Source: Alphaproteobacteria bacterium (GTDB lineage: Bacteria > Pseudomonadota > Alphaproteobacteria > Micavibrionales > Micavibrionaceae). Taken from it: 64,000 nt of DNA. How positions within the stretch are numbered: position 1 is the stretch's first letter; every line of letters starts with the position of its first letter. Location of the stretch: NCBI GenBank assembly GCA_021775955.1, contig JAJFGU010000016.1, positions 4,721-68,720 of the forward strand, written 5' to 3'. Both the position numbers and the translations under genes were made by a program. Positions 1 to 64,000 of the stretch are shown in pieces. The notes below the pieces were generated by a model. The model was not told the origin of the DNA. It ran no database searches and saw only the letters and a program-made list of their open reading frames with translations.

Positions 1-129
1 ACTGCCCGAAGCGTCCAGCACCAATATCGCGCGGGCATCCGGCTCATCGGCGGCCTGCGCTGGAGAAAGCACAAAAGCAAAAGCAAAAGCAAAAGCAAAA
101 ACGAAAAAAGCAAAAATGAAATGTCTCAT
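1..129 (-). CDS. vWA-domain secreted protein, N-terminal fragment (gene continues beyond window start)
   Basis: Hand translation from ATG at 129 gives MRHFIFAFFVFAFAFAFAFVLSPAQAADEPDARAILVLDASGS. It has a signal-peptide-like start ending AQA, then ILVLDASGS, which resembles the DxSxS MIDAS start of von Willebrand A domains. It begins 9 nt downstream of the 894-aa ORF stop and is too short for the ORF track. Confidence 0.5.
   Translation of the reverse strand, partial: MRHFIFAFFVFAFAFAFAFVLSPAQAADEPDARAILVLDASGS
71..115. repeat. Hexanucleotide microsatellite (GCAAAA)n, 4 perfect tandem units at 77-100 plus imperfect flanking units
   Basis: Direct reading: acaaaa gcaaaa gcaaaa gcaaaa gcaaaa acgaaaaaa gcaaaa. 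It encodes the FAFAFAFAF core of the vWA signal peptide on the minus strand. Confidence 0.9.
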
Positions 130-138
130 GGTTTGTCC

Positions 139-2823
139 TTATTTTTTTAAAATCGGAATGGTCATTGGGTAAAAACCCTCTTCACTAAATTCCTGTTGTT
201 CCGGTACATAAAGGCGGATATTGCCCTGAAACCCATCGATGACGTCTTTTTTCTTAAAATCCAGCTTTACCCCGCCATCAGAGCGGTAAATGCCGGAGTC
301 TTTGCTGGTTTCTTTCAGCACAACATCAAAACCTTTTTTCGGTTTTTTCTCGGGTTCTACCCGCACCGTGATTTCATCCTGGCGTCTTTTGCAATTCATA
401 TCGCTTGTGACCTCGATCCAGATCTTGTCACCAAGCGCGAACATGCCGTCCGGCGATTCCTTAAAGCCTTCATTAAGCGCCGTAACGTATCCCGCATGTT
501 TCCAGATTGGATCAAGTTTTAACCATTGTGCTTCACCAGCAAAAAACTTTTCGGGTAACAGGTCAAGGTGACTGGGACGATGGCCATCATCGAGTTTGCT
601 AATACAATAATTTTTATCACAATATTCAGAATTAATAACGGGTTCAAACCCGCCGGTAAGATTAGGCGGGAGATCATAATCCAGCATCTGGTGCGTCATA
701 TTGGCCAGCTCATGCTGATAGGCTTGGCCCAGAGCGGGAGTCGGATTAACAAGATAGCCCTGCGGCGTGCCCTTGCTGCGCGTACCTTTAACGGTTGCCT
801 TGGGGCCGAGGCTAATCAGCTTATCGATCATGGCATCGCTGACACCACCCCCTATCCAGTTGCGAAGAAAGCCGCGATCCGCCTTTGTATAAACATGCTC
901 CAGATCTAATTGATCGCCCTTCAATGTGCCTTCATAGACCATATAATCTTTACCGCTATAAATCGTGGCACTCACCTTGCCACCTTTTTCCTGAACAACA
1001 GCTTCATTCTCAAAAAGCGGATGCACGGCCCAGCATTCCCCGTCCGTGACCGGTGCCAATGCCTGTTTTTCGCCGCATAGCTTACCGTCTTTCTGGCGCG
1101 CCGTTATCTTTGTTTCAGAGGCGTGTTTTGCCAGCGCTTTCAGTTTTTCCTGTAACGGGAAATAAATGATGTTCGGATCGACTTCCTGTGAAAGCTTTGC
1201 GCGCAGCTCTTTTAGTGAAGGGTTTGCTGCTTCCGGCAAGGTACTAATTTTTGATCCAAGGCATTTCAAGAACGCTTCATAGGCAGCGTTCATTTCCTTA
1301 TGATAGGCCTTATAGGCAACATCGATTGCATCCTGATTTTTGTTGTAAACAGCCAGCGCCGCTTTGCGCTCTTTTTCAATTGCAGGCAGTAAGGCATCAA
1401 TTTTATCCCACGCCGCCTGCCGCGCCGCTTCGGTTTCTTTTTCCCGTGCCTGTAGAATTTCAAGACTTTCCAGCTTGTTCAGACGCGCCAGCTCGGCTTT
1501 ATATTGCGTGCGCTTATCAGCATCCGGGGCGGCAGTAGCCAGATCTTCTAATTTTGAACGGTTTTCCGCCAAACTCTGCGCATCGAGCAGATCATCACGC
1601 ACACGTTGCAGCGCCTGGTGGTGCTCTGCAGCCTCTACCATCGCCACACGCCACTCTTCGCGTTTGGCTTCCAGCTTGTTTTCGGCCGCCCCATTTTCGG
1701 CTTCCAGCTTTGCGACGGCCTTTTCACGTTTGGCTTTAGCACCTTTTTCCGCCTGCTTATGCTGTTTACTGCATTCGCTTTCGCGGAATTTGGCTTTGCA
1801 GCCCGTAGCCAGTTTTTTAATCCGGTCGGCAAGATCGCTCACCTTGCGCTGGCGCTCCTGTGCCATGCCAATAGCAACACCGCCAAACATCTCAGCAAGA
1901 CGCAGGTCGCGCTGCGCAGCAAAAGTATCGTCAAGCTGCACCATGGCTTCTTCAAGGTGACGGCGCTTACCCGCCACCAGCGGTTCCATCAAGGCATTGA
2001 CCACTGCGCGCGTCACGATCTGTACGGCCTTGGATACCGTGGCTTTTGGGTCTTTACCCACTACTGCCGCGCCCAGCTTTTTCGTCAGTTTGCCTGTTTC
2101 GCCAACGCCCACAATCCGGACACTGCCGATTTGCGAACTGACAGAGCCGATAAAACTATCGCCGAAGCTTCCTTTTGCTGTTCCGGCAGTATCCTGCCCC
2201 AGCTTGCCCAATGCTGTTTTATGTTCCAAAGCCAGATCAGCACCCTGATTGACGCTGTAATTAATGAGGGACGCATAGGTATGTTGCAAAAATCTTTCCG
2301 CGTTGCCGGCGGCTCCTTGCGCATCGCCTGTTAAATAGCTCACCGTAATCCCGGCCGTCAGATGCGCGGCGCGCTGCGTTAATTCCAGCACAAATAAAGC
2401 GTTTTTCATTTTGGACATTTCACCCTGCAGACCTTTAGCTTGGGCGATCGCGGCAAATTTCTGGTTACGCGCGAGATTTTCAAGCTCTTCTTGCGCGATG
2501 CGGGTCATGGACACAGACAGATTAGTGGCCTCCAGCGACTGATAAATCTGCTCGGCCAGTTTTTCAATTTTCGCACAATCAAGCTTGACGCATTTCTTGT
2601 CATCCTTGATTTGGTTTTTCGCACCCTGAAACTCTTTTTCGAGCCTTTTTACTTCAGACTCCAGCGCGTCCAAATGCTGGTCGACAATTTTGACTTCCTT
2701 GGTTGTTTCATCAACCCAGGCGGCATAAAGAGAGTTTTTGAAATCACCCGCCATAGCCGGATTGCTAAAAACTAATGCCGTGAAGAGCCATACGGTTGCT
2801 AATAAGCGCATGATTGTATCCAT
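139..2823 (-). CDS. Large secreted coiled-coil-rich protein, function unknown
   Basis: 894-aa ORF. The N-terminus MDTIMRLLATVWLFTALVFSNPAMA looks like a signal peptide. Long charged heptad-like stretches follow (EAENGAAENKLEAKREEWR...), then a globular Cys-containing C-terminal third. I recognise no family motif. Confidence 0.6.
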   Translation of the reverse strand: MDTIMRLLATVWLFTALVFSNPAMAGDFKNSLYAAWVDETTKEVKIVDQHLDALESEVKRLEKEFQGAKNQIKDDKKCVKLDCAKIEKLAEQIYQSLEATNLSVSMTRIAQEELENLARNQKFAAIAQAKGLQGEMSKMKNALFVLELTQRAAHLTAGITVSYLTGDAQGAAGNAERFLQHTYASLINYSVNQGADLALEHKTALGKLGQDTAGTAKGSFGDSFIGSVSSQIGSVRIVGVGETGKLTKKLGAAVVGKDPKATVSKAVQIVTRAVVNALMEPLVAGKRRHLEEAMVQLDDTFAAQRDLRLAEMFGGVAIGMAQERQRKVSDLADRIKKLATGCKAKFRESECSKQHKQAEKGAKAKREKAVAKLEAENGAAENKLEAKREEWRVAMVEAAEHHQALQRVRDDLLDAQSLAENRSKLEDLATAAPDADKRTQYKAELARLNKLESLEILQAREKETEAARQAAWDKIDALLPAIEKERKAALAVYNKNQDAIDVAYKAYHKEMNAAYEAFLKCLGSKISTLPEAANPSLKELRAKLSQEVDPNIIYFPLQEKLKALAKHASETKITARQKDGKLCGEKQALAPVTDGECWAVHPLFENEAVVQEKGGKVSATIYSGKDYMVYEGTLKGDQLDLEHVYTKADRGFLRNWIGGGVSDAMIDKLISLGPKATVKGTRSKGTPQGYLVNPTPALGQAYQHELANMTHQMLDYDLPPNLTGGFEPVINSEYCDKNYCISKLDDGHRPSHLDLLPEKFFAGEAQWLKLDPIWKHAGYVTALNEGFKESPDGMFALGDKIWIEVTSDMNCKRRQDEITVRVEPEKKPKKGFDVVLKETSKDSGIYRSDGGVKLDFKKKDVIDGFQGNIRLYVPEQQEFSEEGFYPMTIPILKK

Positions 2824-3062
2824 TCCTATCGAAAATTTTTATTGACAGAACGTTACACTTATTTTTCAAGAGGATAAAGTGACTCTTTACTTCAATTATG
2901 TTCCACCATTTTCTTTCTCTATCTCTATACAGAAAACCCCTATTTAATTATTGCTCAAAATCCTAGCATTTCTGCGCATGTATTTTCTATGGTTTATCCA
3001 TACAAAAAACTAATGATTTAGGAATGAGTAATGTCCGCTTTGGGTCGTTTGCGGACTTACAA

Positions 3063-5144
3063 TCAAATCGCCTTCACGATATGCTTCGCATTCAGCCCGG
3101 CCTGTTCGTATTGCTCGAGTGGGATGTCGTGATCCTGGAAAATATCGGGCAGGTGCATGGTTTTGACGCGGCAGGAGCCGAGCAGGTTTTCATTGTTCAT
3201 GAATTCGAGCACGAAGGAGCCGAACCCGCCGCGCGAGCCTTCCTCTATCGTGATGAGGGTTTCGTGGTTTTTCGCGAGGTCTTTGATGAGCTCTTCATCC
3301 AGCGGTTTGGCAAAACGCGCATCGGCGACCGTGACGGAGATATTTTTCTGCTCCAGAATTTTTGCGGCGAGGAGGGCTTCACTTAAACGCGCGCCGTAAG
3401 AGAGGATGGCAACGTCGCCAGAGATGTCATTTCGAGCGGAGCGAGAAATCTCACGATTATCGGGAGATCCCTCCGCCTGCGGCGTTCGGGATGACAGAGA
3501 GGTGGAATGAACAATCCGCCCCTTGCCGATCTCTAAAATTTCACCGATCTCCGGAATCTCCACGCCCGTGCCTTCACCGCGCGGGTATCGGAATGCAATC
3601 GGGCCGTCATTATACGCCGCCGCGGTGGCGACCATATGGGTGAGCTCGGCCTCGTCACTGGCAGCCATCAGCACAAAATTCGGCAGGCACCCCAAATACG
3701 CGACATCAAACGCGCCGGCATGGGTCTGGCCGTCGGCACCAACCAGCCCCGCGCGATCAAGCGCAAAACGCACGGGTAGATTTTGAATGGCCACATCATG
3801 AACGATCTGATCATAGGCGCGCTGTAAAAACGTAGAGTAAATCGTGGCGAAGGGTTTGAACCCTTCCGTGGCCAGACCGGCGGCAAAGGTCACGGCGTGC
3901 TGCTCGGCGATACCGACATCAAAACTTCTCTCGGGAAATTCTTCGGCGAACAAATCCATCCCCGTGCCGTCGGGCATCGCGGCGGTGATACCGATAATCT
4001 TTTCGTCCTTGCGCGCTTCTTTAATCAGGCTTTGCGCGTAGACTTTGGTATAGCTGGGCGCGCCGGGTGCGCTTTTGGCCTGATCGCCGGTGATGACATC
4101 GAATTTCTTGACGCCATGCATTTTACAGGCGGCGTTCTCGGCGGGCGCGTAGCCCTTGCCCTTTTTGGTGATGGTATGAATGAGGACGGGGCCTTCGTGG
4201 TGCGCCTCTTTGACATTGCGCAGGATGGGCAAAAGATCGTCAAGGTTATGGCCGTCAACCGGGCCGATATAATAAAAGCCCATATCTTCAAACAGCGTGC
4301 CGGAGCTGCCCTGTTCGGGGGTGAAGGTCATGCGCGCGGTTTCCTCGGCGCGTTTGGCGGCAAAGCGGATCGGCTTTGGCAGATATTCGGTGATGCGCTT
4401 GCCGATCTCGCGCGCGGACATATAGGGTTTGGAGGACACAAGGCGCGCGAGGTAGCTTGCCAGCGCGCCGACCGGCGGGGCGATCGACATTTCATTGTCG
4501 TTGAGGATGACGATGAGGCGCGACTTCATTGCGCCCGCGTTGTTCATCGCCTCGTATGCCATGCCCGCGCTCATCGCGCCGTCACCGATAACGCAGATGA
4601 TGTTGTTGTCATTATCGGACAGGTCGCGCGCCACCGCCATGCCGAGCCCGGCAGAAACGGATGTGGAGCTATGCGCCGCGCCGAAGGGATCAAATTCGCT
4701 CTCGCTGCGCTTGGTGAAACCGGACAGCCCGCCACCCTGACGGAGTGTGTGGATGCGATCGCGGCGGCCGGTGAGAATTTTATGCGGGTAGCATTGATGC
4801 CCGACATCCCAGATCAGCTTGTCTTCGGGCGTGTTGAAAATCGCGTGAATGGCGACGGTCAGCTCGACCACGCCAAGGCCCGCGCCGAGATGCCCGCCGG
4901 TTTTGGACACCGCGTTGATGGTCTCAGAGCGCAGCTCACCGGCGAGAATTTTTAGCTCATCGTCTTCGAGATGTTTGAGATCGGCGGGGGTGGTTACCAG
5001 ATCGAGCAGGGGGGTTTTGCTGGTTTTTTTGTCCAGGGCTTTCTTGTTGTTTTCCCCGCGCAAGCGGGGATCTTCCGTGGAAGCGTCCCTAAGGTCCCCG
5101 CCTTCGCGGGGAAGACAGTCTTGTGTTTTCTGTGCCTGGGTCAT
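3063..5144 (-). CDS. dxs: 1-deoxy-D-xylulose-5-phosphate synthase, carrying two repeat-derived in-frame segments
   Basis: Dxs hallmarks are present: GHxGx[63 protein letters not shown]. The extra N-terminal ~30 aa and an internal ~27-aa insert both coincide with repeats. Confidence 0.95.
3426..3495. repeat. 70-bp imperfect palindrome GTCATTTCGAG...CGGGATGAC (family B, short form) inside dxs
   Basis: Direct reading. Arms GTCATTTCGAGCGGAGCGAGAAATCTC and GAGATCCCTCCGCCTGCGGCGTTCGGGATGAC flank an 11-nt centre. A related copy lies at 53791-53866. Confidence 0.85.
5050..5115. repeat. Cluster of GC hairpins (family A): CCCCGC-gcaa-GCGGGG, CTTCC-gtg-GAAG, CCCCGC-cttc-GCGGGG
   Basis: Direct reading at 5054-5069, 5072-5084 and 5096-5111. 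The same hairpin type occurs at 21467-21527 and 50608-50650. It lies within the first ~32 codons of the dxs ORF. Confidence 0.85.
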
Positions 5145-5157
5145 GGGAAGTATTTAT

Positions 5158-5184
5158 AACCACGAAGACACGAAGGCACAAAGG
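5158..5184 (-). repeat. Phased word-triplet arm facing the dxs start (gene-sense CTTTGTGc CTTCGTGt CTTCGTGGTT)
   Basis: Plus strand reads AACCACGAAGACACGAAGGCACAAAGG. Period is 8 bp. It is followed (gene-sense) by ATAAATACTTCCC and then ATG at 5144, with no SD. Confidence 0.8.
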
Positions 5185-5230
5185 TTTTTAGCTAATATTA
5201 TAAAAATATGGAAACTTTAAGTTTTTTTTG

Positions 5231-5716
5231 TCATGAACGCCTGGAGAAGCTACCAAAGTAGACCATACAGAATATGGTGCCGGCTAATGCGCCGTATGCA
5301 ATAGTCCAAAGTATCCTTTTAAATAAGACGATATAGCCACAAGACGTTCGTACGTTATTTTCAATGATTTGGCATCCTTGCCCATAAAAACTGTAAGTGC
5401 TGTCTTCTGGGCCTCCCCAGGGTATGGATGTGATTTCAAGAATAAGTTCAGGTATTAAAGAAATAAGGATAGCAAAGGGTATTACATATAAAGGCCTTAG
5501 GAGGTTGTAGGATTTTAAGACGAAGTATAAAGGTGCTGCAAAAACTATAATCAATACCCATGAGACAATTAGGTTACTTACAAAAAAAAGAACACTGCGT
5601 TTGATAAATTCAGGATCAAAAGTCCATAAAAAACAGGGAAGAACAGGAGCTAATAAAAATGCCAAAAATAGCCGGACTCTCGTCCCCTTATTAGCACCTT
5701 CCTGTTGTTGCGCCAT
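5231..5716 (-). CDS. AT-rich polytopic membrane protein, unknown function
   Basis: 161-aa ORF with about 4 hydrophobic helices (LFLAFLLAPVLPCFLW, VSWVLIIVFAAPLYFVL, YVIPFAILISLIPELIL, WTIAYGALAGTIFCMVYF). It is visibly lower in GC than its neighbours and starts 11 nt after the ispA stop. Confidence 0.5.
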   Translation of the reverse strand: MAQQQEGANKGTRVRLFLAFLLAPVLPCFLWTFDPEFIKRSVLFFVSNLIVSWVLIIVFAAPLYFVLKSYNLLRPLYVIPFAILISLIPELILEITSIPWGGPEDSTYSFYGQGCQIIENNVRTSCGYIVLFKRILWTIAYGALAGTIFCMVYFGSFSRRS

Positions 5717-5727
5717 ATTATTATGCC

Positions 5728-6639
5728 CTAAGCCCGCCTTGCCAAAACATACTCCGCCAAATCCTTAAGCACCTGCGCGCGGCCTTCGAACACTTTGAGG
5801 TGGGCGATGGCCTGCTGGACGATCATCTCGGCGCGCTCGCGTGCCTGCTCCTTACCCATAGCGGAAACAAAGGTGGCTTTGCCGGCCTCGGCATCCTTGC
5901 CGCCGTCTTTGCCGGTATCCTGCGGGTCGGCTTCAACGTCCAAAATATCGTCGGTGACCTGAAACGCCAGACCGAGATCAAAGGCATAATTTCTCAGCGC
6001 GCGGCGGTGGGGCTCATCGGCTTTACCCAAAATCGCACCGGATTCACAGGCAAAAGCCATGAGCTTGCCGGTTTTCATGCGCTGCATGCGGCTGATGGTG
6101 CCAAGGTCGAATTCTTTCTTCTCGCCGATAAGGTCGAGCATCTGCCCGCCGGCCATACCGTGGCCGCCCGCCGCTTGGCCTAGGCTTCGGATCAGCTCAC
6201 AACGCACACGCGGGTCTTCATGGGTATCGGATTCGGCGAGAATTTCAAAGGCCAGCGTGAGCAGGGCATCACCGGCTAAAATCGCGGTGGCCTCGTCATA
6301 TTGTTTGTGCACAGTCGGCTTGCCACGGCGCAAAGAGGCATCATCCATCGCCGGCAAATCATCGTGAATAAGTGAATAACAATGCAGAAATTCAACCGCC
6401 GCCGCCACACGGCGTGAGCGGTTGGTATCGACATTGAACAGATTGGCCGAATGGATGGCCAGAAACGGGCGTAGCCTTTTGCCGCCGCCCAGCGTGCCGT
6501 GGCGCATGGCATCGTAGAGCTGGTTTTCCGCCAGATCGGTGTCGGGTAAAAGGCGCTCGATGGTACGGTTGACGGCATCGGCCGTTTCGTCCATGGCTTC
6601 TTGTAATTCGGGTTTTGCGTCTCTCGGCGATGGGGCCAT
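5728..6639 (-). CDS. ispA: Farnesyl/geranyl diphosphate synthase (polyprenyl synthetase family)
   Basis: First and second Asp-rich motifs are present (LIHDDLPAMDD and FQVTDDILD). It sits in the xseB-ispA-dxs neighbourhood. Confidence 0.9.
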   Translation of the reverse strand: MAPSPRDAKPELQEAMDETADAVNRTIERLLPDTDLAENQLYDAMRHGTLGGGKRLRPFLAIHSANLFNVDTNRSRRVAAAVEFLHCYSLIHDDLPAMDDASLRRGKPTVHKQYDEATAILAGDALLTLAFEILAESDTHEDPRVRCELIRSLGQAAGGHGMAGGQMLDLIGEKKEFDLGTISRMQRMKTGKLMAFACESGAILGKADEPHRRALRNYAFDLGLAFQVTDDILDVEADPQDTGKDGGKDAEAGKATFVSAMGKEQARERAEMIVQQAIAHLKVFEGRAQVLKDLAEYVLARRA

Positions 6640-6685
6640 GTTAGTGTTTTCCTATTATTAGTTTTTAACTATTTAAAAGTTCTGA

Positions 6686-6766
6686 AACGCAAAGTTAGAC
6701 AAAGTTAAACAAAGTTTCATTTTTTCTTTGTGCTCACTTTGTCTGACTTTGTTTTACTTTGCGGTT
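6686..6766. repeat. Inverted pair of phased arms built from the word CAAAGT/ACTTTG (3 units + 4 units, 9-nt centre)
   Basis: Left arm 6686-6716 is AACGCAAAGTTAGACAAAGTTAAACAAAGTT. Right arm 6726-6766 is CTTTGTGCTCACTTTGTCTGACTTTGTTTTACTTTGCGGTT. Period is 10 bp. Confidence 0.85.
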
Positions 6767-6839
6767 TAAAAATAATCTGCATTTATCAGCTTTATCTGCT
6801 TGCCCGCCATAGCTTTAGCGACGGCGGGTGGTTTCATTC

Positions 6840-7079
6840 TTATTCTTCATCCAGCGGCTGGGTGCTCACAGAGCCGTCCTTGCCGACTGTGATTTTTTCA
6901 ATTTTGGCCTGGGCGTCTTTTAGCTTGGCTTCGCAGTGCTTTTTCAGCTTGGTGCCGCGCTCGTAAGTAGTTATGGAATCTTCCAGCGCCGTATTCCCGG
7001 TTTCCAGATTCTTGACGATCCCCTCCAGCTCCACCAGAGCCTCCTCGAAACTTAAATCTTTTATCGCTTTTTCAGCCAT
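6840..7079 (-). CDS. xseB: Exodeoxyribonuclease VII small subunit
   Basis: 79 aa. The sequence LSFEEALVELEGIVKNLETGNTALEDSITTYERGTKL is typical of XseB, and the gene lies upstream of ispA. Confidence 0.85.
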   Translation of the reverse strand: MAEKAIKDLSFEEALVELEGIVKNLETGNTALEDSITTYERGTKLKKHCEAKLKDAQAKIEKITVGKDGSVSTQPLDEE

Positions 7080-7175
7080 TTAGCCGCGCCCGTTCACTTT
7101 ATATAAGAGCGCCGGATTGTACGTGAGAATAAAGGCTTTCTCAAGGGACAATTACAGGGCGTTTCAGAAAAATAA

Positions 7176-7204
7176 TTGACATATTAGATATCCAGTGGTA
7201 ATTT
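7176..7204 (+). promoter_or_regulatory. Candidate sigma70-type promoter for the 7229 gene
   Basis: TTGACA (7176-7181), a 17-nt spacer, then TAATTT (7199-7204), 25 nt upstream of the ATG. Confidence 0.35.
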
Positions 7205-7228
7205 ACGGAAAACTTTAAAAGGTATACT

Positions 7229-7693
7229 ATGAAATTAAGATTGATTTTTGTCAGACATGCGACATGGGAAGTTCTATCTAGGGGTAAAGGACTGGATGAG
7301 CCTGGGAGGGAATCTATCAGAAGCCTTGCCGCCAAGCTTAAGCAAGATCTAAAAATTTTCCCGAACAAGATTTTTGTGGGCATACAACCTAGATCAATTG
7401 AAAGCGCAATAATACTGTCTGAGGAGTTTGAGTTAGGGGAGGATCCTGAGCCCATGATCCAGCTGGATGAAGGTCATGGCGGACAGTTTGTAAAATTCCA
7501 TATGAAGAAGTTACCCGATGACCTGAAAACGGTCTTATGCGTTTCTCATGCAAATACTATTAGTAATGAGGCTCAAGCCCTAGGTAGAGAAAATGGTGTT
7601 AATTTAAAAAATGGGGCTGCCTTGATAGTGGAGTTTGATGGAGAAAATTGGTCAGAAGCGAACAATCCGAGATATCAGATAGTAGAGCCATAA
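7229..7693 (+). CDS. Histidine phosphatase superfamily protein (SixA-like)
   Basis: 154 aa. The N-terminal LIFVRHA (RHG-type catalytic motif) and a later CVSHANTI (SH motif) resemble SixA-type phosphohistidine phosphatases. The region is AT-rich. Confidence 0.5.
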   Translation: MKLRLIFVRHATWEVLSRGKGLDEPGRESIRSLAAKLKQDLKIFPNKIFVGIQPRSIESAIILSEEFELGEDPEPMIQLDEGHGGQFVKFHMKKLPDDLKTVLCVSHANTISNEAQALGRENGVNLKNGAALIVEFDGENWSEANNPRYQIVEP

Positions 7694-7700
7694 CTATAGT

Positions 7701-8288
7701 TTAAACTAACCCTAATTTCCGCTCCAACGCCCCACACAGCATTTGCCCGAGTGTGATATGCATTTCCTGGATGCGGGCGGTGGTGTCCGAAGGGACGATC
7801 AGCAAAATATCACAGACATCAGCCATCTTGCCGCCATCGCGCCCGGATAATCCCACCGTAATCAGGCCCTTGTCATGGGCCGCCTTCAAAGCGAGCAGGA
7901 CATTTTTGCTCTGGCCTGATGTGCTGATGCCGATGGCGATATCGCCGCTTTGGCCCAGCGCTTCAATCTGGCGGGCGAAAAGCTGATCAAAGCCCATGTC
8001 GTTGCCGATCGCCGTCAGAGCCGAGCTGTCGGTGGTTAGTGCTATCGCCGGGATCGGGTTGCGGTCCTTCACGTAGCGCACGGTTAATTCTGTGGCGAGG
8101 TGCTGGGCGTCCGCCGCGCTGCCGCCATTGCCGAAGAACAGGATTTTGCCGCCATGGGAGGCCGCGCTGGCGCAGGCATCGAGCAGCTTCACGAAATCGT
8201 CTTTCAGGGATTCAAAGGTTTTGGTGGCGGTTTCGAGATGCTCGTCGCGCTCGGACTCCCAGAAGCTATCAATGTCAAACTCAGCCAT
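7701..8288 (-). CDS. SIS-domain protein of the GmhA/DiaA family (sedoheptulose-7-phosphate isomerase-like)
   Basis: 195 aa, with FFGNGGSAADAQHLATEL, ALTTDSSALTAIGND and ISTSGQSKNV, which are typical of GmhA/DiaA. Confidence 0.8.
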   Translation of the reverse strand: MAEFDIDSFWESERDEHLETATKTFESLKDDFVKLLDACASAASHGGKILFFGNGGSAADAQHLATELTVRYVKDRNPIPAIALTTDSSALTAIGNDMGFDQLFARQIEALGQSGDIAIGISTSGQSKNVLLALKAAHDKGLITVGLSGRDGGKMADVCDILLIVPSDTTARIQEMHITLGQMLCGALERKLGLV

Positions 8289-8299
8289 TGCTGTTGCCT

Positions 8300-9055
8300 T
8301 TAAGGATTGAACGGGGCGGAGAGAATATCAATTGGCCCGGAGGTTGATCCCGGCACCTTCACCGGTTCAATCGGCGGCGGTATTTCGGGCTCGTCCTTAA
8401 ATGGCGACTTGAAAGAGAACGGGTCTGTTTCCGGATGCGCGACGGCTTTAACCGCTGCGATTTTCTTGCGGTTATAGGTCAGCTGCTCATTGCTGAGCTG
8501 GAACCCGACCATCACGGTATAGTGTGCCCCTTCCGATTCATGTTTTACCGGAATGATATGGCGTAGCGATTCATAATAAGTGTGGCGATCTTCCCCGTGC
8601 TCATAGGTGATCGAGGCGGCGAAAACCTCTTTGGCCAGAATATCTCCGCCCGGTTCGGTAATGGCCACAAAGAAGGGATAGCTGAAAAACGGCATGTCGC
8701 CGGATTGCGCTCTTCCGTTCGGGCCAAGCTGTCCTGCAAAAGCCAGTTTGAGGTCGACCATGACGCTTTTGGATTTGTACTTACACGAGCTTTCGATCCG
8801 GTTGATATCAACCTGCGAGACCAGGTTGCTGGCATCGGCGTTGTCGTAATCGGCAAACTCATTGAGCGTGGCCAGTTCTTCGACGATATGAACCTGCGGG
8901 CAGGCTCCGTGCAAGACATTGCCATCGCCGGTTAAAGATTGAAAATCCGGCAGGCCAAGATTGTTGATATCCGCCTGCAACCCATCCACCGTTTCACAGG
9001 CAGGCAGGGCAAGAAGGGCTATAACCAACGCAGTAAGGCAATGTGATCTTTTCAT
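8300..9055 (-). CDS. Lipoprotein, unknown function
   Basis: Signal peptide with lipobox LLALPAC. 251 aa. It stops 11 nt upstream of the SIS gene start, so an operon is likely. Confidence 0.6.
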   Translation of the reverse strand: MKRSHCLTALVIALLALPACETVDGLQADINNLGLPDFQSLTGDGNVLHGACPQVHIVEELATLNEFADYDNADASNLVSQVDINRIESSCKYKSKSVMVDLKLAFAGQLGPNGRAQSGDMPFFSYPFFVAITEPGGDILAKEVFAASITYEHGEDRHTYYESLRHIIPVKHESEGAHYTVMVGFQLSNEQLTYNRKKIAAVKAVAHPETDPFSFKSPFKDEPEIPPPIEPVKVPGSTSGPIDILSAPFNP

Positions 9056-9206
9056 CGAAGGCGCTCCGGCACTAGAAAATAAGGCCTTACTCTACGAAAG
9101 CGGGCGGTGCAAAGCAACCCTGCTTCGCCAAGGCTACGCAGGGCTTACGGACTTATTAATAATAGAAGTGTGGATTCAGGCGATTTTATTGCGTATATAG
9201 ACGCCT

Positions 9207-10154
9207 ATGACAAAACGGGATTTAAAAATATTGCTGGCCGCGCCACGGGGGTTTTGCGCCGGGGTGGACCGGGCGATCCAGATCGTTGAGCTGGCGCTGG
9301 AGAAATATGGCGCGCCGGTCTATGTCCGCCATGAGATTGTCCATAATAAATATGTCGTCGATGGCTTGCGGGAAAAAGGCGCGGTGTTTGTCGAGGAGCT
9401 GGCTGAGATTCCAGATGACGGATGCCCGGTTATTTTTTCCGCCCATGGTGTGCCCAAGGCGGTGCCGGAAGACGCCACCAAGCGTGAGATGTTTTATATT
9501 GATGCGACCTGTCCGCTGGTGAGCAAAGTGCACCGTGAGGCCGAGCGGCATTTTAAGGCGGGTGATCAGATTATTCTCATCGGCCATGCCGGTCACCCGG
9601 AAGTGATTGGCACAATGGGGCAACTCCCTCCTGATTCCGTGCTGCTGGTGGAAACGGTGGAGGATGTGGCGAAGCTCGAAGTGCAGAATGCAGAGCGGCT
9701 GGCCTATTGCACACAAACCACGCTCTCGGTTGATGATACGGCAACGATTGTGAGGGCTTTGAAGGCACGCTTTCCGGCAATCAAGGAACCGCATAAGGAA
9801 GACATCTGCTACGCCACCACCAACCGACAGGCGGCAGTGAAGGCGATTGCGCCGCGCAGTGATGCGCTGATGGTCATCGGTGCGCCAAATTCATCCAACT
9901 CCAACCGTCTGGTTGAGGTTGCGGCCTCGCATGGCTGTCCGAAATCGGTGCTGGTGCAGCGGGCCAGCGATATTGACTGGGCGTGGTTTGAAGCGGTGGA
10001 AACGCTGGGCCTGACCGCCGGTGCGTCGGCGCCGGATGTGCTGATTGACGAGGTGATCAATGCGGCCCGCACGCATTTTGATGTGACAATCGAAGAGGTT
10101 CCAATTACGCAGGAAAATGTTAGTTTTAAGATACCAAAAGTTCTGGCAGCATAA
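9207..10154 (+). CDS. ispH: 4-hydroxy-3-methylbut-2-enyl diphosphate reductase
   Basis: [25 protein letters not shown] and NSSNSNRL are canonical IspH/LytB motifs. Confidence 0.95.
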
Positions 10155-10919
10155 ATGAAACTCACTTCAGAAGAATTTTTAGCGCAAGGCAACAAGGCGA
10201 TTACCCTGATCGGCATGTCCGGTGCGGGCAAGAGCTATTTATCCGACAAGCTAGAAGAATGGGGCTGGCACAATTATTCCTGCGATTACCTGATCGGCAC
10301 AAAATACCTGAAGGGTCTTGTCGATGGCAAGGCAGACCGGGTGAATGATCCCATGAGCCTGCTCTCTGAATTTGTCGGGAAAATCGGCGACCCGGAAAAA
10401 GGAGGTCTGGCCCGCGAGGAGTTCAAGCGCCGCCAGCAATTATACTACGATGCTGAATGTGAGGCCCTGCGCGATACGCTTCCGGCTCTAGATGAAAGCG
10501 GCGGGCAGCAAAAAAGCTTCGTCAACGATTCCGCCGGCAGCCTGTGCGAGATCGAAGATAAAAAGCTGATTGCTTCTATCGGTGAAAAGACCCTGTTCGT
10601 GTATCTGAAGATTGGACAGGAAAATTATCGGGAATTACTGCGCCGCGCCATTGAATATCCCAAGCCGCTATACTTCCCGCCGAATTTTTTGCGCGAGCGG
10701 CTGGCGCATTACATGAAGGATCTTGATGTCGAGAATGTGGAGGAGGTCGACCCGGATGGGTTTTTGCGCTGGGTGTTTCCTCATCTGTTCGAAACACGGC
10801 TGCCGAAATATCAGGGGCTTGCCGATGAGTACGGGGTGAGCGTGAATATGTCTGAGCTTAAGGACGTCGCAAGTGAAGATGATTTTATTAATATTGTGGC
10901 CCGGGCGCTTGATGAATAG
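10155..10919 (+). CDS. P-loop NTPase, small-molecule-kinase-like
   Basis: Walker A motif [11 protein letters not shown] near the N-terminus. 254 aa. The ATG directly abuts the ispH stop (TAAATG). Confidence 0.45.
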
Positions 10920-10933
10920 GCGGATTAGAAAAC

Positions 10934-11368
10934 ATGACTGATATCGTTGAAATATATACCGATGGTGCGTGCAGCGGAAACCCCGGGCCGGGCGGCTGGG
11001 GCGCGATTATGCGCTGGAACGGTCATGAAAAGGAACTTTCGGGCGGCGAAAAGGACACCACCAATAACCGCATGGAAATGATGGCGGTGATCAAGGCCCT
11101 GGAGGCGCTCACCAAGTCATCGCAGGCCAAGCTTTATACCGACAGCACCTATGTCCAAAAGGGCGTGACCGAATGGATGACGGGCTGGAAAGCCAGGGGT
11201 TGGAAGGGCGCGAACAAGAAACCGATCAAGAATCAGGACCTCTGGTTGCGAATCGATGTGCTGGTTCAGGACCATAATGTGGAATTTCACTGGGTGCGCG
11301 GCCATGATGGCCATCCGGACAACGAACGCGCCGATGAATTGGCGGTGGCTGCAATTCCAAGGGGTTAA
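10934..11368 (+). CDS. rnhA: Ribonuclease HI
   Basis: [24 protein letters not shown], and [18 protein letters not shown]. Confidence 0.95.
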
Positions 11369-11504
11369 GCTCTTTACCCACAAACCATAATGATCGTTGT
11401 GTTGATGTTAAGAAACTGTTAAGGGTTTTCAGCGAATGATGGAATGACAGGGTCGCAAAGTTCAATTCCCAAAGAGGCCTGAAATTTTCAACCGGGAGAG
11501 TCAC

Positions 11505-11936
11505 ATGATCAAGCAAACAGAAAACATTATCCTTCCTCTGGAATCCGAGACAGTTTCACAGGGAGCCGATAAAGAAAAAATCGAGGGAATAGTCCACTCG
11601 CGATTTATGAAACATCTGCGCCATGTACCAAACAGCCGAATGGAGATCAAAATTTTGTCCTCCATCCAGTTCACCGCAGACATGCTTGATCACAGTGATG
11701 CCCATGTGGCCAAAGTACTGGTCGATATGGGGCTGCGCGCACCGCGCATGGCTTTCCCGGTTGAGTTTCTGGATTTTGCCGATTCCTGCCTGATGCGCTC
11801 GGGCTGGGAAGTTGGCGGGCCGAGCCAGGCGCTCATTGAATTAAACGAGCATTGGGGCCGCATCGGCGAAGACAAATTCGCCGGGTTCAAACGGCAATAC
11901 TCTCTGCTCGATGATGGTGTCTACGCTAGCGGTTAA
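11505..11936 (+). CDS. Hypothetical protein
   Basis: 143-aa ORF with a GGGAGAG SD-like sequence 4 nt upstream. I recognise no motif. The 3' end overlaps the PBP gene end by 11 nt. Confidence 0.4.
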   Translation: MIKQTENIILPLESETVSQGADKEKIEGIVHSRFMKHLRHVPNSRMEIKILSSIQFTADMLDHSDAHVAKVLVDMGLRAPRMAFPVEFLDFADSCLMRSGWEVGGPSQALIELNEHWGRIGEDKFAGFKRQYSLLDDGVYASG

Positions 11937-13917
11937 GGTTTGAGCTATCCTTTTCCGGCTGGCGTTCGCCACCGGTTATTTTTCGCAGCAAACTTCCAAT
12001 TCCCGATCTCGATGATTTGAGCAGCGATGGTTTCGGCGCTTTGTATTTGCCGTGTGAAGATTCCATCATGTCATGCCATATCTGCGCCGGGAGATTGCCA
12101 CCGGTGACATTTTCCATCGGCGTATTGTCGTCATTGCCAAGCCAGACCGCTCCGATCATTTTATCGCTATAACCGATGAACCAGGCGTCGCGGCTTTCCT
12201 GGCTGGTGCCGGTTTTTCCGGCAGTGGTGAAGGATTGTTTCGCGCGCCGCCCGGTGCCGTTTTCAACCACATTTTCGAGCATTGTGTTCAAGTCGTTTAC
12301 ATGGCTTTTTTCAATCACGCGGTGCGCGCCTCGCCTGCGGCGGCGCTCATAATAAATATTGTCCTCGTCATCGGTGATGCGGGTGATGGCGTAAGGAATG
12401 ACGCTGTGTCCGCCATTGGCAAAACTCACATAGGCTACGCTCATCTCCAGCGGCGACACCACGCTGCTGCCCAGCGCGAGGCTGAGATCGGGCTCGAGCT
12501 TTGAGTGAATACCCAGTCTGCGTGCTGTGGCAATCACGGGGCCGCGCCCGGTTTCTTTCATCAAACGCACGGCGGCAGTGTTGAGGGAGCGGGTCAGCGC
12601 CGTTTCCAGTGTGATCTCGCCGAGATATTCATGATCGAAATTTTTCGGGCGGTAGCTGCCTTTTTTAATCGGCGCATCGAGAATAAGATCATCGGGCTTC
12701 CAGCCTTTTTCCAGCGCGGTTAAATACAGGATCGGTTTAAAGGCCGAGCCGGGCTGACGCCGCGCTTGCGTAATACGGTTGAACTGACTCTCGCGATAGT
12801 TTTTACCGCCGACCATCGCCAGCACCGCGCCGTTTGTATCAAGGATGACAGCCGCGCCCTGGCTCACCGTGCGCTCCTCGCCATAGGTGTTCAGCGTATT
12901 CGTCAGTGCCTTTTCGACGTTGTTCTGAATGTCCGGCTGCAGGGTTGTATGGACAATGAGATCCTGTCGCGGCGTGCCGATCAGATCGTCAATGCCGTCG
13001 ACCACCCAGTCGGTGTAGTAACGTGTCTGGCCAGAGCTGCGCGATTGAGGCCGCGGCGTGGCGGGAATAAGAACCATGCCTTCGGCCTGATCTTGCGTAA
13101 TGTAACCAGCATGAACCATGGCTTTCAAAACCGTGTCGGAGCGCGTGCGGGATAATTCAGGATTTTTCAGCGGCGAATAACGTGAAGGCGCTTTGAGCAG
13201 CCCAGCCAGCGTTGCGGATTCGCGCAAATTGACCTGGCTTGCCGGTTTGCCAAAGTAGAGCCGCGCGGCGGCATCAACACCATACGCGCCGGAGCCGAGA
13301 TAAACGCGGTTCAAATAGGCGCTGAGGATTTCGTCTTTGGTCAGGCCATGTTCGAGCCACAGCGCCAGCATCGCTTCCTGAATTTTACGCTTTAAGGTGC
13401 GCTCGTGAGAGAGGAAAAGATTTTTCGCCAGCTGCTGGGTGATGGTCGAGCCGCCCTGGACCAGCCGCCCTTTTTGCACATTGACCGCCATCGCCCGCGC
13501 GATGCCCATCGGGTCGACGCCGTAATGCTGGTAAAAGCGCCGGTCCTCGGTCGAGATGATCGCGTATATAAGGTGCGAGGGCAGGTCGGAGGTGGTGACG
13601 CTGGTGCGTTTCATATCGCCGTAGCGGGTAATGACCGAGCCGTCGGCGGCCTTGATGATAATGGAGGAGCGGCGCTCGAATGTCGGCGCCTGGGTGATGT
13701 CGGGCAAATCCTGCGCATACCACGCCAGCATCAGGGTGAGCGCAATCCCACCCCACAGCCCGAGGACAAACAACCATTTCACCATACGGCCGAGAAGGGA
13801 GCCCTTTTTCTTCTTTTTGCTCTTCCTGGCTTTCTTGGCCGGGGCCTTCTTTTTCGCGTTTTTCTTTGCTTTTTTAGCCATAGCACTCACAAAATTGACA
13901 TAACGGTGTTTTAGCAT
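11926..13917 (-). CDS. Bifunctional class A penicillin-binding protein (PBP1A family transglycosylase/transpeptidase)
   Basis: GT51 motifs EDRRFYQHYGVD and GGSTITQQLAKN are present, with transpeptidase motif SAFKP and a Lys-rich cytoplasmic tail plus TM. The start may be the ATG at 13881 (MAKKAKK...), which leaves room for the 13895-13922 promoter. Confidence 0.9.
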   Translation of the reverse strand: MLKHRYVNFVSAMAKKAKKNAKKKAPAKKARKSKKKKKGSLLGRMVKWLFVLGLWGGIALTLMLAWYAQDLPDITQAPTFERRSSIIIKAADGSVITRYGDMKRTSVTTSDLPSHLIYAIISTEDRRFYQHYGVDPMGIARAMAVNVQKGRLVQGGSTITQQLAKNLFLSHERTLKRKIQEAMLALWLEHGLTKDEILSAYLNRVYLGSGAYGVDAAARLYFGKPASQVNLRESATLAGLLKAPSRYSPLKNPELSRTRSDTVLKAMVHAGYITQDQAEGMVLIPATPRPQSRSSGQTRYYTDWVVDGIDDLIGTPRQDLIVHTTLQPDIQNNVEKALTNTLNTYGEERTVSQGAAVILDTNGAVLAMVGGKNYRESQFNRITQARRQPGSAFKPILYLTALEKGWKPDDLILDAPIKKGSYRPKNFDHEYLGEITLETALTRSLNTAAVRLMKETGRGPVIATARRLGIHSKLEPDLSLALGSSVVSPLEMSVAYVSFANGGHSVIPYAITRITDDEDNIYYERRRRRGAHRVIEKSHVNDLNTMLENVVENGTGRRAKQSFTTAGKTGTSQESRDAWFIGYSDKMIGAVWLGNDDNTPMENVTGGNLPAQIWHDMMESSHGKYKAPKPSLLKSSRSGIGSLLRKITGGERQPEKDSSNLNR

Positions 13918-13922
13918 ATAAA
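13895..13922 (+). promoter_or_regulatory. Candidate sigma70-type promoter for the DUF218-like gene
   Basis: TTGACA (13895-13900), a 16-nt spacer, then TATAAA (13917-13922), 26 nt upstream of the ATG at 13948. Confidence 0.4.
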
Positions 13923-13947
13923 ACTACCCCCGCAAAGGGGCTTACGC

Positions 13948-14664
13948 ATGGACCATAGTAAAATTGACAAAATCAATGAAACGCTTTTTTTCAAAATGCC
14001 GCCGGCCAGAATGCCGGTGGCGGTCCTGTTTGGTGCCAAAAGCGTTAGCGGTAGTATCGCCCGGGATGCTGCCGCGCTGTACCGGAAAGGGTTGTTTCAA
14101 CAAATCATTCTAACCGGTGGTAACAGGGTATTCGAACCCCATGCTTATCTCGCCTTAAAAGCTTTATACGGGCGTAAGGAAAACCTTCAGGAGAGAGGAA
14201 TCTTAAGTGTGGATTTTCTGAGCGTTGCTACAGAAGTTGATTATATGGAGAAAATTCTTAAAGCAGAAGGAGTGCCGACAGAGAAAACGATAGTCTTCAA
14301 AGATAATAACTCAAAGAATACCAAAGAAAACCTTGAAGAAATTCTCAGGCAACTAAGGCAATTTGACGCGGCAACCTTTATCACTTTTGCGCTGAGCCAA
14401 AGACGAGGTCTTATGACGGCGCGAAAACATCCAGAGCTTAACCGTATGGCCCTGGCGACACATCCGGTTTATCCTTTTGGACTAACAAAAGAAAATTGGC
14501 CTGATTTTAGGAACAAAGGTTTTCTAACAAAATTAATCGTGGAGCATTACCTGTTTGAAGAAATGGACAAGGTTCATCCTGTAATAGGATGCGTTCGAAA
14601 CGGGGATTGTGTAGAAGTTGATATACCAAAGGAAATTGAAAGGCTGGCGCCTTATCTTATTTAA
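13948..14664 (+). CDS. DUF218/YdcF-like protein
   Basis: 238 aa. It has a GxxxILTGGN core and a later NSKNTKEN motif, as remembered for the DUF218 (SanA/ElyC/YdcF) fold. The assignment is tentative. Confidence 0.45.
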   Translation: MDHSKIDKINETLFFKMPPARMPVAVLFGAKSVSGSIARDAAALYRKGLFQQIILTGGNRVFEPHAYLALKALYGRKENLQERGILSVDFLSVATEVDYMEKILKAEGVPTEKTIVFKDNNSKNTKENLEEILRQLRQFDAATFITFALSQRRGLMTARKHPELNRMALATHPVYPFGLTKENWPDFRNKGFLTKLIVEHYLFEEMDKVHPVIGCVRNGDCVEVDIPKEIERLAPYLI

Positions 14665-15194
14665 CTGCAATCCAGCCAGTAGCGCCTTCGCGCGGGGAAC
14701 TGATCCGTCTCGGGGGTTTCGTCATCGAACTGCCCGCCGCAAAACTCAACAACATGACGGCCAACTTCATCCTTCGGGTCAATGGTAATCAAGGCGCGCT
14801 CGATCCCGAGATAACAGACAAACGGCATGCCCTTTTGCAAAATCTTTTTGGCAAAGCCTTTGCCGCGCATCGACGGGCGCACGACAAAATTGATATGGCC
14901 GCCCCATTTTTCGAGGTGCCAGTTTAAACGGTGGCGGATATTAAGCGTGCCGATAAACGCGCCGTCCTTGACCAGCCACAAAACGGTTTCCGGCACCGGC
15001 TCGACCCAGTCGGCATAGGGTTTGTGCAAATGCTTTTTGCCTTCGTTGAGTTTATGGATGAAATCTTCGAAACTGGATTCGACATCCTTGATGTCCAGAA
15101 AGGTGTAGCGGCCCTCATCCTGAAATTCCTTCAGGGCTTCGAGATAGCTTTCCTTGTGCTCTACGGCCGGCTTTACTAACTTTGATGCTGACAT
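14661..15194 (-). CDS. GNAT-family acetyltransferase (COG3981-like)
   Basis: GHINFVVRPSMRGKGFAKKIL is a typical GNAT acetyl-CoA binding segment. 177 aa. Confidence 0.7.
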   Translation of the reverse strand: MSASKLVKPAVEHKESYLEALKEFQDEGRYTFLDIKDVESSFEDFIHKLNEGKKHLHKPYADWVEPVPETVLWLVKDGAFIGTLNIRHRLNWHLEKWGGHINFVVRPSMRGKGFAKKILQKGMPFVCYLGIERALITIDPKDEVGRHVVEFCGGQFDDETPETDQFPARRRYWLDCS

Positions 15195-15243
15195 AAGATG
15201 ATGGTTATAGGCTATTTTCCCTTAAAAGACAAAGCGCTAATGT

Positions 15244-16653
15244 TTAAAACATCAACAGCGCCGCAAGGCCCAAAAAGGCAAAGAATCCAACCACATCGGT
15301 AATGGTGGTCAGCAGCACGGTTGAGGAAATGGCCGGGTCTGAACCCATACGTTGTACCAGGATCGGAATCGCCGCCCCGCACAGCCCGGCAACGATCAGA
15401 TTGATAACCATAGCCATGGCAATCACCACGCCGAGCATGGGAGTGGAAAACCATAAAGCGGCCACCACACCGGTGATCACAGCAAAGGCCGCGCCGTTTA
15501 AAATACCGACCAGTGTTTCCTTCCAGATTACCCGCCAGGTATTTGCTCCGGAAATCTCTTTTGTTGCCAAGGCGCGCACCGCCACCGTAAGGGCCTGCGT
15601 TCCGGCATTGCCGCCCATCGAGGCGACAATCGGCATAAGAATTGCCAGCGCGACAACCTGCTGAATCGTCGCGTCAAAAAACGAAATCACAACCGACGCC
15701 GCGATGGCGGTCATCAGATTAATAAATAGCCAGCGAAAACGCGTTCCCGATGTCGACCACACGGCGCGGTAAAGGTCGCCCTGATCCACCCCGGCCATTT
15801 TTAGGAGATCTTCCTGTGCTTCTTCATCAATCACGTCAACGATATCGTCAATCGTGATCACGCCGATCAGGCGGCCATCATTATCAATCACCGGCGCGGA
15901 CATGAGATTTTCACGGCGGAAAATATGAGCCACTTCTTCCTGATCCATTTCGGCGGGGATGGAATGTGTTTCTTCAAGCATCAGGGTTTCGATTTTTTCG
16001 GACCGCTTGGCGCGCAAGAGTTTGTTCAGAGGAATCTCTCCGGCGATGTGGTAATCCGGGCTGATGGCAAAAATATCAAAGAACTCGTCAGGTAGATCTT
16101 CGCTGGCAGCGCGCAGATAATCGATGGTTTTACCGACGGTCCAGAATTGTGGAATGGCCACCATTTCGCGTTGCATTAGGCGACCGGCACTGTCCTCCGG
16201 AAAGTTCAGTCCCTCTTCCAAAACGACGCGGGTTTTGGCCGAGAGTTTACGGATCACTTCCTGCTGGAAATAGGGATCCATCGTTTCGATCAGCTCAAGG
16301 GCATCATCACTTTCCAACTCGGAAATAATGCCGGCAACCTGCTGGGTCGGCATCGCGGCCAGCGACAAGCGGCACAACTCCGGGGCCATCTCTGTGAAGG
16401 TGGAGGGGTTGAGAACGTCGCAATACATGGCCAGAAGTTCTTTGCGGTCTTCCTCGCCGACCTTGGCAAGAAGATCGGACGTATCGGCCGGGTTTAAATC
16501 TTTTAAGAAGGAGTGGACCGTATCGGAATCCTGCGTGCGGACAGCCTCGGTGATTTCCCTGATGTCATCATCAGCAAGGTGAACTGAAAATTCTTCGGTT
16601 AAGTCCGGGTTGACCGGGCCAGCCGGTATATTTGCTACCGTTTCCTCATTCAT
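15244..16653 (-). CDS. mgtE: Magnesium transporter MgtE
   Basis: N-terminal MgtE_N domain, CBS pair (PVIDNDGRLIGVITIDDIVDVI) and a C-terminal 5-TM domain with the GNAGTQ motif. Confidence 0.95.
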   Translation of the reverse strand: MNEETVANIPAGPVNPDLTEEFSVHLADDDIREITEAVRTQDSDTVHSFLKDLNPADTSDLLAKVGEEDRKELLAMYCDVLNPSTFTEMAPELCRLSLAAMPTQQVAGIISELESDDALELIETMDPYFQQEVIRKLSAKTRVVLEEGLNFPEDSAGRLMQREMVAIPQFWTVGKTIDYLRAASEDLPDEFFDIFAISPDYHIAGEIPLNKLLRAKRSEKIETLMLEETHSIPAEMDQEEVAHIFRRENLMSAPVIDNDGRLIGVITIDDIVDVIDEEAQEDLLKMAGVDQGDLYRAVWSTSGTRFRWLFINLMTAIAASVVISFFDATIQQVVALAILMPIVASMGGNAGTQALTVAVRALATKEISGANTWRVIWKETLVGILNGAAFAVITGVVAALWFSTPMLGVVIAMAMVINLIVAGLCGAAIPILVQRMGSDPAISSTVLLTTITDVVGFFAFLGLAALLMF

Positions 16654-16677
16654 GTCTGGCCTCGTTACAGTAAAAGG

Positions 16678-19017
16678 TTAAGCTGCTTTTTTCTTTGCGG
16701 CTTTCTTTTTGTTTGTCCTGGGTTTGTTTTCAGCTTCATAGGCTTGCGCTGCGACAGTTGAAATTGCGCTCATATTGACAATGCCGCGTGTTGTCGCGGA
16801 TGGTGTCAGAATATGCGCCGGCCGCGCCGCGCCAAGCAGAATCGGACCGATCGTAATGCCATATGCCAGAATTTTAACCATGTTGAAGGTGATGCTGGCG
16901 GATTCAACGTTGGGCATGATCAGCAAATTGGCCATGCCTTCAAATGTCGAGTTGGGCATGGTCCTCTTGCGGACACTTTCTTCCAGCGCTGCATCGGCCT
17001 GCATTTCCCCCTCTACGGCAAGGTCGGGATCGCGGCGTTTAATGTCAGCATAGGCCCCGCGCATTTTGACAGCAGAGGCGTGGTCGCTGTCACCGAAGCT
17101 GGAATGCGAGAGCAGCGCGACATTCGGTTTGATGCCAAAACGTCCCAGCTCCTGCGCCGCCAGCAAGGTCATTTCCGAGAGTTGGGCAATGCTGGGGTCC
17201 GGGTTCACATGGGTATCGCAAAGGAAAAGCGTACCCTTGGGCAGAAGTAATCCGCTTAAAGCCGCCGGCGTTTCAACGCCCGGTTTCAGGCCGATGACAT
17301 CAATTACGTCACGCAAATGGTCGCTGTAATGGCCGATGGTGCCGCAAATTACAGCATCGGCTTCGTTCTTGTGAACCATCAGCGCGCCGATAATGGTGGC
17401 ATTGGTGCGCAGCTTGGTTTGTGCGTCTGTTTGCGTGACGCCTTCGCGTTCCATGATTTTGTGATAGGTCTCCCAGTAGTCGCGGTACCTCGGGTCGTCT
17501 TCCGGGTCGATCAACAAAAAGTCCTTGCGTGGAGCCATGCGCAGACCCAGACGCTGGATGCGCGCGGCGACAACTTTTTCACGGCCAATCAGGATGGGTA
17601 CAGCCACCCCGTCATCCAGAACCATCTGCACAGCCTGGAGCACGCGTTCTTCTTCTCCTTCACAATAGACAATGCGTTTGGGGTCTTCTTTGGCGCGCCT
17701 GTAGATCGGACGCATGACCAGTTGTGAGCGTACATAGAAATGCTGGAGCTTTTGCCTGTAAGCTTCGAAATCCTCGATAGGCCGCGTGGCAACGCCGCTA
17801 TCCATCGCGGCTTTGGCAATGGCACTTGGCAGATCGACAATCAGGCGCGGATCAAATGGCTTGGGAATCAGATAGTCCGCACCGAATTGCAGAACCTCGT
17901 CACTGTAAACGGCGGCGACCTCGGCGGTGGCTTCTTTACGCGCAAGCGCGGCGATGGCCTCGACACAGGCCAGCTTCATTTCCTCATTGATCGCCGTTGC
18001 GCCAACATCCAGCGCGCCACGGAAGATAAACGGAAAGCCGAGCACATTGTTCACCTGATTGGGGTAATCAGAGCGCCCGGTGCAGATAATGGCATCTGGT
18101 TTGGCCTCTCTGGCTTCTTCGGGCATGATTTCCGGTGTTGGGTTGGCCAGCGCCATAATCAGCGGTGCCTTGCCCATTTTCTTAACCATCGCCTTGGTCA
18201 AAACGCCAGGGCCGGACAGACCGAGGAACATATCCGCGCCTTTAATCGCTTCGTTTAATGTACGGTGCTTGGTATCGACGGCGTATTTTGCCTTCTCCGG
18301 GTCCATGCCTTCATTGCGGCCTTCATAAACCACGCCAATACGGTCACATACGATAATGTTCTTCTTTTGAATGCCGAGGCTTTGTAGCAAATTCATGCAG
18401 GCAATCGCAGAGGCGCCGGCGCCCGAGGTCACCAGTTTGATATCTTTCGCCTTGCGTCCGGAAAATTCCAGCCAGTTGCGCACCGCCGCGGTGACGATAA
18501 TCGCTGTGCCGTGCTGGTCGTCGTGGAAAACCGGGATGTTCATGCGTTCTTTGAGACGGCGTTCGATCTCAAAGCATTCCGGCGCTTTGATGTCCTCAAG
18601 ATTGATGCCGCCAAATGTCGGCTCCATCACCGCCACGGCATCAACGAATTTATCGATATCGGTTTCGTCGATCTCAATATCAACGGAATCGATATTGGCG
18701 AATTTCTTAAAGAGCACGGATTTGCCCTCCATCACCGGCTTGGCCGCCAGCGCGCCAATGGCACCAAGGCCAAGCACTGCCGTGCCGTTGGTAATAACCG
18801 CGACCAGATTGCCGCGTGCGGTGTAGTCATAGGCTTTTAAGGGGTCTTTGGCGATTTCCTCACATGGTGCGGCCACACCGGGTGAATAAGCCAGCGCCAG
18901 GTCACGCTGCGTTGCCATGGCGGTGGTTGGGACGATTTCAATTTTTCCGGGCTTTGGCAGCCGGTGATAATCAAGCGCTGCCTGGTATAATGCGTCTTTA
19001 CCGTCTTTTTTTGCCAT
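16678..19017 (-). CDS. maeB: NADP-dependent malic enzyme with C-terminal phosphotransacetylase-like domain
   Basis: 779 aa. It has [35 protein letters not shown] and a PTA-like C-terminal half. Confidence 0.95.
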
Positions 19018-19198
19018 GCCCCGTTTCCTTTGCCGTTTTGGTTTTTGCTATCCTAACAGAGAGTGACGGTGAGGCGAAGCTTTCTAAAGCCCACCTTCGC
19101 TCCTTTCAGGAGCTACGGCGCGGCATCCGTTTCACACGCTACAGCGCTTAATCGCGCTGTAGCTAAACTTTCGCTTCACGAAAGTTAGCGAAAGCGGA

Positions 19199-19287
19199 TG
19201 GTGCGGCCGAGAGGACTTGAACCTCCACGGGATTTAACTCCCACAAGATCCTTAGTCTTGCGCGTCTACCAGTTCCGCCACGGCCGC
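19199..19287 (-). tRNA. tRNA-Leu (class II). Hand fold gives anticodon loop CU-AAG-GA, i.e. anticodon AAG
   Basis: Reverse complement: GCGGCCG TG GCGGAACTGGTAGACGCG CAAGA CTAAGGA TCTTG TGGGAGTTAAATCCCGT GGAGG TTCAAGT CCTCT CGGCCGC A CCA. The architecture parallels E. coli tRNA-Leu position by position, and CCA is encoded. Confidence 0.85.
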
Positions 19288-19386
19288 ACGCCATGCAGTA
19301 GATTGAAATCAATAACAAAACCGTGTAGATCGCGCAAGCCGCATAATCCGTTGCGGTGCGATAAGAAATTATGTCAGGGTGGGCCC

Positions 19387-20031
19387 ATGGAATGGAGAGT
19401 TTCAAAAGAACCCGTAGCCTATGAACGCGCGCTGAAGACCATGAACAAGCGGGTTGCGGATATTAAGGACGGGTGGGAAGAGGAGATGATCTGGCTGCTT
19501 GAGCACCCGCCGCTTTATACCGCCGGGACCAGCGCGAAGGAGAAGGATTTACTCAGCCGGGACTTTCCAGTGTTTAAGACGGGCAGGGGTGGGCAATACA
19601 CCTATCATGGTCCCGGCCAGCGCGTGGCCTATGCGATGCTGGACCTTAAGAAACGCCAACAAAAGCCTGATATAAAACAATATGTTCATAGTCTTGAAGA
19701 TTGGATTATAAAAACGCTGAAAGAGTTTGATATTCAAGGCGAAAGACGCGAAGGCCGGATTGGTATCTGGGTCGATACGCAAGAGGGTGAAAAGAAAATC
19801 GCCGCGCTTGGCGTGCGGGTGCGGCACTGGATTACGCTCCACGGCGTATCGATAAATGTCGACCCGAACTTAGAGCATTATCAAGGCATTGTCCCCTGCG
19901 GCATCGCCGATCACGGCGTAACGAGCATGAAAGATTTGGGCGTGGATGTGAGTATGCAAGACCTTGATGAGGTCCTTCAGCAGAAATGGTTAGAGGTTTT
20001 TGAACCACAGCGATCACAGCGAGTGGCTTAA
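19387..20031 (+). CDS. lipB: Octanoyltransferase (lipoyl(octanoyl) transferase)
   Basis: LLEHPPLYTAG, RGGQYTYHGPGQ, KIAALGVRV and PCGI are present. The start is moved to the ATG at 19387 because the track ORF begins inside the tRNA. Confidence 0.9.
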   Translation: MEWRVSKEPVAYERALKTMNKRVADIKDGWEEEMIWLLEHPPLYTAGTSAKEKDLLSRDFPVFKTGRGGQYTYHGPGQRVAYAMLDLKKRQQKPDIKQYVHSLEDWIIKTLKEFDIQGERREGRIGIWVDTQEGEKKIAALGVRVRHWITLHGVSINVDPNLEHYQGIVPCGIADHGVTSMKDLGVDVSMQDLDEVLQQKWLEVFEPQRSQRVA

Positions 20032-20035
20032 TAAA

Positions 20036-20446
20036 TTAGCCGTAAGTATGTGCGTTGATCTGTACCTGAGCTTCCGCAGCATCTTGAAATAGCTGGTAGG
20101 CAGCGCTGCCAGGCCTGATGCTCATATGTATAGCTCCAGATTCAAAAGTTTCTTGTTCTATATCGATGCGTCTATCAGAGGCTGTACTGATCTTGCCAGC
20201 AATTTGTCTTGTACGTATTGCCCAATCTTCATTTGATTCTTGTCCATGGCGGAATACGTACAAATCAAAGCCATAGCTTTCGCTTTTGGAGACATGCCCC
20301 GTATTGATATGTGAGCTTATACATTGGTGGTTTTTACTTGTTCTTTCTTCCAGCTCATTCTGCAATGCGCCATCGGCTGTAGCAATCCTCTCAGGCGACG
20401 GATCTTCACTAAAACATTCTTGTGTTAGTTTTGTAAGAGCTTTCAT
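20036..20446 (-). CDS. Hypothetical protein (AT-rich ORFan)
   Basis: 136-aa ORF with no recognisable motif. Its stop lies 4 nt from the convergent lipB stop. Confidence 0.4.
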   Translation of the reverse strand: MKALTKLTQECFSEDPSPERIATADGALQNELEERTSKNHQCISSHINTGHVSKSESYGFDLYVFRHGQESNEDWAIRTRQIAGKISTASDRRIDIEQETFESGAIHMSIRPGSAAYQLFQDAAEAQVQINAHTYG

Positions 20447-20536
20447 ATCTTCATATCCTTGTTATTCGTTTTTCAATAATTGCAGGGACTATAACCAACA
20501 ATTAGCAATATGTCAAATATAATTTACTGCTTTTTT

Positions 20537-21409
20537 CTAATCCGCGGCCAGATCCACCAGCCGGGATTCCACGAAATCGGCGGTGAAGGCGATGAGTTTC
20601 TCGATATCACCCTGTAAAGCCTCATAATCCCCTGATTTTTCGTGTCGGTCCTCATCCATATACAGCGATTTGTTGATCTCGAGCTGTAGCGAATGGCGGC
20701 CACGCGAGGGCTGGGAGTGGCGGGCGATCAGCTCGACCCCCTTGAACGGGTCGTTAATCGTGACGCTATAGCCCAGGCCCTTAATGAAATCACGCAAACT
20801 ATGGGTGAAATCCTTGCTACAGGTGGTGCCGTCACGGTCACCCAGGCAAAAATCCACCGCCTTATTGCGATTGCCGATCAGGCCGATGGCCTGGCGCGGG
20901 CGGGCGCTGCTGGACGGCATCGAATGGCAGTTAATGTGCCAGATTTGGCCGAAATTGTAATGCGCCTCGTCGACCAGCTTTTGCAGCGCGTCATGATAGG
21001 GGTGATAGTAATGCTCTATGCGGTTTTGCACCTCCTGCACGCTTAAATGCCGCTCATAGACCGGCACGCCGGGTTTGACCAGCCGCCGGATCAGCCCAAT
21101 CCCGGCATCGCTGCGCGCGGTGGGGTTGGAGTCTTGCGGCCAGTCCTGCTCCAGCAAATCATGGTCGATATCACAGGCGGCGCGGTTGGGGTCGATATAG
21201 CTGCGCGGGAACAGCGCGCAGAGCAGGGCGCCGCCGTAACCTGGCGCACAGGCAAAAAGATCGTCGACATGCTTGTCCTCGGCACGCTCCAGCGCTTCAA
21301 AGTCGCAGGCATAGTCAAAGTCTTCGGGGTAGCGCGTGCCGCTATGCGGGCTGTCAAAGATCAGCGGCAGGGGATTGTCAGGCTTTGAAATGGTGAAAGT
21401 TTCGGACAT
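20537..21409 (-). CDS. N-formylglutamate amidohydrolase family protein
   Basis: 290 aa. LIFDSPHSG, DPNR and WHINCHSMP match the FGase (PF05013) pattern as I remember it. Confidence 0.8.
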   Translation of the reverse strand: MSETFTISKPDNPLPLIFDSPHSGTRYPEDFDYACDFEALERAEDKHVDDLFACAPGYGGALLCALFPRSYIDPNRAACDIDHDLLEQDWPQDSNPTARSDAGIGLIRRLVKPGVPVYERHLSVQEVQNRIEHYYHPYHDALQKLVDEAHYNFGQIWHINCHSMPSSSARPRQAIGLIGNRNKAVDFCLGDRDGTTCSKDFTHSLRDFIKGLGYSVTINDPFKGVELIARHSQPSRGRHSLQLEINKSLYMDEDRHEKSGDYEALQGDIEKLIAFTADFVESRLVDLAAD

Positions 21410-21420
21410 TTTTATATTTT

Positions 21421-21569
21421 AACCGCGAATGGACACGAATACACACGAATTTTTTCTTTTTGCTTTCCCTGCGAAAGCAGGGATATTTAAAAACAAACAC
21501 AACAAACAGATCCCCGCCTACGCGGGGAAAGCACTAATTATTTGTGTTCATTCGTGTTTATTCGTGGTT
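21421..21569. repeat. Dyad-symmetric cassette: outward phased arms (word TTCGTG) around two GC tetraloop hairpins
   Basis: Left arm 21421-21450 is AACCGCGAATGGACACGAATACACACGAAT. Hairpins are CCCTGC-gaaa-GCAGGG (21467-21482) and CCCCGC-ctac-GCGGGG (21512-21527). Right arm 21541-21569 is TTTGTGTTCATTCGTGTTTATTCGTGGTT. Confidence 0.9.
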
Positions 21570-21591
21570 CTTTTTGCTTTATGTTATTCCG

Positions 21592-22860
21592 ATGTTCGAT
21601 ATTAAAGCCATACGGGAAAACCCGGACGAGTTTGACAAAGGCTGGGCCAGGCGGGGTCTGGAGCCGCAGACGGACGCCATTTTGAAGCTGGATGAGGAGC
21701 GGCGGGGTATTCAGACCGAGCTGCAGGAGCTTCAGGCCGAGCGCAATGAAAAATCCCAGAAAATCGGTGAGATTAAAAAATCCGGCGGCGATGCAAAGGG
21801 CGCTATGGATGAGGTCGCGGCGCTGAAGGATAAGATGGCAGAGCTGGAAGAGCGCGAACGCACGGTCGCTGAGTCTTTGAACCAGCATCTGGCCGGTCTG
21901 CCGAATATTATGGCCGATGATGTGCCGGACGGTAAAACCGAAGATGATAATGTTGAAGTTCGTAAACACGGCGAACCTTCAAAAGACAAAGTACCCGAGC
22001 ATTTTGAAATCGGCGAAGTTTTGGGCCTGATGGATTTTGAAACGGCCGCGAAAATGTCGGGCAGCCGTTTTGTGGTGCTCAGCGGCGGGCTGGCACGGCT
22101 CGAGCGGGCGCTCGGGATGTTTTTCCTTGATGTGCATACGGCAGAGCATGGCTATATGGAAGTTTCGCCGCCGCTCATGATTAAAGATAATGCGATGTTT
22201 GGAACCGGACAGCTTCCGAAATTTGCGGAAGATCAATTCCGTACCACGCGTGATGACTGGTTGTTGCCAACGGCTGAAGTGCCGCTGGCCAATATGGTCG
22301 CGGATTCAATTGTTGAGGATGATACTCTGCCGCGGCGCTACACCGCCTTTACACCATGTTTCAGACAGGAAGCCGGGGCGGCGGGCAAGGACACGCGCGG
22401 CATGATCCGCATGCATCAGTTTTACAAGGTCGAGATGGTGTCCGTCACCACGCCGGAAGAGTCTGAGGCCGAGCATGAGCGCATGACCAAATGTGCTGAA
22501 ACCGTTTTAGAGAAGCTGGAGCTGCCGTTTCGGACGGTGATGTTGTGCAGTGGTGATACAGGCTTTGGCGCGCGCAAGACCTATGACATTGAGGTCTGGC
22601 TGCCGGGGCAGGGGCGCTACCGCGAGATTTCATCTTGTTCAAATTGCGGGGACTTCCAGGCGCGGCGCATGAATGCCCGCTATAAAAATGCGGACGGGAA
22701 GAATGTTTTCGTCCACACATTAAACGGCTCCGGCGTTGCGGTTGGCCGCGCGCTGATTGCGGTGATGGAGAATTATTATGACCCGGCCGATGGCGGGATT
22801 AATGTCCCGGATGTTTTGAAGCTCTATATGGGCGGGGTGGAGAAGATTACATCTTCTTAA
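21592..22860 (+). CDS. serS: Seryl-tRNA synthetase
   Basis: [11 protein letters not shown] starts the N-terminal coiled-coil arm, and class II motifs are present ([29 protein letters not shown]). The start is moved to the ATG at 21592. Confidence 0.95.
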
Positions 22861-22865
22861 AGACC

Positions 22866-23414
22866 TTAATGTTCGAAATGCGGCACCTGGTATTCCAGAC
22901 CGGGAAGAGGTTCGTCCCGGATAATATCACGATAAAATGAATGATCTAATTTGCAGCGCAGCGCATCATAAAAACTGGCAGAGGCTCCTATATCTTGGCT
23001 TAAAAAGGTGTGTAGAAAATTCTTTTTATCATAGGGGATGTAATAGGAGCCATAAACATTTAGGGGAATAGCACCAACATGCATAGCCTCATATGTGTTG
23101 TTTTCAATCAGGTCAAAACGAATATACAAATCAGGGGACTTACCAAGGCTGCTTATCCATAGGGTGTATTCTCCTGTGATGTTTTGTCCGCCGATGATGT
23201 ATTGTTTGCCGCCAGTGGGTTTCAGTTCCGGGAAGGGCGCTTGCAATTGCCATTCATAAGGATCGCCAAGACCTATTGAACACCTTCTGACAGGCTCATT
23301 ATAGCTGCGCACTGCGCTATATACGAATGCTTTGGTTTGCGGCTCAACCGGCGGGTCCATGACGCTACGCGGATCGAAAGCTACATGTGTGATAATGGCG
23401 GGGTTTTCGGGCAT
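22866..23414 (-). CDS. Hypothetical protein (AT-rich ORFan)
   Basis: 182-aa ORF with no signal peptide and no motif recognised. Its stop lies 5 nt from the convergent serS stop. Confidence 0.45.
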   Translation of the reverse strand: MPENPAIITHVAFDPRSVMDPPVEPQTKAFVYSAVRSYNEPVRRCSIGLGDPYEWQLQAPFPELKPTGGKQYIIGGQNITGEYTLWISSLGKSPDLYIRFDLIENNTYEAMHVGAIPLNVYGSYYIPYDKKNFLHTFLSQDIGASASFYDALRCKLDHSFYRDIIRDEPLPGLEYQVPHFEH

Positions 23415-23566
23415 TTTTCTCTCTGTTTTATAAAGATCATTAAGTTAACATAACCGATATATCAACAAAACCAAGGGATTGCAATCTTATGTTTTCATAA
23501 ATTTGCTCCTGTGGTCCCTGATATGCTATAAAACCCCTATCTTTATTATTGAGTAAGGAGCGAAAA

Positions 23567-23914
23567 ATGAGCATGAATGCGAAAGCGGTTTTGGGTGTGC
23601 TTCTTGGTTGTTTTCTTACCGCCTGTGAGGGTGACAGACCGCCAGAATATAGTCGCGGAGAAATTAAAGATGCCCTGAATGATATTGGTGCTCCTGAAGG
23701 AGTACAAACGGCTAAAGGCCCACCATCTCGGTATGGTGATGCTTCAAGATGGGTGGTTGGCAATGCTGTGGAATTGTCGTCTCGAGACGGAAAGTTTTCG
23801 CAGGTGGCTGTCTCTGATGCGGATATAAAGAAACAAGGCTGTTCCAATCTGAAAGAGTCCGGCTATTACGTGAAGCTAGATGGAAATATTCTATTCTGGC
23901 TGGCATGCGGCTGA
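23567..23914 (+). CDS. Small lipoprotein, unknown function
   Basis: AAGGAG SD 6 nt upstream of the ATG at 23567. The signal peptide MSMNAKAVLGVLLGCFLTAC carries a lipobox. Confidence 0.55.
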   Translation: MSMNAKAVLGVLLGCFLTACEGDRPPEYSRGEIKDALNDIGAPEGVQTAKGPPSRYGDASRWVVGNAVELSSRDGKFSQVAVSDADIKKQGCSNLKESGYYVKLDGNILFWLACG

Positions 23915-24006
23915 TCCCTTGTTTTTTGCGTCCGGCTTACGCATTATCATCCTATGAGCATTTTGGATAAACTTTCATTTTTGTTTTCTGAGAGCGGGTT
24001 TCATTC

Positions 24007-24681
24007 ATGAACACTCAGGACATTAACAAACGCATTCGTCTTATCATGCATCTTCGGTCCATGGGGATCACGGATACCGATGTGCTGTCGGCGATGGAGC
24101 GGGTGCCGCGCGATGCATTTGTGCCCAAAGAGGTGCTGGATCAGGCGTGGGAGGATATGGCGCTCCCCATAGGACGCGGACAGACGATCAGCCAGCCCTA
24201 TGTCGTCGCGGCGATGAGCGAAGCGCTCCAGTTATCCGATCGCGACAAGGTGCTGGAGATCGGCACGGGCTGCGGTTATCAAACTGCGATTTTGGCGCAT
24301 CTGGCGCGTCGGGTTTATACGATTGAGCGTCATGTGCCGTTGCAGAAAGACGCGGAGAAGCGGTTCGAAGATTTAAAGCTCAGAAATATTACCGCGCTGG
24401 CCGCCGATGGCATGAAAGGCTGGCCGCAAATGAACGGCATCGACCAGGCGCCGTTTGATAAAATCATCGTCACCGCCGCCGCGTCTAAAGAACCGCCACA
24501 GGCCTTGCTCGATCAGCTCAAAATTGGTGGCAGCATGGTTATTCCCGTCGGTCCGCCGGGTGATCAGGTGCTGCGGCGCTATACCAGGGAAGAAGACGGC
24601 AGCTTTGCCAGCAAAGACCTGATGGGTGTGCGTTTTGTGCCTTTGCTGCCCGATGTCGCCAAGGATGATGAGGCCGCATAG
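24007..24681 (+). CDS. pcm: Protein-L-isoaspartate O-methyltransferase
   Basis: GQTISQPYVVA and VLEIGTGCGYQTA (SAM motif I) are present. 224 aa, upstream of the nlpD-like gene. Confidence 0.95.
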   Translation: MNTQDINKRIRLIMHLRSMGITDTDVLSAMERVPRDAFVPKEVLDQAWEDMALPIGRGQTISQPYVVAAMSEALQLSDRDKVLEIGTGCGYQTAILAHLARRVYTIERHVPLQKDAEKRFEDLKLRNITALAADGMKGWPQMNGIDQAPFDKIIVTAAASKEPPQALLDQLKIGGSMVIPVGPPGDQVLRRYTREEDGSFASKDLMGVRFVPLLPDVAKDDEAA

Positions 24682-24720
24682 AGCCTAGATGATCCGGGGT
24701 GTATGGTGTAAACTAGCGCC

Positions 24721-25665
24721 ATGAAACGGCCATTTCGAATATATTATCCGCTTTTCCTTCTTTTCTTCTTAACCGCCTGTATGGGTGCGCAGCAACCTGC
24801 CGAGGTCAGCCATTACGGTGCAAAGACAGGCGCGGGCAGCGCGGGCATTCATACGGTTGTCGCGGGTGATACGCTGTGGAGCATTTCCGGGCGCTATCAC
24901 ATGGCGATGCGTGATATTGCGGTGATGAACAAGTTAAACGCACCGTTCGCTCTCTCTGCCGGGCAGAGGCTGTGGCTGCCGCCGCCAACGCAGTATCAGG
25001 TCCGGCCCGGCGATACGTTGTATGAAGTTTCACGCATGTTCGGGGTGGGCACCCATGAGGTGGCGCGGCTGAATAATTTGCGCTCGCCTTATGTTTTGCG
25101 GCAGGGCCAGAGTTTGCGTATGCCCTCGGCGGCGGGTCAGAGCGCTGTGGCGTCTACCGGTGGCGGTTCTTCCCGCGATATCGTCAAACCGGGACAAAAG
25201 CCGACCAGAATGGCGGGGGGCGGTTCAGTCAAGGCGGCAAAGCCCACGGCTCTCAGGCCGGTGTCGGTGCGTGCGCCGAAACGCTCGTCGTCGAAATTCC
25301 TGAAACCCGTGGACGGGCCGGTGATTTCAAAATACGGCCCGAAGAAAAGCGGGCTGCATAATGACGGCATCAATATCAAGGCGCCCAAAGGCGCGCCGGT
25401 GCGGGCGGCCGAAAACGGCGTGGTGGTCTATGCGGGAAGTGAGCTCAAAGGCTCAGGCAATCTGGTGCTGGTGCGTCATGCCGATCGCTGGATGAGTGCG
25501 TACGCCCATATGGACCGGGTTTTGATAAAGCGCGGCCAGACGATCAAGCGCGGCCAGACACTGGGCACGGTCGGTACAACGGGCTCGGTTTCCAAACCGC
25601 AGCTGCATTTTGAAATCAGGCGCGGAACCGAGGCGATCAATCCGGAGCGTTATCTCGATGGCTGA
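24721..25665 (+). CDS. nlpD: LysM-domain M23 family peptidase lipoprotein (NlpD-like)
   Basis: Lipobox LFFLTAC, two LysM repeats (HTVVAGDTLWSIS and YQVRPGDTLYEVS), and a C-terminal M23 domain (HNDGINI, VLVRHADRWMSAYAH, PQLHFEIR). Confidence 0.85.
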   Translation: MKRPFRIYYPLFLLFFLTACMGAQQPAEVSHYGAKTGAGSAGIHTVVAGDTLWSISGRYHMAMRDIAVMNKLNAPFALSAGQRLWLPPPTQYQVRPGDTLYEVSRMFGVGTHEVARLNNLRSPYVLRQGQSLRMPSAAGQSAVASTGGGSSRDIVKPGQKPTRMAGGGSVKAAKPTALRPVSVRAPKRSSSKFLKPVDGPVISKYGPKKSGLHNDGINIKAPKGAPVRAAENGVVVYAGSELKGSGNLVLVRHADRWMSAYAHMDRVLIKRGQTIKRGQTLGTVGTTGSVSKPQLHFEIRRGTEAINPERYLDG

Positions 25666-27283
25666 TCTGGATTGGTTTGATGTGGCTTTTGACGGCGTTT
25701 TTGGAGCCGTACAGGCCTGGGGGTTTCTCACATATTTTATGATCGGCGGCGTGTGTTTTCTTGTTGGTGCTTTTTTAATCGGCGATTTTTTATATTGGCG
25801 CATTAGGGGCAAGCGTATCAAAGGCCGGATCAAGGCGGTCAAGGTTGAGCAAAGCAAAATTGCCGAAAGAAAAGAGGTGGAGCCGGAGCCGGAGAAAAAA
25901 GAAGAACAGAGTATCTTGGAAATGATCAGGGAGAGGCCTTTGGGCGGCCTGACGGCGGTATTTATTATTTTCTTATTTGCATCCATACCGCTGGCTTTCT
26001 TTGGTTTTGGCGCCTACACAGCGCATAAATATTTTTCTTTGAAGGCGGATGGGCAATGGGCTGAATCTGTTGTTGTGCATAACGAGCGCCAAACCGATAG
26101 TGAGAGTGGCACCTCTTACTATGCAGTGGTGGCGTTTCATGATTTACACGGCCAGCGCCGCCAGCTGCGTGACAATATAAGCATTGGTGGGCGGCCATCT
26201 TACGATGTGGGTGAGAAGCTGATTGTTTATTACGACCCGCAAGATCCGGAACGCTTCATCATTGATGACTTCTGGCACAATATGGGGATTGCGCTTGGGT
26301 TTATGGCTGTTCCTTTTGTTTTGTATCTGATTCTCATGGGGATTGGCCGTTTGCAGCAGATGACCAACACAAAGGGTAAGGCTAACAAAAAGCCAGCCTA
26401 TGCCGGGGAGATGTACCGCAGCGTATTCGAATATCAGGCACCCAATGGTGAAGTGATTGAATGCGAGGCGGATTGGGCAAGCAACACGATCGCGGATAAA
26501 ATTCCGGGCACGGAATTAAGACTGCTGGCCCTGCCACATGATCCGCAAAAGATTCGCAGGCCGCGTCTTATCGGTCTTATGTTTGGCCTGTTTTTTGGCA
26601 CGCCGGGGGTAATTTTTCTCTATCTTGGCTTTAGCAATTTTACGCTCACGCCCTATATGGCTGTGATCTTTTTGGCTTTGCTGGGCTATGTTGTTTTTAA
26701 AATTGCAAAAACCATCAAGCCGCGTGAGGAATGGGAAACCGTCAAGGAATTTCAGACGCGCAAAAAGCTGGAAACTAAAATAGAGCGAAGCAAGGGCCGT
26801 CTTCTTAGTGATATAGAAGTCAGGGAGCGGTTGCGCTGGGCCGATTCCTATTTAAAGCACTGGGTTTTGTTTCTGATCGTGCTGGCGGCGGGTGTTGCGA
26901 CCTTCGGGTATTATAGCGGCCAGAATATGCTTGCGCTCATTTCAAACGGCGAAACCACAACCGGCCGGGTGGTGCGTGTTGACAGCCGCTATGACAGATC
27001 TTCCGATGGTGGTGGCTATACCTATTACGCGATTGTCGATTTTAATACATTTAACGGTGAAAGAGTTGAGTTCCAGGACAGTATTGGCTCAAGTGCGCCG
27101 CTCCAGCAAAGAGGGGATGAAGTTTCTGTTCTCTATGATCCGGCCAGCCCGCAGGATGCTATTATCGATCGGGGGCTACTGAATTGGGCTATGTCGGGTG
27201 GGTGCTTTATTCTCGGACTTTTCTTGCTCATGCACGCATTGAAATCCTATATAGGGATCAGACGCCGCGTGAGCCGTATATAA
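25658..27283 (+). CDS. Polytopic membrane protein with three DUF3592-like beta-domains
   Basis: The start ATG at 25658 overlaps the nlpD stop (ATGGCTGA). About 7 TM helices alternate with three similar modules that end in ...G(E/D)xxxVxYDPxxPxxxxID. Confidence 0.6.
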   Translation: MADLDWFDVAFDGVFGAVQAWGFLTYFMIGGVCFLVGAFLIGDFLYWRIRGKRIKGRIKAVKVEQSKIAERKEVEPEPEKKEEQSILEMIRERPLGGLTAVFIIFLFASIPLAFFGFGAYTAHKYFSLKADGQWAESVVVHNERQTDSESGTSYYAVVAFHDLHGQRRQLRDNISIGGRPSYDVGEKLIVYYDPQDPERFIIDDFWHNMGIALGFMAVPFVLYLILMGIGRLQQMTNTKGKANKKPAYAGEMYRSVFEYQAPNGEVIECEADWASNTIADKIPGTELRLLALPHDPQKIRRPRLIGLMFGLFFGTPGVIFLYLGFSNFTLTPYMAVIFLALLGYVVFKIAKTIKPREEWETVKEFQTRKKLETKIERSKGRLLSDIEVRERLRWADSYLKHWVLFLIVLAAGVATFGYYSGQNMLALISNGETTTGRVVRVDSRYDRSSDGGGYTYYAIVDFNTFNGERVEFQDSIGSSAPLQQRGDEVSVLYDPASPQDAIIDRGLLNWAMSGGCFILGLFLLMHALKSYIGIRRRVSRI

Positions 27284-27293
27284 GGGGGAATCA

Positions 27294-27377
27294 TTGCCAC
27301 AGCTGATTTTTGCATTGCTTTTTATCGCTATTGGAGTGGTGGGCTGGTATATCCTCAAATATATCAGTGATCATTAG
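27294..27377 (+). CDS. Candidate 27-aa single-TM micro-protein (TTG start)
   Basis: Hand translation gives (M)PQLIFALLFIAIGVVGWYILKYISDH then stop. AAGGGGGA SD-like sequence lies 5 nt upstream, and the ORF starts 11 nt after the preceding stop. It is below the ORF-track size cutoff. Confidence 0.3.
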   Translation: MPQLIFALLFIAIGVVGWYILKYISDH

Positions 27378-27446
27378 AGTTCCCCTTGTTTTTGGCCTAT
27401 ATCCGGTTATAGTTCCCTTGGTCAAAATTATGAGAAGGGTCGAGAT

Positions 27447-27851
27447 ATGTTGATTTCCAAAGCTTATGCAGCAGCAACCGAAGGGGTCGTGTCAGCCGGA
27501 GCAGCCGCGCCAACAGCCGGCGAGGCTTTTGCCTGGAATATGGGGTTGGTTCTGGTTTTGGTGGCATTGTTCTATGTCTTGCTGATTATGCCCCAGCAAA
27601 AGCGGTTTAAACAGCATAGCCAGATGCTGCAGGGTCTAAAAAAAGGCGACAAGGTTGTCACCGGTGGTGGGTTGGTCGGCAAGATCGAAAAAATTGAGGA
27701 CGGCAATGATGAGGTCGTTGTTGATTTGGGAAGTGACGTTAAAGTCACGGCGCTGCGCTCTACCATTCACGGCAAGAATGATCCGCTGATGCGCAGTAAA
27801 AAACCTGCGAATGATCCGAAAATGAAAGCTGCCGATAAAGGTAAGAAGTAG
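27447..27851 (+). CDS. yajC: Preprotein translocase subunit YajC
   Basis: Single TM followed by IMPQQKRFKQH...L.KGD.VVT.GG..G.I, typical of YajC. It lies immediately upstream of secD. Confidence 0.9.
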   Translation: MLISKAYAAATEGVVSAGAAAPTAGEAFAWNMGLVLVLVALFYVLLIMPQQKRFKQHSQMLQGLKKGDKVVTGGGLVGKIEKIEDGNDEVVVDLGSDVKVTALRSTIHGKNDPLMRSKKPANDPKMKAADKGKK

Positions 27852-27859
27852 ATTTTCTC

Positions 27860-29410
27860 ATGGTTAATATTGCGCGCTGGAAAATTATCCTGGTTCTGAT
27901 TGTCTGTACGCTTGGCTTTGTCTATAGCGCGCCGAATGTTACGGGCGAGGGCGCGCGGGTTTGGGTGCAGGAAAACCTCCCGGCTTGGATGCCGAACAAG
28001 ACGGTGAATCTGGGCCTTGACCTGCGTGGTGGTGCTCATTTGCTCTATGAGGTGGATGTGGGTGTTGTCTTTAAAGAGCGCGCTGATTCCATGGTCCAGG
28101 ATTTACGCACGCAATTGCGCAAGGATAAGATCGGTTATACCCGCATTGGCGCGATCCCGAACGGCGTGCGAGTGACGTTGCGCGATACGAATGACGGCGA
28201 AGCCGCACGAAAAACTATGCGTGCCTCAAGCCCTAATCTCAATGTTCTCACCAGTGAAAATGGCAAAACAATTGAAGCCGTCCTCAACGAGGTTGGTATC
28301 AAAGCCATTCAGGACCAGACCATGTCGCAATCGATTGAGATTGTACGTCGCCGTGTCGATGAGGTCGGCACGACCGAGCCGAGTATTCAGCGTCAGGGTC
28401 AGGACAGAATTTTATTACAGGTGCCGGGCGCCAATGCCGAGGACCTGAAACGTGTCGTTGGCAAGACCGCCAAGCTTAGCTTTCATCTGGTGAGCAGCGC
28501 TGGAAAAACTGCCGGGGGTCGCACTTTGCCGATGGCGGAAAACCCGGGCCAGAATATTACGATCAATCGCCGCTCCATTTTGACCGGCGATATGCTGACC
28601 AATGCGCAGCCGGCCTTTGATCAAAACGGCCAGCCTGTGGTGAGCTTTAGTTTGAATAGTACCGGAGCACGGCGTTTTTGTGATGTGACGCGTAACAATG
28701 TCGCCAAGCCGTTTGCGATTGTGCTTGATAATATTGTTATCAGTGCGCCGAATATCCGCGAGCCGATCTGCGGCGGGCGGGCGCAAATTTCCGGTGCCTT
28801 TACCATTCAGCAAGTGAATGAGACGGCTTTGCTGCTGCGCGCCGGGGCGCTGCCCGCACCGATGAAAGTGGTGGAAGAGCGCAGCGTTGGGCCGTCTTTG
28901 GGTGCCGATTCCGTTGCGGCGGGTAAGAAAGCCAGCCTGATCGGGCTGGCCTTTGTGCTGGTGTTTATGTTTATCGCTTACGGGCTGTTTGGTTTTATGG
29001 CTGATGTTGCGCTGGTGGTGAATGTCGCGCTCATTTTTGCTATTTTATCGGGGCTGCAGGCCACATTAACGTTGCCCGGTATTGCCGGGATTGTGCTGAC
29101 TGTCGGCATGGCGGTGGATGCCAATGTGCTGATTTTTGAGCGGATACGGGAGGAACTACGTTCCGGTCGCTCGCCAATCTCGGCGATTGATGCGGGTTAT
29201 AGCCGCGCGATGGGGACAATTATTGACTCGAATCTTACGACATTAATTGCGGCGATTATTCTGTTCTCCTTCGGCACCGGCCCGATTAAAGGCTTTGCTG
29301 TGACGCTAGGGATCGGGATTATGACGTCGTTCTTTACCGCTATCATGGTAACAAGATTACTGGTGGTGACATGGCTGCGTAAAACCGAACCAAAAACGGT
29401 GCCGATATGA
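27860..29410 (+). CDS. secD: Protein translocase subunit SecD
   Basis: 516 aa. It has an N-terminal TM, a large periplasmic domain (LGLDLRGG) and a C-terminal 5-TM bundle (DANVLIFERIREE). Confidence 0.95.
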   Translation: MVNIARWKIILVLIVCTLGFVYSAPNVTGEGARVWVQENLPAWMPNKTVNLGLDLRGGAHLLYEVDVGVVFKERADSMVQDLRTQLRKDKIGYTRIGAIPNGVRVTLRDTNDGEAARKTMRASSPNLNVLTSENGKTIEAVLNEVGIKAIQDQTMSQSIEIVRRRVDEVGTTEPSIQRQGQDRILLQVPGANAEDLKRVVGKTAKLSFHLVSSAGKTAGGRTLPMAENPGQNITINRRSILTGDMLTNAQPAFDQNGQPVVSFSLNSTGARRFCDVTRNNVAKPFAIVLDNIVISAPNIREPICGGRAQISGAFTIQQVNETALLLRAGALPAPMKVVEERSVGPSLGADSVAAGKKASLIGLAFVLVFMFIAYGLFGFMADVALVVNVALIFAILSGLQATLTLPGIAGIVLTVGMAVDANVLIFERIREELRSGRSPISAIDAGYSRAMGTIIDSNLTTLIAAIILFSFGTGPIKGFAVTLGIGIMTSFFTAIMVTRLLVVTWLRKTEPKTVPI

Positions 29411-30039
29411 GGATAGTGTGTTTTATATTGGCTGTGGCCGTGATGACCTTACAGGCTTTTCCTGCCTTTGCTGATCGAGAGGCGGGCAATGCAGCAAATG
29501 TTGCAGCCGGAAAATACGGAAGGTGCTACGCAAAATCAGTTCCGAAGCACACCATGGACCCCTTTGATGAACCCCGCCAGCAGGGGCAAACCAAAGTTTA
29601 TAGAGTTAGTGAGACAGAAGACGAACTGATCAATACCTATGACTGGTTCAGCCACCAGCTTTATCTTGTTTGCAATGCCATGAAGGAAGAAAATTATGGT
29701 GTGGCGGTTATTCGGCTTGGTCCGTGGCACCGGGGAAATGAACCAAACCATGAAGCCTTGGCGCTGGCCTTTTATTTTGATGGGGCTCTTGTTAAAAAAT
29801 ATTCAACATTGGATATCGCAGGCAAGAAAAGAGGGGATGTACCATGGCTTTCAGAAAACGTGAGAGTTTCAGTGTCTCACTATTCAATTTTTAAAAAGCA
29901 ACCAGATCTGGTATGGAAAAAATCCCAAAAGGAGTATGGCGTTGAAACACCTGTCGTAGAGGCCGTCACAGTCGATGGGCGAAAACTAACATTCGACGTG
30001 GCGACCGGCGAAATCATAGAAACAAAAAGTGGCGAATGA
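29407..30039 (+). CDS. Exported hypothetical protein inserted between secD and secF
   Basis: The ATG overlaps the secD stop (ATGA). The signal peptide is MRIVCFILAVAVMTLQAFPAFA. 210 aa, lower GC, and the stop lies 1 nt before the secF ATG at 30041. Confidence 0.55.
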   Translation: MRIVCFILAVAVMTLQAFPAFADREAGNAANVAAGKYGRCYAKSVPKHTMDPFDEPRQQGQTKVYRVSETEDELINTYDWFSHQLYLVCNAMKEENYGVAVIRLGPWHRGNEPNHEALALAFYFDGALVKKYSTLDIAGKKRGDVPWLSENVRVSVSHYSIFKKQPDLVWKKSQKEYGVETPVVEAVTVDGRKLTFDVATGEIIETKSGE

Positions 30040-30040
30040 T

Positions 30041-30982
30041 ATGAAGGGATTTAGATTGGTACCGGAAGAGACGAAAATTAACTTTATCGGCAAGCGTTTG
30101 CTCGCCTTTGTGTTTTCGATTGTTCTTTTGTCCGGCTCGATTGGTTTGATTGTGAAGGACGGCCTCAATTTCGGTATTGATTTTGCCGGCGGCACGATGA
30201 TTGAAGTCCGTACGCCGGAAGTGCCCGATCTTGGCGCTGTGCGTCAGGAGCTAAATGCTCTGGGCATTGGCGCCGTTTCGATCCAGGAATTCGGCCAGCC
30301 CGATGACCTGCTGATCCGTTTGCCACAGCAAGATGGCGGGGCGGACGAACAAAAGGTCGCAATTGAATCCGTACGAAATGCCCTAGACGCACGGTTTTCC
30401 GGACAGCTCGATTACCGCCGCACCGAATTTGTCGGCCCGCAGGTGGGTGAGGAGCTGAAGAAGCAGGGCATGTATGCCGTGCTGTTTTCGCTGCTCGGTA
30501 TCATGGCCTATGTCTGGTTTCGTTTTGAGTGGCAATTCGGCGTCGCGGCGATTGTCGCACTGGCCCATGATGCGATTGCCACGGTGGGGCTGTTTGCGTT
30601 GACACAGCTCGAGTTTAATCTTTCGACCGTGGCGGCGATTTTGATGATTGCCGGCTATTCGATCAATGACACGGTGGTGGTGTTTGACCGCATCCGCGAG
30701 AATTTGCGCAAATATAAAAAGACCCCGCTGGCCGAGCTGTTTAACATGTCGGTCAATCAAATGCTGGCACGGACCTTGATGACGTCGGTCACGACGCTGC
30801 TGGCGCTGGTGGCGCTGTATGTGTTTGGCGGCGAGGTCATCCGCGATTTTGTCTATGCGCTGATTTTCGGCGTGGTGATCGGGACGTATTCTTCCGTATT
30901 TATCGCATCGCCCGTGCTGCTCTATATGAATATCAGACGCAGCGATGCTGCGCCGAAGGAGCCGGAACCACAAGAGGTTTAA
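30041..30982 (+). CDS. secF: Protein translocase subunit SecF
   Basis: FGIDFAGG, a 6-TM core and DTVVVFDRIREN. An alternative GTG start at 30029 is possible. Confidence 0.95.
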   Translation: MKGFRLVPEETKINFIGKRLLAFVFSIVLLSGSIGLIVKDGLNFGIDFAGGTMIEVRTPEVPDLGAVRQELNALGIGAVSIQEFGQPDDLLIRLPQQDGGADEQKVAIESVRNALDARFSGQLDYRRTEFVGPQVGEELKKQGMYAVLFSLLGIMAYVWFRFEWQFGVAAIVALAHDAIATVGLFALTQLEFNLSTVAAILMIAGYSINDTVVVFDRIRENLRKYKKTPLAELFNMSVNQMLARTLMTSVTTLLALVALYVFGGEVIRDFVYALIFGVVIGTYSSVFIASPVLLYMNIRRSDAAPKEPEPQEV

Positions 30983-31360
30983 ATGGACGTTACCCCGCTT
31001 ATCAGGGAAGGCCAGCAGGTTATTCAGAGCTATGCCGGTGGGCGCTTTCGGGTGAATGGCGAAGTTTTCACGCAGCCAATTATAGTTCTTCCCGAGAAGG
31101 TTGAGTTGTGGAGCGTAAAAGCGGGCTTTGAGGGGCTGCAATCGGGTGATTTTGAGCCTCTGGTGGCCCTGGCGAGTGATCTGGACGTCATCCTGCTGGG
31201 ATGTGGCGCGAAGATGGGCTTTTTGCCGCCAATTCTTAAAAACACTCTGAAAAATCAAAGTATTAGCATAGATACCATGGATACCGGCGCCGCCTGCCGT
31301 ACCTATAATGTCCTGATGGCCGAAGGCCGACGCGTTGCCACCGCTTTATTGCTTACGTAA
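30983..31360 (+). CDS. Mth938-like (DUF498) protein, NDUFAF3 homologue
   Basis: 125 aa. It has I..Y..G.F.VNG, ILLGCG and the tail DTMDTGAACRTYNVLMAEGRRVATALL, characteristic of the Mth938/NDUFAF3 fold. It directly follows secF. Confidence 0.8.
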   Translation: MDVTPLIREGQQVIQSYAGGRFRVNGEVFTQPIIVLPEKVELWSVKAGFEGLQSGDFEPLVALASDLDVILLGCGAKMGFLPPILKNTLKNQSISIDTMDTGAACRTYNVLMAEGRRVATALLLT

Positions 31361-31465
31361 ATTTGAATAACCCCCTCATATCATGTATACTATTCTACAT
31401 AATAACAAATTTTAAGAAGCGCCATTTTAGCGCTCATGTTGACGGTATGAGAAGGGGAGTGTGTG

Positions 31466-33190
31466 ATGGCGGAAAGCGATTCCGACATTTATCAACCTAC
31501 AGGGAAATTTGTAAGAGAGGTAACTGGCCCGGACGGTACAAAGTTCGAGGTCAACCCGACCTCTGTCGAACTAATTCGTTATCTCCCGAACGTAGAAAAA
31601 TTGGAAACAGGCAAGGTTGTCAAAAATGATGATGTCCATGATACGATTGTCAATCCAGCAAGTTCACAACCTCGTGTTATCAAAAAGCTAGCACCCAATG
31701 GAAAACCGGTTGTTTTTGCTTATGTCCACAAGGGCAAGGAAAAAGACAAAAGCGTGGATGACGGCGATCTCTATCCCTGGAAAGAGGGAGATAAGCAGTT
31801 TGATCCCAAAGAGGCCGTAGGGGTTTATTATATTCCGGATACAGTCCCGCGTAATTCGCAAAATCTGGGTACAAGAATTGATTATCTCGACGTGCGCACG
31901 GCAAGGGGCGGGCTGTTTGATGTCAACGGAGAAGAGGTGGACGATGCCTATGTCCATGTAGATTCTGTCAAAATAGGGGGCACTGTTTACTCCGATAATG
32001 TTCATAAGCCCGCTGGTAAAGGCTGGGTTTTTAAAGAAGATTCTCAACCGAGCGCTGCGCTTGCCGCACCTACTGAAAGCCTAGCAGGGGTTTCTCCTGA
32101 TGGGGGAGAGAGTGAGCCAGCTCTGCCGCAAGAACATGAACCACCGGTATTGGATCATGTCCTGTCACCGGACGAATTTCAGGGAGAGCTTCTTAAGCGC
32201 TACGAGGTCTCGCCCGATGCCCTGGCGGCTCTGGAAGGGTTGGAAGATCAGGGCCGGGACGTCATGGGCGAGGCATGGCGGGCGATGACAGGTATAAAAA
32301 ACGCACTGAATGCCGATTCACAAAATCAAAAATATATTTTGGATACAATAGATGGGCATCCCGGCTATAGCGATATTCTCGCCGATTATGCTTATCAGAG
32401 CATTCGCGACGGAAAATTTCCTCCTGAGGGTGGCTATCAGCATTTCATGCAAATGCGCCGTATGGGAAAGCAGCCTCCGCTTCCAAAGCCGGTGCCGGAG
32501 CCTGTCTCTGAAGCTGATGTTCAGACTTCACAGAATCTGCCACCGGCTTTGGCAGAGCATTTTGCCGATGTTTGCGGACCTCAGTCCGGCGTGCCGGATC
32601 TACAGGACGCTTTTGGAAAGGCCTGCGAAGGTAAGCAAGGGGCAGCAAAAATCCCCAGCCTTGAAGGTGAGATGACCCCGTTGACAAAAGAACATCGTAG
32701 ATCTCCGCATCCAGATGATGAAATTCTGCGCTCGCTTGATCCTGCTTTACTGGCCGAGGATGCCGCCTTTGATCCGGTTTTTGTTGAGGGCACCAAGACA
32801 ATCGTAACCATTAAGATAGGTGAAGGAGCAGCCTACTCCCTTTGGAAAAACGACCAGGGCCATTATAAGTTAAGAAGCCCGGAAGATCTGATCGGCCTTA
32901 CAGCACAACTCGGACCAGCTGGATTGAATGATGTGGTTGGTGATTTCATAGAGCAGACAATGGATGTTCAAAATAATATTGAGGGCAGTAAGGCAACGCA
33001 CACCTTTAAAGAAGGCACAACCAAAGGGCAGGCCGCCAATGATGTTATCAGGGGGCTTGAGACGCAATGGCCTGAATCAAGTGCTGAACCACCAGATTTA
33101 TCGCCCAGTGAGAGGCAGGATAGGATAGAACAGCAAACGAGCACTGACATGCCCGCCGACATATCTAAAACTTCGGTAATGAAAATATAA
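31466..33190 (+). CDS. Large hypothetical protein (ORFan), no signal peptide or TM
   Basis: About 574 aa, with a GAAGGGGAG SD 6 nt upstream of the ATG at 31466. It has acidic and Pro-rich linkers, and I recognise no family motif. Confidence 0.5.
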   Translation: MAESDSDIYQPTGKFVREVTGPDGTKFEVNPTSVELIRYLPNVEKLETGKVVKNDDVHDTIVNPASSQPRVIKKLAPNGKPVVFAYVHKGKEKDKSVDDGDLYPWKEGDKQFDPKEAVGVYYIPDTVPRNSQNLGTRIDYLDVRTARGGLFDVNGEEVDDAYVHVDSVKIGGTVYSDNVHKPAGKGWVFKEDSQPSAALAAPTESLAGVSPDGGESEPALPQEHEPPVLDHVLSPDEFQGELLKRYEVSPDALAALEGLEDQGRDVMGEAWRAMTGIKNALNADSQNQKYILDTIDGHPGYSDILADYAYQSIRDGKFPPEGGYQHFMQMRRMGKQPPLPKPVPEPVSEADVQTSQNLPPALAEHFADVCGPQSGVPDLQDAFGKACEGKQGAAKIPSLEGEMTPLTKEHRRSPHPDDEILRSLDPALLAEDAAFDPVFVEGTKTIVTIKIGEGAAYSLWKNDQGHYKLRSPEDLIGLTAQLGPAGLNDVVGDFIEQTMDVQNNIEGSKATHTFKEGTTKGQAANDVIRGLETQWPESSAEPPDLSPSERQDRIEQQTSTDMPADISKTSVMKI

Positions 33191-33193
33191 ACT

Positions 33194-33814
33194 CTAGGCG
33201 GCGATCTTCAGCGGGCCTTTTTCGAACAGCTCCGCCACGTAATCCCAGTTCACGAGATTATCGACAAAAGCCTCAAGATATTTTGGCCGGGCGTTGCGGT
33301 AATCGATGTAATAGCTGTGCTCCCACACATCACAACCCAGCAATGCCGTTTTGCCGTGGGTGAGCGGGTTATCGGCATTGGCCGTTTTCATGATCTCCAG
33401 CTTGCCGTCATCACCCATCACCAGCCAGGCCCAGCCCGAGCCGAATTGCGTCATGCCCGCCTCAATAAATTTACCGCGGAAGTCGTCAAAACTGCCAAAG
33501 CTTTCATTGATGGCGGTATCGAGATTGCCCGGGCGATCGCCACCGCCATCTGGCTTCATCCAGTTCCAGAAATGCTGGTGGTTCCAGTGCTGCCCGGCAT
33601 TGTTAAACAGCCCGGCATTGCCCGCTTTATGGGCGTTGATAACCACTTCCTCCAGTGTCTCGCCCATATTCTCCAGGTCTTCGATGATTTTATTGCCATT
33701 ATCGACATAGGCCTGATGATGTTTGTCATGGTGGTATTCCAGCGTTTCCGCCGACATATACGGGTCCAGCGCGTCATAGGAATAGGGCAGTTTGGGAAGA
33801 TCAAAAGCGGCCAT
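33194..33814 (-). CDS. sodB: Iron (Fe/Mn family) superoxide dismutase
   Basis: LPKLPYSYDALDPYMSAETLEYHHDKHH, FNNAGQHWNHQHFW and DVWEHSYYIDYRN are present. The start is moved to the ATG at 33814, which has an AAGGAG SD. Confidence 0.95.
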   Translation of the reverse strand: MAAFDLPKLPYSYDALDPYMSAETLEYHHDKHHQAYVDNGNKIIEDLENMGETLEEVVINAHKAGNAGLFNNAGQHWNHQHFWNWMKPDGGGDRPGNLDTAINESFGSFDDFRGKFIEAGMTQFGSGWAWLVMGDDGKLEIMKTANADNPLTHGKTALLGCDVWEHSYYIDYRNARPKYLEAFVDNLVNWDYVAELFEKGPLKIAA

Positions 33815-33865
33815 AACGGTTCTCCTTGGGTAGCTCTTCTTGCAAAAATTATTGAAAGGTTTTTT

Positions 33866-34045
33866 ACCACAGATAAACACAGATAAATACAGATTTTTGT
33901 AACGAAGATACGAAGTAACGAGGAAATATAAATAAAACTTCGGATCTTCGAAACTTCGTTACATATTAAATATTTAAATCTTCTTTTTTATTATCTGTGT
34001 CTATCCGTGTTCATCTGTGGTTTTTAAATTTTTTAATTTGTGGTT
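33866..34045. repeat. Nested cassette: outer phased arms (word ATCTGTG) enclosing an inner inverted pair of arms (word CTTCG), plus an extra GTGGTT box
   Basis: Outer left arm 33866-33894 is ACCACAGATAAACACAGATAAATACAGAT. Inner left 33899-33923 is GTAACGAAGATACGAAGTAACGAGG. Inner right 33936-33962 is AACTTCGGATCTTCGAAACTTCGTTAC. Outer right 33993-34022 is ATCTGTGTCTATCCGTGTTCATCTGTGGTT. A second GTGGTT lies at 34040-34045. Confidence 0.9.
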
Positions 34046-34055
34046 TAAAGGGGCT

Positions 34056-34868
34056 ATGAAGAAAGACATTTCATATTGTGGGCAGTTGGTCAAAGAACAC
34101 GATCCAGACCGGTTTTTGATTTCGATGCTGATGCGTCCCGAGAGCAGGGAGGCGCTGTGGGCTCTGTTTGCCTTCAATCATGAAATCGCCAAAACCCGCG
34201 AGGTGGTCAGCGAAACGCAGCTCGGTCATATTCGCCTGCAATGGTGGCGCGATGCGATTGCGGGGATTTACGATGGCGGTGAGGTGCTGGAGCACGAAGT
34301 CATTAAGCCGCTGGCCGAAGCTATACGAGCGCATGATCTGCCGCGCGAGTATTTTGATTCTTTGTTGCATGCGCGCGAATTTGATCTGGAGGATATGGCG
34401 CCGGCGCATCTGGAGGGGCTTTTGATTTACGCTGATCATACGCAGACGCCGCTGATGAAACTGGCGGTGCAGATGACAGGTGATGACCCGGAACTGGAGC
34501 CGGTGCAGCCTGTAGCCATTAATTACGCGCTGGCCGGGATTTTACGCGCCGTGCCGTTCCACAAGGCGCAGGGCCGGAGCTATTTGCCTGTTGATCTGAT
34601 GGCGGCGAATGGGTTAACCCTTCAGAAATTACCAGCGAGTGACCTTTCTTCCTCCACCTATTCGGAGTTATGTGAAATAATAGAAAAAGTAATGGTAGAA
34701 AGGGTGGTGGGGTTGCGGCCCAAAAGCCGTTTCCTACGGGCTTCCGATCATCTGGCGCAGATGTATTTTAATCAGATAAAGAAACACAAATTTAACCTTT
34801 TTGCCCCTAAAATGGCTGTTCCTCCGGCCTTTAAAGAGCTCAGGCTGTTGGTCGCGTCTCTGCGATAG
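34056..34868 (+). CDS. Squalene/phytoene synthase family protein (NDUFAF6-like)
   Basis: Isoprenoid-synthase-fold pattern: YCGQLVKEHDPDRF, ALFAFNHEIAKTRE, RLQWWRDAI. The start is moved to the ATG at 34056. Confidence 0.75.
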   Translation: MKKDISYCGQLVKEHDPDRFLISMLMRPESREALWALFAFNHEIAKTREVVSETQLGHIRLQWWRDAIAGIYDGGEVLEHEVIKPLAEAIRAHDLPREYFDSLLHAREFDLEDMAPAHLEGLLIYADHTQTPLMKLAVQMTGDDPELEPVQPVAINYALAGILRAVPFHKAQGRSYLPVDLMAANGLTLQKLPASDLSSSTYSELCEIIEKVMVERVVGLRPKSRFLRASDHLAQMYFNQIKKHKFNLFAPKMAVPPAFKELRLLVASLR

Positions 34869-34968
34869 TTTTCTATAATTTATGGTTGTAAGTGTTCTGT
34901 TAACGGTGCTATGGTAGCATTATAACAAATAGGGTTTGATTTTATATCAAAGAGTTAGGGGAAGTTTC

Positions 34969-35214
34969 ATGGTAGATCCAACAAAAGCTGTCGGCTCGGT
35001 TCCGGGTATTACAAATCAGGGCAACAAGCCACAGGCCACCGACAATTCAAAGAAATCCGAAGAGGCGCAGGCGACGCGCAGCAGCGACGAGGTCAGCATT
35101 TCGGCCGAGGCGGAAGAAGCACAGGCCAATGCGCAATCACGTGAAGCGCGCCACGCGCTGGAAAATTCTGATGATGCACTCGGTCTGGACCCTGATTTTG
35201 ATCAGGACGCTTAA
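34969..35214 (+). CDS. Small acidic protein, possibly FlgM-like anti-sigma factor
   Basis: 81 aa, with an AGGGGAAG SD. The low-complexity N-terminal half and the segment DEVSISAEA recall the FlgM family. There are no flagellar genes nearby, so the call is weak. Confidence 0.3.
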   Translation: MVDPTKAVGSVPGITNQGNKPQATDNSKKSEEAQATRSSDEVSISAEAEEAQANAQSREARHALENSDDALGLDPDFDQDA

Positions 35215-35217
35215 CAG

Positions 35218-36042
35218 CTAACGATCTCTATCCCATTTTTTTCTGGCCTTCTTTTTGGCCTTTTGGGCGCGGTCTTTATGCGTGTCCTTGTGCTTTTCCA
35301 TTTTATCCTGATGCTGCTCATGGTGCTGTCCGTGTTTTTTCCGGATCACGTCCTTGTGATGGCGGCGGTGCACAACATTCATCTGTTTGTGATAGGCCAC
35401 CCTTTGTTTGGCTCTGAGTTTGTTTTTAAGTGCAATGGTGCCGATAGCCCGGTCTATTTTTGCTTTCTTCCACGCTTTGGGCTGCCCGGGCGGGCTAAAC
35501 TGGTTTCTGATAAAGCTGCCCTGGCCTTTGGGAACGATAACACTGTCTCTGTTGTTGGTGACGGTAACCTCGCCGTCCTGTACGAACACGCCATATTCCT
35601 CATCCAGATCGCCACCCCAAACGGTGGTGCCGCGAATGCCGATTGACCCGGCGCTGGTTTCGATATTTATATTCGGGTTTGCTGTCTTGGTAATCAGCCC
35701 ACTGACGAAAAGAAAGCTGCCTTTCAGTATATTAAAATTTCCAGTGCTGGAGCCGCTCTCATCAGGGTCATAAATATAGTTATCGACCAAAAGGCTGGCA
35801 TTTTCGCCAAGCGTTAATTGTGTATCGTCAATAAAAAGAATGAGCGCTCTTGATTGCGGCCCGGTGACAATGCTGTCGTTTAAATGAACCGGGTCGTCAA
35901 TTTTGTAGGGCTGGTTGCCGGAGGAATCATAAACCCCACCTTCGATTTCAATGAGCGTGCCGACCAGCTCTTTTTCAGCGGCCTGCGCCGGGTAAGGTAG
36001 GGCAATCAAAAACGCAAAAATCAAAAGGCAAATACGGGCCAT
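35218..36042 (-). CDS. Secreted FecR-domain protein with His/Lys-rich basic tail
   Basis: Signal peptide MARICLLIFAFLIALPYPAQA. The FecR-like core has ALILFIDDTQLTLGENASL, KGSFLFVSG and SIGIRGTTVW. The C-terminus is HHKDVIRKKHGQHHEQHQDKMEKHKDTHKD. Confidence 0.65.
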   Translation of the reverse strand: MARICLLIFAFLIALPYPAQAAEKELVGTLIEIEGGVYDSSGNQPYKIDDPVHLNDSIVTGPQSRALILFIDDTQLTLGENASLLVDNYIYDPDESGSSTGNFNILKGSFLFVSGLITKTANPNINIETSAGSIGIRGTTVWGGDLDEEYGVFVQDGEVTVTNNRDSVIVPKGQGSFIRNQFSPPGQPKAWKKAKIDRAIGTIALKNKLRAKQRVAYHKQMNVVHRRHHKDVIRKKHGQHHEQHQDKMEKHKDTHKDRAQKAKKKARKKWDRDR

Positions 36043-36080
36043 GGTTTCCTCTCTCTGCTATTAGATGAATCGGTATAATC

Positions 36081-36731
36081 CTAATGAGAAAACGCTGCGT
36101 TTTGAAGGAAATGTTTTACCTGTTCCATAACCTTGGGATTGAACATCATAAAAGTATGGGTGGCCTTGATAACAATATGATCGGCCATGCCGTCGATCTT
36201 GGTGCGCTCGACAGGCACGATGCCGTCATGCTCGCCATCGAGAACCCAGGGCGCGAGGGGATTGATCGAAACATTTCCGGCAATCACGCCGAGGGGATAA
36301 TCAATATCGTCGTCAATATGCTCGTAACCGGTGATGAGTTGTTCACTGGCCGGGCCGAAGATAGCGCGAAAGGCCGGGGCAAGGATTTCCGTCTCAGACA
36401 GGAAGTCAGCAAATTCACTGCCCGTATTGGGTGGCCCGAGCATCACCACCTTGCCGAGATTATCCGGGTGGCGCTTGGCGATATAATAACGCGCAATCAG
36501 CCCGCCCATCGAATGGGTAACAAAATGCAGTTTGCTTGCGTTTTTGTAGTGCTCGTTTTCGCTGATTTTGTCATGGACGAATTCGGTGAGGTCTTCGAGG
36601 CTCTGTTCGCGTGACGGGTAGAGAATATTTGCGACTTCGTAGCCCTGCTTTTCCAGATACATCGCCAGCGGCAGCATATCGGTCTTGCTACGCAAAATAC
36701 CGTGAAGAAGGACGACGAGTTCTTTGGGCAA
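36081..36731 (-). CDS. Alpha/beta hydrolase (esterase/lipase-like), cytoplasmic
   Basis: VVLLHGILRS (oxyanion region), nucleophile elbow THSMGG, and no signal peptide. 216 aa. Confidence 0.75.
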   Translation of the reverse strand: MPKELVVLLHGILRSKTDMLPLAMYLEKQGYEVANILYPSREQSLEDLTEFVHDKISENEHYKNASKLHFVTHSMGGLIARYYIAKRHPDNLGKVVMLGPPNTGSEFADFLSETEILAPAFRAIFGPASEQLITGYEHIDDDIDYPLGVIAGNVSINPLAPWVLDGEHDGIVPVERTKIDGMADHIVIKATHTFMMFNPKVMEQVKHFLQNAAFSH

Positions 36732-36776
36732 GGCTGAGGATCTCCGTACTCTGTTTAGGCAGAGTGTAGCGGATTC

Positions 36777-37592
36777 TTATTTTCTGTCACGCAGTTCCTG
36801 GAATTCATCGCTGAAGAAATCATCCGGGTCGGCTTTATAAGTTGGCGCGAACGGGTTCTCTTTGTAAGGGAACATGCGGCCGCGGTAATCATGGCGCTTG
36901 GCGATGTTGGCTTTTCTTAGCTCCTTAAGGCGGCCCGCCACATCGACCTTACGTCTGAAGGTCACCGTGTCCAGCGCGCGTTCTTCTTTATCCTTGGCCC
37001 AGATTTTGACATCACCCGGTAATTTTTTGCTACCCGGAATAAATACGCCCTTGCCGCCCGGTACCTCGGCGTTGCCCCGCTCGCCCTCAAAGCTGACCAG
37101 CCCGTCTTCAACCATGACGCCATAGCCGTCATCAATATCACCGGCCCAAAATTGTGTGCCGCGAATACCGATTGATCCGCTCGCAGTTTTGATTTTGACC
37201 TTGGGGTCTTCGCGCTTGGAAATCATGCCGCTCAGCCAGTGGAAGGAGCCTTTGGTAATGGAAAAATCAGCCACATTTTCATCGGAATCGTAAGGATCGA
37301 AAATATATTTGTCGATCAGAAGTTCGGAGTTTTCCGCCAGTGTGATCTGCGTATCATCAATAAAGAGAATAAGGATTTTTGAATCGGCAGCCGTATGAAC
37401 GACGGAGTTCAGGTAAACCGGATCATCCGTCTTGATTTTGCTTTTCTTGCTATCGGCGCTGACGTAATGGGCTGAGCCTTCCAGCTCGACCACCTGACCG
37501 ATGGGGTAGTGCGTTTTGCTCTGCGCAAAGGCAAAACCCGAAAATCCTATCAATAGAGATAAAAGCAGCATCGCTGCCAGAAAAGCCCTCAT
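36777..37592 (-). CDS. Secreted FecR-domain protein (paralogue of 35218-36042)
   Basis: Signal peptide MRAFLAAMLLLSLLIGFSGFAFA. It has ILILFIDDTQITLAENSEL, KGSFHWLSG and SIGIRGTQFW, collinear with the other FecR ORF. Confidence 0.65.
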   Translation of the reverse strand: MRAFLAAMLLLSLLIGFSGFAFAQSKTHYPIGQVVELEGSAHYVSADSKKSKIKTDDPVYLNSVVHTAADSKILILFIDDTQITLAENSELLIDKYIFDPYDSDENVADFSITKGSFHWLSGMISKREDPKVKIKTASGSIGIRGTQFWAGDIDDGYGVMVEDGLVSFEGERGNAEVPGGKGVFIPGSKKLPGDVKIWAKDKEERALDTVTFRRKVDVAGRLKELRKANIAKRHDYRGRMFPYKENPFAPTYKADPDDFFSDEFQELRDRK

Positions 37593-37699
37593 TTTCGATC
37601 CAGTCCCCTATATTCTTATAGTTTTAGTGTATCACGCAGAGACTTGAGAAATTATCAACTTTTCATACAATTTTATATATAATTCAACGAAGCTTGAAT

Positions 37700-39058
37700 T
37701 TAAGCAGCTTTTTCTAATATATCGAGCCAGCTGGCCAGATCGTTCAAAGCACGGCTGGTATAGGCCTTTTTCTTGTCCATTTTCTTGGTTTTACCACGAA
37801 ATTTGCCTTCGATCGGTGGAAAAAGGCCGAAATTGATGTTCATTGGCTGGAAGGTCTCCGTATCGGCGCCGCCCGTGATATGGCCCAAAAGCGCGCCGAG
37901 TGCCGTTGTATGCGGCGGGGTTTCAAGCGAGACTCCCAGTTTTTCGCTGGCGGCAAAACGCCCGGCCATAATGCCGACGGCCGCGCTTTCAACATAGCCT
38001 TCGCAGCCGGTGATTTGTCCGGCAAAACGCAGGCGCGGCATTGCTTGTAATTGCAGCGTTTCATTGAGTAGCTTCGGGGAATTGATGAACGTATTTCTGT
38101 GCAATCCACCCAGCCGGACGAAATTTGCATTCTCCAGCCCGGGGATCATTTTAAACACGCGGGTCTGCTCGCCGTATTTCATTTTGGTCTGGAAGCCGAC
38201 CATATTATACAGCGTGCCGAGCGCGTTATCCTGGCGCAGCTGCACCACGGCGTAAGGGCGCTCATCGGAATGGGGGTTGGTCAGGCCGACGGGTTTCATC
38301 GGACCGAAGCGTAAGGTTTCCGGTCCACGTGATGCGCTGACTTCCACGGGCATGCAGCCTTCAAAATAGGGCGTGTCGCGTTCCCAGTCTTTAAATTCTC
38401 CGTATTCGGCGTTTACAAGCTCGTTGATGAAATTATTGTACTGTTCCTCATTCATCGCGCAGTTGATATAGTCTTTACCGCTGCCCGCCGGGCCTTCCTT
38501 GTCGTAGCGTGATTGAAACCAGGAGGCGTCCATATTGATGGACTCTTTTTCGACAATCGGGGCGATGGCATCAAAGAAGGCAAGCGCATCTTCACCGGTA
38601 ATCTCCTTGATAGCCTCGGCCAGCGCGGAGGAGGTGAGGGGGCCGGTGGCAATGATGACGCTGTCCCATTCCTCTGGCGGCAGGCCAGCAACTTCACCGC
38701 GCTCGATGGTAATAAGAGGGTGCTCTTCCAGCGCCTTTGTCACGCCATCGGAGAATATGTCGCGGTCAACGGCCAAAGCGCCGCCGGCAGGCACAGCAGC
38801 CTTATCGCCTTCACGCATGATGAGCGAGCCGCAGCGGCGCATTTCTTCATGCAGCAGGCCAACGGCGTTATGCTCGGCGTCATCAGAGCGGAACGAATTG
38901 GAACAGACCAGCTCGGCCAGCCCATCCGTTTGATGCGCGGGGGTTTCGACATGCGGGCGCATTTCGTGAAGGACCACAGGCACGCCCATATTGGCGACCT
39001 GCCATGCGGCCTCGCTTCCGGCCAGCCCGCCACCGATGATGTGAATTGGTTTGGTCAT
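37700..39058 (-). CDS. trmFO: Methylenetetrahydrofolate--tRNA-(uracil54-C5)-methyltransferase
   Basis: [14 protein letters not shown] is the FAD-binding start. It has the GidA-related small form (452 aa), plus [10 protein letters not shown] and [11 protein letters not shown]. Confidence 0.95.
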
Positions 39059-39068
39059 GGGCGTTTAT

Positions 39069-39094
39069 AGCCATGAAGACGCCAAGACACCAAG
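39069..39094 (-). repeat. Degenerate phased word-triplet arm facing the trmFO start (gene-sense CTTGGTGt CTTGGCGt CTTCATGGCT)
   Basis: Plus strand reads AGCCATGAAGACGCCAAGACACCAAG, with an 8-bp period. It is followed (gene-sense) by ATAAACGCCC and the ATG at 39058, with no SD. Confidence 0.7.
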
Positions 39095-39130
39095 CTTTTT
39101 GTTGTCATGCGGCTAGGATAATGACAGCCC

Positions 39131-39682
39131 CTAGGGAAAGACCTTCGGGCCAAGATTGTCGACATATTTTACATTATAAGGCGGCAGGCGCTCCGGATCA
39201 GTCGGGTAGCGCCGCCCGTCAAAATGCAGGGCAACGTTCTTGGTGGTGCCGGCGCGGCCCGAGACACGAATGATCAAATCCTTCCAGCCATTGGTTTTAA
39301 TCCGGCTGATGTACAAAGGCGGGCGGATCGGCTTGATGATATTCACAGCCGTAAAATGCTCAAGACCGGCTTTCATGATTAGCATCGTGCAGCCATGGGT
39401 GCCGCACCAGTGACCAAAAGGGTTTTTAAACAAAACCAGCGCATCTTCCAGCCCGTCACCGTTTAAATCTGCGCGTTTAAACTCATAATGTGAAGACACC
39501 GGGGCGCCGGAGCGTTTTAGATAATCTTTCACCGCGCGGCGCAGCACTTCATTGTTGGGGCTGGCCAGCTCTTCGGGAAAGGGCAGCAGGGGCCCGGAAT
39601 CACGGCTCGTCCTTGAAGAGCCGCAAGCCGAGAGAGCTAACACCACAAAGGCTGACAGAATGAGAGTATGAAATCTGCGCAT
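39131..39682 (-). CDS. Lipoprotein, unknown function
   Basis: Lipobox VLALSAC. 183 aa. It contains DLNGDGLEDALVLF (an FG-GAP/VCBS-like turn). Confidence 0.6.
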   Translation of the reverse strand: MRRFHTLILSAFVVLALSACGSSRTSRDSGPLLPFPEELASPNNEVLRRAVKDYLKRSGAPVSSHYEFKRADLNGDGLEDALVLFKNPFGHWCGTHGCTMLIMKAGLEHFTAVNIIKPIRPPLYISRIKTNGWKDLIIRVSGRAGTTKNVALHFDGRRYPTDPERLPPYNVKYVDNLGPKVFP

Positions 39683-39851
39683 AATCAGCTCAGAATATCT
39701 GATTTAAAAATGCTTTCATACTGCGCTGCACAAGGGATTCACAGTTTTTGGAGATCAAAGATATTGCCTTGGGTTTGCCGGGCCTTTAAGGTGCGCTTTG
39801 CGGTATTGCTAGAGTTTGGACCCTAATAATCCATAAAAAGGAGCGCGCCCT

Positions 39852-40190
39852 ATGACCTTCGTGGTCACAGATGTCTGTATCAAGTGTAAATACACCGATT
39901 GCGTAGAAGTTTGTCCGGTAGACTGCTTTTACGAGGGTGAGAATATGCTTGTGATTTCTCCTGACGAGTGCATTGATTGCGGTGTGTGCGAGCCGGAGTG
40001 CCCGATTGAAGCGATTTTGCCGGATTCCGATGACAAGGCCGATAAGTGGTTGGAGCTGAACAAGGACTATTCGGAGAAATGGCCGAATATTACCCACACC
40101 AAGGAGCCTTTGCCCGAAGCCGACGCCATGAAGGACGAAGAAGGCAAGCTCGAAAAACACTTCAGTGAAAAGCCGGGCGAAGGGGATTAA
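39852..40190 (+). CDS. fdxA: 7Fe ferredoxin (FdxA type)
   Basis: [18 protein letters not shown] and [12 protein letters not shown] cluster motifs. 112 aa. Confidence 0.9.
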
Positions 40191-40207
40191 CCCAAAAGGA
40201 GATGGTC

Positions 40208-41212
40208 ATGAGTGCACAAACTGCCGTTCAAAAAACACAAGAGCCTTTAAAGCCCGATGCCGAATATCGCGGCAAAATTTACAACTCGATTCTGGATACG
40301 ATCGGCAATACGCCGCTGGTGCGCGTGGAGAAGTTCACAGAAAAATATGATCTGGAAGCCGATATTCTGGCCAAGCTGGAGTTTTTCAATCCATTGGCCT
40401 CGGTGAAGGACCGTATCGGCTTTGCCATGATTGAAGATGCCGAGCGCGCCGGCAAGATAACACCGGGCAAAACGGTTTTGATCGAGCCTACTTCGGGCAA
40501 TACCGGTATTGCGCTGGCTTTTGTCGCGGCGGCGAAAGGGTATCGTATCATTTTGGTGATGCCGGAAAGCTTTTCGATTGAGCGTCGAAAGATGCTCAGA
40601 TATCTCGGGGCAGAGTTGGTCTTAACCCCGAAAGAGCAGGGCATGAAAGGTGCCATAGCCAAAGCCGAAGAATTGGCCGCCAGTGAAGACGATGCGTTTA
40701 TCCCAAGCCAGTTCGCCAATCCGGCCAATCCGCAGATCCACCGTGAGACCACGGCGCTGGAAATCTGGAACGATACCGACGGCAAGGCCGATGTTCTGGT
40801 TTCCGGTATCGGCACCAGCGGCACGATTGTTGGTGTCAGCCAGGTGATGAAAGAGCGCAAGCCGGAGTTTCGCTCCTATGCGATTGAGCCGGTAGAAAGC
40901 CCGGTGCTATCGGGCGGCGAGCATTCACCGCATATGATTCAGGGCATCGGCGCCGGGTTTGTGCCGGATATTTTTGAACGCGATCTGATCGATGGCGTTG
41001 TGCAGATCAACAGCCAGCAGGCGATTGATATGGCGCGGGAAGTCACGAAGTTGGAAGGCATTCCGTGTGGTATTTCCGGTGGCGCGGCCTTTGCCGCGAC
41101 GATTGAAGTGGCGCGTATGCCAGAGAATAAGGGCAAACAGATCGTGACCATTATTCCGTCTTTTGCCGAGCGTTATATCTCTACGCCGCTCTTTGATGGG
41201 TTGGAGGAGTAA
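40208..41212 (+). CDS. cysK: Cysteine synthase A (O-acetylserine sulfhydrylase)
   Basis: IGNTPLV, NPLASVKDR (PLP lysine), TSGNTGIALA and GIGTSGT are present. The ATG at 40208 is preferred because the AAGGAG SD lies 7 nt upstream. Confidence 0.9.
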   Translation: MSAQTAVQKTQEPLKPDAEYRGKIYNSILDTIGNTPLVRVEKFTEKYDLEADILAKLEFFNPLASVKDRIGFAMIEDAERAGKITPGKTVLIEPTSGNTGIALAFVAAAKGYRIILVMPESFSIERRKMLRYLGAELVLTPKEQGMKGAIAKAEELAASEDDAFIPSQFANPANPQIHRETTALEIWNDTDGKADVLVSGIGTSGTIVGVSQVMKERKPEFRSYAIEPVESPVLSGGEHSPHMIQGIGAGFVPDIFERDLIDGVVQINSQQAIDMAREVTKLEGIPCGISGGAAFAATIEVARMPENKGKQIVTIIPSFAERYISTPLFDGLEE

Positions 41213-41213
41213 T

Positions 41214-41444
41214 ATGGATGATTATTTTGATAAAGGGGCATGGGCCGGAGTACCAGCCTTTATAGTGGTTTGGATTGCTTGCGTTATTTACGCGGTTGGG
41301 CAGTATGGATGGTTTTTGGGTCTGCCATTAGGGGCAGTTGTTGGAGGGTTTTTTGCTAGCATAGCATTTGTAGTAGCTGCACTATTATGGCCCTTGATTG
41401 CTTTGGGTGTTATTTGCTTGGTGTTAATGATTGCGGCTTCGTGA
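41214..41444 (+). CDS. Small two-TM membrane protein
   Basis: 76 aa. GGAGGAG SD lies just upstream inside the cysK end. Hydrophobic segments are VPAFIVVWIACVIYAV and ASIAFVVAALLWPLIALGVICLVLMIAA. Confidence 0.5.
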   Translation: MDDYFDKGAWAGVPAFIVVWIACVIYAVGQYGWFLGLPLGAVVGGFFASIAFVVAALLWPLIALGVICLVLMIAAS

Positions 41445-41510
41445 GCACGCATATGCCTAAAGTGTAGTGTTTCTCCTTTAAGCTTTTTCTTCGCTTTTCT
41501 CTCTCTCCCT

Positions 41511-42760
<1,250 letters not shown>

Positions 42761-42875
42761 TTAATAGGGTCACCAAAAGTAAGGAATACAGTGGCGTTCA
42801 AAAAACAATGACAGTTTTCCTGATCATGGAGTTCTATTAGTATAGGACCGCAAAGGTGCACAATAGGGGGGCTGA

Positions 42876-43232
42876 ATGCCGGAAGATCTGGATCAGAATA
42901 CCATCAATAATATTAAGGAATTGATGGCGGATAAATTTCCGGAGGTCGTTGAGGGGTATATGGAGGATTCCGATGAGCGCATTGCTAAAATAAAAGAGGG
43001 GTTTGAAAGCAACGATTGTCAGCAGGTTAGCGACTATGCCCATCCCTTGAAATCATCCAGCGCAACGCTGGGGCTTTTCCCTTTATCGTCAGTGGCAGAA
43101 AAAATTGAATTTTTGGCCAACGATGCCTGTAAAAACAGTCAGGACATGACAAAAATAAGGCCGCTATTGGATGATCTGCAGTCTGCCTACGCGGATGCAA
43201 AGAAAAAGTTGTTGGTGGAAGTGAATGCCTAA
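42876..43232 (+). CDS. Histidine phosphotransfer (HPt) domain protein
   Basis: 118 aa. AHPLKSSSATLG matches the HxxKG(S)S phosphorylatable-His motif in a four-helix context. Confidence 0.75.
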   Translation: MPEDLDQNTINNIKELMADKFPEVVEGYMEDSDERIAKIKEGFESNDCQQVSDYAHPLKSSSATLGLFPLSSVAEKIEFLANDACKNSQDMTKIRPLLDDLQSAYADAKKKLLVEVNA

Positions 43233-43614
43233 AAACCTAAAGCGCATCATGCATGTTGATGACGATATCATTATTCAGAAAATTACGAGCCAGGCTTTAG
43301 AAAAGCTTGGAGGGTTTGAGGTGCAGACCCATGGCAATGGACAAACGGCTCTGGATTCTTACGAGGATTTTAAGCCTGATCTTATTTTAATCGATATGAT
43401 TATGCCGGAAATGGAAGGGCCGGAAGCCCTCCATAATTTGCGGGAAAAAATGAGGGTGCTCGACGTTCCGGTTATTTTTGTTACCGGCAAGAATAAAGAG
43501 AACATTGATCTGGATGATGTAACGCTTGGTGTTATAGGAGTAATTAAAAAGCCTTATCAGCCGCAAGAGCTGGTTGATACGATTAAGGGTATCTGGACCC
43601 AGCATTACTCTTAA
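43225..43614 (+). CDS. Single-domain response regulator (CheY-like receiver)
   Basis: VDDD, the DLILIDMIMPEMEG phospho-acceptor Asp, a VTGK threonine-region equivalent and the conserved K in KKPY. It overlaps the HPt stop by 8 nt. Confidence 0.85.
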   Translation: MPKNLKRIMHVDDDIIIQKITSQALEKLGGFEVQTHGNGQTALDSYEDFKPDLILIDMIMPEMEGPEALHNLREKMRVLDVPVIFVTGKNKENIDLDDVTLGVIGVIKKPYQPQELVDTIKGIWTQHYS

Positions 43615-43615
43615 A

Positions 43616-43993
43616 TCACCCTGTCTTGCGCATAATATGTTTAAGCCGCGTCAGGAAGTTTTCATGATCAAAGGGCTTGACGATGTAGTCCATAGCCCCC
43701 ATCTCGAGGCATTCCGAGACGTTTGAAATTGCCATTTCTCCTGTCAGCATAAGAACCGGTATGTCTTGGGTTTCGGTATTTTCTTTTAAATGCTTTAAAA
43801 CTTCACTGCCCTCCATTTCGGGCATTTTTATATCAAGAACAATGGCATCTGGCGTTTTGTCGTTGGCAATATCTAATCCTTCTTGGCCGTTACTAGCACT
43901 CAAGACAGCATAGCCATTTTTGTCGAGTAAAGCCTCGACAACTTCTATAATCGTATTGTCATCATCGACAACAAGAACCGTTTGTTTTGTCAT
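43616..43993 (-). CDS. Single-domain response regulator (CheY-like receiver)
   Basis: VLVVDDD, AIVLDIKMPEMEG, LMLTG and IVKPF. Confidence 0.85.
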   Translation of the reverse strand: MTKQTVLVVDDDNTIIEVVEALLDKNGYAVLSASNGQEGLDIANDKTPDAIVLDIKMPEMEGSEVLKHLKENTETQDIPVLMLTGEMAISNVSECLEMGAMDYIVKPFDHENFLTRLKHIMRKTG

Positions 43994-44076
43994 GGAATAA
44001 TGCCTCCGTTTTCTGGAACCATTATGCCGTGAGCTGGGATGAATGGGTAGTTTTTGATGAAGTTCATTCGATGGTG

Positions 44077-44166
44077 TGGCGGACAGGGAGGGATTCGAAC
44101 CCTCGAAGGGCGTGAACCCTTACTGCTTTTCGAGAGCAGCGCATTCAACCACTCTGCCACCTGTCC
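44077..44166 (-). tRNA. tRNA-Ser (anticodon CGA), class II
   Basis: Reverse complement: GGACAGG TG GCAGAGTGGTTGAATGCG CTGCT CTCGAAA AGCAG TAAGGGTTCACGCCCTTC GAGGG TTCGAAT CCCTC CCTGTCC G CCA. Confidence 0.85.
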
Positions 44167-44175
44167 TGCAGAGCT

Positions 44176-46881
44176 TCAGTTATCAGTGTTCACAAGGGAT
44201 TTCAACGTATAAAGCAATTCCAGGGCTTCTTTCGGGCTGAGAGTGTCCGGGTTGATTGTGCTCAGCTTTTCTTCCAGCGCGCTTGGGCCAATTTCACTTT
44301 GCGAATGATCGCTCATCACTGTGAATAGCGGCAAATCATCGGCGAGCCGTGCCAGGGCGCCCGACTGCTCTCCTGATTGCAGGAGTTTTAAAATTTCTTC
44401 AGCCCGCGCAATTACAGCCGCGGGCAGCCCCGCCAGCTTGCCGACATGAATGCCGTATGATCTGTCCGCCGCGCCCGCCACCACCGCGTGCATAAAAATA
44501 ATATCATTTTTCCATTCTTTGACCTGCATCGAATGACACGATAGGGATGACAGGCTTGCGGTTAGAGAGGTGAGTTCATGGTAATGTGTGGCGAACAACG
44601 CGCGGCATTTATTGACCTCATGCAGATGCTCGACGCAGGCCCAGGCAATTGACAGCCCGTCAAATGTTGCGGTCCCGCGCCCGATCTCATCAAGAATGAC
44701 CAGCGAGCGCTGCGTGGCCTGGTTGAGGATCGCGGCGGTTTCGACCATTTCGACCATGAATGTTGAGCGCCCGCGCGCCAGATCATCGGACGCACCGACA
44801 CGGCTAAACAGCCGGTCAACAATGCCGATTTCTGCTTTGGCGGCGGGTACGAAGGAACCGATCTGCGCCAAGATAGCGACAAGTGCATTTTGCCGCAGAA
44901 AGGTCGATTTCCCCGCCATGTTCGGCCCCGTTAGCAGCCAGAGATTTTGGTTTGGGCCAAGATCGCAATTATTCGGAACAAAGGCTCCGCTTTGCCGACG
45001 TAGCGCCGCTTCGACCACCGGATGGCGCGCCGCTTCAATGTCGAAGCTCAAGGAGTCATCAAGAGTGGGCCTAGTGAAATCACGGCTCACCGCCAGCTCG
45101 GCCAGCGCCGCCGCCACATCCAGCGTGGCGATAGAGCGTGCGATTAAACCAATCGGCTCCGACAGTTTCGAGACCTGCACTACCATTTGCGCAAAAATTT
45201 CCTGCTCAATCGCCAGGGACTTTTCGGCGGCTGAAGAAATATCGCGTTCAAGTTCGGCCAGCTCCGGCGTGGTAAAGCGCATCGCATTGGCCATGGTCTG
45301 GCGGTGGACAAACGGATTGGAGCCGTCATCGATGCGCACCATCAATTTGTCGCCATGTTTGGCGTTCACTTCGATGAAATAACCGAGCACGTTGTTAAAG
45401 CTGATTTTGAGTTTGTCGATTCCGGTTTGTTTTTGGTATTTGGTTTGCAGCGCGGCAATCAGGCGGCGCGATTCATCGCGTAGCGTGCGCAGTTCATCCA
45501 GCTTGGCGGAATACCCCTCTGCGATAAACCCGCCATCACGCGCCAGAAAAGGTGGGTCCCCGGCCAGCGCCGCGTGCAATTTGTCCTGCAACGCCGCGAC
45601 CTCGGGGTTTTGTTGAAGGGTCTTTAACAAATCATCCAGCGTTTCCTTCGCGCTTTCATTGCTCTGGATTTGCGCGCGGATGATTTCGCTTTGACCAAGC
45701 CCGTCGCGGACCATGCTCAAATCCCGAGGGCCCCCGCGATTTGCGCTGAGGCGTGCCAAAGCGCGCTGCATATCCGGAAGGCTGCGCAGTTGCTCGCGCA
45801 TAATGCCGCGCAAGCCCGGTTCATCGGTGAAACACTGCACCCGGCCAAGGCGCGTATTAATCACATTAATGTCGGTCAGCGGCGCCGAGAGATACGATTG
45901 CAGCATCCGCGCGCCCGCTCCGGTGACACTCATATCGATGGTATCCAGCAAGCTGCCTTTGCGCTCACCGGTCAGCGTGCGGGTGAGCTCTAAGTTCCTG
46001 CGTGTGGCCGCGTCGATCTCCATGATAGCGCCCAGCGATAACTGGCGCGGCGGGGACAAATGCGGCATGCCATCAATTTGCGTGCGCGCGACGTAATCAA
46101 TCAGCGTCCCGGCAGCGGCAATCTCGGCGCGGCTAAACCCGCCAAAGGATTCCAGTGTTGCCACACCGAATGTTTTTTCCAGCCGCTTGCGGGCGTTTTC
46201 ACTGTCGAACAGGGAAGCGCTTTGGGTGGTAAGGCGATCTTCCAGCATCTCAAGCGGCTCACGCATGCGCTCCGCCAGCTTGTCGGAAACCAGAACCTCG
46301 CTGGCATCAATGCGCTCGAGCACCGAGGCAATGTCATGTTCATGCACCGGTTGCACGGTGAAGGCGCCGGTGGAAAGCTCGAGCCAGGCCAGCGCGTATT
46401 GATCGCCGACCTCGGTGAGGCAGGCGAGGTAATTGTTTTCATTGGCCGCCAGCAACGTGTCTTCGGTTAGTGTGCCCTGCGTCACCACGCGGATGACATC
46501 GCGATTGACCAGAGTCTTTGACGCCGGGCGGCCTTCCTTTTTGGCGCGGGCTTTGGCTTGCTCGGGTGTTTCGCTCTGCTCGCAAATCGCGACTTTAAAC
46601 CCGGCGCGGATCAGCTTGGCCAGATAGGGCTCATAGGAATGAAATGGCACGCCGCACATCGGGATGTCATTCCCGCCGGCTTTGCCGCGCTTGGTGAGTG
46701 TGATGTCGAGAGTCTCGGAGGCTTTCACCGCGTCGTCATGAAACATCTCATAAAAATCGCCCATGCGGTAAAACAGCAGGGAGTCGGGGTAGCGCTCTTT
46801 AATGGCCATATATTGCGCCATCATCGGCGTGTGGCCGTCTTTCAAGTAGTCTTCAGAGGTTTTTAACGCGGTATTGCCCAT
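44176..46881 (-). CDS. mutS: DNA mismatch repair protein MutS
   Basis: TPMMAQY, FYRMGDFYE, the Walker A GPNMAGKST, and DEIGRGT / THYHEL. 901 aa. Confidence 0.97.
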   Translation of the reverse strand: MGNTALKTSEDYLKDGHTPMMAQYMAIKERYPDSLLFYRMGDFYEMFHDDAVKASETLDITLTKRGKAGGNDIPMCGVPFHSYEPYLAKLIRAGFKVAICEQSETPEQAKARAKKEGRPASKTLVNRDVIRVVTQGTLTEDTLLAANENNYLACLTEVGDQYALAWLELSTGAFTVQPVHEHDIASVLERIDASEVLVSDKLAERMREPLEMLEDRLTTQSASLFDSENARKRLEKTFGVATLESFGGFSRAEIAAAGTLIDYVARTQIDGMPHLSPPRQLSLGAIMEIDAATRRNLELTRTLTGERKGSLLDTIDMSVTGAGARMLQSYLSAPLTDINVINTRLGRVQCFTDEPGLRGIMREQLRSLPDMQRALARLSANRGGPRDLSMVRDGLGQSEIIRAQIQSNESAKETLDDLLKTLQQNPEVAALQDKLHAALAGDPPFLARDGGFIAEGYSAKLDELRTLRDESRRLIAALQTKYQKQTGIDKLKISFNNVLGYFIEVNAKHGDKLMVRIDDGSNPFVHRQTMANAMRFTTPELAELERDISSAAEKSLAIEQEIFAQMVVQVSKLSEPIGLIARSIATLDVAAALAELAVSRDFTRPTLDDSLSFDIEAARHPVVEAALRRQSGAFVPNNCDLGPNQNLWLLTGPNMAGKSTFLRQNALVAILAQIGSFVPAAKAEIGIVDRLFSRVGASDDLARGRSTFMVEMVETAAILNQATQRSLVILDEIGRGTATFDGLSIAWACVEHLHEVNKCRALFATHYHELTSLTASLSSLSCHSMQVKEWKNDIIFMHAVVAGAADRSYGIHVGKLAGLPAAVIARAEEILKLLQSGEQSGALARLADDLPLFTVMSDHSQSEIGPSALEEKLSTINPDTLSPKEALELLYTLKSLVNTDN

Positions 46882-46892
46882 AAGCCTTTTTA

Positions 46893-46920
46893 ACCACCAA
46901 GAACACCAAGGTCACCAAGA
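46893..46920 (-). repeat. Phased word-triplet arm facing the mutS start (gene-sense TCTTGGTGa CCTTGGTGt TCTTGGTGGTT)
   Basis: Plus strand reads AACCACCAAGAACACCAAGGTCACCAAGA, with a 9-bp period. It is followed (gene-sense) by AAAAAGGCTT and the ATG at 46881, with no SD. Confidence 0.85.
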
Positions 46921-46987
46921 AATAATAAAAAACTTGCAAAGGCAGTCACGATGGTTTACATAAGATTGATAATTTGGAGTGTATGTG

Positions 46988-47239
46988 ATGATTAAAGTAT
47001 GGGCTAGCGGAAAAGTAGTAAAACCCCAGGACGCTTATTCCCAGGACACTTTTATTGTAATGTTTGATAAACCAGTTCAAATAGGTCTAATGCGTTGGGA
47101 CACTGCTACCCTTCGCGGTCATTTCTCTAATAAAGCTGCAAGAAGATATGCTAATAAACCAGTCATTTGTCGTGCTTTAATAGAAGAGGGAAAATTTAAT
47201 GCAGAAGCTATGGTAGATATACTTCTAAATCTAGAATAG
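46988..47239 (+). CDS. Hypothetical protein (AT-rich ORFan)
   Basis: 83-aa ORF with a TTGGAG SD-like sequence upstream. No motif recognised. Confidence 0.35.
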   Translation: MIKVWASGKVVKPQDAYSQDTFIVMFDKPVQIGLMRWDTATLRGHFSNKAARRYANKPVICRALIEEGKFNAEAMVDILLNLE

Positions 47240-47281
47240 CCAAAATACGGCTAGCCGCACAAATGATTTGCCTTTATAAAA

Positions 47282-47761
47282 TTACTCCGTCCCCGTAGAG
47301 CCAAATCCGCCTTCGCCGCGCTCGGAGTCTTCGAGGCTGTCGACGACATTCCAGCTTACGGTTTCAAAGCGCTCAACCACCATTTGCGCGATACGCATGC
47401 CGCGCTCGATGGTGAAAGGGTCCTTGCCGTGATTAATCAGGATGACTTTGATCTCGCCGCGGTAATCGGCGTCAATCGTACCGGGCGTATTCAAAACTGT
47501 GACGCCATGATTGATGGCCAGCCCGGAGCGTGGCCGTATCTGCGCCTCAAACCCCGCGGGCAGGGCAATGGACAGCCCTGTGGGCACCAAAGCGCGCTCA
47601 CCGGGGCCAAGCTCTAGTGCTTCTTCCAGCGCCGCCGTCAAATCCATTCCCGCCGATTGCGCGGTGGCATAGGTCGGAAGATTCAGCCCGACCGCATGCT
47701 CAAGCGCGCAGAGTGCGATTTCAACTTTGTCTTTATTATGCGGCATGGATTCTGGCGACAT
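47282..47761 (-). CDS. dut: dUTP diphosphatase
   Basis: [23 protein letters not shown] and FGSTG. The 5' end overlaps the coaBC end. Confidence 0.9.
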
Positions 47762-48977
47762 TATCCTGGTCTTCCTTCAAATGTTTTACGATCCGCTGCA
47801 CCAGCTTGCGGGCGATAACTTTTTTATCCGCCCTGGGCCAGTGCTCATCTTCGTGTATGGTAACCAAGTGTACATGATTCTGATCGCTCCCAAAAACCTT
47901 TTCCCCCGCGTTTATGGCATTGGCGACAATCAAATCGCAGTTCTTGCGGCTGAGTTTTTCCCGTGCATTTTCGATGAGGTTATCCGTCTCGGCGGCAAAG
48001 CCGATGAGCATATCCGGCCTCTGCGGTCCGGCTTTGGCCAGGCGCGCGAGAATATCGGGGTTTTCCTTCAGCGCAATCGATGGCGGCGTGTGATTGCGGC
48101 GTTTTTTGATCTTGCTGTCTTTCTGTGTTTTGGGCGCCCAGTCGCTCACGGCCGCCGCACATACGGCGATATGAGCGGGCAGGGCAGCTTCGCATGCTTG
48201 CCACATTTCCTGCGCAGTTTCTATGCGCTGGGTGGTGATACCGGGCGGGTCGGGCAGGACGCTCGGGCCGGCTACAAGCGTAACCTCGGCCCCGGCCTCA
48301 AACAACGCCGTTGCAATCGCATAGCCCTGCTTGCCCGAAGAACGGTTGCCGAGAAAGCGCACCGGATCGATCGGCTCGTAAGTTGGCCCGGCGGTGACCA
48401 GCGCCTTATAGCCTTTCAGCGGCTGTTCATGGAAAAAGCCGATGATCGCTGCGAAAATCTCTTCCGGCTCGCTCATGCGGCCCGTCCCGGTTTCGCCGCA
48501 GGCGGTATCGCCTTGCGCCGGGCCTATCGTTGTGATGCCGCGTTCTTTGAGCGCAGCGATATTATCCTGCGCGGCTTCCTTGGCCCACATCTCCGGGTTC
48601 ATGGCCGGAGCGATCAGGATGGGCTTGTCAGAGGCCAGTATGGTGGCAGAGGCCAGATCATCGGCGCGGCCATGGGCCATCTTGGCGATGAAGTCGGCGC
48701 TTGCGGGGGCCACGATAATAAGGTCGGCTTCGCGGGACAAACGGATATGACCCATCTCGCTTTCGTCTTTGAGCGAAAACAGATCGGTATACACTTCATT
48801 TTCGCTGAGCGCGGAAACACTTAAGGGTGTCACAAACTGCGCGCCGCCTTCAGTGAGGATACAGCGTACATCACCGCCCGCTTTTTTGATCAGGCGAATG
48901 AGGTCGAGCGCTTTATACGCTGCGATTCCGCCGGTTATGATTAGGAGTACGGTTTTGTTTTCAAGGCTGTGTGTCAT
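47736..48977 (-). CDS. coaBC: Bifunctional phosphopantothenoylcysteine decarboxylase / phosphopantothenate-cysteine ligase
   Basis: [20 protein letters not shown] and [11 protein letters not shown]. The start is moved to the ATG at 48977. Confidence 0.95.
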
Positions 48978-48994
48978 GACATTTATATAAAGCA

Positions 48995-49032
48995 AAAGCC
49001 CCGCCTTTTCCACATGGAACAGACGGGGCTTT
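48995..49032 (-). terminator. Possible stem-loop terminator after the acidic-repeat gene
   Basis: A 9-bp stem AAAGCCCCG / CGGGGCTTT with a long 20-nt loop. On the minus strand it is followed by TGCTTTATATAAAT. The long loop makes this weak. Confidence 0.25.
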
Positions 49033-49060
49033 GTTAAAACTTTAGTTTAAGAAACAGTTC

Positions 49061-49654
49061 TTACTGCTCGATTGTTTGTTGAATTTCATCAACGATTGCT
49101 TCACCGGCAGCTGGTTCTTGACCAGCGGCCTCGGCAGCTCCTTCTGTTGCTTCGGCAGCGGCTTCAGTAGCTTGCTCGGCGGCAGGAGCCGCTTCAGTTG
49201 CTGTTGCAGCTTCAGTAGCTTGCTCGGTGGCTTCGGTAGCTGTTTCTGTAGTGCTTTCCGTTGCTTCTGAAACAGCTTCGCTGATGGCTTCGCCCGTCGT
49301 TGCGGCCATTTCGCCAGCACTCTCAGCCGTTATCTCAGCAGCGTCAGTTGCCATTTCAGCGGCCCCAGACATTGCCTCGCCCGCGGCTTCTGTAGCACCA
49401 CTGGCAGCTTCAGTCGCTGTTTCAGCGGCATCCGTTGCCATTTCAGCAGCTTCACCGGCAGCTTCAGTCATGAAGTCGGATGTACCGGAAATGGTGTCAT
49501 CGATAAAACCACCGGATTGCTCACCAGCGGCTGGTTCGATGCCTGAAAAAGCCCCGGTTTGCGGCGCCATTTGATTGTAAATTGCAAAAATTGCAACCAG
49601 ACCCACAGCCAGTACGGCAGCGGAATAAACGATAGATTTGGTAAAATTGCTCAT
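49061..49654 (-). CDS. N-terminally membrane-anchored, highly acidic Ala/Thr/Glu low-complexity repeat protein
   Basis: TM segment IVYSAAVLAVGLVAIFAIY, then about 150 aa of AAEMATDAAE / TEAATEA-type repeats with an internal duplication. 197 aa. Confidence 0.5.
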   Translation of the reverse strand: MSNFTKSIVYSAAVLAVGLVAIFAIYNQMAPQTGAFSGIEPAAGEQSGGFIDDTISGTSDFMTEAAGEAAEMATDAAETATEAASGATEAAGEAMSGAAEMATDAAEITAESAGEMAATTGEAISEAVSEATESTTETATEATEQATEAATATEAAPAAEQATEAAAEATEGAAEAAGQEPAAGEAIVDEIQQTIEQ

Positions 49655-49800
49655 TAAAAAGCCCTCTCCTTTAAAAGATCCTCACAAAAACATAATTATG
49701 ACTTGTAGGGCGGTAGAATGCCGCTTTGGGGTGTGCCATGTCAATCAAAAACCACAAGTTATTGAAATTATATGGAAAATTGTAAGGTGTTTTTTGGACC

Positions 49801-50550
49801 CTAGGGCTTAATTCCAGAGTGAATGGCACAAATTCCGGCAGAAAGGTTTGTAAAACCGGCGGTTTCCAGTCCTGCAGCCTTCATACGATTGGCCAGGTCT
49901 TTTTGTTTGGGGAATTTGCGGATGCTCTCGACCAAATATTGATAGCTATCCTTGTCTTTTGCAATGATTTCACCGATTTGCGGGATAATCTTAAATGAAA
50001 ACAGATCATAAGCTTTTGCTAGAAGAGGTTCTTCTACATGACTGAATTCAAGACAGAAAAACCGCCCACCGGGTTTAAGCACCCGCGCAGCCTCTTTTAG
50101 GGCTGTGTCTATATGGGTGACGTTTCTAAGGCCGAAGGCGATGGTATACACATCAAAGGAATTATCCGGAAAGGGCAGGGTTTCGGCGTTTCCGGTGATC
50201 CACTCAAACCCGTCGAGCCAGGCTTTGTCCGTCGCGCGGTCACGCCCGACATCCAGCATTTGCTGGTTTAGGTCACAAATTGTGATCTCAGCATCCGGCG
50301 CTTTCTTCTTGATACGAAAGGCAATATCGCCTGTGCCGCCGGCCACATCGAGATATTTGAGGTTGCCACGCGGCCTTATCATCCGCACCAGCCGGTCCTT
50401 CCAGAGGCGATGAATGCCGCCGGACATCAGATCGTTCATGAGGTCATAGTTATCGGCAACGGAATCAAAGACCCCGCGCACAGCCTGCGTTTTTTCATCG
50501 GGGGAGACGTGTTTCTCGCCGAACCATTCTTTTTCAGGGTTTGCGCTCAT
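49801..50550 (-). CDS. ubiE: Demethylmenaquinone/ubiquinone C-methyltransferase
   Basis: VF..VA..YDLMND.MS.G.HR.WK, DVAGGTGD, and FGLRN. Confidence 0.95.
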   Translation of the reverse strand: MSANPEKEWFGEKHVSPDEKTQAVRGVFDSVADNYDLMNDLMSGGIHRLWKDRLVRMIRPRGNLKYLDVAGGTGDIAFRIKKKAPDAEITICDLNQQMLDVGRDRATDKAWLDGFEWITGNAETLPFPDNSFDVYTIAFGLRNVTHIDTALKEAARVLKPGGRFFCLEFSHVEEPLLAKAYDLFSFKIIPQIGEIIAKDKDSYQYLVESIRKFPKQKDLANRMKAAGLETAGFTNLSAGICAIHSGIKP

Positions 50551-50561
50551 AAGGCTTTATA

Positions 50562-50700
50562 AACCACAGATAGACACAGATAAACACGGATTATTCTTTT
50601 CTGTTTTCCCCGCGTAAGCGGGGATCTAGTAAGATTCCTGCTTTCGCAGGAAAAGCAGCGCTACATTTTTATCTGTGTAAATTTGTGTCCATCTGTGGTT
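50562..50700. repeat. Dyad-symmetric cassette: outward phased arms (word ATCTGTG) around two GC tetraloop hairpins
   Basis: Left arm 50562-50590 is AACCACAGATAGACACAGATAAACACGGA. Hairpins are CCCCGC-gtaa-GCGGGG (50608-50623) and CCTGC-tttc-GCAGG (50637-50650). Right arm 50671-50700 is ATCTGTGTAAATTTGTGTCCATCTGTGGTT. Confidence 0.9.
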
Positions 50701-50711
50701 AAAACAACTTC

Positions 50712-52253
50712 ATGAAACTTATCAAAGCCATGGCAACGGTGGCGGGGCTGACGGGGCTCTCGCGCATCGCAGGATTTATCCGTGATATCATGACGGCGGC
50801 CATTTTGGGCGCGGGGCCGGTGGCCGACGCGTTCTTTGTCGCGCTTAAATTACCCAATTTCTTCCGCCGGGTGACGGCAGAAGGCGCGTTCAGCGTGTCT
50901 TTCGTGCCGCTTTATTCTGAAGCGCTCGAAAAGGAAGGCAAAGAAGAAGCCAACAACTTCACCCTCAATGCATTTTATATAATGCTTTATGGGTTGGGAG
51001 CGACTAGTCTTCTGGCGCTCTGGGCGATGCCATGGGTGCTTTACGCCGTTGCGCCGGGTTTTATTGGCGATGAAGTGCGCTACGATTTGGCGGTGGAGAT
51101 GGCGCGCATCACCTTTCCTTATTTGCTGTTCATGTCGCTGACGGCCTTGCTCGGCGGGGTGTTGAATGCGCTGGATAAGTTCGCGCCGTTTGCCTTTGCC
51201 CCGGTGCTGTTCAACGTGACTTTAATCGCCGCGCTGCTGATGAGCGATATGGCGCAGACGGCTGGTCATGCCATGGCCTGGGGGGTATTGGTGGCTGGCG
51301 CGCTGCAATTTACCTGGCTGGTTTTTAACGCGCGCAAAGCCGGGGTGCGTTTACGGTTCAAAAGACCCGTTTTTGATGTGAAGATCAAACGGCTCTTTAA
51401 GCTGATGGGGCCGGGGGTCATTGGCGCCGGGGTGATGCATATCAATCTCTTCGCCGACCTTATTATAGCGTCATTTTTGGCAACCGGGTCAATTTCGTAT
51501 CTGTATTATGCCGATCGTTTGAACCAGCTGCCCCTCGGCATGGTCGGGATTGCGGTTGGCACGGCGCTGCTTCCTATGCTCTCGCGCACTTTGGCCGCAA
51601 AAAAGACGGATGAAGCGCGTGACTTGTTCAACCGGGCCTTAGAGTATTGCTTGTTGCTGGCGCTGCCTGCAGCGCTGGCACTGGCGATTATCCCGCTGCC
51701 GCTGATAACGATTTTGTTCGAGCGCGGTGAGTTTTCGCAGGAGGACAGCTTGCAAACCGCGCTGGTGTTGATGGCCTATGCGATCGGGCTGCCCGCCTAT
51801 ATTACGGTTAAGGTATTTTCGACCGCGCACTGGGCCCGCCAGGATACAAAAACACCGGTGAAGATTGCCGTGGCCGCGACGGTGACCAATATTGTGCTGA
51901 GTTTAATCCTAATCTGGTATATGGGCGTGGTCGGGATTGCGCTGGCCACCGGACTGACGGGCTGGATGCAGTTTTTTGCGCATATCCAGGCGCTTAAAGA
52001 CCATGAGGCGGCGCGCTTCGATACGCAGTTCAAAGGGAACATACCGAAGATCATTGCTTCTACTTGTGTGATGGGGCTGGCACTTTATGGTGCGTCTCAG
52101 ATGCTTGAGGGCTGGATATACAGTGGCGGCGTGCAACAGATCGCTGCGCTTTTGGCGCTTGTCCTTGGCGGGGTGAGCGTTTACGCTGTGTGCGTTCTGG
52201 CAACTGGAGTGATTAAGCTTCAGGACGTAAAGAGATATTTGGTTAAGGGTTAG
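50712..52253 (+). CDS. murJ: Lipid II flippase MurJ
   Basis: SRI.GF.RD, AF.VA..LPN.FRR..AEGAF, 14-TM class, 513 aa. Confidence 0.95.
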
Positions 52254-52258
52254 AATTA

Positions 52259-53263
52259 ATGAAACGTATTTTATCGGGCATGCAGCCGACCAGTCATTTG
52301 CACCTTGGGAATTATCTCGGGGCGCTGAAGAACTGGGTCAAGTTGCAGGACGAGGGGGCGGAATGCCTCTACATGGTTGCTGATCTGCATGCGGTCACGG
52401 TCACCCATGACCCGGAGCAAATGGCGCAGGCGACCCGCGAGATTGCCGCTGCGTTCATTGCCGGCGGCGTGAACCCTTATAACTCGGCGTTGTTTGTTCA
52501 AAGTGCAGTGCCGGGTCACTCGCAACTCATGTGGTTGCTCTCTACCATGGCGCAGATGGGCAAGCTTGAGCGCATGACCCAGTTCAAGGACAAGGCGGGC
52601 AAGGACAGCGAGCGCGCAGGGCTGGGCCTGTTCGCCTATCCGGTTTTGATGGCGGCGGATATTTTGCTCTATAAGGCAACCCATGTGCCGGTCGGTGAAG
52701 ACCAGAAGCAGCATCTGGAGCTCAGCCGCGAAATCGCCTCCACGTTTAACACGCGCTATAAAACCGAGCATTTCCCGCCGCCCGAGCCGTATATTATGGG
52801 CACGGCGACACGGGTGATGAGCCTGAAGGACGGCAATCAGAAGATGAGCAAATCGGCGGAAAGCGACCTCAGCCGGATTAATTTGACCGATGATGCCGAT
52901 ACCATCGCCAAAAAGATCAGAAAGGCCAAAACTGACGCTGATCCGCTGCCCGATAACGTCAAAGCGCTGGAAGGGCGGACCGAAGCGCTCAATCTGGTGA
53001 CGATTTATGCCGCGCTGGCGGATAAAAGCCGCGAAAAGGTGCTGAAACAATTCGCAGGGAAGGGGTTTGGTGATTTTAAGCCGGCTTTGGCCGATCTGGC
53101 GGTGTCAAAGCTGGCGCCGATTACCGGCAGAATGAACGAATTAATGGCCGATCCGGCGGAAATTGACCGCATCCTTGCCAAAGGCTCCGAGCGCGCCCGC
53201 ACTGTGTCCGCGCCGGTTTTACAGGAAACCATGGATATTATGGGGTTCTGGAAAAGTGGTTGA
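52259..53263 (+). CDS. trpS: Tryptophanyl-tRNA synthetase
   Basis: SGMQPT..LHLGNY (HIGH-type) and KMSKS are present. 334 aa. Confidence 0.95.
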
Positions 53264-53331
53264 CGTAGGCTATTTTTCTCTTCTATTGAGTTATATGTAA
53301 GTTTTTCTAATGCATAAAATAAGGAGGCGCC

Positions 53332-53670
53332 ATGTCTATAGCTGACGAAAGCAAAGTCTTGTTTAGAGGAAAGTTTCAGCATCCCAGAGGTAGAATCTTC
53401 GAAGCTAATGTTGTGGATTATGTTACTTTTACAGACTTATCAACAACGTGTTTTTTTGACGAGCCTGTCGAAGTTTACAAAAGACAGCCGCCTGTTGATC
53501 ACATAGAGGTGTGTTTACCGGAAGAGCATCTGGAGTTTTGGCAAAGCCTGAGAGCCAAATTCGGATCTACTGGTGTGGAAAGTTATACGCCTAAGGGGAT
53601 ATTAAGGAATATATTGAGGGCACCTAAAGACATTAGTCCTGAGAGGCTGCTTGATGTAGCGCTTGGTTAG
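53332..53670 (+). CDS. Hypothetical protein (AT-rich ORFan)
   Basis: 112-aa ORF with an AAGGAGG SD upstream. No motif recognised. Confidence 0.45.
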   Translation: MSIADESKVLFRGKFQHPRGRIFEANVVDYVTFTDLSTTCFFDEPVEVYKRQPPVDHIEVCLPEEHLEFWQSLRAKFGSTGVESYTPKGILRNILRAPKDISPERLLDVALG

Positions 53671-53790
53671 CATAATCCATTAACCTCTTCTTTCCATTTA
53701 AGGTGGCATGATGGTCTGTGATCTGGTAGATTATGGGTATCAATATGGGGTTCCTCATGAATAGAAATCAAAGACTTATAAGGCGTTCTT

Positions 53791-53866
53791 GTTATCCCGA
53801 GCGAAGCCGAGGGATCTGGTCAATAGCCACGAGATCCCTCCACGCGCTGCGCTTGGTCGGGATGAC
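53791..53866. repeat. 76-bp palindromic element (family B, short form) GTTATCCCGAG...GGTCGGGATGAC
   Basis: Collinear with the dxs-internal copy (GT[C/T]ATCCCGA..GAGGGATCT...GAGAT..CTC...ATGAC). The terminal GGGATGAC contains the ATG at 53862. Confidence 0.85.
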
Positions 53867-54500
53867 GGGGTTGGTGGTGAGCGCTGTTCTTTCATTTTCA
53901 ATCTCATCGGCTTCGGCCGAGGTTTTTGTCGTCGATCATGAGGTCGGGCGCTTTTCCCTGTCCTATCCGGATAGCTGGCGGCGCATCCATAATCAAAACC
54001 CCAGTGATATGCTGACCATCGCCGGGCCGGGGCAGGACGATTATGCGACCTGCCGTATGCGGGTGAAGGATGATAAGCGCTTTGTGATTTATCCCGTGCG
54101 CTACAGTGAAGAAATTCAGAAGATCGGCTATAGCAAGGATTTCTGGTTCGGTTATATGGGCGAATATGACGATCCGTATATTGATTACGTCACCGATAAC
54201 GGCAGCATGGGGCGCGGCTTTGCCAGTTACGCCGAAGCTTCTTACACGACGGCGGTGGGGCCAAAGGTCGAAAAGCGTGCGCTGATGTTTGCTTCGCTCT
54301 ATAATGACAAGGCCTATATCTTTGAATGCTCGGCGGAAGCCTCGACCTATCTCAAATGGGCACCGGATTTCCTGAGCATCGTCAAATCGGTTGATTTCAA
54401 GAAATCGATCCAGGAAATGAAAACCGGGCATTACCGTGATTTCCTTGATGAGCGCCTGATCATCAATGGCGCGCGTGATATCGACGTTTCCGTTCATTAA
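53862..54500 (+). CDS. Secreted hypothetical protein
   Basis: From the ATG at 53862 the product starts MTGLVVSAVLSFSISSASAEV, which looks like a signal peptide. The 43 upstream codons of the track ORF are repeat-derived. Confidence 0.5.
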   Translation: MTGLVVSAVLSFSISSASAEVFVVDHEVGRFSLSYPDSWRRIHNQNPSDMLTIAGPGQDDYATCRMRVKDDKRFVIYPVRYSEEIQKIGYSKDFWFGYMGEYDDPYIDYVTDNGSMGRGFASYAEASYTTAVGPKVEKRALMFASLYNDKAYIFECSAEASTYLKWAPDFLSIVKSVDFKKSIQEMKTGHYRDFLDERLIINGARDIDVSVH

Positions 54501-54511
54501 AACTCCCATAC

Positions 54512-54638
54512 GTCATCCCGTTGGCGCTTTCGCATAGCGAAAGTTTGCACGAACGGGATCCATAGTGTCAGCCGCTTTGCGGCTGTCTTTTCTGGATCCC
54601 CGCTGTTTAAGTCCGCTGTCGCGGACCGCGGGGATGAC
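54512..54638. repeat. 127-bp composite palindromic element (family B, long form) GTCATCCCG...CGGGGATGAC
   Basis: Hairpin modules: ATCCCGTT[CTTTCGC-ata-GCGAAAG]..AACGGGAT; CAGCCGC-ttt-GCGGCTG; CCCCGC[GTCCGC-tgtc-GCGGAC]GCGGGG. It is collinear with 41511-41633. Confidence 0.9.
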
Positions 54639-54664
54639 AATAGGGGTGTTAAAATAACTTTTTC

Positions 54665-54753
54665 GTCATGCCGGACTTGATCCGGCATTTATGCCAACAT
54701 AGAGTGCGCAGGCATAAACCCCGGATAAGCCCTTACGGACTTTCCGGGGTGAC
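54665..54753. repeat. 89-bp palindromic element GTCATGCCGGA...TCCGGGGTGAC adjacent to the previous one
   Basis: Hairpins ATGCCGGA-cttga-TCCGGCAT, ATGCC...GGCAT, and CCCCGG...CCGGGG. The termini are inverted (GTCATGCCGGA vs GTCACCCCGGA). Confidence 0.8.
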
Positions 54754-54783
54754 AATGTCTTTTACAGGTAAAGCTCAAAGCGA

Positions 54784-55695
54784 ATGCAGATATATCTTCC
54801 AATTGCTGAAATGACCGTGCCGGTAGAGTCGATCCTCCTGTTGGGCACGTTTGTCGGCTTTTTGTCCGGCCTGTTTGGCGTGGGCGGCGGGTTTTTGACC
54901 ACGCCTTTTCTGATTTTCATGGGGATTCCGCCCGCTGTGGCGGTGGGAACCCAATCCAATCAGCTGGTCGCCGCCGGTGTGTCGGGTGTGCTTGGCCATT
55001 GGCGCAAGGGCAATGTCGATATCCAGATGGCGGTGGTGATGCTGGTCGGCGGGCTTTTGGGCTCGTTTATCGGGGTGTTTATATTCAAACTGCTACAATT
55101 TATCGGGCAGATCGATTTTGTTATTTCTCTGCTTTATGTGACGTTTCTAGGTTCCGTCGGGGCGTTGATGTTGTTTGAAAGCGTTGCCTCTCTTTTTAAA
55201 AAGAAGACGGTGCGCTCTGAATTTAACGCGCAGAAGCTCTCGCCCTTCCTTGCCTCATTGCCTTACAAGATGCGCTTTGCCCGCTCCAAGCTTTATATTA
55301 GCGTGCTGGTGCCGGCGACGATCGGCTTTGTCGGAGGTATATTGGTGGCGATTATGGGTATTGGCGGCGGATTTTTGTTGGTGCCGGCGATGATTTATAT
55401 TCTCGGCATGCCGACCTTGTTGGTTGCGGGGACGTCCTTGTTCCAGATTATCTTTACCACCGCCTTTGCCACGATTATGCATGCTGTGGCCAATCATACG
55501 GTCGATCTGGTGCTGGCGGTTCTTTTGATTGTTGGCGGCGTGATCGGCGCGCGGTTTGGCGTGTGGTTTTCCCGCGTGATTACCGGGGCGCATGCCCGTA
55601 TCGTTCTTGCCATTCTGGTTCTGACGGTCTGCTGCCAGCTGGGAACACAGCTTTTTATCCGCCCGGTTGAGCTTTATTCGACGGTGGTGTGGTAA
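54784..55695 (+). CDS. TauE/SafE family membrane transporter (sulfite-exporter-like)
   Basis: GFLSGLFGVGGGFLTTP and IMGIGGGFLLVPAMI are duplicated motifs. About 8 TM, 303 aa. Confidence 0.85.
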   Translation: MQIYLPIAEMTVPVESILLLGTFVGFLSGLFGVGGGFLTTPFLIFMGIPPAVAVGTQSNQLVAAGVSGVLGHWRKGNVDIQMAVVMLVGGLLGSFIGVFIFKLLQFIGQIDFVISLLYVTFLGSVGALMLFESVASLFKKKTVRSEFNAQKLSPFLASLPYKMRFARSKLYISVLVPATIGFVGGILVAIMGIGGGFLLVPAMIYILGMPTLLVAGTSLFQIIFTTAFATIMHAVANHTVDLVLAVLLIVGGVIGARFGVWFSRVITGAHARIVLAILVLTVCCQLGTQLFIRPVELYSTVVW

Positions 55696-56438
55696 TGATA
55701 AGGCTGTTTCTGTTCATCGCCGCTTTATGGGTTTTGCCTTCCGCCTCCTATGCGCAGAGCGGTTCGCTGAGCATTGATCTGGCGCATGATCAGGTTGATA
55801 TTACAGCCGGGTTTACCGGAGCCGAGATGACCCTTTTCGGGGTGAAAGAGGGTAAAGGTCATGTCGCGGTGGTTATTCGCGGCCCTAAGAAAACCATGTC
55901 GGTTGCCCGTAAGGAAAATGTTATGGGGTTGTGGTTTAACCGCCACCGGCTGAAATTCGGCAATGTACCGGCCTATTACGATTATGCGCTCAGCGCGCCG
56001 GAAAGTGATCTGGCAAAGCCAGAAACGCTGAAAGAGCACGGCATTGGGCTTAATGCGCTGCGCTTTGCGCCCGATACCAAGCGCAGCAAGCCGAAATATT
56101 TCGAAAGCTTCCAAGAGGCCCTGATCCGTAATAAGCAGGCGCAGGGGCTGTTTCCGCTCAAACCAAGGGGGATTGTCTTTATTGACGATAATTTCTTCCG
56201 CGCTACGTTTTATCTTCCATCCAACGTGCCGGCAGGGCGCTATGAGGTCGAGGGGTTTTTGATTAAAAACGGGCGCATTGCGCTCAACCGCTCGGAAGAA
56301 TTCAATGTCGGACAGGTCGGGATGGAGGCGCGTATCTACAAATTTGCCCACGGGCAATCTTTGGCGTACGGTTTGTTATGCGTTGTTTTGGCTGTGTTGG
56401 CGGGATGGGTGGCAAATGCCGCCTATCGCAGGGAATAA
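55695..56438 (+). CDS. Alphaproteobacterial membrane protein (TIGR02186-like)
   Basis: The ATG overlaps the TauE stop (TAATG). There is a signal peptide (ALWVLPSASYAQ) and a C-terminal TM (LAYGLLCVVLAVLAGWVA). The family name is from memory. Confidence 0.55.
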   Translation: MIRLFLFIAALWVLPSASYAQSGSLSIDLAHDQVDITAGFTGAEMTLFGVKEGKGHVAVVIRGPKKTMSVARKENVMGLWFNRHRLKFGNVPAYYDYALSAPESDLAKPETLKEHGIGLNALRFAPDTKRSKPKYFESFQEALIRNKQAQGLFPLKPRGIVFIDDNFFRATFYLPSNVPAGRYEVEGFLIKNGRIALNRSEEFNVGQVGMEARIYKFAHGQSLAYGLLCVVLAVLAGWVANAAYRRE

Positions 56439-56453
56439 CGATGTGGGGATGCT

Positions 56454-56930
56454 ATGAGCGAAAGTAATAAGAGAAACGTCTATCTCGTGGTGGCAGATGA
56501 AAGCGAGGAGTTTGCTGTTGCTCTGCGCTATGCTGTGCGTCTGGCCGAAGCCAATAACGGCCATGTCGGGATTTTGCATGTCATCAAGATTGAGGATTTC
56601 CAGCATTGGGGGAATGTTGAAAATCGTATGCGCCAGGAAATGCGCGAGCAGGCGGAAAAGCTGCTTTGGTCGGCAGCAGATAAAGCCTGTGACTTGAATG
56701 GGGTTGTTCCGTCCCTATATTTGGAAGAAGGAAATGCTCAGGATGTTTTGAGCGATGTAATCGACAAGGATGAAGGCATTCAGATGTTGATCTTGGCCGG
56801 TATTACTGGCGCGGCCGGCCCAGGGCCGATGGTGGCGCATTTTTCCGGCAAGGGGCTTGGCAAATTAAAGGTGCCGGTTGTGATTGTTCCAAGCCATCTG
56901 GAGCCTGAAAAAATAGATGGGATGTTTTAG
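56454..56930 (+). CDS. Universal stress protein family protein
   Basis: 158 aa, with the USP pattern (VYLVVADESEE, ILAGITGAAGPG, VPVVIVP). Confidence 0.75.
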   Translation: MSESNKRNVYLVVADESEEFAVALRYAVRLAEANNGHVGILHVIKIEDFQHWGNVENRMRQEMREQAEKLLWSAADKACDLNGVVPSLYLEEGNAQDVLSDVIDKDEGIQMLILAGITGAAGPGPMVAHFSGKGLGKLKVPVVIVPSHLEPEKIDGMF

Positions 56931-56938
56931 GAGGTAAC

Positions 56939-57499
56939 ATGTTTATACAAACCGAAGAAACACCAAACCCGGCGACGATGAAATTCCTGCCTGGTCAAGA
57001 GGTCTTAAAAAGCGGCACGGCCGAGTTTACGTCTGTGGAAGAGGCAGATGCTTCGCCGCTGGCGCAAAGGCTTTTCGGGCTGCAAGGCGTTGCACGGGTC
57101 TTTTTTGGAACAGATTTCGTCTCGGTCAGCAAATCTGATGACACCGACTGGTCAGTGCTGACGCCGATGGTGCTGGGGGCGCTGATGGAGCATCTTTCGA
57201 CCGGGCAGCTTATCATCAATGAAGAACAGAGTTCTGGTGAGGTTGCCGGTGAGGAAGATGACGAGATTACAGCGCAGATTAAAGAGCTCATCGAAGAGCG
57301 TGTACGTCCTTCGGTGATGATGGATGGTGGTGATATTGTTTTTGAGCGATTTGAAGACGGGGTGGTGTTTTTGAAAATGCAGGGCGCCTGTTCGGGTTGT
57401 CCCAGCTCGACCGCGACACTCAAGGACGGCATCGAAAATATGCTCAAGCATTTTATTCCCGAGGTGGAAGAGGTGCGTCCGGTTGAGGATGCGTATTAG
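56939..57499 (+). CDS. NifU-like Fe-S cluster scaffold/carrier (Nfu_N + NifU C-terminal domain)
   Basis: MFIQTEETPNPATMKF (Nfu_N) and MDGGDIVF......V.L.M.GACSGCPSS (CxxC). Confidence 0.9.
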   Translation: MFIQTEETPNPATMKFLPGQEVLKSGTAEFTSVEEADASPLAQRLFGLQGVARVFFGTDFVSVSKSDDTDWSVLTPMVLGALMEHLSTGQLIINEEQSSGEVAGEEDDEITAQIKELIEERVRPSVMMDGGDIVFERFEDGVVFLKMQGACSGCPSSTATLKDGIENMLKHFIPEVEEVRPVEDAY

Positions 57500-58550
57500 T
57501 ATTAACCAATAACATTCCGAACCAGCGCCAGACCGGCGTTTCATCGTGCTCAGTATCCGGGCCGGGCATGGTGCAGTTGACGCGAATTCTGTCATTTGCA
57601 AAGGGCTCGGGCGTTCTGAGCTCAACCCGGTTGCCGCCGACGATATCCAGCACGGTGTCTTTCTGGCCGGAAACAAAGCAGGACAGGTTTGCAATATCTT
57701 TCATCAGATCGGGCTCTACAGAAAAGCCGATCCCTTGCGTGCTACCCGTTAAATGCGGGTCCTCCGGCTCTATATCTGTGACCGGAAGCGGCAGGGCCCT
57801 TGTAACTAGGCGGAAGCGCTCCGTGTCGCCATAGCTTTCCGTCATGGTAAAGCGCGGCAGGGTATAGAGATCGTGTCCGGCATAAGCCACGCCCGATTGC
57901 AACCCAAACCCAGCTATAAAACCCTGGCTTTTGACGATCTCCCTGTATTGCAGATTATATTCGCCAAAAGGATAGGAGAAGAATTGCGGCTGCGCGCCAA
58001 AATGGTTTTGATGCGCGCTGCGGGCCTTGTTGATCTGGCGTAGTATTTCTTCTCTTGGCGCCTCAGAGAGCCGTGTATAGCTGGCGGGAAGGACACCGAA
58101 ATTAACCAGCGGGTTTTTCTTCAGGTTTTTTAAATTCTTCCAACTTAAATATTGAGATAAATCGCCATCAGCCTGATCGCTTGCGTAGAAAATTGTAAAA
58201 GGCAGTCCCTTTTTCAAAAGCAGCGGCAGCGCGTGGTCAAGAATGGAGCGATAACCGCCTTCAAAAGTAATGGCAACGCTATAGGGCGGCAGTTTTTTGT
58301 TGTTTTGGATTGCCTGGACGATATCGGCCAGGGCCATGACGTGGTAGGTGCCGCTTGTCAGCTCGTGGATATGGTCTTCGAACTGTGCCGTTCTTATATT
58401 GGTGTCCGGGTACTGGTCTTCGCCGATACGGTGATAGGCGAGAATAACGGCAGCGCTGGAATCAGCGCCTATGGTTTGAGCTGAAAACGCAGGGCTTTGC
58501 GGCCAGAAAACGAAGCAAAACGCAGTTATAAAGGCAAGATAGGGTTTCAT
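57453..58550 (-). CDS. Secreted polysaccharide deacetylase family protein
   Basis: From the ATG at 58550 there is a signal peptide MKPYLAFITAFCFVFWPQSPAFSA. ILAYHRI and ITFEGGYRS resemble the NodB/PgaB-type domain. The 3' end overlaps the nfu end by 47 nt. Confidence 0.7.
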   Translation of the reverse strand: MKPYLAFITAFCFVFWPQSPAFSAQTIGADSSAAVILAYHRIGEDQYPDTNIRTAQFEDHIHELTSGTYHVMALADIVQAIQNNKKLPPYSVAITFEGGYRSILDHALPLLLKKGLPFTIFYASDQADGDLSQYLSWKNLKNLKKNPLVNFGVLPASYTRLSEAPREEILRQINKARSAHQNHFGAQPQFFSYPFGEYNLQYREIVKSQGFIAGFGLQSGVAYAGHDLYTLPRFTMTESYGDTERFRLVTRALPLPVTDIEPEDPHLTGSTQGIGFSVEPDLMKDIANLSCFVSGQKDTVLDIVGGNRVELRTPEPFANDRIRVNCTMPGPDTEHDETPVWRWFGMLLVNTNTHPQPDAPLPPRE

Positions 58551-58608
58551 GAGCGCGAATATAGCGTATAAAAGGCTGAAATTCATAGAAAGAAAAAGGA
58601 TATAGAAA

Positions 58609-59205
58609 ATGAGCGAGCCAAAAATACTCGATGATGAAGCGCTGGATACTTTGTTCCGCGAGGCCAGAACCCATAACGGCTGGCAGGATAAAGAGGTCAC
58701 CGATGTTATGCTTCAGGCTGTTTATGATCTGACGAAATGGGGTCCAACCAGCATGAATTGCTCGCCGATGCGGGTTTTGTTCATCAAATCACCGGAAGCT
58801 AAAGAGCGCCTCAAGCCGCATATGGCGGGTGGCAATGTCGATAAGACTATGGCGGCGCCGGCAACGGCGATTATCGCCAATGATCTGACGTTCTATGAAC
58901 CGATGTCGAAATTATTCCCTCATGCCGATGCCAAAGCCATGTTTGAAGGTAAGGATGACGCCATTATGGAGACGGCTTTGCGCAACGGTACGCTGCAGGG
59001 CGGTTATTTCATTCTGGCGGCAAGATCACTGGGGCTTGATTGCGGGCCGATGTCGGGCTTTAACGCCGATGGCGTGAAGGATGAGTTCTTTGCCGATCAG
59101 AATGTGAAGGTGAATTTCCTGTGCAATCTTGGCTATGGCGATCCTGAAAAACTGTACCCGCAAGGGCCGCGCCTTGATTTTGACGAGGCGTGTAAAATTC
59201 TCTGA
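58609..59205 (+). CDS. Nitroreductase family protein (RutE/malonic semialdehyde reductase-like)
   Basis: ARTHNGW, KWGPTSMNCSPMR and LGLDCGPMSGF. 198 aa. Confidence 0.8.
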   Translation: MSEPKILDDEALDTLFREARTHNGWQDKEVTDVMLQAVYDLTKWGPTSMNCSPMRVLFIKSPEAKERLKPHMAGGNVDKTMAAPATAIIANDLTFYEPMSKLFPHADAKAMFEGKDDAIMETALRNGTLQGGYFILAARSLGLDCGPMSGFNADGVKDEFFADQNVKVNFLCNLGYGDPEKLYPQGPRLDFDEACKIL

Positions 59206-59918
59206 TGTCTGGTTTGTCGAAAGTTCTGGCGCTTGATACGGCTCTGAATGGCTGCTGTGTGTGCGTGTATGACCGGGAAAGCGCGCAGGCATCTTCACGC
59301 ATGGAGCCCATGATCCGCGGGCAGTCCGAAGCGCTGGTGCCGCTTATTCAGGACGCCATTAAAGACTCCGGTTTTGGTTTCGACGATATCGATTTGATTG
59401 TGACCACAAGAGGGCCGGGGGCGTTTACAGGGTTGCGCATCGGATTGTCGACGGCCAAATCGCTGGCGCTGGCGCTAGATATTCCTCTTGTAGGGCTGAC
59501 AACGCTGGAGATTCTGGCGCGGCAATATCTTGCAGAAAAAGATCTGACGAAAGGGCAGGCTTTGGCCGCGCTGATCGAAACCAAGCGTGAGGATTTTTAT
59601 GTTCAGCTTTTTGATGGAAGCGCCGCGCCGCTATCGGAGCTGCAGGCTATTGGCGGGGAAGAAATACTGGAGCAGATAGGCTCTGACTCTGTTGTGATGG
59701 TCGGTGATGCTGTTGAACGATTTTCAGAGTATGCTTTGCCCGAGAGCGTTTCTTTGCATGAAATCAAACTGATTGATCCGGAATTGATAGCAAAGATGGG
59801 CTTTGAGGAATTTTCAAAGAAAACAGCAAATACAAACGCCACTGTAGAGCCTTTATACTTGCGTTCGCCCGATGTCAGTCAGCCGAAAACGCCGCCGCGT
59901 ATCCTTGCCGGGTCTTGA
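59205..59918 (+). CDS. tsaB: tRNA threonylcarbamoyladenosine biosynthesis protein TsaB
   Basis: VLALDTA, RGPGAFTGLRIGL and PLVGLTTLE. The ATG overlaps the previous stop (TGATG context). Confidence 0.9.
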   Translation: MSGLSKVLALDTALNGCCVCVYDRESAQASSRMEPMIRGQSEALVPLIQDAIKDSGFGFDDIDLIVTTRGPGAFTGLRIGLSTAKSLALALDIPLVGLTTLEILARQYLAEKDLTKGQALAALIETKREDFYVQLFDGSAAPLSELQAIGGEEILEQIGSDSVVMVGDAVERFSEYALPESVSLHEIKLIDPELIAKMGFEEFSKKTANTNATVEPLYLRSPDVSQPKTPPRILAGS

Positions 59919-60076
59919 GCTCAGACTAATAAAAACCCGTAATACTTGTGTTTTTTGAATAGTTCTCTTGTTTTTAACAAGGGTAACAACTATTTATATT
60001 GCATATCTCTTTAATACAGGGCTAGAATAAAAATACATCTTTTAAAGTAATAACGAGTTAGGGGTTAGGTGATTTC

Positions 60077-60481
60077 ATGTCTGAGCAAACAAGTCGTGAA
60101 GATTTACTCGCTTTAACAACGGAAATTGTTTCTGCGTATTTATCAAGTAATACCGTTTCAACCGGAGAGATTCCGGGGGTTATAGAACAGGTTTATAAAA
60201 CATTATCCGGTCTGGATGGAGAGACGGGCATAGCGGCGGATCGTCCGCAACCGGCCGTGCCGATCAAGCGCTCGATTACTCCGGATTATATTGTCTGTCT
60301 GGAAGATGGTAAGAAGCTTAAAATGCTGAAACGTCACCTGAAAACAGCCTACGGGATGAGCCCGGAAGATTATCGCGAGCGCTGGGGCCTTCCCGCCGAT
60401 TATCCGATGGTTGCACCAAGCTATGCCGCGCGCCGCAGTAAGTTGGCGAAAGACATAGGCCTTGGCACCAAGGGTCGTTAA
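60077..60481 (+). CDS. mucR: MucR/Ros family zinc-finger transcriptional regulator
   Basis: ITPDYIVCLEDGKKLKMLKRHLKTAYGMSPEDYRERWGLPADYPMVAPSYAARRS is the canonical Ros/MucR core. Confidence 0.9.
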   Translation: MSEQTSREDLLALTTEIVSAYLSSNTVSTGEIPGVIEQVYKTLSGLDGETGIAADRPQPAVPIKRSITPDYIVCLEDGKKLKMLKRHLKTAYGMSPEDYRERWGLPADYPMVAPSYAARRSKLAKDIGLGTKGR

Positions 60482-60491
60482 GACTTTTCAG

Positions 60492-61277
60492 TTATTTTAG
60501 GCTAGCTGTTAGCTCAGGGCTGCTTTCATGCACGAAGGCTTCAAACACTTTCTTTACAGGGTGGTTAGGATTTTCTTTGAGGAGCAGTTCAGGGTGGAAC
60601 TGAACCGCCAGATTGAAGGCGGGGTAGTCTTTCAACTCTATCGCTTCAATGGTTCCATCAGGCGAGCGCGCACTGACAATAATTTGATCAGTGGTGGTTT
60701 CAAGCCCCTGCGTATGCATATGATTGACTTCAAGCTTTTTCATTTCCCCGGCAGGGATAACGTCGGAAGGGCTAGAAAAAATCTTGTCCATTCTGGTGTT
60801 TTGAACAATGTCGATCTTGTGTTTTTCACCTTTATTGTGTGTAAGAGAGGCAGGGTGGTCCCTATGGATATCGCTTGTAAGTTTGCCGCCATGCATAACG
60901 CCCAGAAGCTGAAAGCCGCCGCAGATAAGGAAAAGAGGTTTTCCTTTCTCCATAAACTTTTTTGTAATACTCATTTCAAACTTGGTGCGTTCGGGAGCCG
61001 GCACAAACTGGGAAGCATTGCCATCGACATAAGCTTCTGGGGAAAGGCCGTGATCGGAACCGATTAACATGAGGCCGTCCAGACCCTCTAGTGATTTATC
61101 TTCCAGCCACGCATCATCATAGGTAATTAGTATTGGAAGGCCGCCAGCGTTGGAAATTGCTTTTGAATAACCATCAGGAATAAGGAAGCGCTGGTTTTCT
61201 TTTTCGCTTTTGCCGTAGAAATCACTGGCCAGGCCCATGACAATGCCAATTTTTGGCCGTTTTTTTTGCTCAGTCAT
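60492..61277 (-). CDS. Class I glutamine amidotransferase / peptidase C26 (gamma-glutamyl-GABA hydrolase-like)
   Basis: Nucleophile elbow LICGGFQLL and the VQFHPE histidine motif. Confidence 0.8.
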   Translation of the reverse strand: MTEQKKRPKIGIVMGLASDFYGKSEKENQRFLIPDGYSKAISNAGGLPILITYDDAWLEDKSLEGLDGLMLIGSDHGLSPEAYVDGNASQFVPAPERTKFEMSITKKFMEKGKPLFLICGGFQLLGVMHGGKLTSDIHRDHPASLTHNKGEKHKIDIVQNTRMDKIFSSPSDVIPAGEMKKLEVNHMHTQGLETTTDQIIVSARSPDGTIEAIELKDYPAFNLAVQFHPELLLKENPNHPVKKVFEAFVHESSPELTASLK

Positions 61278-61339
61278 ATAAAAAAACTCCTATTTAGTTG
61301 GTGAAAGGAGTATAGCAGAATACATTGTTTATGTAAAAT

Positions 61340-62155
61340 TTATGAAGAGCTCAGCTCTTTACTTCTCTCGGTGGCAAGTTTAACGGCTTGTTTTAAAAGG
61401 GATTCTAGCTCCCCGTTCATTAAAATTTCCAGTGCGGCGGTGGTGGTGCCGCCGGGGCTGGTGACGTTTTCGCGCAATTGTGCGGCGGAAGTATCCGCCT
61501 CCTGCTCAGCCAACGCGGCGCTGCCGATCACGGTCTGGCGGGCTAAATTCATCGCCATGTCAGCACTCAAGCCCTGTGTTTCTCCGGCTTTGGCCAGAAG
61601 TTCTATCAATAAAAACACATAGGCCGGGCCACCGCCCGACAGGGCGGTAACGGCATCCATCAGGGTTTCGTCTTCGATCCACTCAACCACGCCGGAGGAG
61701 GAAAGAAGGCTTTTGGCGGTTTCCTTCTGCGTGTCACTGACATGATCATTGGCGCAAAGAACGCTGATGCCTTTGCCAATAGCGGCGGGCGTGTTGGGCA
61801 TAGCGCGGATGATAGCGCGGTTTTCACCAAAGCGCGTTTCAAAGGAGGCAATCGTCTGACCGGCGGCGATAGATAAGATCAACGCGTCTTCCGGAATGAC
61901 AGGCTTAATCTGCTCGCAGGCTTTGTCCATGATTTGCGGCTTCACCGCCAAAACAACCGCGTTGGCACTTTTAAGCGCATCATCGGCCTCCGCTGCGCTG
62001 GTGTAATGCGTCACTTTGGGATGGGAGATGATGTCCTGTGCCTGCGGGTCTAAAACGGTGATGAATTGAATGTCGGGGTTTTCGCTCCAGCTTTTGAGCA
62101 AAGCGCTGCCCATTTTGCCGCAACCGATTAATGCCAGGGAGGTTATGCTGCTCAT
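61340..62155 (-). CDS. proC: Pyrroline-5-carboxylate reductase
   Basis: IGCGKMGSAL, RAMPNTPA, SGGGPAYVF and SPGGTT. Confidence 0.95.
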   Translation of the reverse strand: MSSITSLALIGCGKMGSALLKSWSENPDIQFITVLDPQAQDIISHPKVTHYTSAAEADDALKSANAVVLAVKPQIMDKACEQIKPVIPEDALILSIAAGQTIASFETRFGENRAIIRAMPNTPAAIGKGISVLCANDHVSDTQKETAKSLLSSSGVVEWIEDETLMDAVTALSGGGPAYVFLLIELLAKAGETQGLSADMAMNLARQTVIGSAALAEQEADTSAAQLRENVTSPGGTTTAALEILMNGELESLLKQAVKLATERSKELSSS

Positions 62156-62177
62156 GAAAATACCTTCCCAAAGGGGC

Positions 62178-62690
62178 TTAGGATTCCCCGGCTGTTTCCA
62201 TCAGGGCCAGTGACAGGCTTTCATCGTTGGTGTCATTGGCGGCAGAGAGAAGATAGAAGACGGGGTAATAGCGCTCGCACTGTGCCAGAGAAATATCCAT
62301 CATGTCTTCGATATGTTCGGAGCCGGCGGTGTTGTTCATGCCACGGAAAAGGCAGGTATGGCGAAAGCTGGGAACGCCGCTATCCTTGGGCAAATCAAAA
62401 TGGCCCATCCAGAGATTTTCATTGAGGGCCATCAGGGCGGTGCCGGCTATTTCATAGCGCTTGGAAGGAATGTTCATGTCGTATTGACAACAAAACTGCA
62501 TCGCGTTCATGTCTTCCTGCCAGATAAAAAACAGACGGTAGCTGCACGACTTCCCGGCGACCTGAACCATAAGCTCATCATTGGTCATGCGGTTGAACAC
62601 CCAGTTATGGGCGGAGAGAATTTCCTCCACATTGTCGAGAGGGTTTTGGATATCTTCCAGTGTGTCCAATGTATCGAGTTCGGTTTTCAT
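62178..62690 (-). CDS. YbjN-domain protein
   Basis: 170 aa and acidic. The pattern (W.F.R....E......G....Y.L.F.W) and the position upstream of proC are as I remember for alphaproteobacterial YbjN-like genes. Confidence 0.6.
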   Translation of the reverse strand: MKTELDTLDTLEDIQNPLDNVEEILSAHNWVFNRMTNDELMVQVAGKSCSYRLFFIWQEDMNAMQFCCQYDMNIPSKRYEIAGTALMALNENLWMGHFDLPKDSGVPSFRHTCLFRGMNNTAGSEHIEDMMDISLAQCERYYPVFYLLSAANDTNDESLSLALMETAGES

Positions 62691-62947
62691 TTACGCTTCT
62701 TTGTCTTTATCTGCTCTTCAAGCGCTTCAATGCGCTTTGTTAAATCCTGCTGCTCTTCCCTGGCTTTGCCGAGCATCGCTTCCAGCCGTTCAAAGTCTTC
62801 GCGCGGCACAAGGTCGAGTCGGTCGGCGATTTCTTCAATCCTTGTGCGGATATCTTCTTTCGCCTGATGGCTGAACCCGCTTAGGACACTGACGGTTCCG
62901 CCAGCCACACGCGCAACGTCATCGAGTATTTTTTCTTTTACAATCAT
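62687..62947 (-). CDS. UbiK/BMFP family accessory factor (coiled-coil)
   Basis: From the ATG at 62947 the sequence is ...DLVPREDFERLEAMLGKAREEQQDLTKRIEALEEQ, typical of UbiK. Confidence 0.65.
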   Translation of the reverse strand: MIVKEKILDDVARVAGGTVSVLSGFSHQAKEDIRTRIEEIADRLDLVPREDFERLEAMLGKAREEQQDLTKRIEALEEQIKTKKRK

Positions 62948-63084
62948 AGTTTCGTGAGTCCCATAAGGCCGAGTCAGTACCATGGCAGGTGGGTGAAAAC
63001 AACCCCGTTTCATTAAGATTTATGTGGATATGTGGATGGGTTATGGGGCTTGGATAATTTATGAAATCACGATAAGAACATCTT

Positions 63085-63885
63085 ATGCTTTTTGAATTCC
63101 CCAATATCGATCCCATAGCCTTTTCCGTAGGCCCGCTGGCCGTGCGCTGGTACGCGCTGGCTTATATTGCCGGGTTTTTGCTTGGTTGGCGTTATTGTTT
63201 GTATCTGGCGGGGCTGAATAAAGATGTGCGGCCAAACAAAGAGGATATCGACGATTATTTCCCTTGGGCTATTCTCGGGGTTATTCTTGGCGGGCGCTTT
63301 GGCTATGTGCTGTTTTACCAGAGCGACCTTTATATGTCCGACCCTCTGGAGATATTTAAGCTCTGGCATGGCGGGATGGCGTTTCATGGCGGCGTGATCG
63401 GTGTGGTGGTATCGCTTCTGGCCTATAGCTATTACAAAAAGATCAATGTGTTCCGACTGGCCGATATGTATTCCTGCGCCGCGCCGCTGGGCGTATTTTT
63501 GGGGCGTATTACCAATTTTATCAATGGCGAGCTGTTCGGGCGCGTCACCGATATGCCCTGGGGGATTGTCTTCCCAAGAGGCGGAGAATTGCCGCGTCAT
63601 CCGAGCCAGATATATGAGTCCCTGATGGAAGGTCTGTTGTTGTTTCTTATTCTCGCGTTATTGGCACGCAAAGAAAGCATCCGTGAGCATCCTGGCATTT
63701 TATCCGGGGTGTTTCTTTTCGGCTATGGCGCGTTCAGAAGTATTGGAGAGCTTTTCAGAGAGCCGGATGATCATATTGGCTTCTTATGGGGCGGCACATC
63801 GATGGGGCAATTGCTCAGTATTCCGATGATGCTGGCGGGGCTGTTTCTGATTGTTTATGCTGTGCGGCATGAGCGAAAAACTTAG
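63085..63885 (+). CDS. lgt: Prolipoprotein diacylglyceryl transferase
   Basis: I.WY.LAY, LWHGGMAFHGG, GRI.NFINGEL.GR and HPSQIYE. Confidence 0.95.
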   Translation: MLFEFPNIDPIAFSVGPLAVRWYALAYIAGFLLGWRYCLYLAGLNKDVRPNKEDIDDYFPWAILGVILGGRFGYVLFYQSDLYMSDPLEIFKLWHGGMAFHGGVIGVVVSLLAYSYYKKINVFRLADMYSCAAPLGVFLGRITNFINGELFGRVTDMPWGIVFPRGGELPRHPSQIYESLMEGLLLFLILALLARKESIREHPGILSGVFLFGYGAFRSIGELFREPDDHIGFLWGGTSMGQLLSIPMMLAGLFLIVYAVRHERKT

Positions 63886-64000
63886 ATATTTTTTGCAGGG
63901 ACAAATCAAAGCCTCCGGGCCGATGACAATCAGTGCGTTCATGTCCCAGGTTCTGGGCCATCCCGAGCACGGCTATTATATGCGCCAGGACCCTTTTGGT
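63869..64000 (+). CDS. SAM-dependent methyltransferase, DUF185/NDUFAF7-like, N-terminal fragment
   Basis: Hand translation from the ATG at 63869 gives MSEKLRYFLQGQIKASGPMTISAFMSQVLGHPEHGYYMRQDPFG, matching the GPI....FM...L..P..GYY....FG start of this family. It overlaps the lgt end by 17 nt and runs off the window. Confidence 0.6.
   Translation, partial: MSEKLRYFLQGQIKASGPMTISAFMSQVLGHPEHGYYMRQDPFG

Follow-up and report, generated by a model that had tools for sequence, protein, structure and literature searches.

A probable head-to-head dimer of CGTC-tagged REP units inserted in frame in dxs of a Micavibrio-like bacterium

The dxs gene in the 64-kb stretch of DNA analyzed here (hereafter the window) very probably carries a non-autonomous palindromic repeat that consists of two REP units of the CGTC-tagged superfamily, placed head to head, and is inserted in frame at the tip of a hairpin in domain III of the encoded enzyme. 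In-frame REP insertion in housekeeping genes is a known kind of event, as the superfamily has already been catalogued in frame inside such genes, and dxs is an added instance. The new points are a second dimer in the N-terminal tail of the same protein, the recurrent filling of the hairpin among relatives, and a REP unit that is the most, or tied most, conserved stretch of the gene.

The host gene, its insert and other tagged repeats

The closest proteins to the window Dxs are the Dxs of Micavibrio-like MAGs, with Pfam PF13292, PF02779 and PF02780, and the window Dxs matches the E. coli Dxs structure 2O1S with an E-value of 1e-183. Its hairpin segment has 46 residues, compared to a fixed 19 residues (IGKGRIxREGxxxAxLSxG) in 75 of 75 more distant alphaproteobacterial loci. 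This difference of 27 agrees with the extra length given in the original prediction, whose E. coli Dxs sequence was also borne out by alignment to 2O1S. The 90-nt insert has no stop and keeps the frame, leaving an intact ORF that contains the peptide quoted earlier. The insert sits at the tip of the first β-hairpin of domain III (E. coli Dxs 499-506), and the structure alignment breaks at query residues 546-578 against residues 499-506 of E. coli 2O1S and 544-549 of Arabidopsis 7BZX. In the AF2 model, the flanking strands (residues 543-547 and 578-583) are confident, with the insert between them at a pLDDT of ~46-56. The insert is predicted to loop out from the surface in a disordered state. 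Each column that is invariant among 53 Dxs sequences is retained, the comparison with the orthologue at locus L003 (84% amino acid identity vs 57% third-position identity) gives a pattern of purifying selection, and only one dxs copy lies in the window; on these grounds the interrupted gene looks functional.

Table 1. Features of the dxs locus and of the related repeat copy in the window
Feature	Position	Strand	Basis
dxs (1-deoxy-D-xylulose-5-phosphate synthase) CDS, 693 aa, host of the insertions	3063..5144	-	ORF list
30 codons, H546-S575, replacing a 3-residue ancestral hairpin turn (net +27 residues)	3420..3509	-	protein and DNA alignments vs empty sites L001 and L210
Two TGTC-tagged REP units set head to head, 72 bp (imperfect palindrome)	3425..3496		inverted repeats; alignment to the 53790-53867 copy; ssDNA fold
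Right unit, tag on + strand: TGTC-ATTTC-GA-GC-GGA-GC-GA-GAAAT-CTC	3425..3452	+	sequence
Spacer between units, 11 nt	3453..3463		diverges at about background rate among orthologues
Left unit, coding strand: TGTC-ATCCC-GA-A-CGCC-GCA-GGCG-GA-GGGAT-CTC	3464..3496	-	32 of 33 columns invariant in window, L003 and L004
Second in-frame REP dimer in dxs, CGTC-1 type, residues C10-N33 (24 residues)	5048..5117		inverted repeat
Second copy of the hairpin unit family, 78-bp dimer	53790..53867		sequence, fold, ORF context

The palindrome itself was recovered as predicted, with its extent amended to 72 nt from the 70 bp at 3426-3495 first given (Table 1). Its outer arm reads TGTCATYYCGA and its inner arm GAGRRATCTC. 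Units of this family have five Watson-Crick pairs, two G.A pairs and 2-4 further pairs closed by a GNA triloop. Constraint on the hairpin shows in the stem triplets, which are Watson-Crick complementary in 206/219 and 14/16 units across at least eight variants of the stem; each of the four GNA loops is represented. The same element is found at the same dxs position in L003 and L004, where the orthologous right unit of L004 has a compensated stem (ATCTC/GAGAT, a double change). The left unit has a rare inner loop, A-CGCC-GCA-GGCG, which is shared by the window and L003 and is one base off in L004 (CCT for CCG); no donor copy of this variant was found in ~95 kb of DNA from the three carriers.

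Folded as ssDNA, the 72-nt element reaches -15.8 kcal/mol, with z-scores of -2.6 for one strand and -2.3 for the other. A wider 111-nt RNA fold around it is no better than shuffles (z = -0.8). The latter value would suit a reading without any insertion, in which the segment is a lineage-specific loop extension palindromic by chance, an assembly artefact or part of a pseudogene. We consider this extremely improbable, given the fold of the bare element and the intact ORF with every invariant residue in place. Moreover, further copies of these tagged units lie at other places in the window, and at least 120 loci from many phyla match the half-site pattern, an inverted partner being present for 59 of 146 half-sites. 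The element is also found in three independent assemblies, and the orthologous copies in L003 and L004 argue against an assembly artefact. Searches of Rfam at gathering and permissive thresholds gave only two tRNAs and noise, and a literature search by the exact repeat sequence returned nothing relevant.

A second in-frame dimer, missed by the original prediction, lies in the N-terminal tail of the same Dxs. It has a stem of 8 bp and a loop of 4 nt, folds as ssDNA with z = -5.0, and encodes a peptide of the type of the catalogued CGTC-1 dimers (RHPREGGDP...DPRLRGG). The N-terminal tail is disordered in the model, with a pLDDT below 50 for residues 1-40. Upstream of the dimer, the window, L001, P0003 and P0005 share a conserved start, M(T/A)QAQK, and from this point to the Dxs core neither ATG nor GTG occurs in frame.

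Altogether the window holds two dimers of the hairpin-element family and several other tagged units, among which those at 41511, 54512 and 54638 end in CCA tails. The dispersed second copy, previously placed at 53791-53866, is real and slightly longer, with tags TGTT and CGTC and an ssDNA fold of z = -4.3. It is not simply intergenic as had been stated, since it overlaps the 5' part of ORF 53733/53757..54500, a secreted-protein gene, which gains an in-frame ATG at 53862 from the terminal GGGATGAC of the repeat. Homologues of the product have 213-226 residues and signal peptides of the ordinary kind, and their alignment with the query begins at about residue 36. For the dimers in general, a design for coding compatibility was considered and rejected, as lengths modulo 3 are evenly spread and the open frames number 2.6 vs 2.4 in shuffles.

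Occupancy of the Dxs hairpin among relatives

Among 120 Micavibrio-like sequences the hairpin is filled in 64, by several REP families. A metagenome scan for Dxs relatives yielded only more distant, uninserted loci, which served as the ancestral state; comparison with these shows an ancestral hairpin with a fixed tight turn. L001 and L210 provide clean empty sister sites. Every filled site examined at the DNA level holds REP units or dimers, of differing families and all tagged except in L206, where the tags are degenerate; none had the extra segment without such a repeat, the finding that would have spoken against an insertion. REP density is 3.26 units per 10 kb in filled loci vs 0.91 (p = 2e-5), and the empty sisters have 0-0.45 units per 10 kb. 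The hairpin is a recurrent landing pad for REP units in the Micavibrio-like clade; the N-terminal tail of Dxs and a loop of domain I have repeatedly taken up such units as well, if less often. The 19-residue hairpin, empty or filled by differing REP families across close genomes, offers a natural test bed.

Both before/after pairs, L210 to L004 and L001 to the window, have the same stereotyped and complex junction, in which the turn codons are replaced and one codon is lost. Pure random insertion followed by a filter does not explain the same junction in two lineages. A shared junction would suit one ancient insertion after which the filled allele spread among Micavibrio-like lineages by homologous recombination, its units being swapped one at a time by gene conversion from REPs elsewhere in the genome, in place of many independent insertions. 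Junctions of the form Y/H-x-S/T ... I/V-S/K-G-D are common to different REP families, identity near the hairpin falls between the window and L001 and climbs between the window and L003, and P0034 has the element of the window with its five nearest relatives empty, all of which favor such a spread. However, carriers differ in how far the tag lies from the Val codon (9-19 nt), the filled state follows genomic REP density, and the similarity of the window to L004 is not raised around the insert; the Dxs tree, moreover, is neighbor-joining only. We give this single-origin scenario serious weight, though somewhat less than an even chance.

Conservation of the units and candidate partners

In the alignment of the window with L003 and L004, the 32 invariant columns of the left unit compare with a mean of 20.8 (sd 4.1) over the gene and with 29 in the next-best stretch, and 10 of its 11 third codon positions are invariant vs 32% gene-wide. 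In each of two independent orthologue trios, a single REP unit ranks first, or shares first place, in nucleotide conservation among the windows of dxs, also at third codon positions, and in both the conservation stops exactly at the unit borders. The conserved unit differs, being the left one in one trio and the right one in the other. Random insertion and a filter do not explain conservation that exceeds that of the catalytic motifs. REP units in an essential gene might be actively maintained at the nucleotide level, either as functional recognition sites or through nuclease-driven copy-correction or homing-like rewriting, which we hold to be unlikely. If true, the Dxs hairpin would be a long-lived and specifically targeted docking site, not a random survivor, with an Ssn-type ssDNA nuclease gating recombination at dxs as an example of what might recognize it. 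The conservation also yields a testable prediction, namely that the tagged hairpin is recognized or corrected.

A related reading takes the embedded unit as a functional cis-element under nucleotide-level purifying selection with an incidental peptide. On the coding strand it might be a recognition site through which a nuclease or other protein influences how dxs alleles recombine or are taken up, or it might act as an mRNA hairpin affecting expression. The top or tied-top rank of a unit in both trios with its sharp borders, the compensatory change that retains the orthologous stem, and the near-identity of the rare loop variant in three carriers with no donor in ~95 kb all point this way. Nevertheless, we rate it as rather improbable: there are only two trios, in which the shared alleles are possibly non-independent, the conserved unit is not the same one in both, another carrier (L206) has decayed, untagged units, and many close relatives have no insert at all. 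In addition, the related Neisseria repeats (NTS) are rarely intragenic (2%) and Ssn is inactive on RNA (Nat Commun 2025;16:2388).

The Ssn GIY-YIG nucleases act on CGTC-tagged hairpins, which they cleave as ssDNA; tagged hairpins also flank the genes that encode them, and the function demonstrated for Ssn is the restriction of transforming ssDNA (Nat Commun 2025;16:2388). The gene typical of the system is small, encodes a single GIY-YIG domain (cd10448) and has the motif on its flanks. Every GIY-YIG gene in the loci examined here is flanked by tagged units. The unit family of the window flanks ssn-like genes in L206 (21434-21775) and L034 (841-1176), and other tagged families flank those in L205, L208, L209, L159 and L211; in L205 and L208 the flanking family is also the one that fills the dxs hairpin of the same genome. 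NCBIfam and PDB sequence searches did not place the GIY-YIG nucleases of the relatives in the Ssn family, and an HMM search of the 64-kb window found no ssn-like GIY-YIG gene there. As general neighbors of the repeats, GIY-YIG genes were rejected, an HMM built from five local genes giving only 3 matches in 897 kb of pattern-selected loci. That hairpin occupancy follows the genomic REP load, and that the filling families match those flanking ssn-like genes, bears on the role of Ssn outside Neisseria and on how CGTC-type repeats spread.

A pair of inverted hairpin units only a short spacer apart also looks like a REPIN, which could have been mobilized by a RAYT (an IS200/IS605-type tyrosine transposase), or the element could be a MITE derived from an insertion sequence. 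In a REPIN, inverted hairpin units come as doublets, carry a GTAG tag and are associated with a tyrosine transposase. REPINs and RAYTs were reportedly treated by Nunvar in 2010 and by Bertels and Rainey in 2011. The dxs element shares with them the inverted doublet forming a larger hairpin and the population of short non-autonomous repeats, but its tags are TGTC/CGTC instead of GTAG. The window has no transposase gene, and a search of 1.7 Mb of loci with an E. coli RayT bait, a weak test, gave no RAYT-like ORF. A MITE would have terminal inverted repeats with a target-site duplication; here the window alone has TCTC at both ends, with no duplication common to L003, L004 and L209, and none is consistent across the filled sites. 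CGTC repeats are, moreover, reported as not flanking RAYT genes (Di Nocera et al. 2013). Altogether, mobilization of the REPIN or MITE kind seems very unlikely.

We propose instead that the dxs element arose as a CGTC-type REP dimer from a repeat population that lands more or less anywhere. The survivors would be those whose length is a multiple of three, which are free of stops in the frame used, and which fall where the product of an essential gene tolerates extra residues at its surface, the translated peptide being a passenger. The units would be recognized as ssDNA hairpins, by tag and stem, by a small Ssn-type GIY-YIG nuclease encoded elsewhere in the genome. Either this recognition itself or a copying or correcting process tied to it may hold individual units near the canonical form, with drift left to the spacer, to the other unit of the dimer and to the codons around them. 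The units might spread by the action of the nuclease, by recombinational exchange of the filled allele, or by both.

Comparison with known repeat systems

The CGTC-tagged REP superfamily, to which we assign the element, includes R. conorii RPE-4 (CGTC-4) and RPE-6 (CGTC-1) and occurs in Micavibrio (Di Nocera et al. 2013, BMC Genomics 14:522). It is predominant in Alphaproteobacteria and reported from five phyla, has no transposase, and is catalogued in frame in IleRS, GlyRS-beta, Pol I, DnaE2, TruB and others (Di Nocera et al. 2013). It also takes in the Neisseria dRS3/NTS, alias "Ssn-related motifs" (SRM). Like the superfamily, whose CGTC tag is often TGTC, both dxs units start with an unpaired TGTC followed by a stem that begins A-T, T-A (ATCCC...GGGAT, ATTTC...GAAAT). 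They likewise form head-to-head dimers, which in the superfamily are often heterodimers, have dispersed copies, and lie in frame in a housekeeping gene with no flanking transposase. Compared to CGTC-1 to CGTC-4 as described in the text of that study, with stems of 8-9 bp and loops of 4-5 nt, the geometry of the hairpin element differs; the N-terminal dimer and other units of the window do show those dimensions. The hairpin element does have a tail, reading CTC/CTG, where the superfamily has three unpaired nucleotides with the consensus CCA; its family spans many more phyla than the five reported, and dxs is absent from the published list of interrupted genes (Di Nocera et al. 2013).

Similar to the Ssn system, the hairpins are oriented by an upstream tag, and relatives have the repeat-nuclease-repeat layout around putative Ssn-type genes. 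The differences are that no ssn gene lies within the window and that a single gene here holds two dimers, unlike the Neisseria NTS. The SRM motif, HGTCWYN(0-2)YYVSBRHN(0-5)WNVSBRGN(0-2)RNCYNB, is matched only by the left unit of the N-terminal dimer, at 5117, and by neither hairpin unit nor either unit of the 53790-53867 copy. Together with the distinct stem and loop geometry, this upholds the earlier view of a different family, as judged against CGTC-1 to CGTC-4.

The resemblance to the Rickettsia palindromic elements (RPEs) suggested at the outset holds at the level of the superfamily, through the tag, the A-T/T-A start of the stem and the head-to-head dimer. RPEs are palindromic repeats that lie in frame in essential genes and whose translation adds peptide segments to the protein surface, RPE-1 being the classic in-frame element of ~150 bp; they were reportedly described by Ogata and colleagues in 2000. 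Like them, the Dxs repeat is palindromic, in frame and free of stops in an intact gene, and its translation is predicted. With it, dxs joins the list of essential genes with in-frame palindromic repeats, and the Rickettsia-type phenomenon is common in Micavibrio-like predatory bacteria, with a host that is not Rickettsia and with units that appear to differ from the RPEs in sequence and size.

In-frame repeat dimers in dxs and other repeats of the window

The single dxs gene within the window encodes a protein with 34 residues between GKGRIV and AILSYG, compared to 7 in related enzymes; the peptide quoted for this segment in the original prediction is present in the ORF. In 75/75 more distant alphaproteobacterial dxs loci, the first β-hairpin of domain III is a fixed segment of 19 residues (IGKGRIxREGxxxAxLSxG), so the uninserted hairpin is the ancestral state, relative to which the estimate of about 27 extra residues proved exact (+27). 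Structure alignment is interrupted exactly at the insert, where query residues 546-578 face residues 499-506 of E. coli Dxs (2O1S) and 544-549 of Arabidopsis DXS (7BZX). An AlphaFold2 model (53 sequences) shows confident strands at 543-547 and 578-583 (pLDDT blocks 89 and 82), with an insert of pLDDT only 46-56 between them. The window Dxs retains every invariant column of the 53-sequence alignment, and its divergence from the nearest orthologues (84% amino-acid versus 57% third-position identity) looks, at the sequence level, like that of a gene under purifying selection.

On the coding strand, the left unit of the insert reads TGTC-ATCCC-GA-A-CGCC-GCA-GGCG-GA-GGGAT-CTC and, after an 11-nt spacer, the right unit follows in inverse orientation (TGTC-ATTTC-GA-GC-GGA-GC-GA-GAAAT-CTC). 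The bare element as ssDNA folds with -15.8 kcal/mol (z = -2.6 and -2.3 for the two strands), compared to z = -4.3 for the second copy of this unit type; around the dxs copy, a wider 111-nt RNA fold does not surpass shuffles (z = -0.8). Of the two palindromes, the one in dxs is therefore the weaker. The dxs element is real: two TGTC-tagged REP units, dimerized head to head, stand in frame at the permissive tip of the Dxs hairpin.

The second copy, likewise a real dimer, had been called intergenic, but it extends over the 5' end of a gene for a secreted protein. Its terminal GGGATGAC supplies an in-frame ATG (53862) directly before a signal-peptide-like stretch, and homologues of the product have 213-226 aa and ordinary signal peptides. 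Either translation begins at this ATG, or the n-region of the signal peptide includes the translated dimer.

Another in-frame dimer of dxs encodes CLPREGGDL...DPRLRGENN near the N-terminus. The upstream start M(T/A)QAQK is conserved in the window, locus L001 and the Dxs proteins P0003 and P0005 of relatives, and the stretch from the dimer to the conserved core lacks in-frame ATG and GTG codons, the repeat itself offering only a TTG. REP-type peptides stand at this position in many relatives as well.

REPs of several unit families abound in the window's genome. Two of the three composite palindromic copies enclose a CGTC-1-like dimer (21461-21533, 50602-50657); the composite element recalls the REP dimers nested in longer palindromes of Di Nocera et al. 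The 21-nt periodic repeats are probably a low-complexity coding stretch.

Features of the window and, where a locus (L number) is named, of loci in other genomes
Feature	Location	Remarks
dxs ORF	3063-5144, minus strand	693 aa
Extra codons of dxs hairpin	3420-3509	built around the 72-bp palindrome
Imperfect palindrome, 72 bp	3425-3496	inside the extra codons
Second in-frame dimer in dxs	5048-5117	CGTC-1 type; residues 10-33, N-terminal tail; z = -5.0
Palindrome of CAAAGTTAGACAAAGT-type repeats	6680-6771	just upstream of ispA-like gene (5728-6639, minus strand)
Composite palindromic element, ~140 nt	21421-21569, 33866-34028, 50556-50700	outer arms made up of ACCACAGATAAACACAGATAAATACAGA-like heptamers in series
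Further tagged hairpin unit	41510-41557	start 41511+; between genes
Degenerate 21-nt periodic repeats	49104-49450	GCAGCTTCAGTAGC...-like
Second dimer, unit type as in dxs hairpin	53790-53867	
Secreted-protein gene	53733/53757..54500	5' end overlapped by repeat copy
Cluster of tagged hairpin units, canonical CCA or TTA tails	54511-54760	starts near 54512+, 54638-, 54665+, 54753-; between genes
ssn-like GIY-YIG genes	L205 12104-12394; L206 12040-12342, 21434-21775; L208 12285-12572	
ssn-like GIY-YIG genes	L209 18533-18808; L211 10537-10824, 13339-13632	

Landing pads and history of the filled hairpin

Among 120 relatives, REP-type peptides occupy three landing pads: the N-terminal tail, a domain I loop after P0001 residue ~177 (e.g. 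CIPRESGDLEDSRLRG in P0013, P0030 and others; vacant in the window), and the domain III hairpin, filled in 64. Seen as DNA, the hairpin inserts consist of REP units that differ in family and arrangement, including a monomer (L207), dimers (L205, L206 with degenerate tags, L209) and two tandem units plus an inverted one (L208). Hairpin occupancy goes with REP load: counted outside the hairpin, tagged units number 3.26 per 10 kb in filled loci versus 0.91 in empty ones (p = 2e-5) and 0.26 in shuffles, and the two empty close relatives have 0 and 0.45.

P0034, encoded at L004, has the window's element; its five nearest relatives (82-83% identity) are empty, with the hairpin RIVREGDEVAILSYG. In both before/after pairs, L210 to L004 and L001 to the window, the change is complex and identical: two turn codons give way to Y/H-x-S/T-x, the dimer and two codons, and one codon is lost after Gly. 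Together with the empty nearest relatives of P0034, these shared junctions suggest that the filled allele was exchanged by recombination, as do a fall of window-L001 nucleotide identity near the hairpin (0.67-0.70 versus 0.80) and a climb of window-L003 identity (0.85-0.88). By contrast, two observations favour filling by repeated events: the tag lies at a variable distance (9-19 nt) past the Val codon, and occupancy correlates with REP load. The tree was built by neighbour-joining only.

Conservation and spread of the unit

When the dxs codons of the window, L003 and L004 are aligned and scored in 33-nt windows, the left unit is the most conserved stretch of the gene: 32/33 of its positions are invariant, whereas the mean is 20.8 (sd 4.1) and catalytic motifs reach 29 at best. 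Its third codon positions are invariant in 10/11 cases versus 32% gene-wide; invariance drops to background exactly where the unit ends on either side, and drift is seen in both the spacer and the right unit. In a second independent trio (L209, L211 and L212; 65-70% nucleotide identity), the right unit has 26/28 invariant positions versus a mean of 15.5 (sd 4.4) and ties for the maximum. The window's right unit differs from its L004 orthologue by a compensatory double change. Protein-level selection cannot account for this conservation. Candidate explanations are that the unit is selected for its role as a hairpin or recognition site, that units are replaced, or that copies elsewhere in the genome correct it. 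The rarity of the first trio's inner-loop variant, for which ~95 kb of sequence showed no donor, speaks against correction.

The half-site GTCATCCCGARCG-N3-14-GAGGGATCT, matched exactly in one genome per species, was found at at least 120 loci (L005-L124). The matches listed include Acidobacteriota, Gemmatimonadota, Bacteroidota, Planctomycetota, Verrucomicrobiota, Bdellovibrionota, Omnitrophota, Chloroflexota, Firmicutes, and Alpha- and Gammaproteobacteria; among them, 59/146 half-sites have an inverted partner within ~100 nt. The unit GTCATCCCGAGCG(N)AGCGAGGGATCT has exact matches in >10 phyla among the matches listed. Each unit is a hairpin of five Watson-Crick pairs beginning A-T, T-A, followed by two G.A pairs and GC-GNA-GC, with all four GNA variants common (GCGCAGC 23, GCGAAGC 19, GCGTAGC 15, GCGGAGC 6). 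Tandem G.A pairs and GNA triloop are of the d(GCGNAGC) mini-hairpin type. The stems covary, the triplets being perfectly complementary in 206/219 units of pattern-selected loci and 14/16 units of loci not selected on the repeat, with at least eight variants (CCC/GGG, TCC/GGA, CCT/AGG, TTC/GAA, CTC/GAG, GCC/GGC, TCT/AGA, GTT/AAC). Coding adaptation is absent in the family's dimers: lengths modulo 3 are evenly spread, and 2.6 of 6 frames are stop-free versus 2.4 in shuffles. Rfam holds no family matching the unit, its sequence was not found quoted in any paper, and the family is probably unlisted.

Relation to the CGTC superfamily and Ssn

In relatives of the window, GIY-YIG genes of 91-113 aa adjoin or lie near dxs, some directly downstream, and tagged units flank every one of them. 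In L205 and L208, the gene-flanking family (ATTGC...GCAAT) is also the one in the Dxs hairpin of the same genome; around the genes of L206 (21434-21775) and acidobacterial L034 stand units of the window's family, and dxs of L209 and L211 contains a unit identical to the one adjoining the L206 gene. This L206 gene terminates inside a unit (…DPSTSLGMT…). The 64-kb window contains no small GIY-YIG gene, and few such genes occur in loci chosen by the repeat pattern.

The REP superfamily described by Di Nocera et al. 2013 (PMC3733652) has a CGTC tag, frequently TGTC, that stays unpaired, stems beginning A-T, T-A and a 3-nt tail. Its members mostly form head-to-head dimers, often heterodimers, lack an associated transposase and are mainly alphaproteobacterial, explicitly including Micavibrio aeruginosavorus. 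As R. conorii RPE-6 is CGTC-1 and RPE-4 is CGTC-4, the suggested analogy with Rickettsia palindromic elements holds at the superfamily level. Units are also intragenic (PMC3733652); Additional file 3 catalogues in-frame units or dimers in IleRS, GlyRS-beta, Pol I, DnaE2, TruB, PBP1C, CobN and others, with peptides such as RHPREGGDP...DPRLRGG, and its list of interrupted genes does not include dxs.

The small single-domain GIY-YIG nuclease Ssn (cd10448) binds and cuts a CGTC-1-type hairpin, the NTS CGTCATTCCCGCGMAVGCGGGAATCYRG, solely as ssDNA, and the upstream tag is crucial (PMC11893778, 2025). Motifs lie in the flanks of 71% of ssn homologues, and 81% of genomes with >200 motifs encode Ssn (PMC11893778). 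The dxs hairpin units fail the published search pattern for Ssn-related motifs (SRM), whose sole match is the N-terminal unit at 5117. The unit-level conservation and the hairpin as a recurrent docking site, which could serve the study of Ssn-linked repeats, give the case moderate interest. Because the superfamily with its in-frame catalogue (PMC3733652) and the Ssn work (PMC11893778) are published, the finding is known in kind, and the window's dxs element is a new instance of a documented kind.

Follow-up and report, generated by a model that had tools for sequence, protein, structure and literature searches.

The spacer between an FGase-like gene and serS in the window (the whole 64-kb stretch of DNA analyzed here) contains a symmetric cassette, C1, in which a pair of inverted arms, 30 nt long and built from three 10-bp units apiece (ATTCGTGT type), surrounds two small hairpins. 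The original prediction was that both arms of C1 use one word and both arms of a second cassette, between ubiE and murJ, use another, and it attributed this either to arms that evolve in concert or to distinct subfamilies of one mobile element. Why should a word match within a locus and differ between loci? Our analysis indicates that C1 is probably a gene-less, nonautonomous copy of a widespread foldback-type, REPIN-like repeat, the full-length form of which carries a GxxExxY gene. It is well supported that the arm word is a subfamily marker of this repeat and not a locus-specific signal.

The predicted layout of C1 was confirmed to the base at every coordinate (Table 1). On the minus strand, the left arm reads outward as ATTCGTGTGT ATTCGTGTCC ATTCGCGGTT, which carries the TC word, and the right arm reads ATTTGTGTTC ATTCGTGTTT ATTCGTGGTT; relative to the degenerate arm pattern, the two arms have 0 and 1 mismatches. 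In a repeat search, the arms appeared as an inverted repeat of 30 nt with 80% complementarity and a separation of 89 nt, and a second, inner inverted repeat of 24 nt spanned both hairpins. With up to two mismatches allowed, CACGAATNNNCACGAAT matched four times in the window, always in C1 (expected, 0.55; four or more matches in 0 of 100 shuffles). In the predicted single-stranded DNA fold of C1 (-34.8 kcal/mol, z = -7.2), the arms pair with each other and two hairpins form locally. A 13-nt direct repeat (TTCTTTTTGCTTT) lies inside C1 and does not bracket the whole element. The serS product matches TIGR00414 starting at residue 1, and an exact look-up of this protein matched no record. A scan of positions 21300 to 21700 returned no sigma-70-like promoter; the same scan returned one weak terminator-like site, on the minus strand. 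An origin as a Neisseria-type uptake sequence or Correia-like element was ruled out, as GCCGTCTGAA occurs at chance level.

Table 1. Coordinates of the cassettes and related repeats in the window
Feature	Position	Strand	Sequence or remark
FGase-like ORF	20537-21409	-	ATG at 21409; 11-nt gap to C1 left arm
C1 left arm	21421-21450	-	AACCGCGAATGGACACGAATACACACGAAT; ends 11 nt from FGase-like ATG
C1 center hairpin 1	21467-21482	n/a	CCCTGC-GAAA-GCAGGG
C1 center hairpin 2	21512-21527		CCCCGC-CTAC-GCGGGG; same module as hairpin 1, opposite orientation
C1 right arm	21540-21569	+	(A)TTTGTGTTCATTCGTGTTTATTCGTGGTT; 22 nt before serS ATG (21592)
C2 left arm	33865-33894	-	ATCTGTATTT ATCTGTGTTT ATCTGTGGTA; sodB side
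C2 right arm	33993-34022	+	ATCTGTGTCT ATCCGTGTTC ATCTGTGGTT; HpnD-like gene side
C3 left arm	50562-50591	-	ATCCGTGTTT ATCTGTGTCT ATCTGTGGTT; 11 nt from ubiE ATG
C3 center	50608-50651		CCCCGC-GTAA-GCGGGG (50608-50623), CCTGC-TTTC-GCAGG (50637-50650)
C3 right arm	50671-50700	+	ATCTGTGTAA ATTTGTGTCC ATCTGTGGTT; 11 nt from murJ ATG
C4 left arm	6686-6715	-	Plus-strand reading AACGCAAAGT TAGACAAAGT TAAACAAAGT; third word ACTTTGT
C4 right arm	6736-6766	+	ACTTTGTCTG ACTTTGTTTT ACTTTGCGGTT
Solo arm-like repeat	5158-5184	-	AACCACGAAG ACACGAAG GCACAAAGG; 8-bp period, upstream of dxs
Third convergent hairpin pair	5054-5111		CCCCGC-GCAA-GCGGGG (5054-5069), CCCCGC-CTTC-GCGGGG (5096-5111)

The window holds four such cassettes, of 81 to 158 bp: C1, C2 (sodB/hpnD-like), C3 (ubiE/murJ), and C4 (xseB/ispA), which was newly found here and lies within an xseB-ispA-dxs row. 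A word-independent scan for 10-bp periodicity across the whole 64 kb detected the cassettes only. The CACAGAT version of the arm pattern matched eight times in the window, always in C2 and C3 (expected, 0.31). No partner arm was found for the solo repeat upstream of dxs. As predicted, the ubiE-murJ cassette (50562 to 50700) carries ATCTGTG; the words are nevertheless not discrete, being variants of ATYYGTGT that lie one transition apart, and ATTTGTG units occur in both C1 and C3.

The cassette centers measure 89 (C1), 98 (C2), 79 (C3), and 20 (C4) nt. Hairpin 1 of C1 represents one copy of a hairpin module specific to this genome (YTTTCCCYGCG-GNRA-like loop-GCRGGGAT), and the C3 hairpins show homology to the C1 center in reverse complement. 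The center of C2 forms a single long hairpin that has no relation to the C1 center, and that of C4 has no hairpins. The third convergent hairpin pair (5054 to 5111) lies outside any arm pair, and the module is therefore a separate repeat, which weakens the argument that C1 and C3 are whole-element paralogues by virtue of a common center. The original prediction had treated the terminal GTGGTT and the central hairpin pair as conserved features. The homology between the C1 and C3 pairs held up, but the left terminal of C1 is GCGGTT; as a feature of the family, the hairpin pair had to be abandoned, given that centers are unrelated between genomes and that the module also occurs outside a cassette.

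The arm pattern was found at 120 or more loci in genome contigs from more than ten phyla and in 114 stretches of viral contigs. The labeled taxa include Verrucomicrobiota, Planctomycetota, Acidobacteriota, Cyanobacteria, Alpha-, Beta-, and Gammaproteobacteria, Nitrospirae, Chloroflexota, Bacteroidota, Firmicutes, and NC10, with labels that derive from metagenome-assembled genomes and viral predictions and may include misbinned contigs. Scytonema sp. HK-05 (AP018194), the OZ245880 chromosome, and an Akkermansia-labeled contig from a metagenome-assembled genome (L052) were also matched. In members of the family, the inverted arms face outward; each comprises about three 10-bp units (AT-YY-GTGT-NN) and terminates in GTGGTT, often GTGGTT-TCA. 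The arms and variable center (89 nt) of C1 place it directly in this family. Among the matches listed, the layout is nearly always one of outward-facing arm pairs around a nonconserved center of 0 to 205 nt; 77 of 119 adjacent arm pairs run minus and then plus, as in C1, and the centers of these 77 measure 5 to 205 nt, without sequence relation between genomes. Tandem arrays occur at three loci (L024, L042, and L091), and at three others the arms flank other ORFs (L321, L289, and L224). Direct repeats indicative of a target-site duplication were not found in the flanks of 70 cassettes among the matches listed, where the palindrome runs two or three bases past AACC/GGTT (TGA..TCA). Literature searches with 10- and 13-mers of the arms returned primer coincidences only, and searches by topic (PDDEXK, inverted repeats, and MITE) returned nothing relevant.

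Word matching within a cassette is directly observed across the family. When left-arm words were tabulated against right-arm words among the matches listed, the table was nearly diagonal, and pairing was not random: the majority words were CT-CT in 33 cassettes, CC-CC in 15, and TC-TC in 15, and no TC arm (0) was paired with a CT or CC arm. At the level of single units, word identity between arms in the same set was 0.69, versus 0.30 after shuffling (z = 10.4). Among the matches listed, both the TC (ATTCGTG) and the CY (ATCYGTG) type are found in more than one phylum. These observations give good support to the predicted alternative of distinct subfamilies of one mobile element.

The other predicted alternative was concerted evolution in cis, in which cruciform or single-stranded hairpin pairing, mismatch correction or gene conversion, and unit slippage would homogenize the word of each locus. 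The strong fold of the cassette (z = -7.2) would permit such pairing, and 30/30 palindromes exist that are unlike their neighbor, as at L009, where CC/CT/CC in one cassette and CC/CC/CC in another are each mirrored in both arms. Unit-specific variants are likewise mirrored around GxxExxY genes (L175). However, in the 14 loci with at least two cassettes among the matches listed, an arm was no more similar to its own partner than to arms of other cassettes (26.0/30 versus 26.2/30, p = 0.62). In 21 of 26 pairs of copies (p = 0.002), an arm resembled the same-side arm of the other copy more closely than it did its own partner: three copies at L240 all have ATCTGGG on the left and ATCAGTG on the right, and copies at L024 have ATTAGTG on the left and ATTCGTG on the right. 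Complementarity between arms averages 87.5%, with only 3 of 76 pairs perfect among the matches listed. The homologous centers and different words of C1 and C3 would also fit homogenization, but their common center is the separate hairpin module that occurs outside cassettes as well. The equality of own-arm and cross-cassette identity, together with the directly observed inheritance of left-right asymmetries, speaks for subfamilies of an element that replicates and against concerted evolution driven by pairing, a process that we consider unlikely as the main cause. Perfect palindromes with cassette-specific variants (L009) hint at a symmetrizing process and count against the repeat interpretation. 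Centers of copies within one locus are partly alike, and within a single genome, cassette centers frequently lack any relation to each other (L009, L038, and L051), which requires rapid center turnover or insertion into loops.

The FGase-serS spacer is 182 nt here and 45, 43, and 87 nt in relatives with 80 to 82% serS identity. The full serS cassette is absent from these relatives; two of the three keep only a degenerate solo arm, and no clean empty site was present among the relatives compared at the serS and ubiE-murJ loci. The arm remnant carries the CT word and the window carries TC, a difference that requires replacement or conversion and that concerted evolution would also accommodate. 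In a relative whose murJ is 75% identical, the ubiE-murJ cassette occupies the same position between the same flanks but surrounds an unrelated 225-nt center; it is degenerate in a second relative and absent from a third. Arms thus persist at orthologous sites while centers turn over. None of the copies examined represents a recent insertion event; all are old.

A host regulatory module, in which the phased repeats would be operator or activator sites or promoters of flanking, possibly leaderless, housekeeping genes, could explain some of these features. Three of the four window cassettes lie between divergent genes, with arms 11 to 52 nt from start codons, and A/T-rich -10-like hexamers follow GTGGTT 5 to 6 nt before the FGase, ubiE, murJ, and serS ATGs. 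The 10-bp phase would place sites on one helix face, and at ubiE-murJ the arms and short flanks, but not the center, were kept at 75% MurJ identity. Yet these arms are shared by more than ten phyla and by viral contigs, form tandem arrays, and flank or partly encode GxxExxY genes. C4 is inside an operon, the scan around C1 was negative for sigma-70-like promoters, and relatives express FGase and serS from a 43- to 45-nt spacer without a cassette. Placement between divergent genes is no general rule: among the matches listed, 25 cassettes are in tandem, 8 in divergent, and 7 in convergent contexts, close to random intergenic proportions, and these counts show no family-wide preference for divergent promoters. 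A regulatory module is therefore quite improbable, and the symmetric spacers of the window are most likely resident repeats and not a dedicated regulatory code. An effect of C1 on the expression of FGase or serS is putative but possible.

The association of the family with a gene comes directly from the longer cassettes. Among the matches listed, five cassettes hold an ORF in a center of 375 to 555 nt (L011, L053, L055, L094, and L114), and all five encode a GxxExxY protein (TIGR04256, E = 1e-42, and PF13366; 143 to 145 bits versus a cutoff of 35). A sixth GxxExxY gene in this set is located between two cassettes, and the short center at L108 is a truncated GxxExxY N terminus. Conversely, inverted arms (called at a score of at least 16) flank 35 of 75 metagenomic GxxExxY genes versus 0 of 95 shifted controls, and in 17 of 41 cases, a gene's own 3′ arm was the best or tied-best partner of its 5′ arm. 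At full length, the element measures about 450 bp and has a single ORF of about 120 amino acids, the start codon and first 5 to 10 or so codons of which lie in the 5′ arm and the stop codon of which abuts the 3′ arm. Arm-encoded N termini (e.g., MNTDEHR.. or MEPQMNADERR..) are present in 85 of 116 homologues. The original prediction did not include the GxxExxY gene.

GxxExxY proteins have a PD-(D/E)XK core (D..E.K) in which D71, E81, and K83 are conserved at 90% or more and K83 is invariant. The AF2 model (pLDDT, 92.9) has lambda-exonuclease, Cas4, and Hjc-type PD-(D/E)XK nucleases as its best PDB neighbors, and a PDB sequence search with the GxxExxY profile found no homologue. A rough ordering of arm words against the protein suggests that words change faster than protein. 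Table entry 114 of one survey gives the function of GxxExxY as "Unknown" and describes multiple transfers and multicopy occurrence (PMC3424549); the portions of the literature retrieved under the family names (GxxExxY, PDDEXK_3, PF13366, and TIGR04256) describe neither a function nor flanking repeats. No GxxExxY gene was present in the 64-kb window, the sister loci, or the 114 viral loci, and a cognate nuclease for these particular cassettes is therefore putative.

A further alternative is that the arms act as RNA, pairing in a transcript as an RNase III site, a 5′-3′ fold-back that silences the GxxExxY mRNA, a small RNA, or a terminator, with matching words as compensatory changes. Long stems are predicted, and since the GxxExxY start codon of full-length elements, in some cases with the Shine-Dalgarno sequence, is located in the 5′ arm, these signals would be masked if this arm paired with the 3′ arm. 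There is a parallel in 23S rRNA intervening sequences with small ORFs, which are bounded by RNase III stems according to the available part of PMC4990558. However, G-U pairs were not favored on the GxxExxY sense strand (63 versus 53, p = 0.40), gene-less cassettes had no per-cassette strand bias (p = 0.43), and transversion-type mismatches were as common as wobble-type mismatches. With no G-U bias on either strand, arm complementarity is strand symmetric, i.e., at the DNA level. In the window and 20 loci, no Rfam family other than tRNAs was matched at the gathering score, and the loci searched had no rRNA match. For cassettes that separate divergent genes, a transcript across both arms is not obvious. 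An RNA element is accordingly very improbable.

In the repeat interpretation, copying of the whole arm pair from a master element would pass its word to both arms (TC in C1, CT in C2 and C3, and CTTTGT in C4), which would account for the match within a locus and the difference between loci. Counting against this interpretation are the lack of a target-site duplication, a clean empty site, or a recent insertion among the copies examined, the often unrelated centers of one genome, the CT remnant at the serS site of relatives, the arms that flank other ORFs, and the failure to find a GxxExxY gene in the window. Cassettes would spread by replication inside a genome and by horizontal transfer from one phylum to another. 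The GxxExxY nuclease may act on the arms, either mobilizing cassettes in trans, as proposed for RAYTs and REPINs, or homing into cassettes, and an interaction between GxxExxY and the arms may maintain them. A more far-reaching reading, which we offer tentatively and regard as doubtful, is that the GxxExxY gene and its arms constitute an unrecognized class of selfish element of about 450 bp, in which a minimal nuclease would cut or recognize its own arms, in duplex form or as an extruded cruciform, for homing into gene-less cassettes or trans-mobilization of them, and the word would be a specificity code that coevolves with each nuclease lineage. Populations resembling those of REPINs would result in over ten bacterial phyla and their phages. 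The link found here gives GxxExxY/PDDEXK_3, a very abundant, multicopy family with no assigned function, a testable role and a defined DNA partner, namely, phased 10-bp inverted arms that are also present as hundreds of gene-less cassettes, and it would add a second nuclease-plus-hairpin-repeat system beside RAYT-REPIN. For annotation, it explains conspicuous palindromic spacers beside housekeeping genes and odd N-terminal extensions of GxxExxY, and spurious small ORFs with ICVHLW- or IRVHPW-like peptides appear, from reading of the sequence, to be conceptual translations of arms.

Several known systems resemble these cassettes in part. Eukaryotic foldback (FB) transposons have inverted arms of short tandem subrepeats, a variable loop, and a gene in some copies. 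The cassettes share this architecture of subrepeat-built arms, variable loop, and gene in only some copies, as an analogy only; FB transposons are eukaryotic, are of kilobase scale, and encode other proteins. In compact insertion sequences, the ORF begins within or beside the left inverted repeat and stops at the right one, as does the ORF of the full-length element here. To our knowledge, 450 bp with a 120-amino-acid nuclease-fold protein is far below any known autonomous insertion sequence, and unlike insertion sequences, the full-length element lacks a DDE, HUH, or serine/tyrosine recombinase. The cassettes do not resemble the structured RNAs of Rfam, as the window and 20 loci yielded tRNAs only and wobble bias was absent; proteins in related cassettes belong to TIGR04256/PF13366, and the window has no such ORF.

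Like the 23S rRNA intervening sequences of Coxiella (S23p), described in the available part of PMC4990558, the full-length form resembles a selfish insert of about 400 to 450 nt with one ORF of about 120 amino acids and complementary ends; unlike them, the cassettes are intergenic, have another ORF family, and show complementarity without an RNA signature. Bacterial MITEs (Correia, ERIC, RUP, Nezha, and others; reviewed in PMC3184786) are also small, noncoding, intergenic, and multicopy, with terminal inverted repeats, as are the four window cassettes, and are often found beside gene starts with presence or absence between relatives. The cassettes differ in having no target-site duplication, no parent insertion sequence with a known transposase, nonconserved centers, and internally repetitive terminal inverted repeats, the same sequence of which occurs across phyla, whereas those of MITEs are shared within a genus. 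A gene-bearing form with the same arms does exist; it encodes a small PD-(D/E)XK nuclease, for which no transposase activity is known.

REPIN-RAYT systems consist of REP doublets that form hairpins and a REP-associated tyrosine transposase (Bertels & Rainey 2011, PMC3116915; bioRxiv 10.1101/2021.07.10.451892). Like REPINs, the cassettes are short inverted, hairpin-forming doublets scattered in intergenic DNA, with sequence subfamilies, long persistence at orthologous sites, and no target-site duplication, and one small gene is flanked by the same repeats, inverted. No RAYT was seen in the 64-kb window, and the flanked gene encodes a GxxExxY/PF13366 protein of about 120 amino acids with a PD-(D/E)XK fold, not an HUH/Y1 transposase. 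The arms consist of three 10-bp units and encode the N terminus of a protein, whereas REP sequences are GC-rich palindromes of 20 to 30 nt. According to the accessible parts of the respective sources, GxxExxY is multicopy and horizontally spread (PMC3424549), whereas RAYTs are typically single copy (PMC5581495). Finally, unlike REPIN-RAYT systems, the foldback family described here spans many phyla and viral contigs.

The spacer between an FGase-like gene and serS (C1, one of four foldback cassettes in the window) contained every part of the originally predicted layout, exactly as described. The arms form an inverted repeat of three 10-bp units, complementary at 80%, and a second, inner inverted repeat of 24 nt spans both hairpins. 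When C1 was folded as single-stranded DNA, the arms paired (z = -7.2). The phased word of C1 had 4 matches in the window (0.55 expected) and the CACAGAT word had 8 (0.31 expected), both far over chance. The FGase-serS observation is confirmed. An exact 13-nt direct repeat, TTCTTTTTGCTTT, lies at 21454-21466, just within the left arm, and at 21568-21580, where it starts within the right arm's final two bases; this repeat could be the duplication footprint of a right half added beside an older solo arm. Immediately outside GTGGTT are A/T-rich -10-like hexamers (TAAAAT, TATGTT, TATAAA, and TAAAAC), located 5-6 nt ahead of the ATGs of FGase, serS, ubiE, and murJ. These four genes have no Shine-Dalgarno sequence, while sodB and the hpnD-like gene have one. 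Judged from sequence, the hexamers and missing Shine-Dalgarno sequences suggest leaderless transcripts that would begin at the arm edge.

Features of the window cassettes and of related repeats at other loci
Feature	Position	Strand	Description
FGase-like ORF	20537-21409	minus	PF05013-type, weak hutG match
C1 left arm	21421-21450		30 nt; 11 nt from FGase-like ORF
C1 hairpins	21467-21482 and 21512-21527		6-bp stems
C1 right arm	21540-21569		30 nt; 22 nt, then serS
serS	21592-22860		TIGR00414, 499 bits
C2	33865-34022		between sodB and HpnD-like gene; word ATCTGTG
C3	50562-50700		between ubiE and murJ; word ATCTGTG
C4	6686-6766		between xseB and ispA; word ACTTTGT/CAAAGT; 20-nt centre
-10-like hexamer regions	21395-21420, 21565-21594, 50545-50565, 50695-50714		
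8-9-bp-period arm families	L289 3050-3700, L266 1441-1837		beside 10-bp arms

C4 emerged from fuzzy searching for arms and from scanning the window for 10-bp periodicity regardless of word; the scan found no further 10-bp-periodic, non-low-complexity segment in the 64 kb. Its host context is the conserved xseB-ispA-dxs gene row, and a terminator-like hairpin at ~6803-6829 precedes it. One consensus, MTYYGTNTNN twice followed by MTYYGYGGTT, covers every arm in the window, and the words CT (ATCTGTG), CC (ATCCGTG), TC (ATTCGTG), and TT (ATTTGTG) differ by single transitions. A 6-nt tandem repeat run (GCAAAA/TTTTGC) occupies the window start, at 74-119. The central hairpin pair predicted to be conserved is common to C1 and C3, whose centres align in opposite orientations with CCCCGCGTARGCGGGGATCT and CCTGCTTTCGCAGGRAAAGCA in common, and the module was not found in the cassettes of the other genomes compared. 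A further copy, a convergent CCCCGC-NNNN-GCGGGG hairpin pair at 5054-5111, lies outside any arm pair and upstream of, or inside, the 5' end of dxs. Since the module occurs outside arm pairs and is missing from other genomes' cassettes, it is a separate, genome-specific small repeat in the same niche and no defining part of the cassette. The dxs ORF from ATG 5144 spans both hairpins, and the Dxs model match begins only at residue 43-49, so dxs may start further in or may have an N-terminal extension. Adjoining these hairpins (region 5054-5184) is a solo repeat, AACCACGAAGACACGAAGGCACAAAGG, that resembles an arm and has a period of 8 bp.

The arm consensus, scanned against one genome per species, matched at least 120 loci. 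Labels among the matches listed include Verrucomicrobiota, Planctomycetota, Acidobacteriota, Cyanobacteria, several proteobacterial classes, Nitrospirae, Chloroflexota, Bacteroidota, Firmicutes, NC10, and others; these labels derive from MAGs, and the pattern samples ATYYGTG-type words only. At least 114 stretches of IMG/VR contigs carry the pattern, holding at least 245 arms and at least 43 cassettes. No Rfam model matched the arms in the window or in 20 of the loci. Fuzzy arm calling among the matches listed gave 119 pairs of adjacent arms, of which 77 are arranged like C1 (GTGGTT outward); the centres of these 77, 5-205 nt long, have no sequence in common. The palindrome frequently reaches TGA-AACC...GGTT-TCA. 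Genes flanking gene-less cassettes among these matches were tandem in 25 cases, divergent in 8, and convergent in 7, roughly as expected for random intergenic placement. Next to 10-bp arms stand further short tandem "arm" families whose periods are 8-9 bp (ACCACGAAGG ACACGAAGGG ACACGAAG; CACGCGGAGGCGCAGAGGGCGCGGAGA), suggesting a broader set of related repeat types. At L051 (5355-5484), the cassette flanks are themselves inverted repeats (CACCAAGGACGACGG ... CCGTCATCGTCCTTGGTG), so the cassette occupies the loop of a bigger hairpin. A Nitrosomonas MAG locus, L024 (10-720 and 1277-3412), has a same-orientation arm array with ~173-nt spacing, then four cassettes.

Six cassettes among the matches listed have centres longer than 210 nt. 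Five of the six contain one ORF (centres of 375-555 nt), and all five ORFs encode a GxxExxY protein (TIGR04256, 143-145 bits; PF13366 PDDEXK_3). A sixth GxxExxY gene, at L024, lies between two short, complete cassettes, and the 162-nt centre of L108 is a truncated GxxExxY N-terminus. In plus-oriented cases the start codon lies within the arm or at its inner edge (L055 and L114, ...AGATGAACAC(A/G)GATGA..., encoding MNTDE; L094, ...CACGAAT|G), and the stop codon overlaps or touches the opposite arm. In the reverse search, a protein profile retrieved 80 metagenomic GxxExxY genes, 75 of them with both flanks. Inverted arms surrounded 35 of the 75 and none of 95 controls, each displaced by 800 nt. 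The flanking words were more varied (CGCAGAT, CGCCGAT, CGCTGAT, CACCGAT, CGCAAAT, and CACGCAGAA), with one word on both sides, at times unit by unit (L175). The best or tied-best partner of the 5' arm was the same gene's 3' arm in 17 of 41 cases (mean score, 23.7 for own versus 11.4 for foreign arms). Arm-encoded N-terminal peptides such as MNTDEHRLN or MEPQMNADERRLN occur in 85 of 116 close GxxExxY homologues. A confident structure model (pLDDT 92.9) had lambda exonuclease, Cas4, and Hjc-type PD-(D/E)XK nucleases as its closest solved folds, with weak scores; a PDB sequence search returned no GxxExxY homologue. Arms also surround non-GxxExxY ORFs in two viral loci (L224 and L289). We found nothing in the literature tying GxxExxY to flanking repeats or describing the arms, which may still be described elsewhere.

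The original prediction held that both arms of a locus share one word. Left and right majority words, tabulated for 76 cassettes of different species, gave a near-diagonal pattern (CT-CT, 33; CC-CC, 15; TC-TC, 15), and no TC arm was paired with a CT or CC arm. Unit-level word identity between arms was 0.69, versus 0.30 for shuffled partners (z = 10.4), and spacer bases matched slightly above expectation (z = 3.5). Word matching between arms is real, and random left/right pairing was not seen.

Pairing of the arms in RNA was considered as the cause of this matching. It is countered by the mismatched arm positions, which showed no G-U enrichment on either strand: wobble-type mismatches numbered 94 and 81 across all cassettes, against 110 others, and 63 sense versus 53 antisense for GxxExxY genes (P = 0.40), with no per-cassette strand bias (P = 0.43). 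Arm complementarity thus belongs to the DNA and is symmetric between strands. The prediction had offered concerted evolution of the arms or distinct subfamilies of one mobile element. As the main cause, concerted evolution was not borne out at 14 loci with at least two cassettes, where own-arm identity (26.0/30) did not exceed cross-cassette identity (26.2/30; P = 0.62). When cassettes of one locus were compared pairwise, the summed left-left and right-right identity exceeded own left-right identity in 21 of 26 pairs (54.1 versus 51.2 of 60; P = 0.002). Same-side identity was scored in the better relative orientation, and the other gives 50.5, so the selection bias is small. All three L240 cassettes have ATCTGGG left and ATCAGTG right, those of L024 have a fixed asymmetry (ATTAGTG left, ATTCGTG right), and copies' centres are partly alike within one locus (L311 and L263). 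Since copies have arm asymmetries in common, they descend from asymmetric masters, and the word is a subfamily marker. Word matching is thus explained mainly by subfamily descent within the repeat family. The window is unusual only in that several subfamilies coexist in it, which is also true of the MAG of L009 and L021. The perfect palindromes of L009, with cassette-specific variants, and the word switch at the serS locus do not fit a pure subfamily model, so some symmetrising or ectopic conversion may also occur.

The nearest serS and murJ relatives of the window are uncultured Alphaproteobacteria or Micavibrio-like MAGs (75-82% identity). At ubiE-murJ, three relatives differ. In one, whose MurJ is 75% identical, a CT-word cassette occupies this very position between unchanged short flanks, with an unrelated 225-nt centre. 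A second (L321, 2144-3000) has an ORF of 244 aa, without a Pfam match, between degenerate arms, and a third has no arms. The divergent FGase-serS pair is kept in three relatives with shorter spacers (45, 43, and 87 nt). Two of the three still have a degenerate solo arm of the CT word, AACCACAG(A/G)T..., whose distance to the FGase start is the same; the element is therefore old at this site. The window cassette is either a retained full form with an altered word or a replacement. That arms last while centres turn over points to constraint on, or continual renewal of, the arms.

The main interest lies in the repeat family and in the association of GxxExxY nuclease genes with it; mechanistically, the DNA may be copied, or may home, through the action of the nuclease. 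Only analogies are offered by foldback transposons and 23S rRNA intervening sequences. Against membership among classical MITEs, no target-site duplication was found, and no transposase parent is known. The closest architecture is that of REPIN-RAYT (PMC3116915; 10.1101/2021.07.10.451892). Both systems have dispersed inverted doublets, subfamilies, and long persistence (PMC3116915; 10.1101/2021.07.10.451892), and both have one small gene bounded by the same repeats. However, the protein here is PD-(D/E)XK, whereas RAYT is an HUH/Y1 transposase, and the repeat type differs; on both counts the family falls outside REPIN-RAYT.

Follow-up and report, generated by a model that had tools for sequence, protein, structure and literature searches.

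Outward arrays of phased 8-bp words in the ubiE-murJ spacer of a Micavibrio-like bacterium and between genes of several other phyla

The divergent spacer between ubiE and murJ (161 bp, positions 50551-50711 of the window, that is, of the whole 64,000-nucleotide stretch of DNA analysed here, which belongs to a Micavibrio-like genome of ~51% GC and not to Caulobacter) consists of two outer boxes, two outward arms and a central hairpin doublet. Each arm is a direct repeat of three 8-bp words (consensus ATYYGYGK) with a 10-bp pitch, the outermost word of which ends in GTGGTT. The arm pattern is real and lies far beyond chance, and the same design is common between genes in several phyla, with no name or description in Rfam or the searchable literature. 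The arms are tentatively interpreted as phased sites for a putative DNA-binding protein, which in this spacer would occupy -14 to -42 of the two putative leaderless promoters, an assignment that is given slightly less than an even chance of being correct.

On the minus strand, the start codon of ubiE (50548..50550, CAT on the plus strand; ORF 49801..50550(-), 249 aa, Pfam Ubie_methyltran) is preceded by TATAAA (50556..50561, minus strand), a -10-like hexamer read from the sequence 5 nt 5' of the ATG and the core of a putative leaderless promoter, and then by the left arm AACCACAGATAGACACAGATAAACACGGAT (50562..50591, minus strand), which points toward ubiE and carries the words ATCCGTGT, ATCTGTGT and ATCTGTGG followed by TT, at the 10-bp pitch. 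The centre (50601..50658, no strand) is made up of two REP-like GC hairpin units, one inverted relative to the other, namely unit 1 (T-CCCCGC-GTAA-GCGGGG-A, 50607..50624, stem-loop 50608-50623) and unit 2 (TT-CCTGC-TTTC-GCAGG-AA, 50635..50652, stem-loop 50637-50650), both without strand. The right arm ATCTGTGTAAATTTGTGTCCATCTGTGGTT (50671..50700, plus strand; ATCTGTGT aa ATTTGTGT cc ATCTGTGG TT) points toward murJ and runs into the -10-like hexamer TAAAAC (50700..50705, plus strand), 6 nt 5' of the murJ start codon (50712..50714, plus strand; ORF 50712..52253, Pfam MurJ). Every element of the spacer described in the first-pass annotation was located where it had been placed, and direct reading of the sequence likewise bore out that the GTGGTT end lies 11 nt from the ATG on both sides and that neither gene has a Shine-Dalgarno sequence. 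A repeat search returned the two halves as an inverted repeat of 45 nt with 76% complementarity (50547-50591 / 50671-50715). All mismatches between the words of the left and right arms are G:T, i.e. wobble pairs in plus-strand RNA, and the 2-bp spacers differ between partner arms in the window.

The string GTG-N7-GTG-N7-GTGGTT occurs four times in the window, compared with 0.00 expected from 100 dinucleotide-preserving shuffles. A relaxed word-triplet scan, in which the -10 box and the ATG were disregarded, gave 16 matches versus 2.4 in shuffles; these merge into 11 arms, all 11 intergenic, of which 10 point at a gene start. Strict tandem-repeat autocorrelation with a fixed 36-nt frame proved too blunt for the arms. 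The pitch is not constant (8, 9, 10 or 11 bp), the variants at 8- and 9-bp pitch being CTTYGTG and CTTGGTG, with 0-2 free bases between words, and several word variants stand side by side within one genome. Word and pitch are nevertheless always common to both arms of one spacer, and an A/T-rich tract is found 5' of every arm in the window. About one in six window genes has an arm, among them murJ, ubiE, dxs, ispA, serS, mutS, trmFO and sodB. The arms also translate into spurious peptides (ICVHLWF, IRVHPWL) and yield false ORF starts, such as a GTG "start" of serS at 21544.

A second full cassette, in which two arms of ATTCGTGT three times each enclose the same hairpin doublet, lies in the spacer between an FGase-family gene and serS (21421..21569, no strand). 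A third dyad (33865..34022, no strand), between sodB and the squalene/phytoene synthase gene, has outer arms of ATCTGTGT at 10-bp pitch and a nested inner pair of CTTCG arms at 8-bp pitch (33902-33925 and 33935-33958), while a fourth, with ACTTTG words at 10-bp pitch, lies in a tandem spacer (6687..6766, no strand), one arm being directed toward ispA and the other toward the 3' end of xseB. Single arms, all on the minus strand, are located upstream of dxs (5160..5185; CTTYGTG three times plus GTT, 8-bp pitch), trmFO (39069..39094; CTTGGTGT CTTGGCGT CTTCATGG, 8-bp pitch) and mutS (46892..46919; CTTGGTG three times plus GTT, 9-bp pitch). The recurrence of the same grammar at the starts of dxs, the FGase-family gene, serS, sodB, the squalene/phytoene synthase gene, trmFO and mutS, as noted earlier, is therefore confirmed, and so is the GGTT-to-ATG distance of 10-13 nt, counted in 7-8 of the 11 arms. 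Apart from the FGase/serS spacer, homology to the whole ubiE-murJ spacer extends to a remnant in the dxs 5' region, where two reverse-complement words and the hairpin doublet are embedded in frame. One detail had to be corrected: the serS ATG at 21581, 11 nt past GTGGTT, is out of frame, and the true start is at 21592, as judged from the Pfam Seryl_tRNA_N domain, whose alignment begins at residue 1. The serS arm accordingly lies upstream of a TATGTT box, one helical turn farther away.

Comparison of the murJ locus among relatives shows what is retained. Across the window and three of them (L008, L018 and L047) MurJ is 64-68% identical and fourfold-type third positions are 37-52% identical, and all four loci keep the three-word murJ arm at 10-bp pitch with GGTT 11-14 nt from the ATG. 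Positions 1, 2, 5 and 7 are A, T, G and G in 12 of the 12 words, Y varies only between C and T, and the interval between GGTT and ATG has diverged. The murJ arm thus appears to be under purifying selection, its register being kept despite saturation of synonymous sites. Single murJ arms remain where the synteny with ubiE is gone (L024, L047, L035); in L035 ubiE and murJ are unlinked and both arms have the word AACTTTG. The persistence of lone arms and the agreement of the unlinked ones suggest that arm specificity is set at the genome level, in trans. On the other hand, at least 12 relatives without arms have ubiE-murJ spacers of 37-48 bp, and further arm-less spacers reach 60 bp, as opposed to 101-281 bp in arm-bearing ones. 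The existence of these short spacers indicates that the ubiE and murJ promoters can probably work without an arm.

As for the promoters, the arrangements TATAAA-N5-ATG (ubiE) and TAAAAC-N6-ATG (murJ) would put +1 at the start codon, as in leaderless promoters. When the hexamer TA[AT]AA[ACT] was counted by position over 626 gene starts of Micavibrio-like loci, a peak was observed at -12/-11 from the ATG (21 and 13 counts versus a background of ~4-5). The box stands 5-8 nt from the ATG, and many relatives, whether arm-bearing or not, retain TAAAAC-N6-8-ATG 5' of murJ. Since this -10-like box is real and is present in arm-less relatives as well, a leaderless start is plausible for both the ubiE and murJ mRNAs. 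No sigma-70 -35/-10 pair (TTGACA-like 16-18 bp from TATAAT-like) was detected in 50300-50950, and the literature search returned nothing relevant on Micavibrio promoters, transcription start sites or leaderless mRNAs. Whether their pitch is 8, 9 or 10 bp, the arms stand in one fixed register to the -10 box. Downstream of the sodB arm there is a 45-nt leader that contains an ordinary Shine-Dalgarno sequence (AAGGAGA), so an arm does not require leaderless translation. The possibility that GUGGUU substitutes for a Shine-Dalgarno sequence, pairing with GAUCAC of 16S rRNA via two G:U pairs, was rejected on account of this sodB leader and because GUGGUU is too distant from the AUG.

The search of metagenomes led to the identification of at least 120 arm-bearing contigs with 35-69% GC, some of them with Acidobacteria-type or PVC-type genes, and the arm is also present on plasmids of Bacteroides, Skermanella and Nostocales; cultured carriers include Bacteroides finegoldii, Skermanella mucosa and Dolichospermum. 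BLAST of the dyads against E. coli genomes and a phage collection gave no match, and of two dyad variants used in the plasmid BLAST one had no match. In the literature string search arm 17-mers were absent and 11-mers gave only unrelated matches, e.g. PCR primers. Among the metagenome matches listed, the arms are intergenic and pairs are mostly outward: an outward partner was seen for half of the arms (68 of 136), an inward partner for only 6 of 139 and no partner at all for 48 of 136, and the dyad centres, 3 to 213 bp long, are mutually unrelated. In 13 strict metagenome dyads the Y/K word positions agree between partners in 91% of cases versus 62% in random pairs, the 2-bp spacers in 54% versus 40%. 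The orientation bias toward gene starts that is seen in the window is absent among the wider matches listed, where 54 arms face a 5' end and 54 a 3' end; it must be borne in mind that metagenome distances to starts are approximate, as genes were called by ORF heuristics based on length and GC3. Within the same listed set, occupancy is highest in convergent spacers (0.32 versus 0.19-0.20), the paired arms of 10 out of 17 tandem cases stand 0-18 nt beyond the stop codon of the preceding gene, a T-rich flank follows GGTT at +5 to +10, and on high-GC contigs the arm is succeeded by TCCA or TTCA instead of a -10 box. No target-site duplication was found in 56 dyads (direct flank identity 0.14-0.29; inverted 0.45 at 2 nt), and neither a transposase nor any other recurring neighbour or protein family was seen among 568 ORFs of 120 arm-bearing contigs in the listed matches. 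Given this, and the unrelated, variable centres, the arms do not seem to behave as a classical mobile element.

The central doublet can fold, in single-stranded form, into one long hairpin (-32.3 kcal/mol, z = -5.6). It recurs between the FGase-family gene and serS and again in the 5' region of dxs, where one doublet is situated inside the dxs 5' ORF. The two GC tetraloop hairpins of the first-pass annotation do exist, but are better described as two inverted copies of one repeat unit. Six such units occur in the window and four more in the relatives L018 and L020; the ten are 98.6% paired, and one stem position is variously CG, UA, AU or GC. The doublet is missing from the ubiE-murJ spacer of relatives and is an optional passenger. 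Neither strand provides the hairpins with a T tail, and a terminator scan revealed no intrinsic terminator (GC hairpin directly followed by a T run) in 50551-50711. Rfam searches identified only tRNAs in the window; over 20 arm-bearing contigs they yielded nothing but a single tRNA and a fragment of a group II intron.

Of the proposals made earlier, the best fit is given by an array of phased sites that is read on a single face of the DNA: an 8-bp word plus a free 2-bp spacer makes up the 10-bp pitch, the word variant is common to partner arms and the spacers are not, and the words are conserved at the orthologous murJ site. The ubiE and murJ promoters would each consist of a -10 box alone (TATAAA, TAAAAC), with transcription probably starting at or beside the A of the ATG and giving leaderless mRNAs. 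One inverted-repeat element sits between the two -10 boxes and may offer three sites on one helix face per arm, six per dyad. Since the -10 box directly adjoins the last word, the GYG of which falls at ~-17 to -15, a putative protein bound to the arm would cover ~-14 to -42 of both promoters, so that ubiE and murJ, together with the other arm-bearing genes of the window, would come under joint control. This position would fit occlusion best, although an activator replacing the missing -35 contact is also possible. In favour of binding, the word, rather than the hairpin, is the unit of conservation, the outward polarity is strong, and no -35/-10 pair or terminator-like site is present in the spacer. 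The selection on the murJ arm, the fixed register to the -10 box, the specificity suggested by lone and unlinked arms, the unlikeness to a classical mobile element and the hexamer peak at -12/-11 count on the same side. Against it, a rigid oligomer bound to one face would not easily accommodate a pitch range of 8-11 bp, one genome contains several word variants, the promoters of arm-less relatives presumably function, and a shared word and pitch along with a duplicated cassette is the pattern to be expected from a dispersed repeat that copies itself or from homogenisation of the palindrome. As arms of other phyla show no promoter-orientation bias and pairs hug stop codons, the general role of the arm family may be unrelated to initiation.

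It is rather unlikely, yet conceivable, that the spacer harbours instead a palindromic repeat of the REP/REPIN or MITE type, selfish or neutral in nature, inserted between two working back-to-back leaderless promoters and harmless or serving as mere spacer; word conservation would then mean that only intact arms are copied, or that copies or arms homogenise each other. The presence or absence of the arms at ubiE-murJ, with the accompanying difference in spacer length, speaks for such an insertion, and excising 50562-50700 would leave 22 bp, well within the natural divergent spacers of the window (12, 22 and 30 bp). The same applies to the recurrence of the cassette at FGase/serS and, in frame, in the dxs 5' region, to the word and pitch common to both arms of a spacer, and to the occupation of any spacer type in other phyla, next to starts as well as stops. 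Against it stand the lack of target-site duplications, the lack of an associated transposase among the 568 ORFs, the unrelated centres and, among the matches listed, the frequency of lone arms (48 of 136). The same is true of the murJ arm, whose register and words are kept at synonymous saturation while the neighbouring 11-14 nt diverge, and of the window arms, 10 of 11 of which are directed toward a gene start, with a GGTT-ATG distance of 10-13 nt in 7-8 cases.

An arm that is itself an intrinsic promoter element, read by the RNA polymerase holoenzyme as an extended -10, spacer or UP-like stand-in for the -35 box, seems quite improbable. The last word does supply a G at -14 beside a box resembling GnTAnAWC, the Caulobacter-like -10 consensus, every window arm has its A/T-rich tract, the spacer contains no other promoter candidate, and word 1 of the dxs arm (8-bp pitch) places TTGTGC exactly 17 bp from TATAAA. 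Mimicry of the -35 box by the words fits that dxs arm only and fails at 9- and 10-bp pitch, where no TTG stands at -35 and no word lies at a usable -35 distance. Moreover, the -10 box and its spacing to the ATG are the same in arm-less relatives, and the listed arms of other phyla are directed to gene 3' ends no less frequently than to gene 5' ends, with TCCA or TTCA in place of the -10 box at high GC. The portable bidirectional promoter producing leaderless mRNAs, as suggested in the first-pass annotation, survives in part only: the -10-like box 5-8 nt from the ATG and the recurring cassette (FGase/serS, dxs remnant) stand, whereas the absence of gene-start bias among the matches listed from other phyla, the equal or higher frequency of arms in convergent spacers, the pairs after stops and the sodB leader indicate that the arm is not intrinsically a promoter.

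Least probable, and indeed very doubtful, is a dyad acting as an RNA or single-stranded DNA hairpin (bidirectional terminator, insulator, mRNA 3' stabiliser or Rho-loading site that blocks stray or antisense transcripts), for which the listed pairs just past stop codons, the preference for convergent spacers and the T-rich flank, the exclusively G:T mismatches at ubiE-murJ and the very stable fold of the centre could be cited, since partner 2-bp spacers are barely above chance complementarity, one third of the listed arms have no partner, inward dyads are ~10 times rarer among them though their hairpin would be equally stable, the scan found no terminator-like site in the ubiE-murJ spacer, and between divergent genes there is no sense transcript to terminate.

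If the phased words are indeed protein-binding arrays, about one in six window genes would be under one cis-element, pointing to a global regulator in an obligate predator with a growth/attack-phase switch. A broader version, in which the outward dyad (three phased 8-bp words with a GYGGTT end) would be the recognition site of a putative DNA-binding system common to Micavibrio-like alphaproteobacteria, Acidobacteria-type and PVC-type soil bacteria, Bacteroides, Azospirillaceae and Nostocales, and not to E. coli, is a speculation of doubtful standing; the dyad would mark the borders of transcription units and, in compact predatory Micavibrio genomes, would have been recruited as a global switch onto the -14 to -42 stretch of housekeeping promoters that give leaderless mRNAs. 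What is new is the breadth, the arm being found beyond Micavibrio-like genomes in at least 120 metagenome contigs as well as on plasmids. A word grammar shared by at least 4-5 phyla would represent a DNA signal of wide occurrence, with a regulatory or architectural role, or else a repeat family of unusual conservation; thanks to the cultured carriers, either possibility is open to direct testing.

The view that no named family fits was upheld by the Rfam and literature searches and by comparison with repeat families, none of which matched the arms in full. An array of DnaA boxes (9-mers TTATCCACA, reverse complement TGTGGATAA, ~2 bp apart) is ruled out, as pitches of 8 and 9 bp are too short for 9-mers; by eye, the last word with its flank matches 7-8 of 9 positions (TGTGGTTAA) and inner words 6-7 of 9. 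When compared with consensus sequences, neither CtrA, LexA, PhoB, TorR, OxyR, IHF, CreB, PIP-box, Chi and USS/DUS sites nor a CsrA site in the reverse-complement RNA fit all word variants and pitches, apparent matches falling mostly on unconserved spacer bases.

Correia elements of Neisseria are intergenic, ~100-160 bp long and bounded by terminal inverted repeats; they can abut genes and supply -10-like ends. The ubiE-murJ cassette resembles such a MITE in size, intergenic location, -10-like ends at genes and terminal inverted repeats (the 45-nt arms; an outward partner in half of the 136 arms among the matches listed). It differs in that the arms have no target-site duplication or conserved centre, are commonly single and span phyla. 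REP, BIME and REPIN sequences share with the central hairpins the short, repeated, extragenic GC-rich palindrome, the inverted pairs (as in a REPIN) and the pairing maintained by compensatory stem changes, and with the arms the high copy number and extragenic location. The two REP superfamilies are described as defined by a terminal GTAG or CGTC tag (PMC3733652). The hairpin units have neither as an end tag (their ends are GATC/TTTC...GGGGA, with CTAC in one loop only), and Pfam scans detected no RAYT gene among 28 window ORFs. The arms, furthermore, are direct repeats rather than a simple palindrome, and their word is common to several phyla, whereas REP sequences are species-specific.

Leaderless -10-only promoters of Caulobacter, actinobacteria and Deinococcus are similar to those described here in the hexamer 5-8 nt from the ATG, with no Shine-Dalgarno sequence and no conserved -35 box. 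To our knowledge, none of them has a triple-word array fused to the -10 box.

MraZ is nearly universal in bacteria, and its E. coli operator, reportedly characterised by Eraso in 2014, is said to comprise three TGGGN repeats with 5-nt spacers, i.e. a 10-bp pitch. In Mollicutes, MraZ boxes are described as direct repeats of AAAGTG[T/G] (PMC8475190, citing Fisunov 2016), normally with one cluster per genome, at mraZ (PMC8475190). The arms share with this operator at least three direct repeats, a GTG[T/G] core and the 10-bp pitch. They differ in number (at least 11 in 64 kb, at unrelated genes, instead of one cluster at mraZ/dcw), in their outward dyads, in a pitch of 8-11 bp and in their location at 3' ends elsewhere, and when E. 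coli MraZ was used as a tblastn query, neither the window nor the compared loci yielded an mraZ gene.

Operators of the OmpR/PhoB family (Pho box, RpaB HLR1, TorR boxes) are non-palindromic head-to-tail words of 7-10 bp with a pitch of 10-11 bp, which often stand in for the -35 box; HLR1 of cyanobacterial RpaB is an 8-nt repeat plus two free bases. The geometry of the arms is exactly that of HLR1 (8 + 2). They depart from this family in the word itself, in the third word, which overlaps the extended -10, in the outward dyads, in the very high copy number and, in other phyla, in occupying non-promoter positions.

The spacer at 50551-50711 separates a UbiE-type methyltransferase ORF (49801..50550, minus strand) from the MurJ ORF (50712..52253, plus strand). 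It is made up of a left arm, AACCACAGAT-A-GACACAGAT-AA-ACACGGAT (50562-50591), two hairpins, CCCCGC-GTAA-GCGGGG (50608-50623) and CCTGC-TTTC-GCAGG (50637-50650), and a right arm, ATCTGTGT-AA-ATTTGTGT-CC-ATCTGTGG-TT (50671-50700), exactly as laid out in the first-pass annotation. On both sides GTGGTT stands 11 bases from the start codon, and direct reading of the spacer revealed no Shine-Dalgarno sequence ahead of ubiE or murJ. The repeat search returned an inverted repeat of 45 nt, 76% complementary, reaching from start codon to start codon. Folded as a single strand, the central 80 nt make a single long hairpin (-32.3 kcal/mol, z = -5.6); the two tetraloop hairpins thus represent the same unit in opposite orientations. 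Scans for promoters and terminators detected neither a sigma-70 -35/-10 pair nor a terminator-like site within this spacer.

The pattern GTG-N7-GTG-N7-GTGGTT was found four times in the window versus 0.00 expected (100 shuffles), while a relaxed scan for three words [AC]T[CT][CTG]G[CT]G[GT] at an equal pitch of 8-11 bp, with the downstream sequence unconstrained, gave 16 matches versus 2.4 in shuffles. The 16 matches merge into 11 arms, all of them intergenic. Arms with a pitch of 10 bp precede the ispA-like, FGase-family, serS, sodB, squalene/phytoene-synthase, ubiE and murJ genes, those ahead of dxs and trmFO have a pitch of 8 bp, and that of mutS a pitch of 9 bp. Every arm has a last word that runs directly into G(G/C)T(T) and a hexamer rich in A/T, and GGTT lies 10-13 nt from ATG in 7-8 of them, so that the recurrence of this grammar at other gene starts, noticed earlier, is borne out. 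The eleventh arm (6737-6766, plus strand), composed of ACTTTG words followed by GCGGTTTAAAAAT, is directed at the 3' end of xseB. Some 40 nt past the arm lies a hairpin, CCCGCC...GGCGGG, whose tail on the plus strand is rich in T, and the whole region (6737-6835, plus strand) could encode a short antisense or small RNA.

Outward dyads, i.e. two arms facing away from each other, occupy four spacers of the window. The spacer between sodB and the squalene/phytoene-synthase gene holds, within its 10-bp-pitch pair, another outward pair of 8-bp pitch (33902-33958; CTTCG words, each with TTACA(A/T)A after it), and this points to a double array or to promoters in tandem. In the case of serS, translation begins at 21592, with Seryl_tRNA_N aligned from residue 1, as the ATG at 21581 does not lie in frame; the arm is thus ~11 bp further upstream, ahead of TATGTT-N6-ATG. 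The longest serS ORF begins at a GTG within the arm (21544; region 21544-21594), and on metagenome contigs arms are read as ICVHLWF- or IRVHPWL-like peptides ending spurious ORFs. Gene callers can evidently be misled by arms.

In several relatives, too, the ubiE-murJ spacer or the murJ side bears arms, built of ATTYGYG at 10-bp pitch (L008, L018, L047), CTTCGYG at 8 bp (L051, L024), CTCTGCG at 9 bp (L031) and AACTTTG at 11 bp (L035), with more degenerate forms in further relatives. Word and pitch are always common to both arms of one spacer. Single arms remain at murJ after loss of the ubiE neighbour (L024, L047, L035), and in L035 the unlinked ubiE promoter bears the same AACTTTG word as the murJ arm. 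Among the window, L008, L018 and L047, MurJ identity is 64-68%, synonymous sites are saturated (fourfold-type third positions 37-52% identical) and the 11-14 nt from GGTT to the murJ ATG have diverged. Despite this, the three-word murJ arm is kept in the same register in all four, all 12 words having A, T, G and G at positions 1, 2, 5 and 7 and only C or T at the Y positions, which is a signature of selection on the words. The MurJ relatives found in genomes are 48-74% identical, save one 27% outlier, and all belong to metagenome-assembled genomes labelled Micavibrio, Alphaproteobacteria or Bdellovibrionales; NCBI places Micavibrio under Bdellovibrionota.

Arm-bearing ubiE-murJ spacers measure 101-281 bp, whereas arm-less ones are 37-48 bp long in at least 12 relatives and up to 60 bp in others, and hold two back-to-back -10-like boxes. 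Where present, the element is positioned exactly between these boxes. As arm-less relatives keep both of them, the element appears to be dispensable for expression. TAAAAC-N6-8-ATG ahead of murJ is kept in many relatives with or without arms, and across 626 crude gene starts the hexamer TA[AT]AA[ACT] peaks at -12/-11 from ATG (21 and 13 counts versus about 4-5 elsewhere). The hexamer peak and the kept murJ box support leaderless starts that would be driven by the -10 box alone, and we infer that such promoters are a trait of the Micavibrio-like lineage, independent of arms. The sodB arm carries the same fusion (GTGGTAAAAAAC), followed by a 45-nt leader with AAGGAGA; the arm as such is therefore not a translation signal.

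The window has a GC content of about 51% and is densely packed: 9 of its 12 convergent spacers are ≤10 bp or overlapping (in Micavibrio-like genomes they are <11 bp almost throughout), and divergent spacers may be as short as 12 bp (19288-19299), 22 bp (58587-58608) or 30 bp (13918-13947). With such extreme compactness, the promoters of divergent neighbours must overlap each other or neighbouring coding sequence. Upstream of coaBC (48978-49060), a terminator-like hairpin GCCCCG...CGGGGC with a T run abuts a TATAAA/TATATA box 5-7 nt from ATG. Since this arrangement is conserved in relatives (L009, L010, L016, L018, L024, L029, L033, L040), the tail of the terminator seems to serve at the same time as a leaderless promoter. 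In addition, Pfam searches at E <= 0.001 gave no match for eight ORFs of considerable size, one of them 894 aa long (139-2823, 5231-5716, 8300-9055, 20036-20446 and 22866-23414 on the minus strand; 7229-7693, 10155-10919 and 11505-11936 on the plus strand).

The hairpin unit between the arms, T-CCCYGC-N4-GCRGGG-A, has six copies in the window, paired into doublets in the ubiE/murJ spacer, in the FGase/serS spacer and within the 5'-terminal part of the dxs ORF; the three regions can be aligned across doublet and flanks. Beside the dxs doublet two reverse-complement arm words are retained, forming a remnant cassette (5010-5144, minus strand; hairpin units 5053-5070 and 5095-5112). Read in frame, its doublet forms part of some 40 extra N-terminal residues ahead of the conserved TPLLD motif of the 693-aa ORF. 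As no in-frame ATG, GTG or TTG occurs from the dxs ATG at 5144 to this motif, the repeat element seems to be translated as part of Dxs. Over ten hairpin units base pairing holds in 98.6% of cells, and one stem position is represented by CG, UA, AU and GC. The centre thus represents a REP/REPIN-like hairpin family. Relatives have a different centre, or no centre, in this same spacer, so that the hairpin doublet is a passenger. Similar doublets without arms are present in L018 and L020, where a second hairpin-forming repeat family, GTCATTGCGAG...CGCGGCAATCC, adjoins them (L018, 12250-12330; L020, 4830-4870).

A metagenome scan with ATYYGYGK-NN-ATYYGYGK-NN-ATYYGYGGT yielded at least 120 contigs with at least 145 arms, at 35-69% GC among the matches listed; an ADOP permease, typical of Acidobacteria, and a PVC-type heme protein are among the markers of these contigs. 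BLAST located dyads or arms on plasmids of Skermanella mucosa, Bacteroides finegoldii, Dolichospermum and Sphaerospermopsis, and gave no match in 5,426 E. coli genomes or 50,697 phage records. Rfam had no match to the arms, and their 17-mers were not found in the searchable literature, an earlier description under another name being possible. Among the metagenome matches listed, 133 of 145 arms are intergenic, and GGT is followed by T in 89%, then by [A/C][A/C]A and sequence rich in T. An outward partner accompanies 68 of 136 arms (gap 3-213 bp), an inward one only 6 of 139. Partner arms agree in word variant (0.91 versus 0.62 for random pairs) but hardly in their 2-bp spacers (0.54 versus 0.40). 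Arms in the same listed set occupy every spacer type, convergent most often; in tandem spacers, paired arms tend to lie 0-18 nt past the upstream stop codon, and single ones run with the gene direction in nine cases and against it in eight. The orientation bias expected of a promoter module is seen in the window, where 10 of 11 arms precede genes, but not among these listed matches, where orientation to the next gene is 54:54. Arms of 10-bp pitch often precede a second array of 8- or 9-bp pitch (L074, L075, L081, L125, L150, L171), as in the sodB spacer. The metagenome contig L146 (2150-2518) carries a long array with outward dyads every ~95 bp, and L081 (3440-3760) runs of ATTCGTGTCC units interleaved with 8- or 9-bp-pitch arrays.

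The arm belongs to a family that spans phyla. What is conserved in it is a non-palindromic word of 8 bp, repeated directly three times and strongly polarized outward; in Micavibrio-like genomes the arm is found at promoters in fixed register to the -10 box, kept there by selection. Four features favour recognition of duplex DNA by a putative protein: it is the words that are conserved, the spacers between them vary freely, many arms stand alone, and outward pairs are ten times as common as inward ones. The best, albeit tentative, reading, held at slightly under even chances, is a putative phased operator array that would cover -14 to -42 of both divergent promoters and could act by repression or activation. 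The "phased site array" of the first-pass annotation was accordingly the better of its two ideas, given the word-level conservation and free 2-bp spacers, and its "portable promoter" finds support in part only. The chief problems for the operator array are a pitch that ranges from 8 to 11 bp, the coexistence of different words in a single genome, the duplication of the cassette, and the presence of the element in some relatives but not in others. This last pattern keeps a selfish repeat alive as a reading, though an unlikely one; among the listed metagenome matches no target-site duplication flanks the dyads and no protein family recurs beside the arms, and the lack of such duplications and of a transposase, together with the unrelated centres, argues against a classical MITE. 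Direct reading of the arm by RNA polymerase is rather improbable: the arms are indeed fused to -10 boxes at window promoters, as the earlier "portable promoter" implied, but relatives keep the same boxes without arms. Least probable is a hairpin, terminator or insulator role of the dyad, whose centre folds stably, since the four features favouring duplex recognition argue against a selected hairpin.

The cross-phylum spread of the arms raises their interest above that of the single ubiE-murJ locus. The putative operator arrays described here resemble both known operator arrays and extragenic repeats, and we regard them as a new variant among both.
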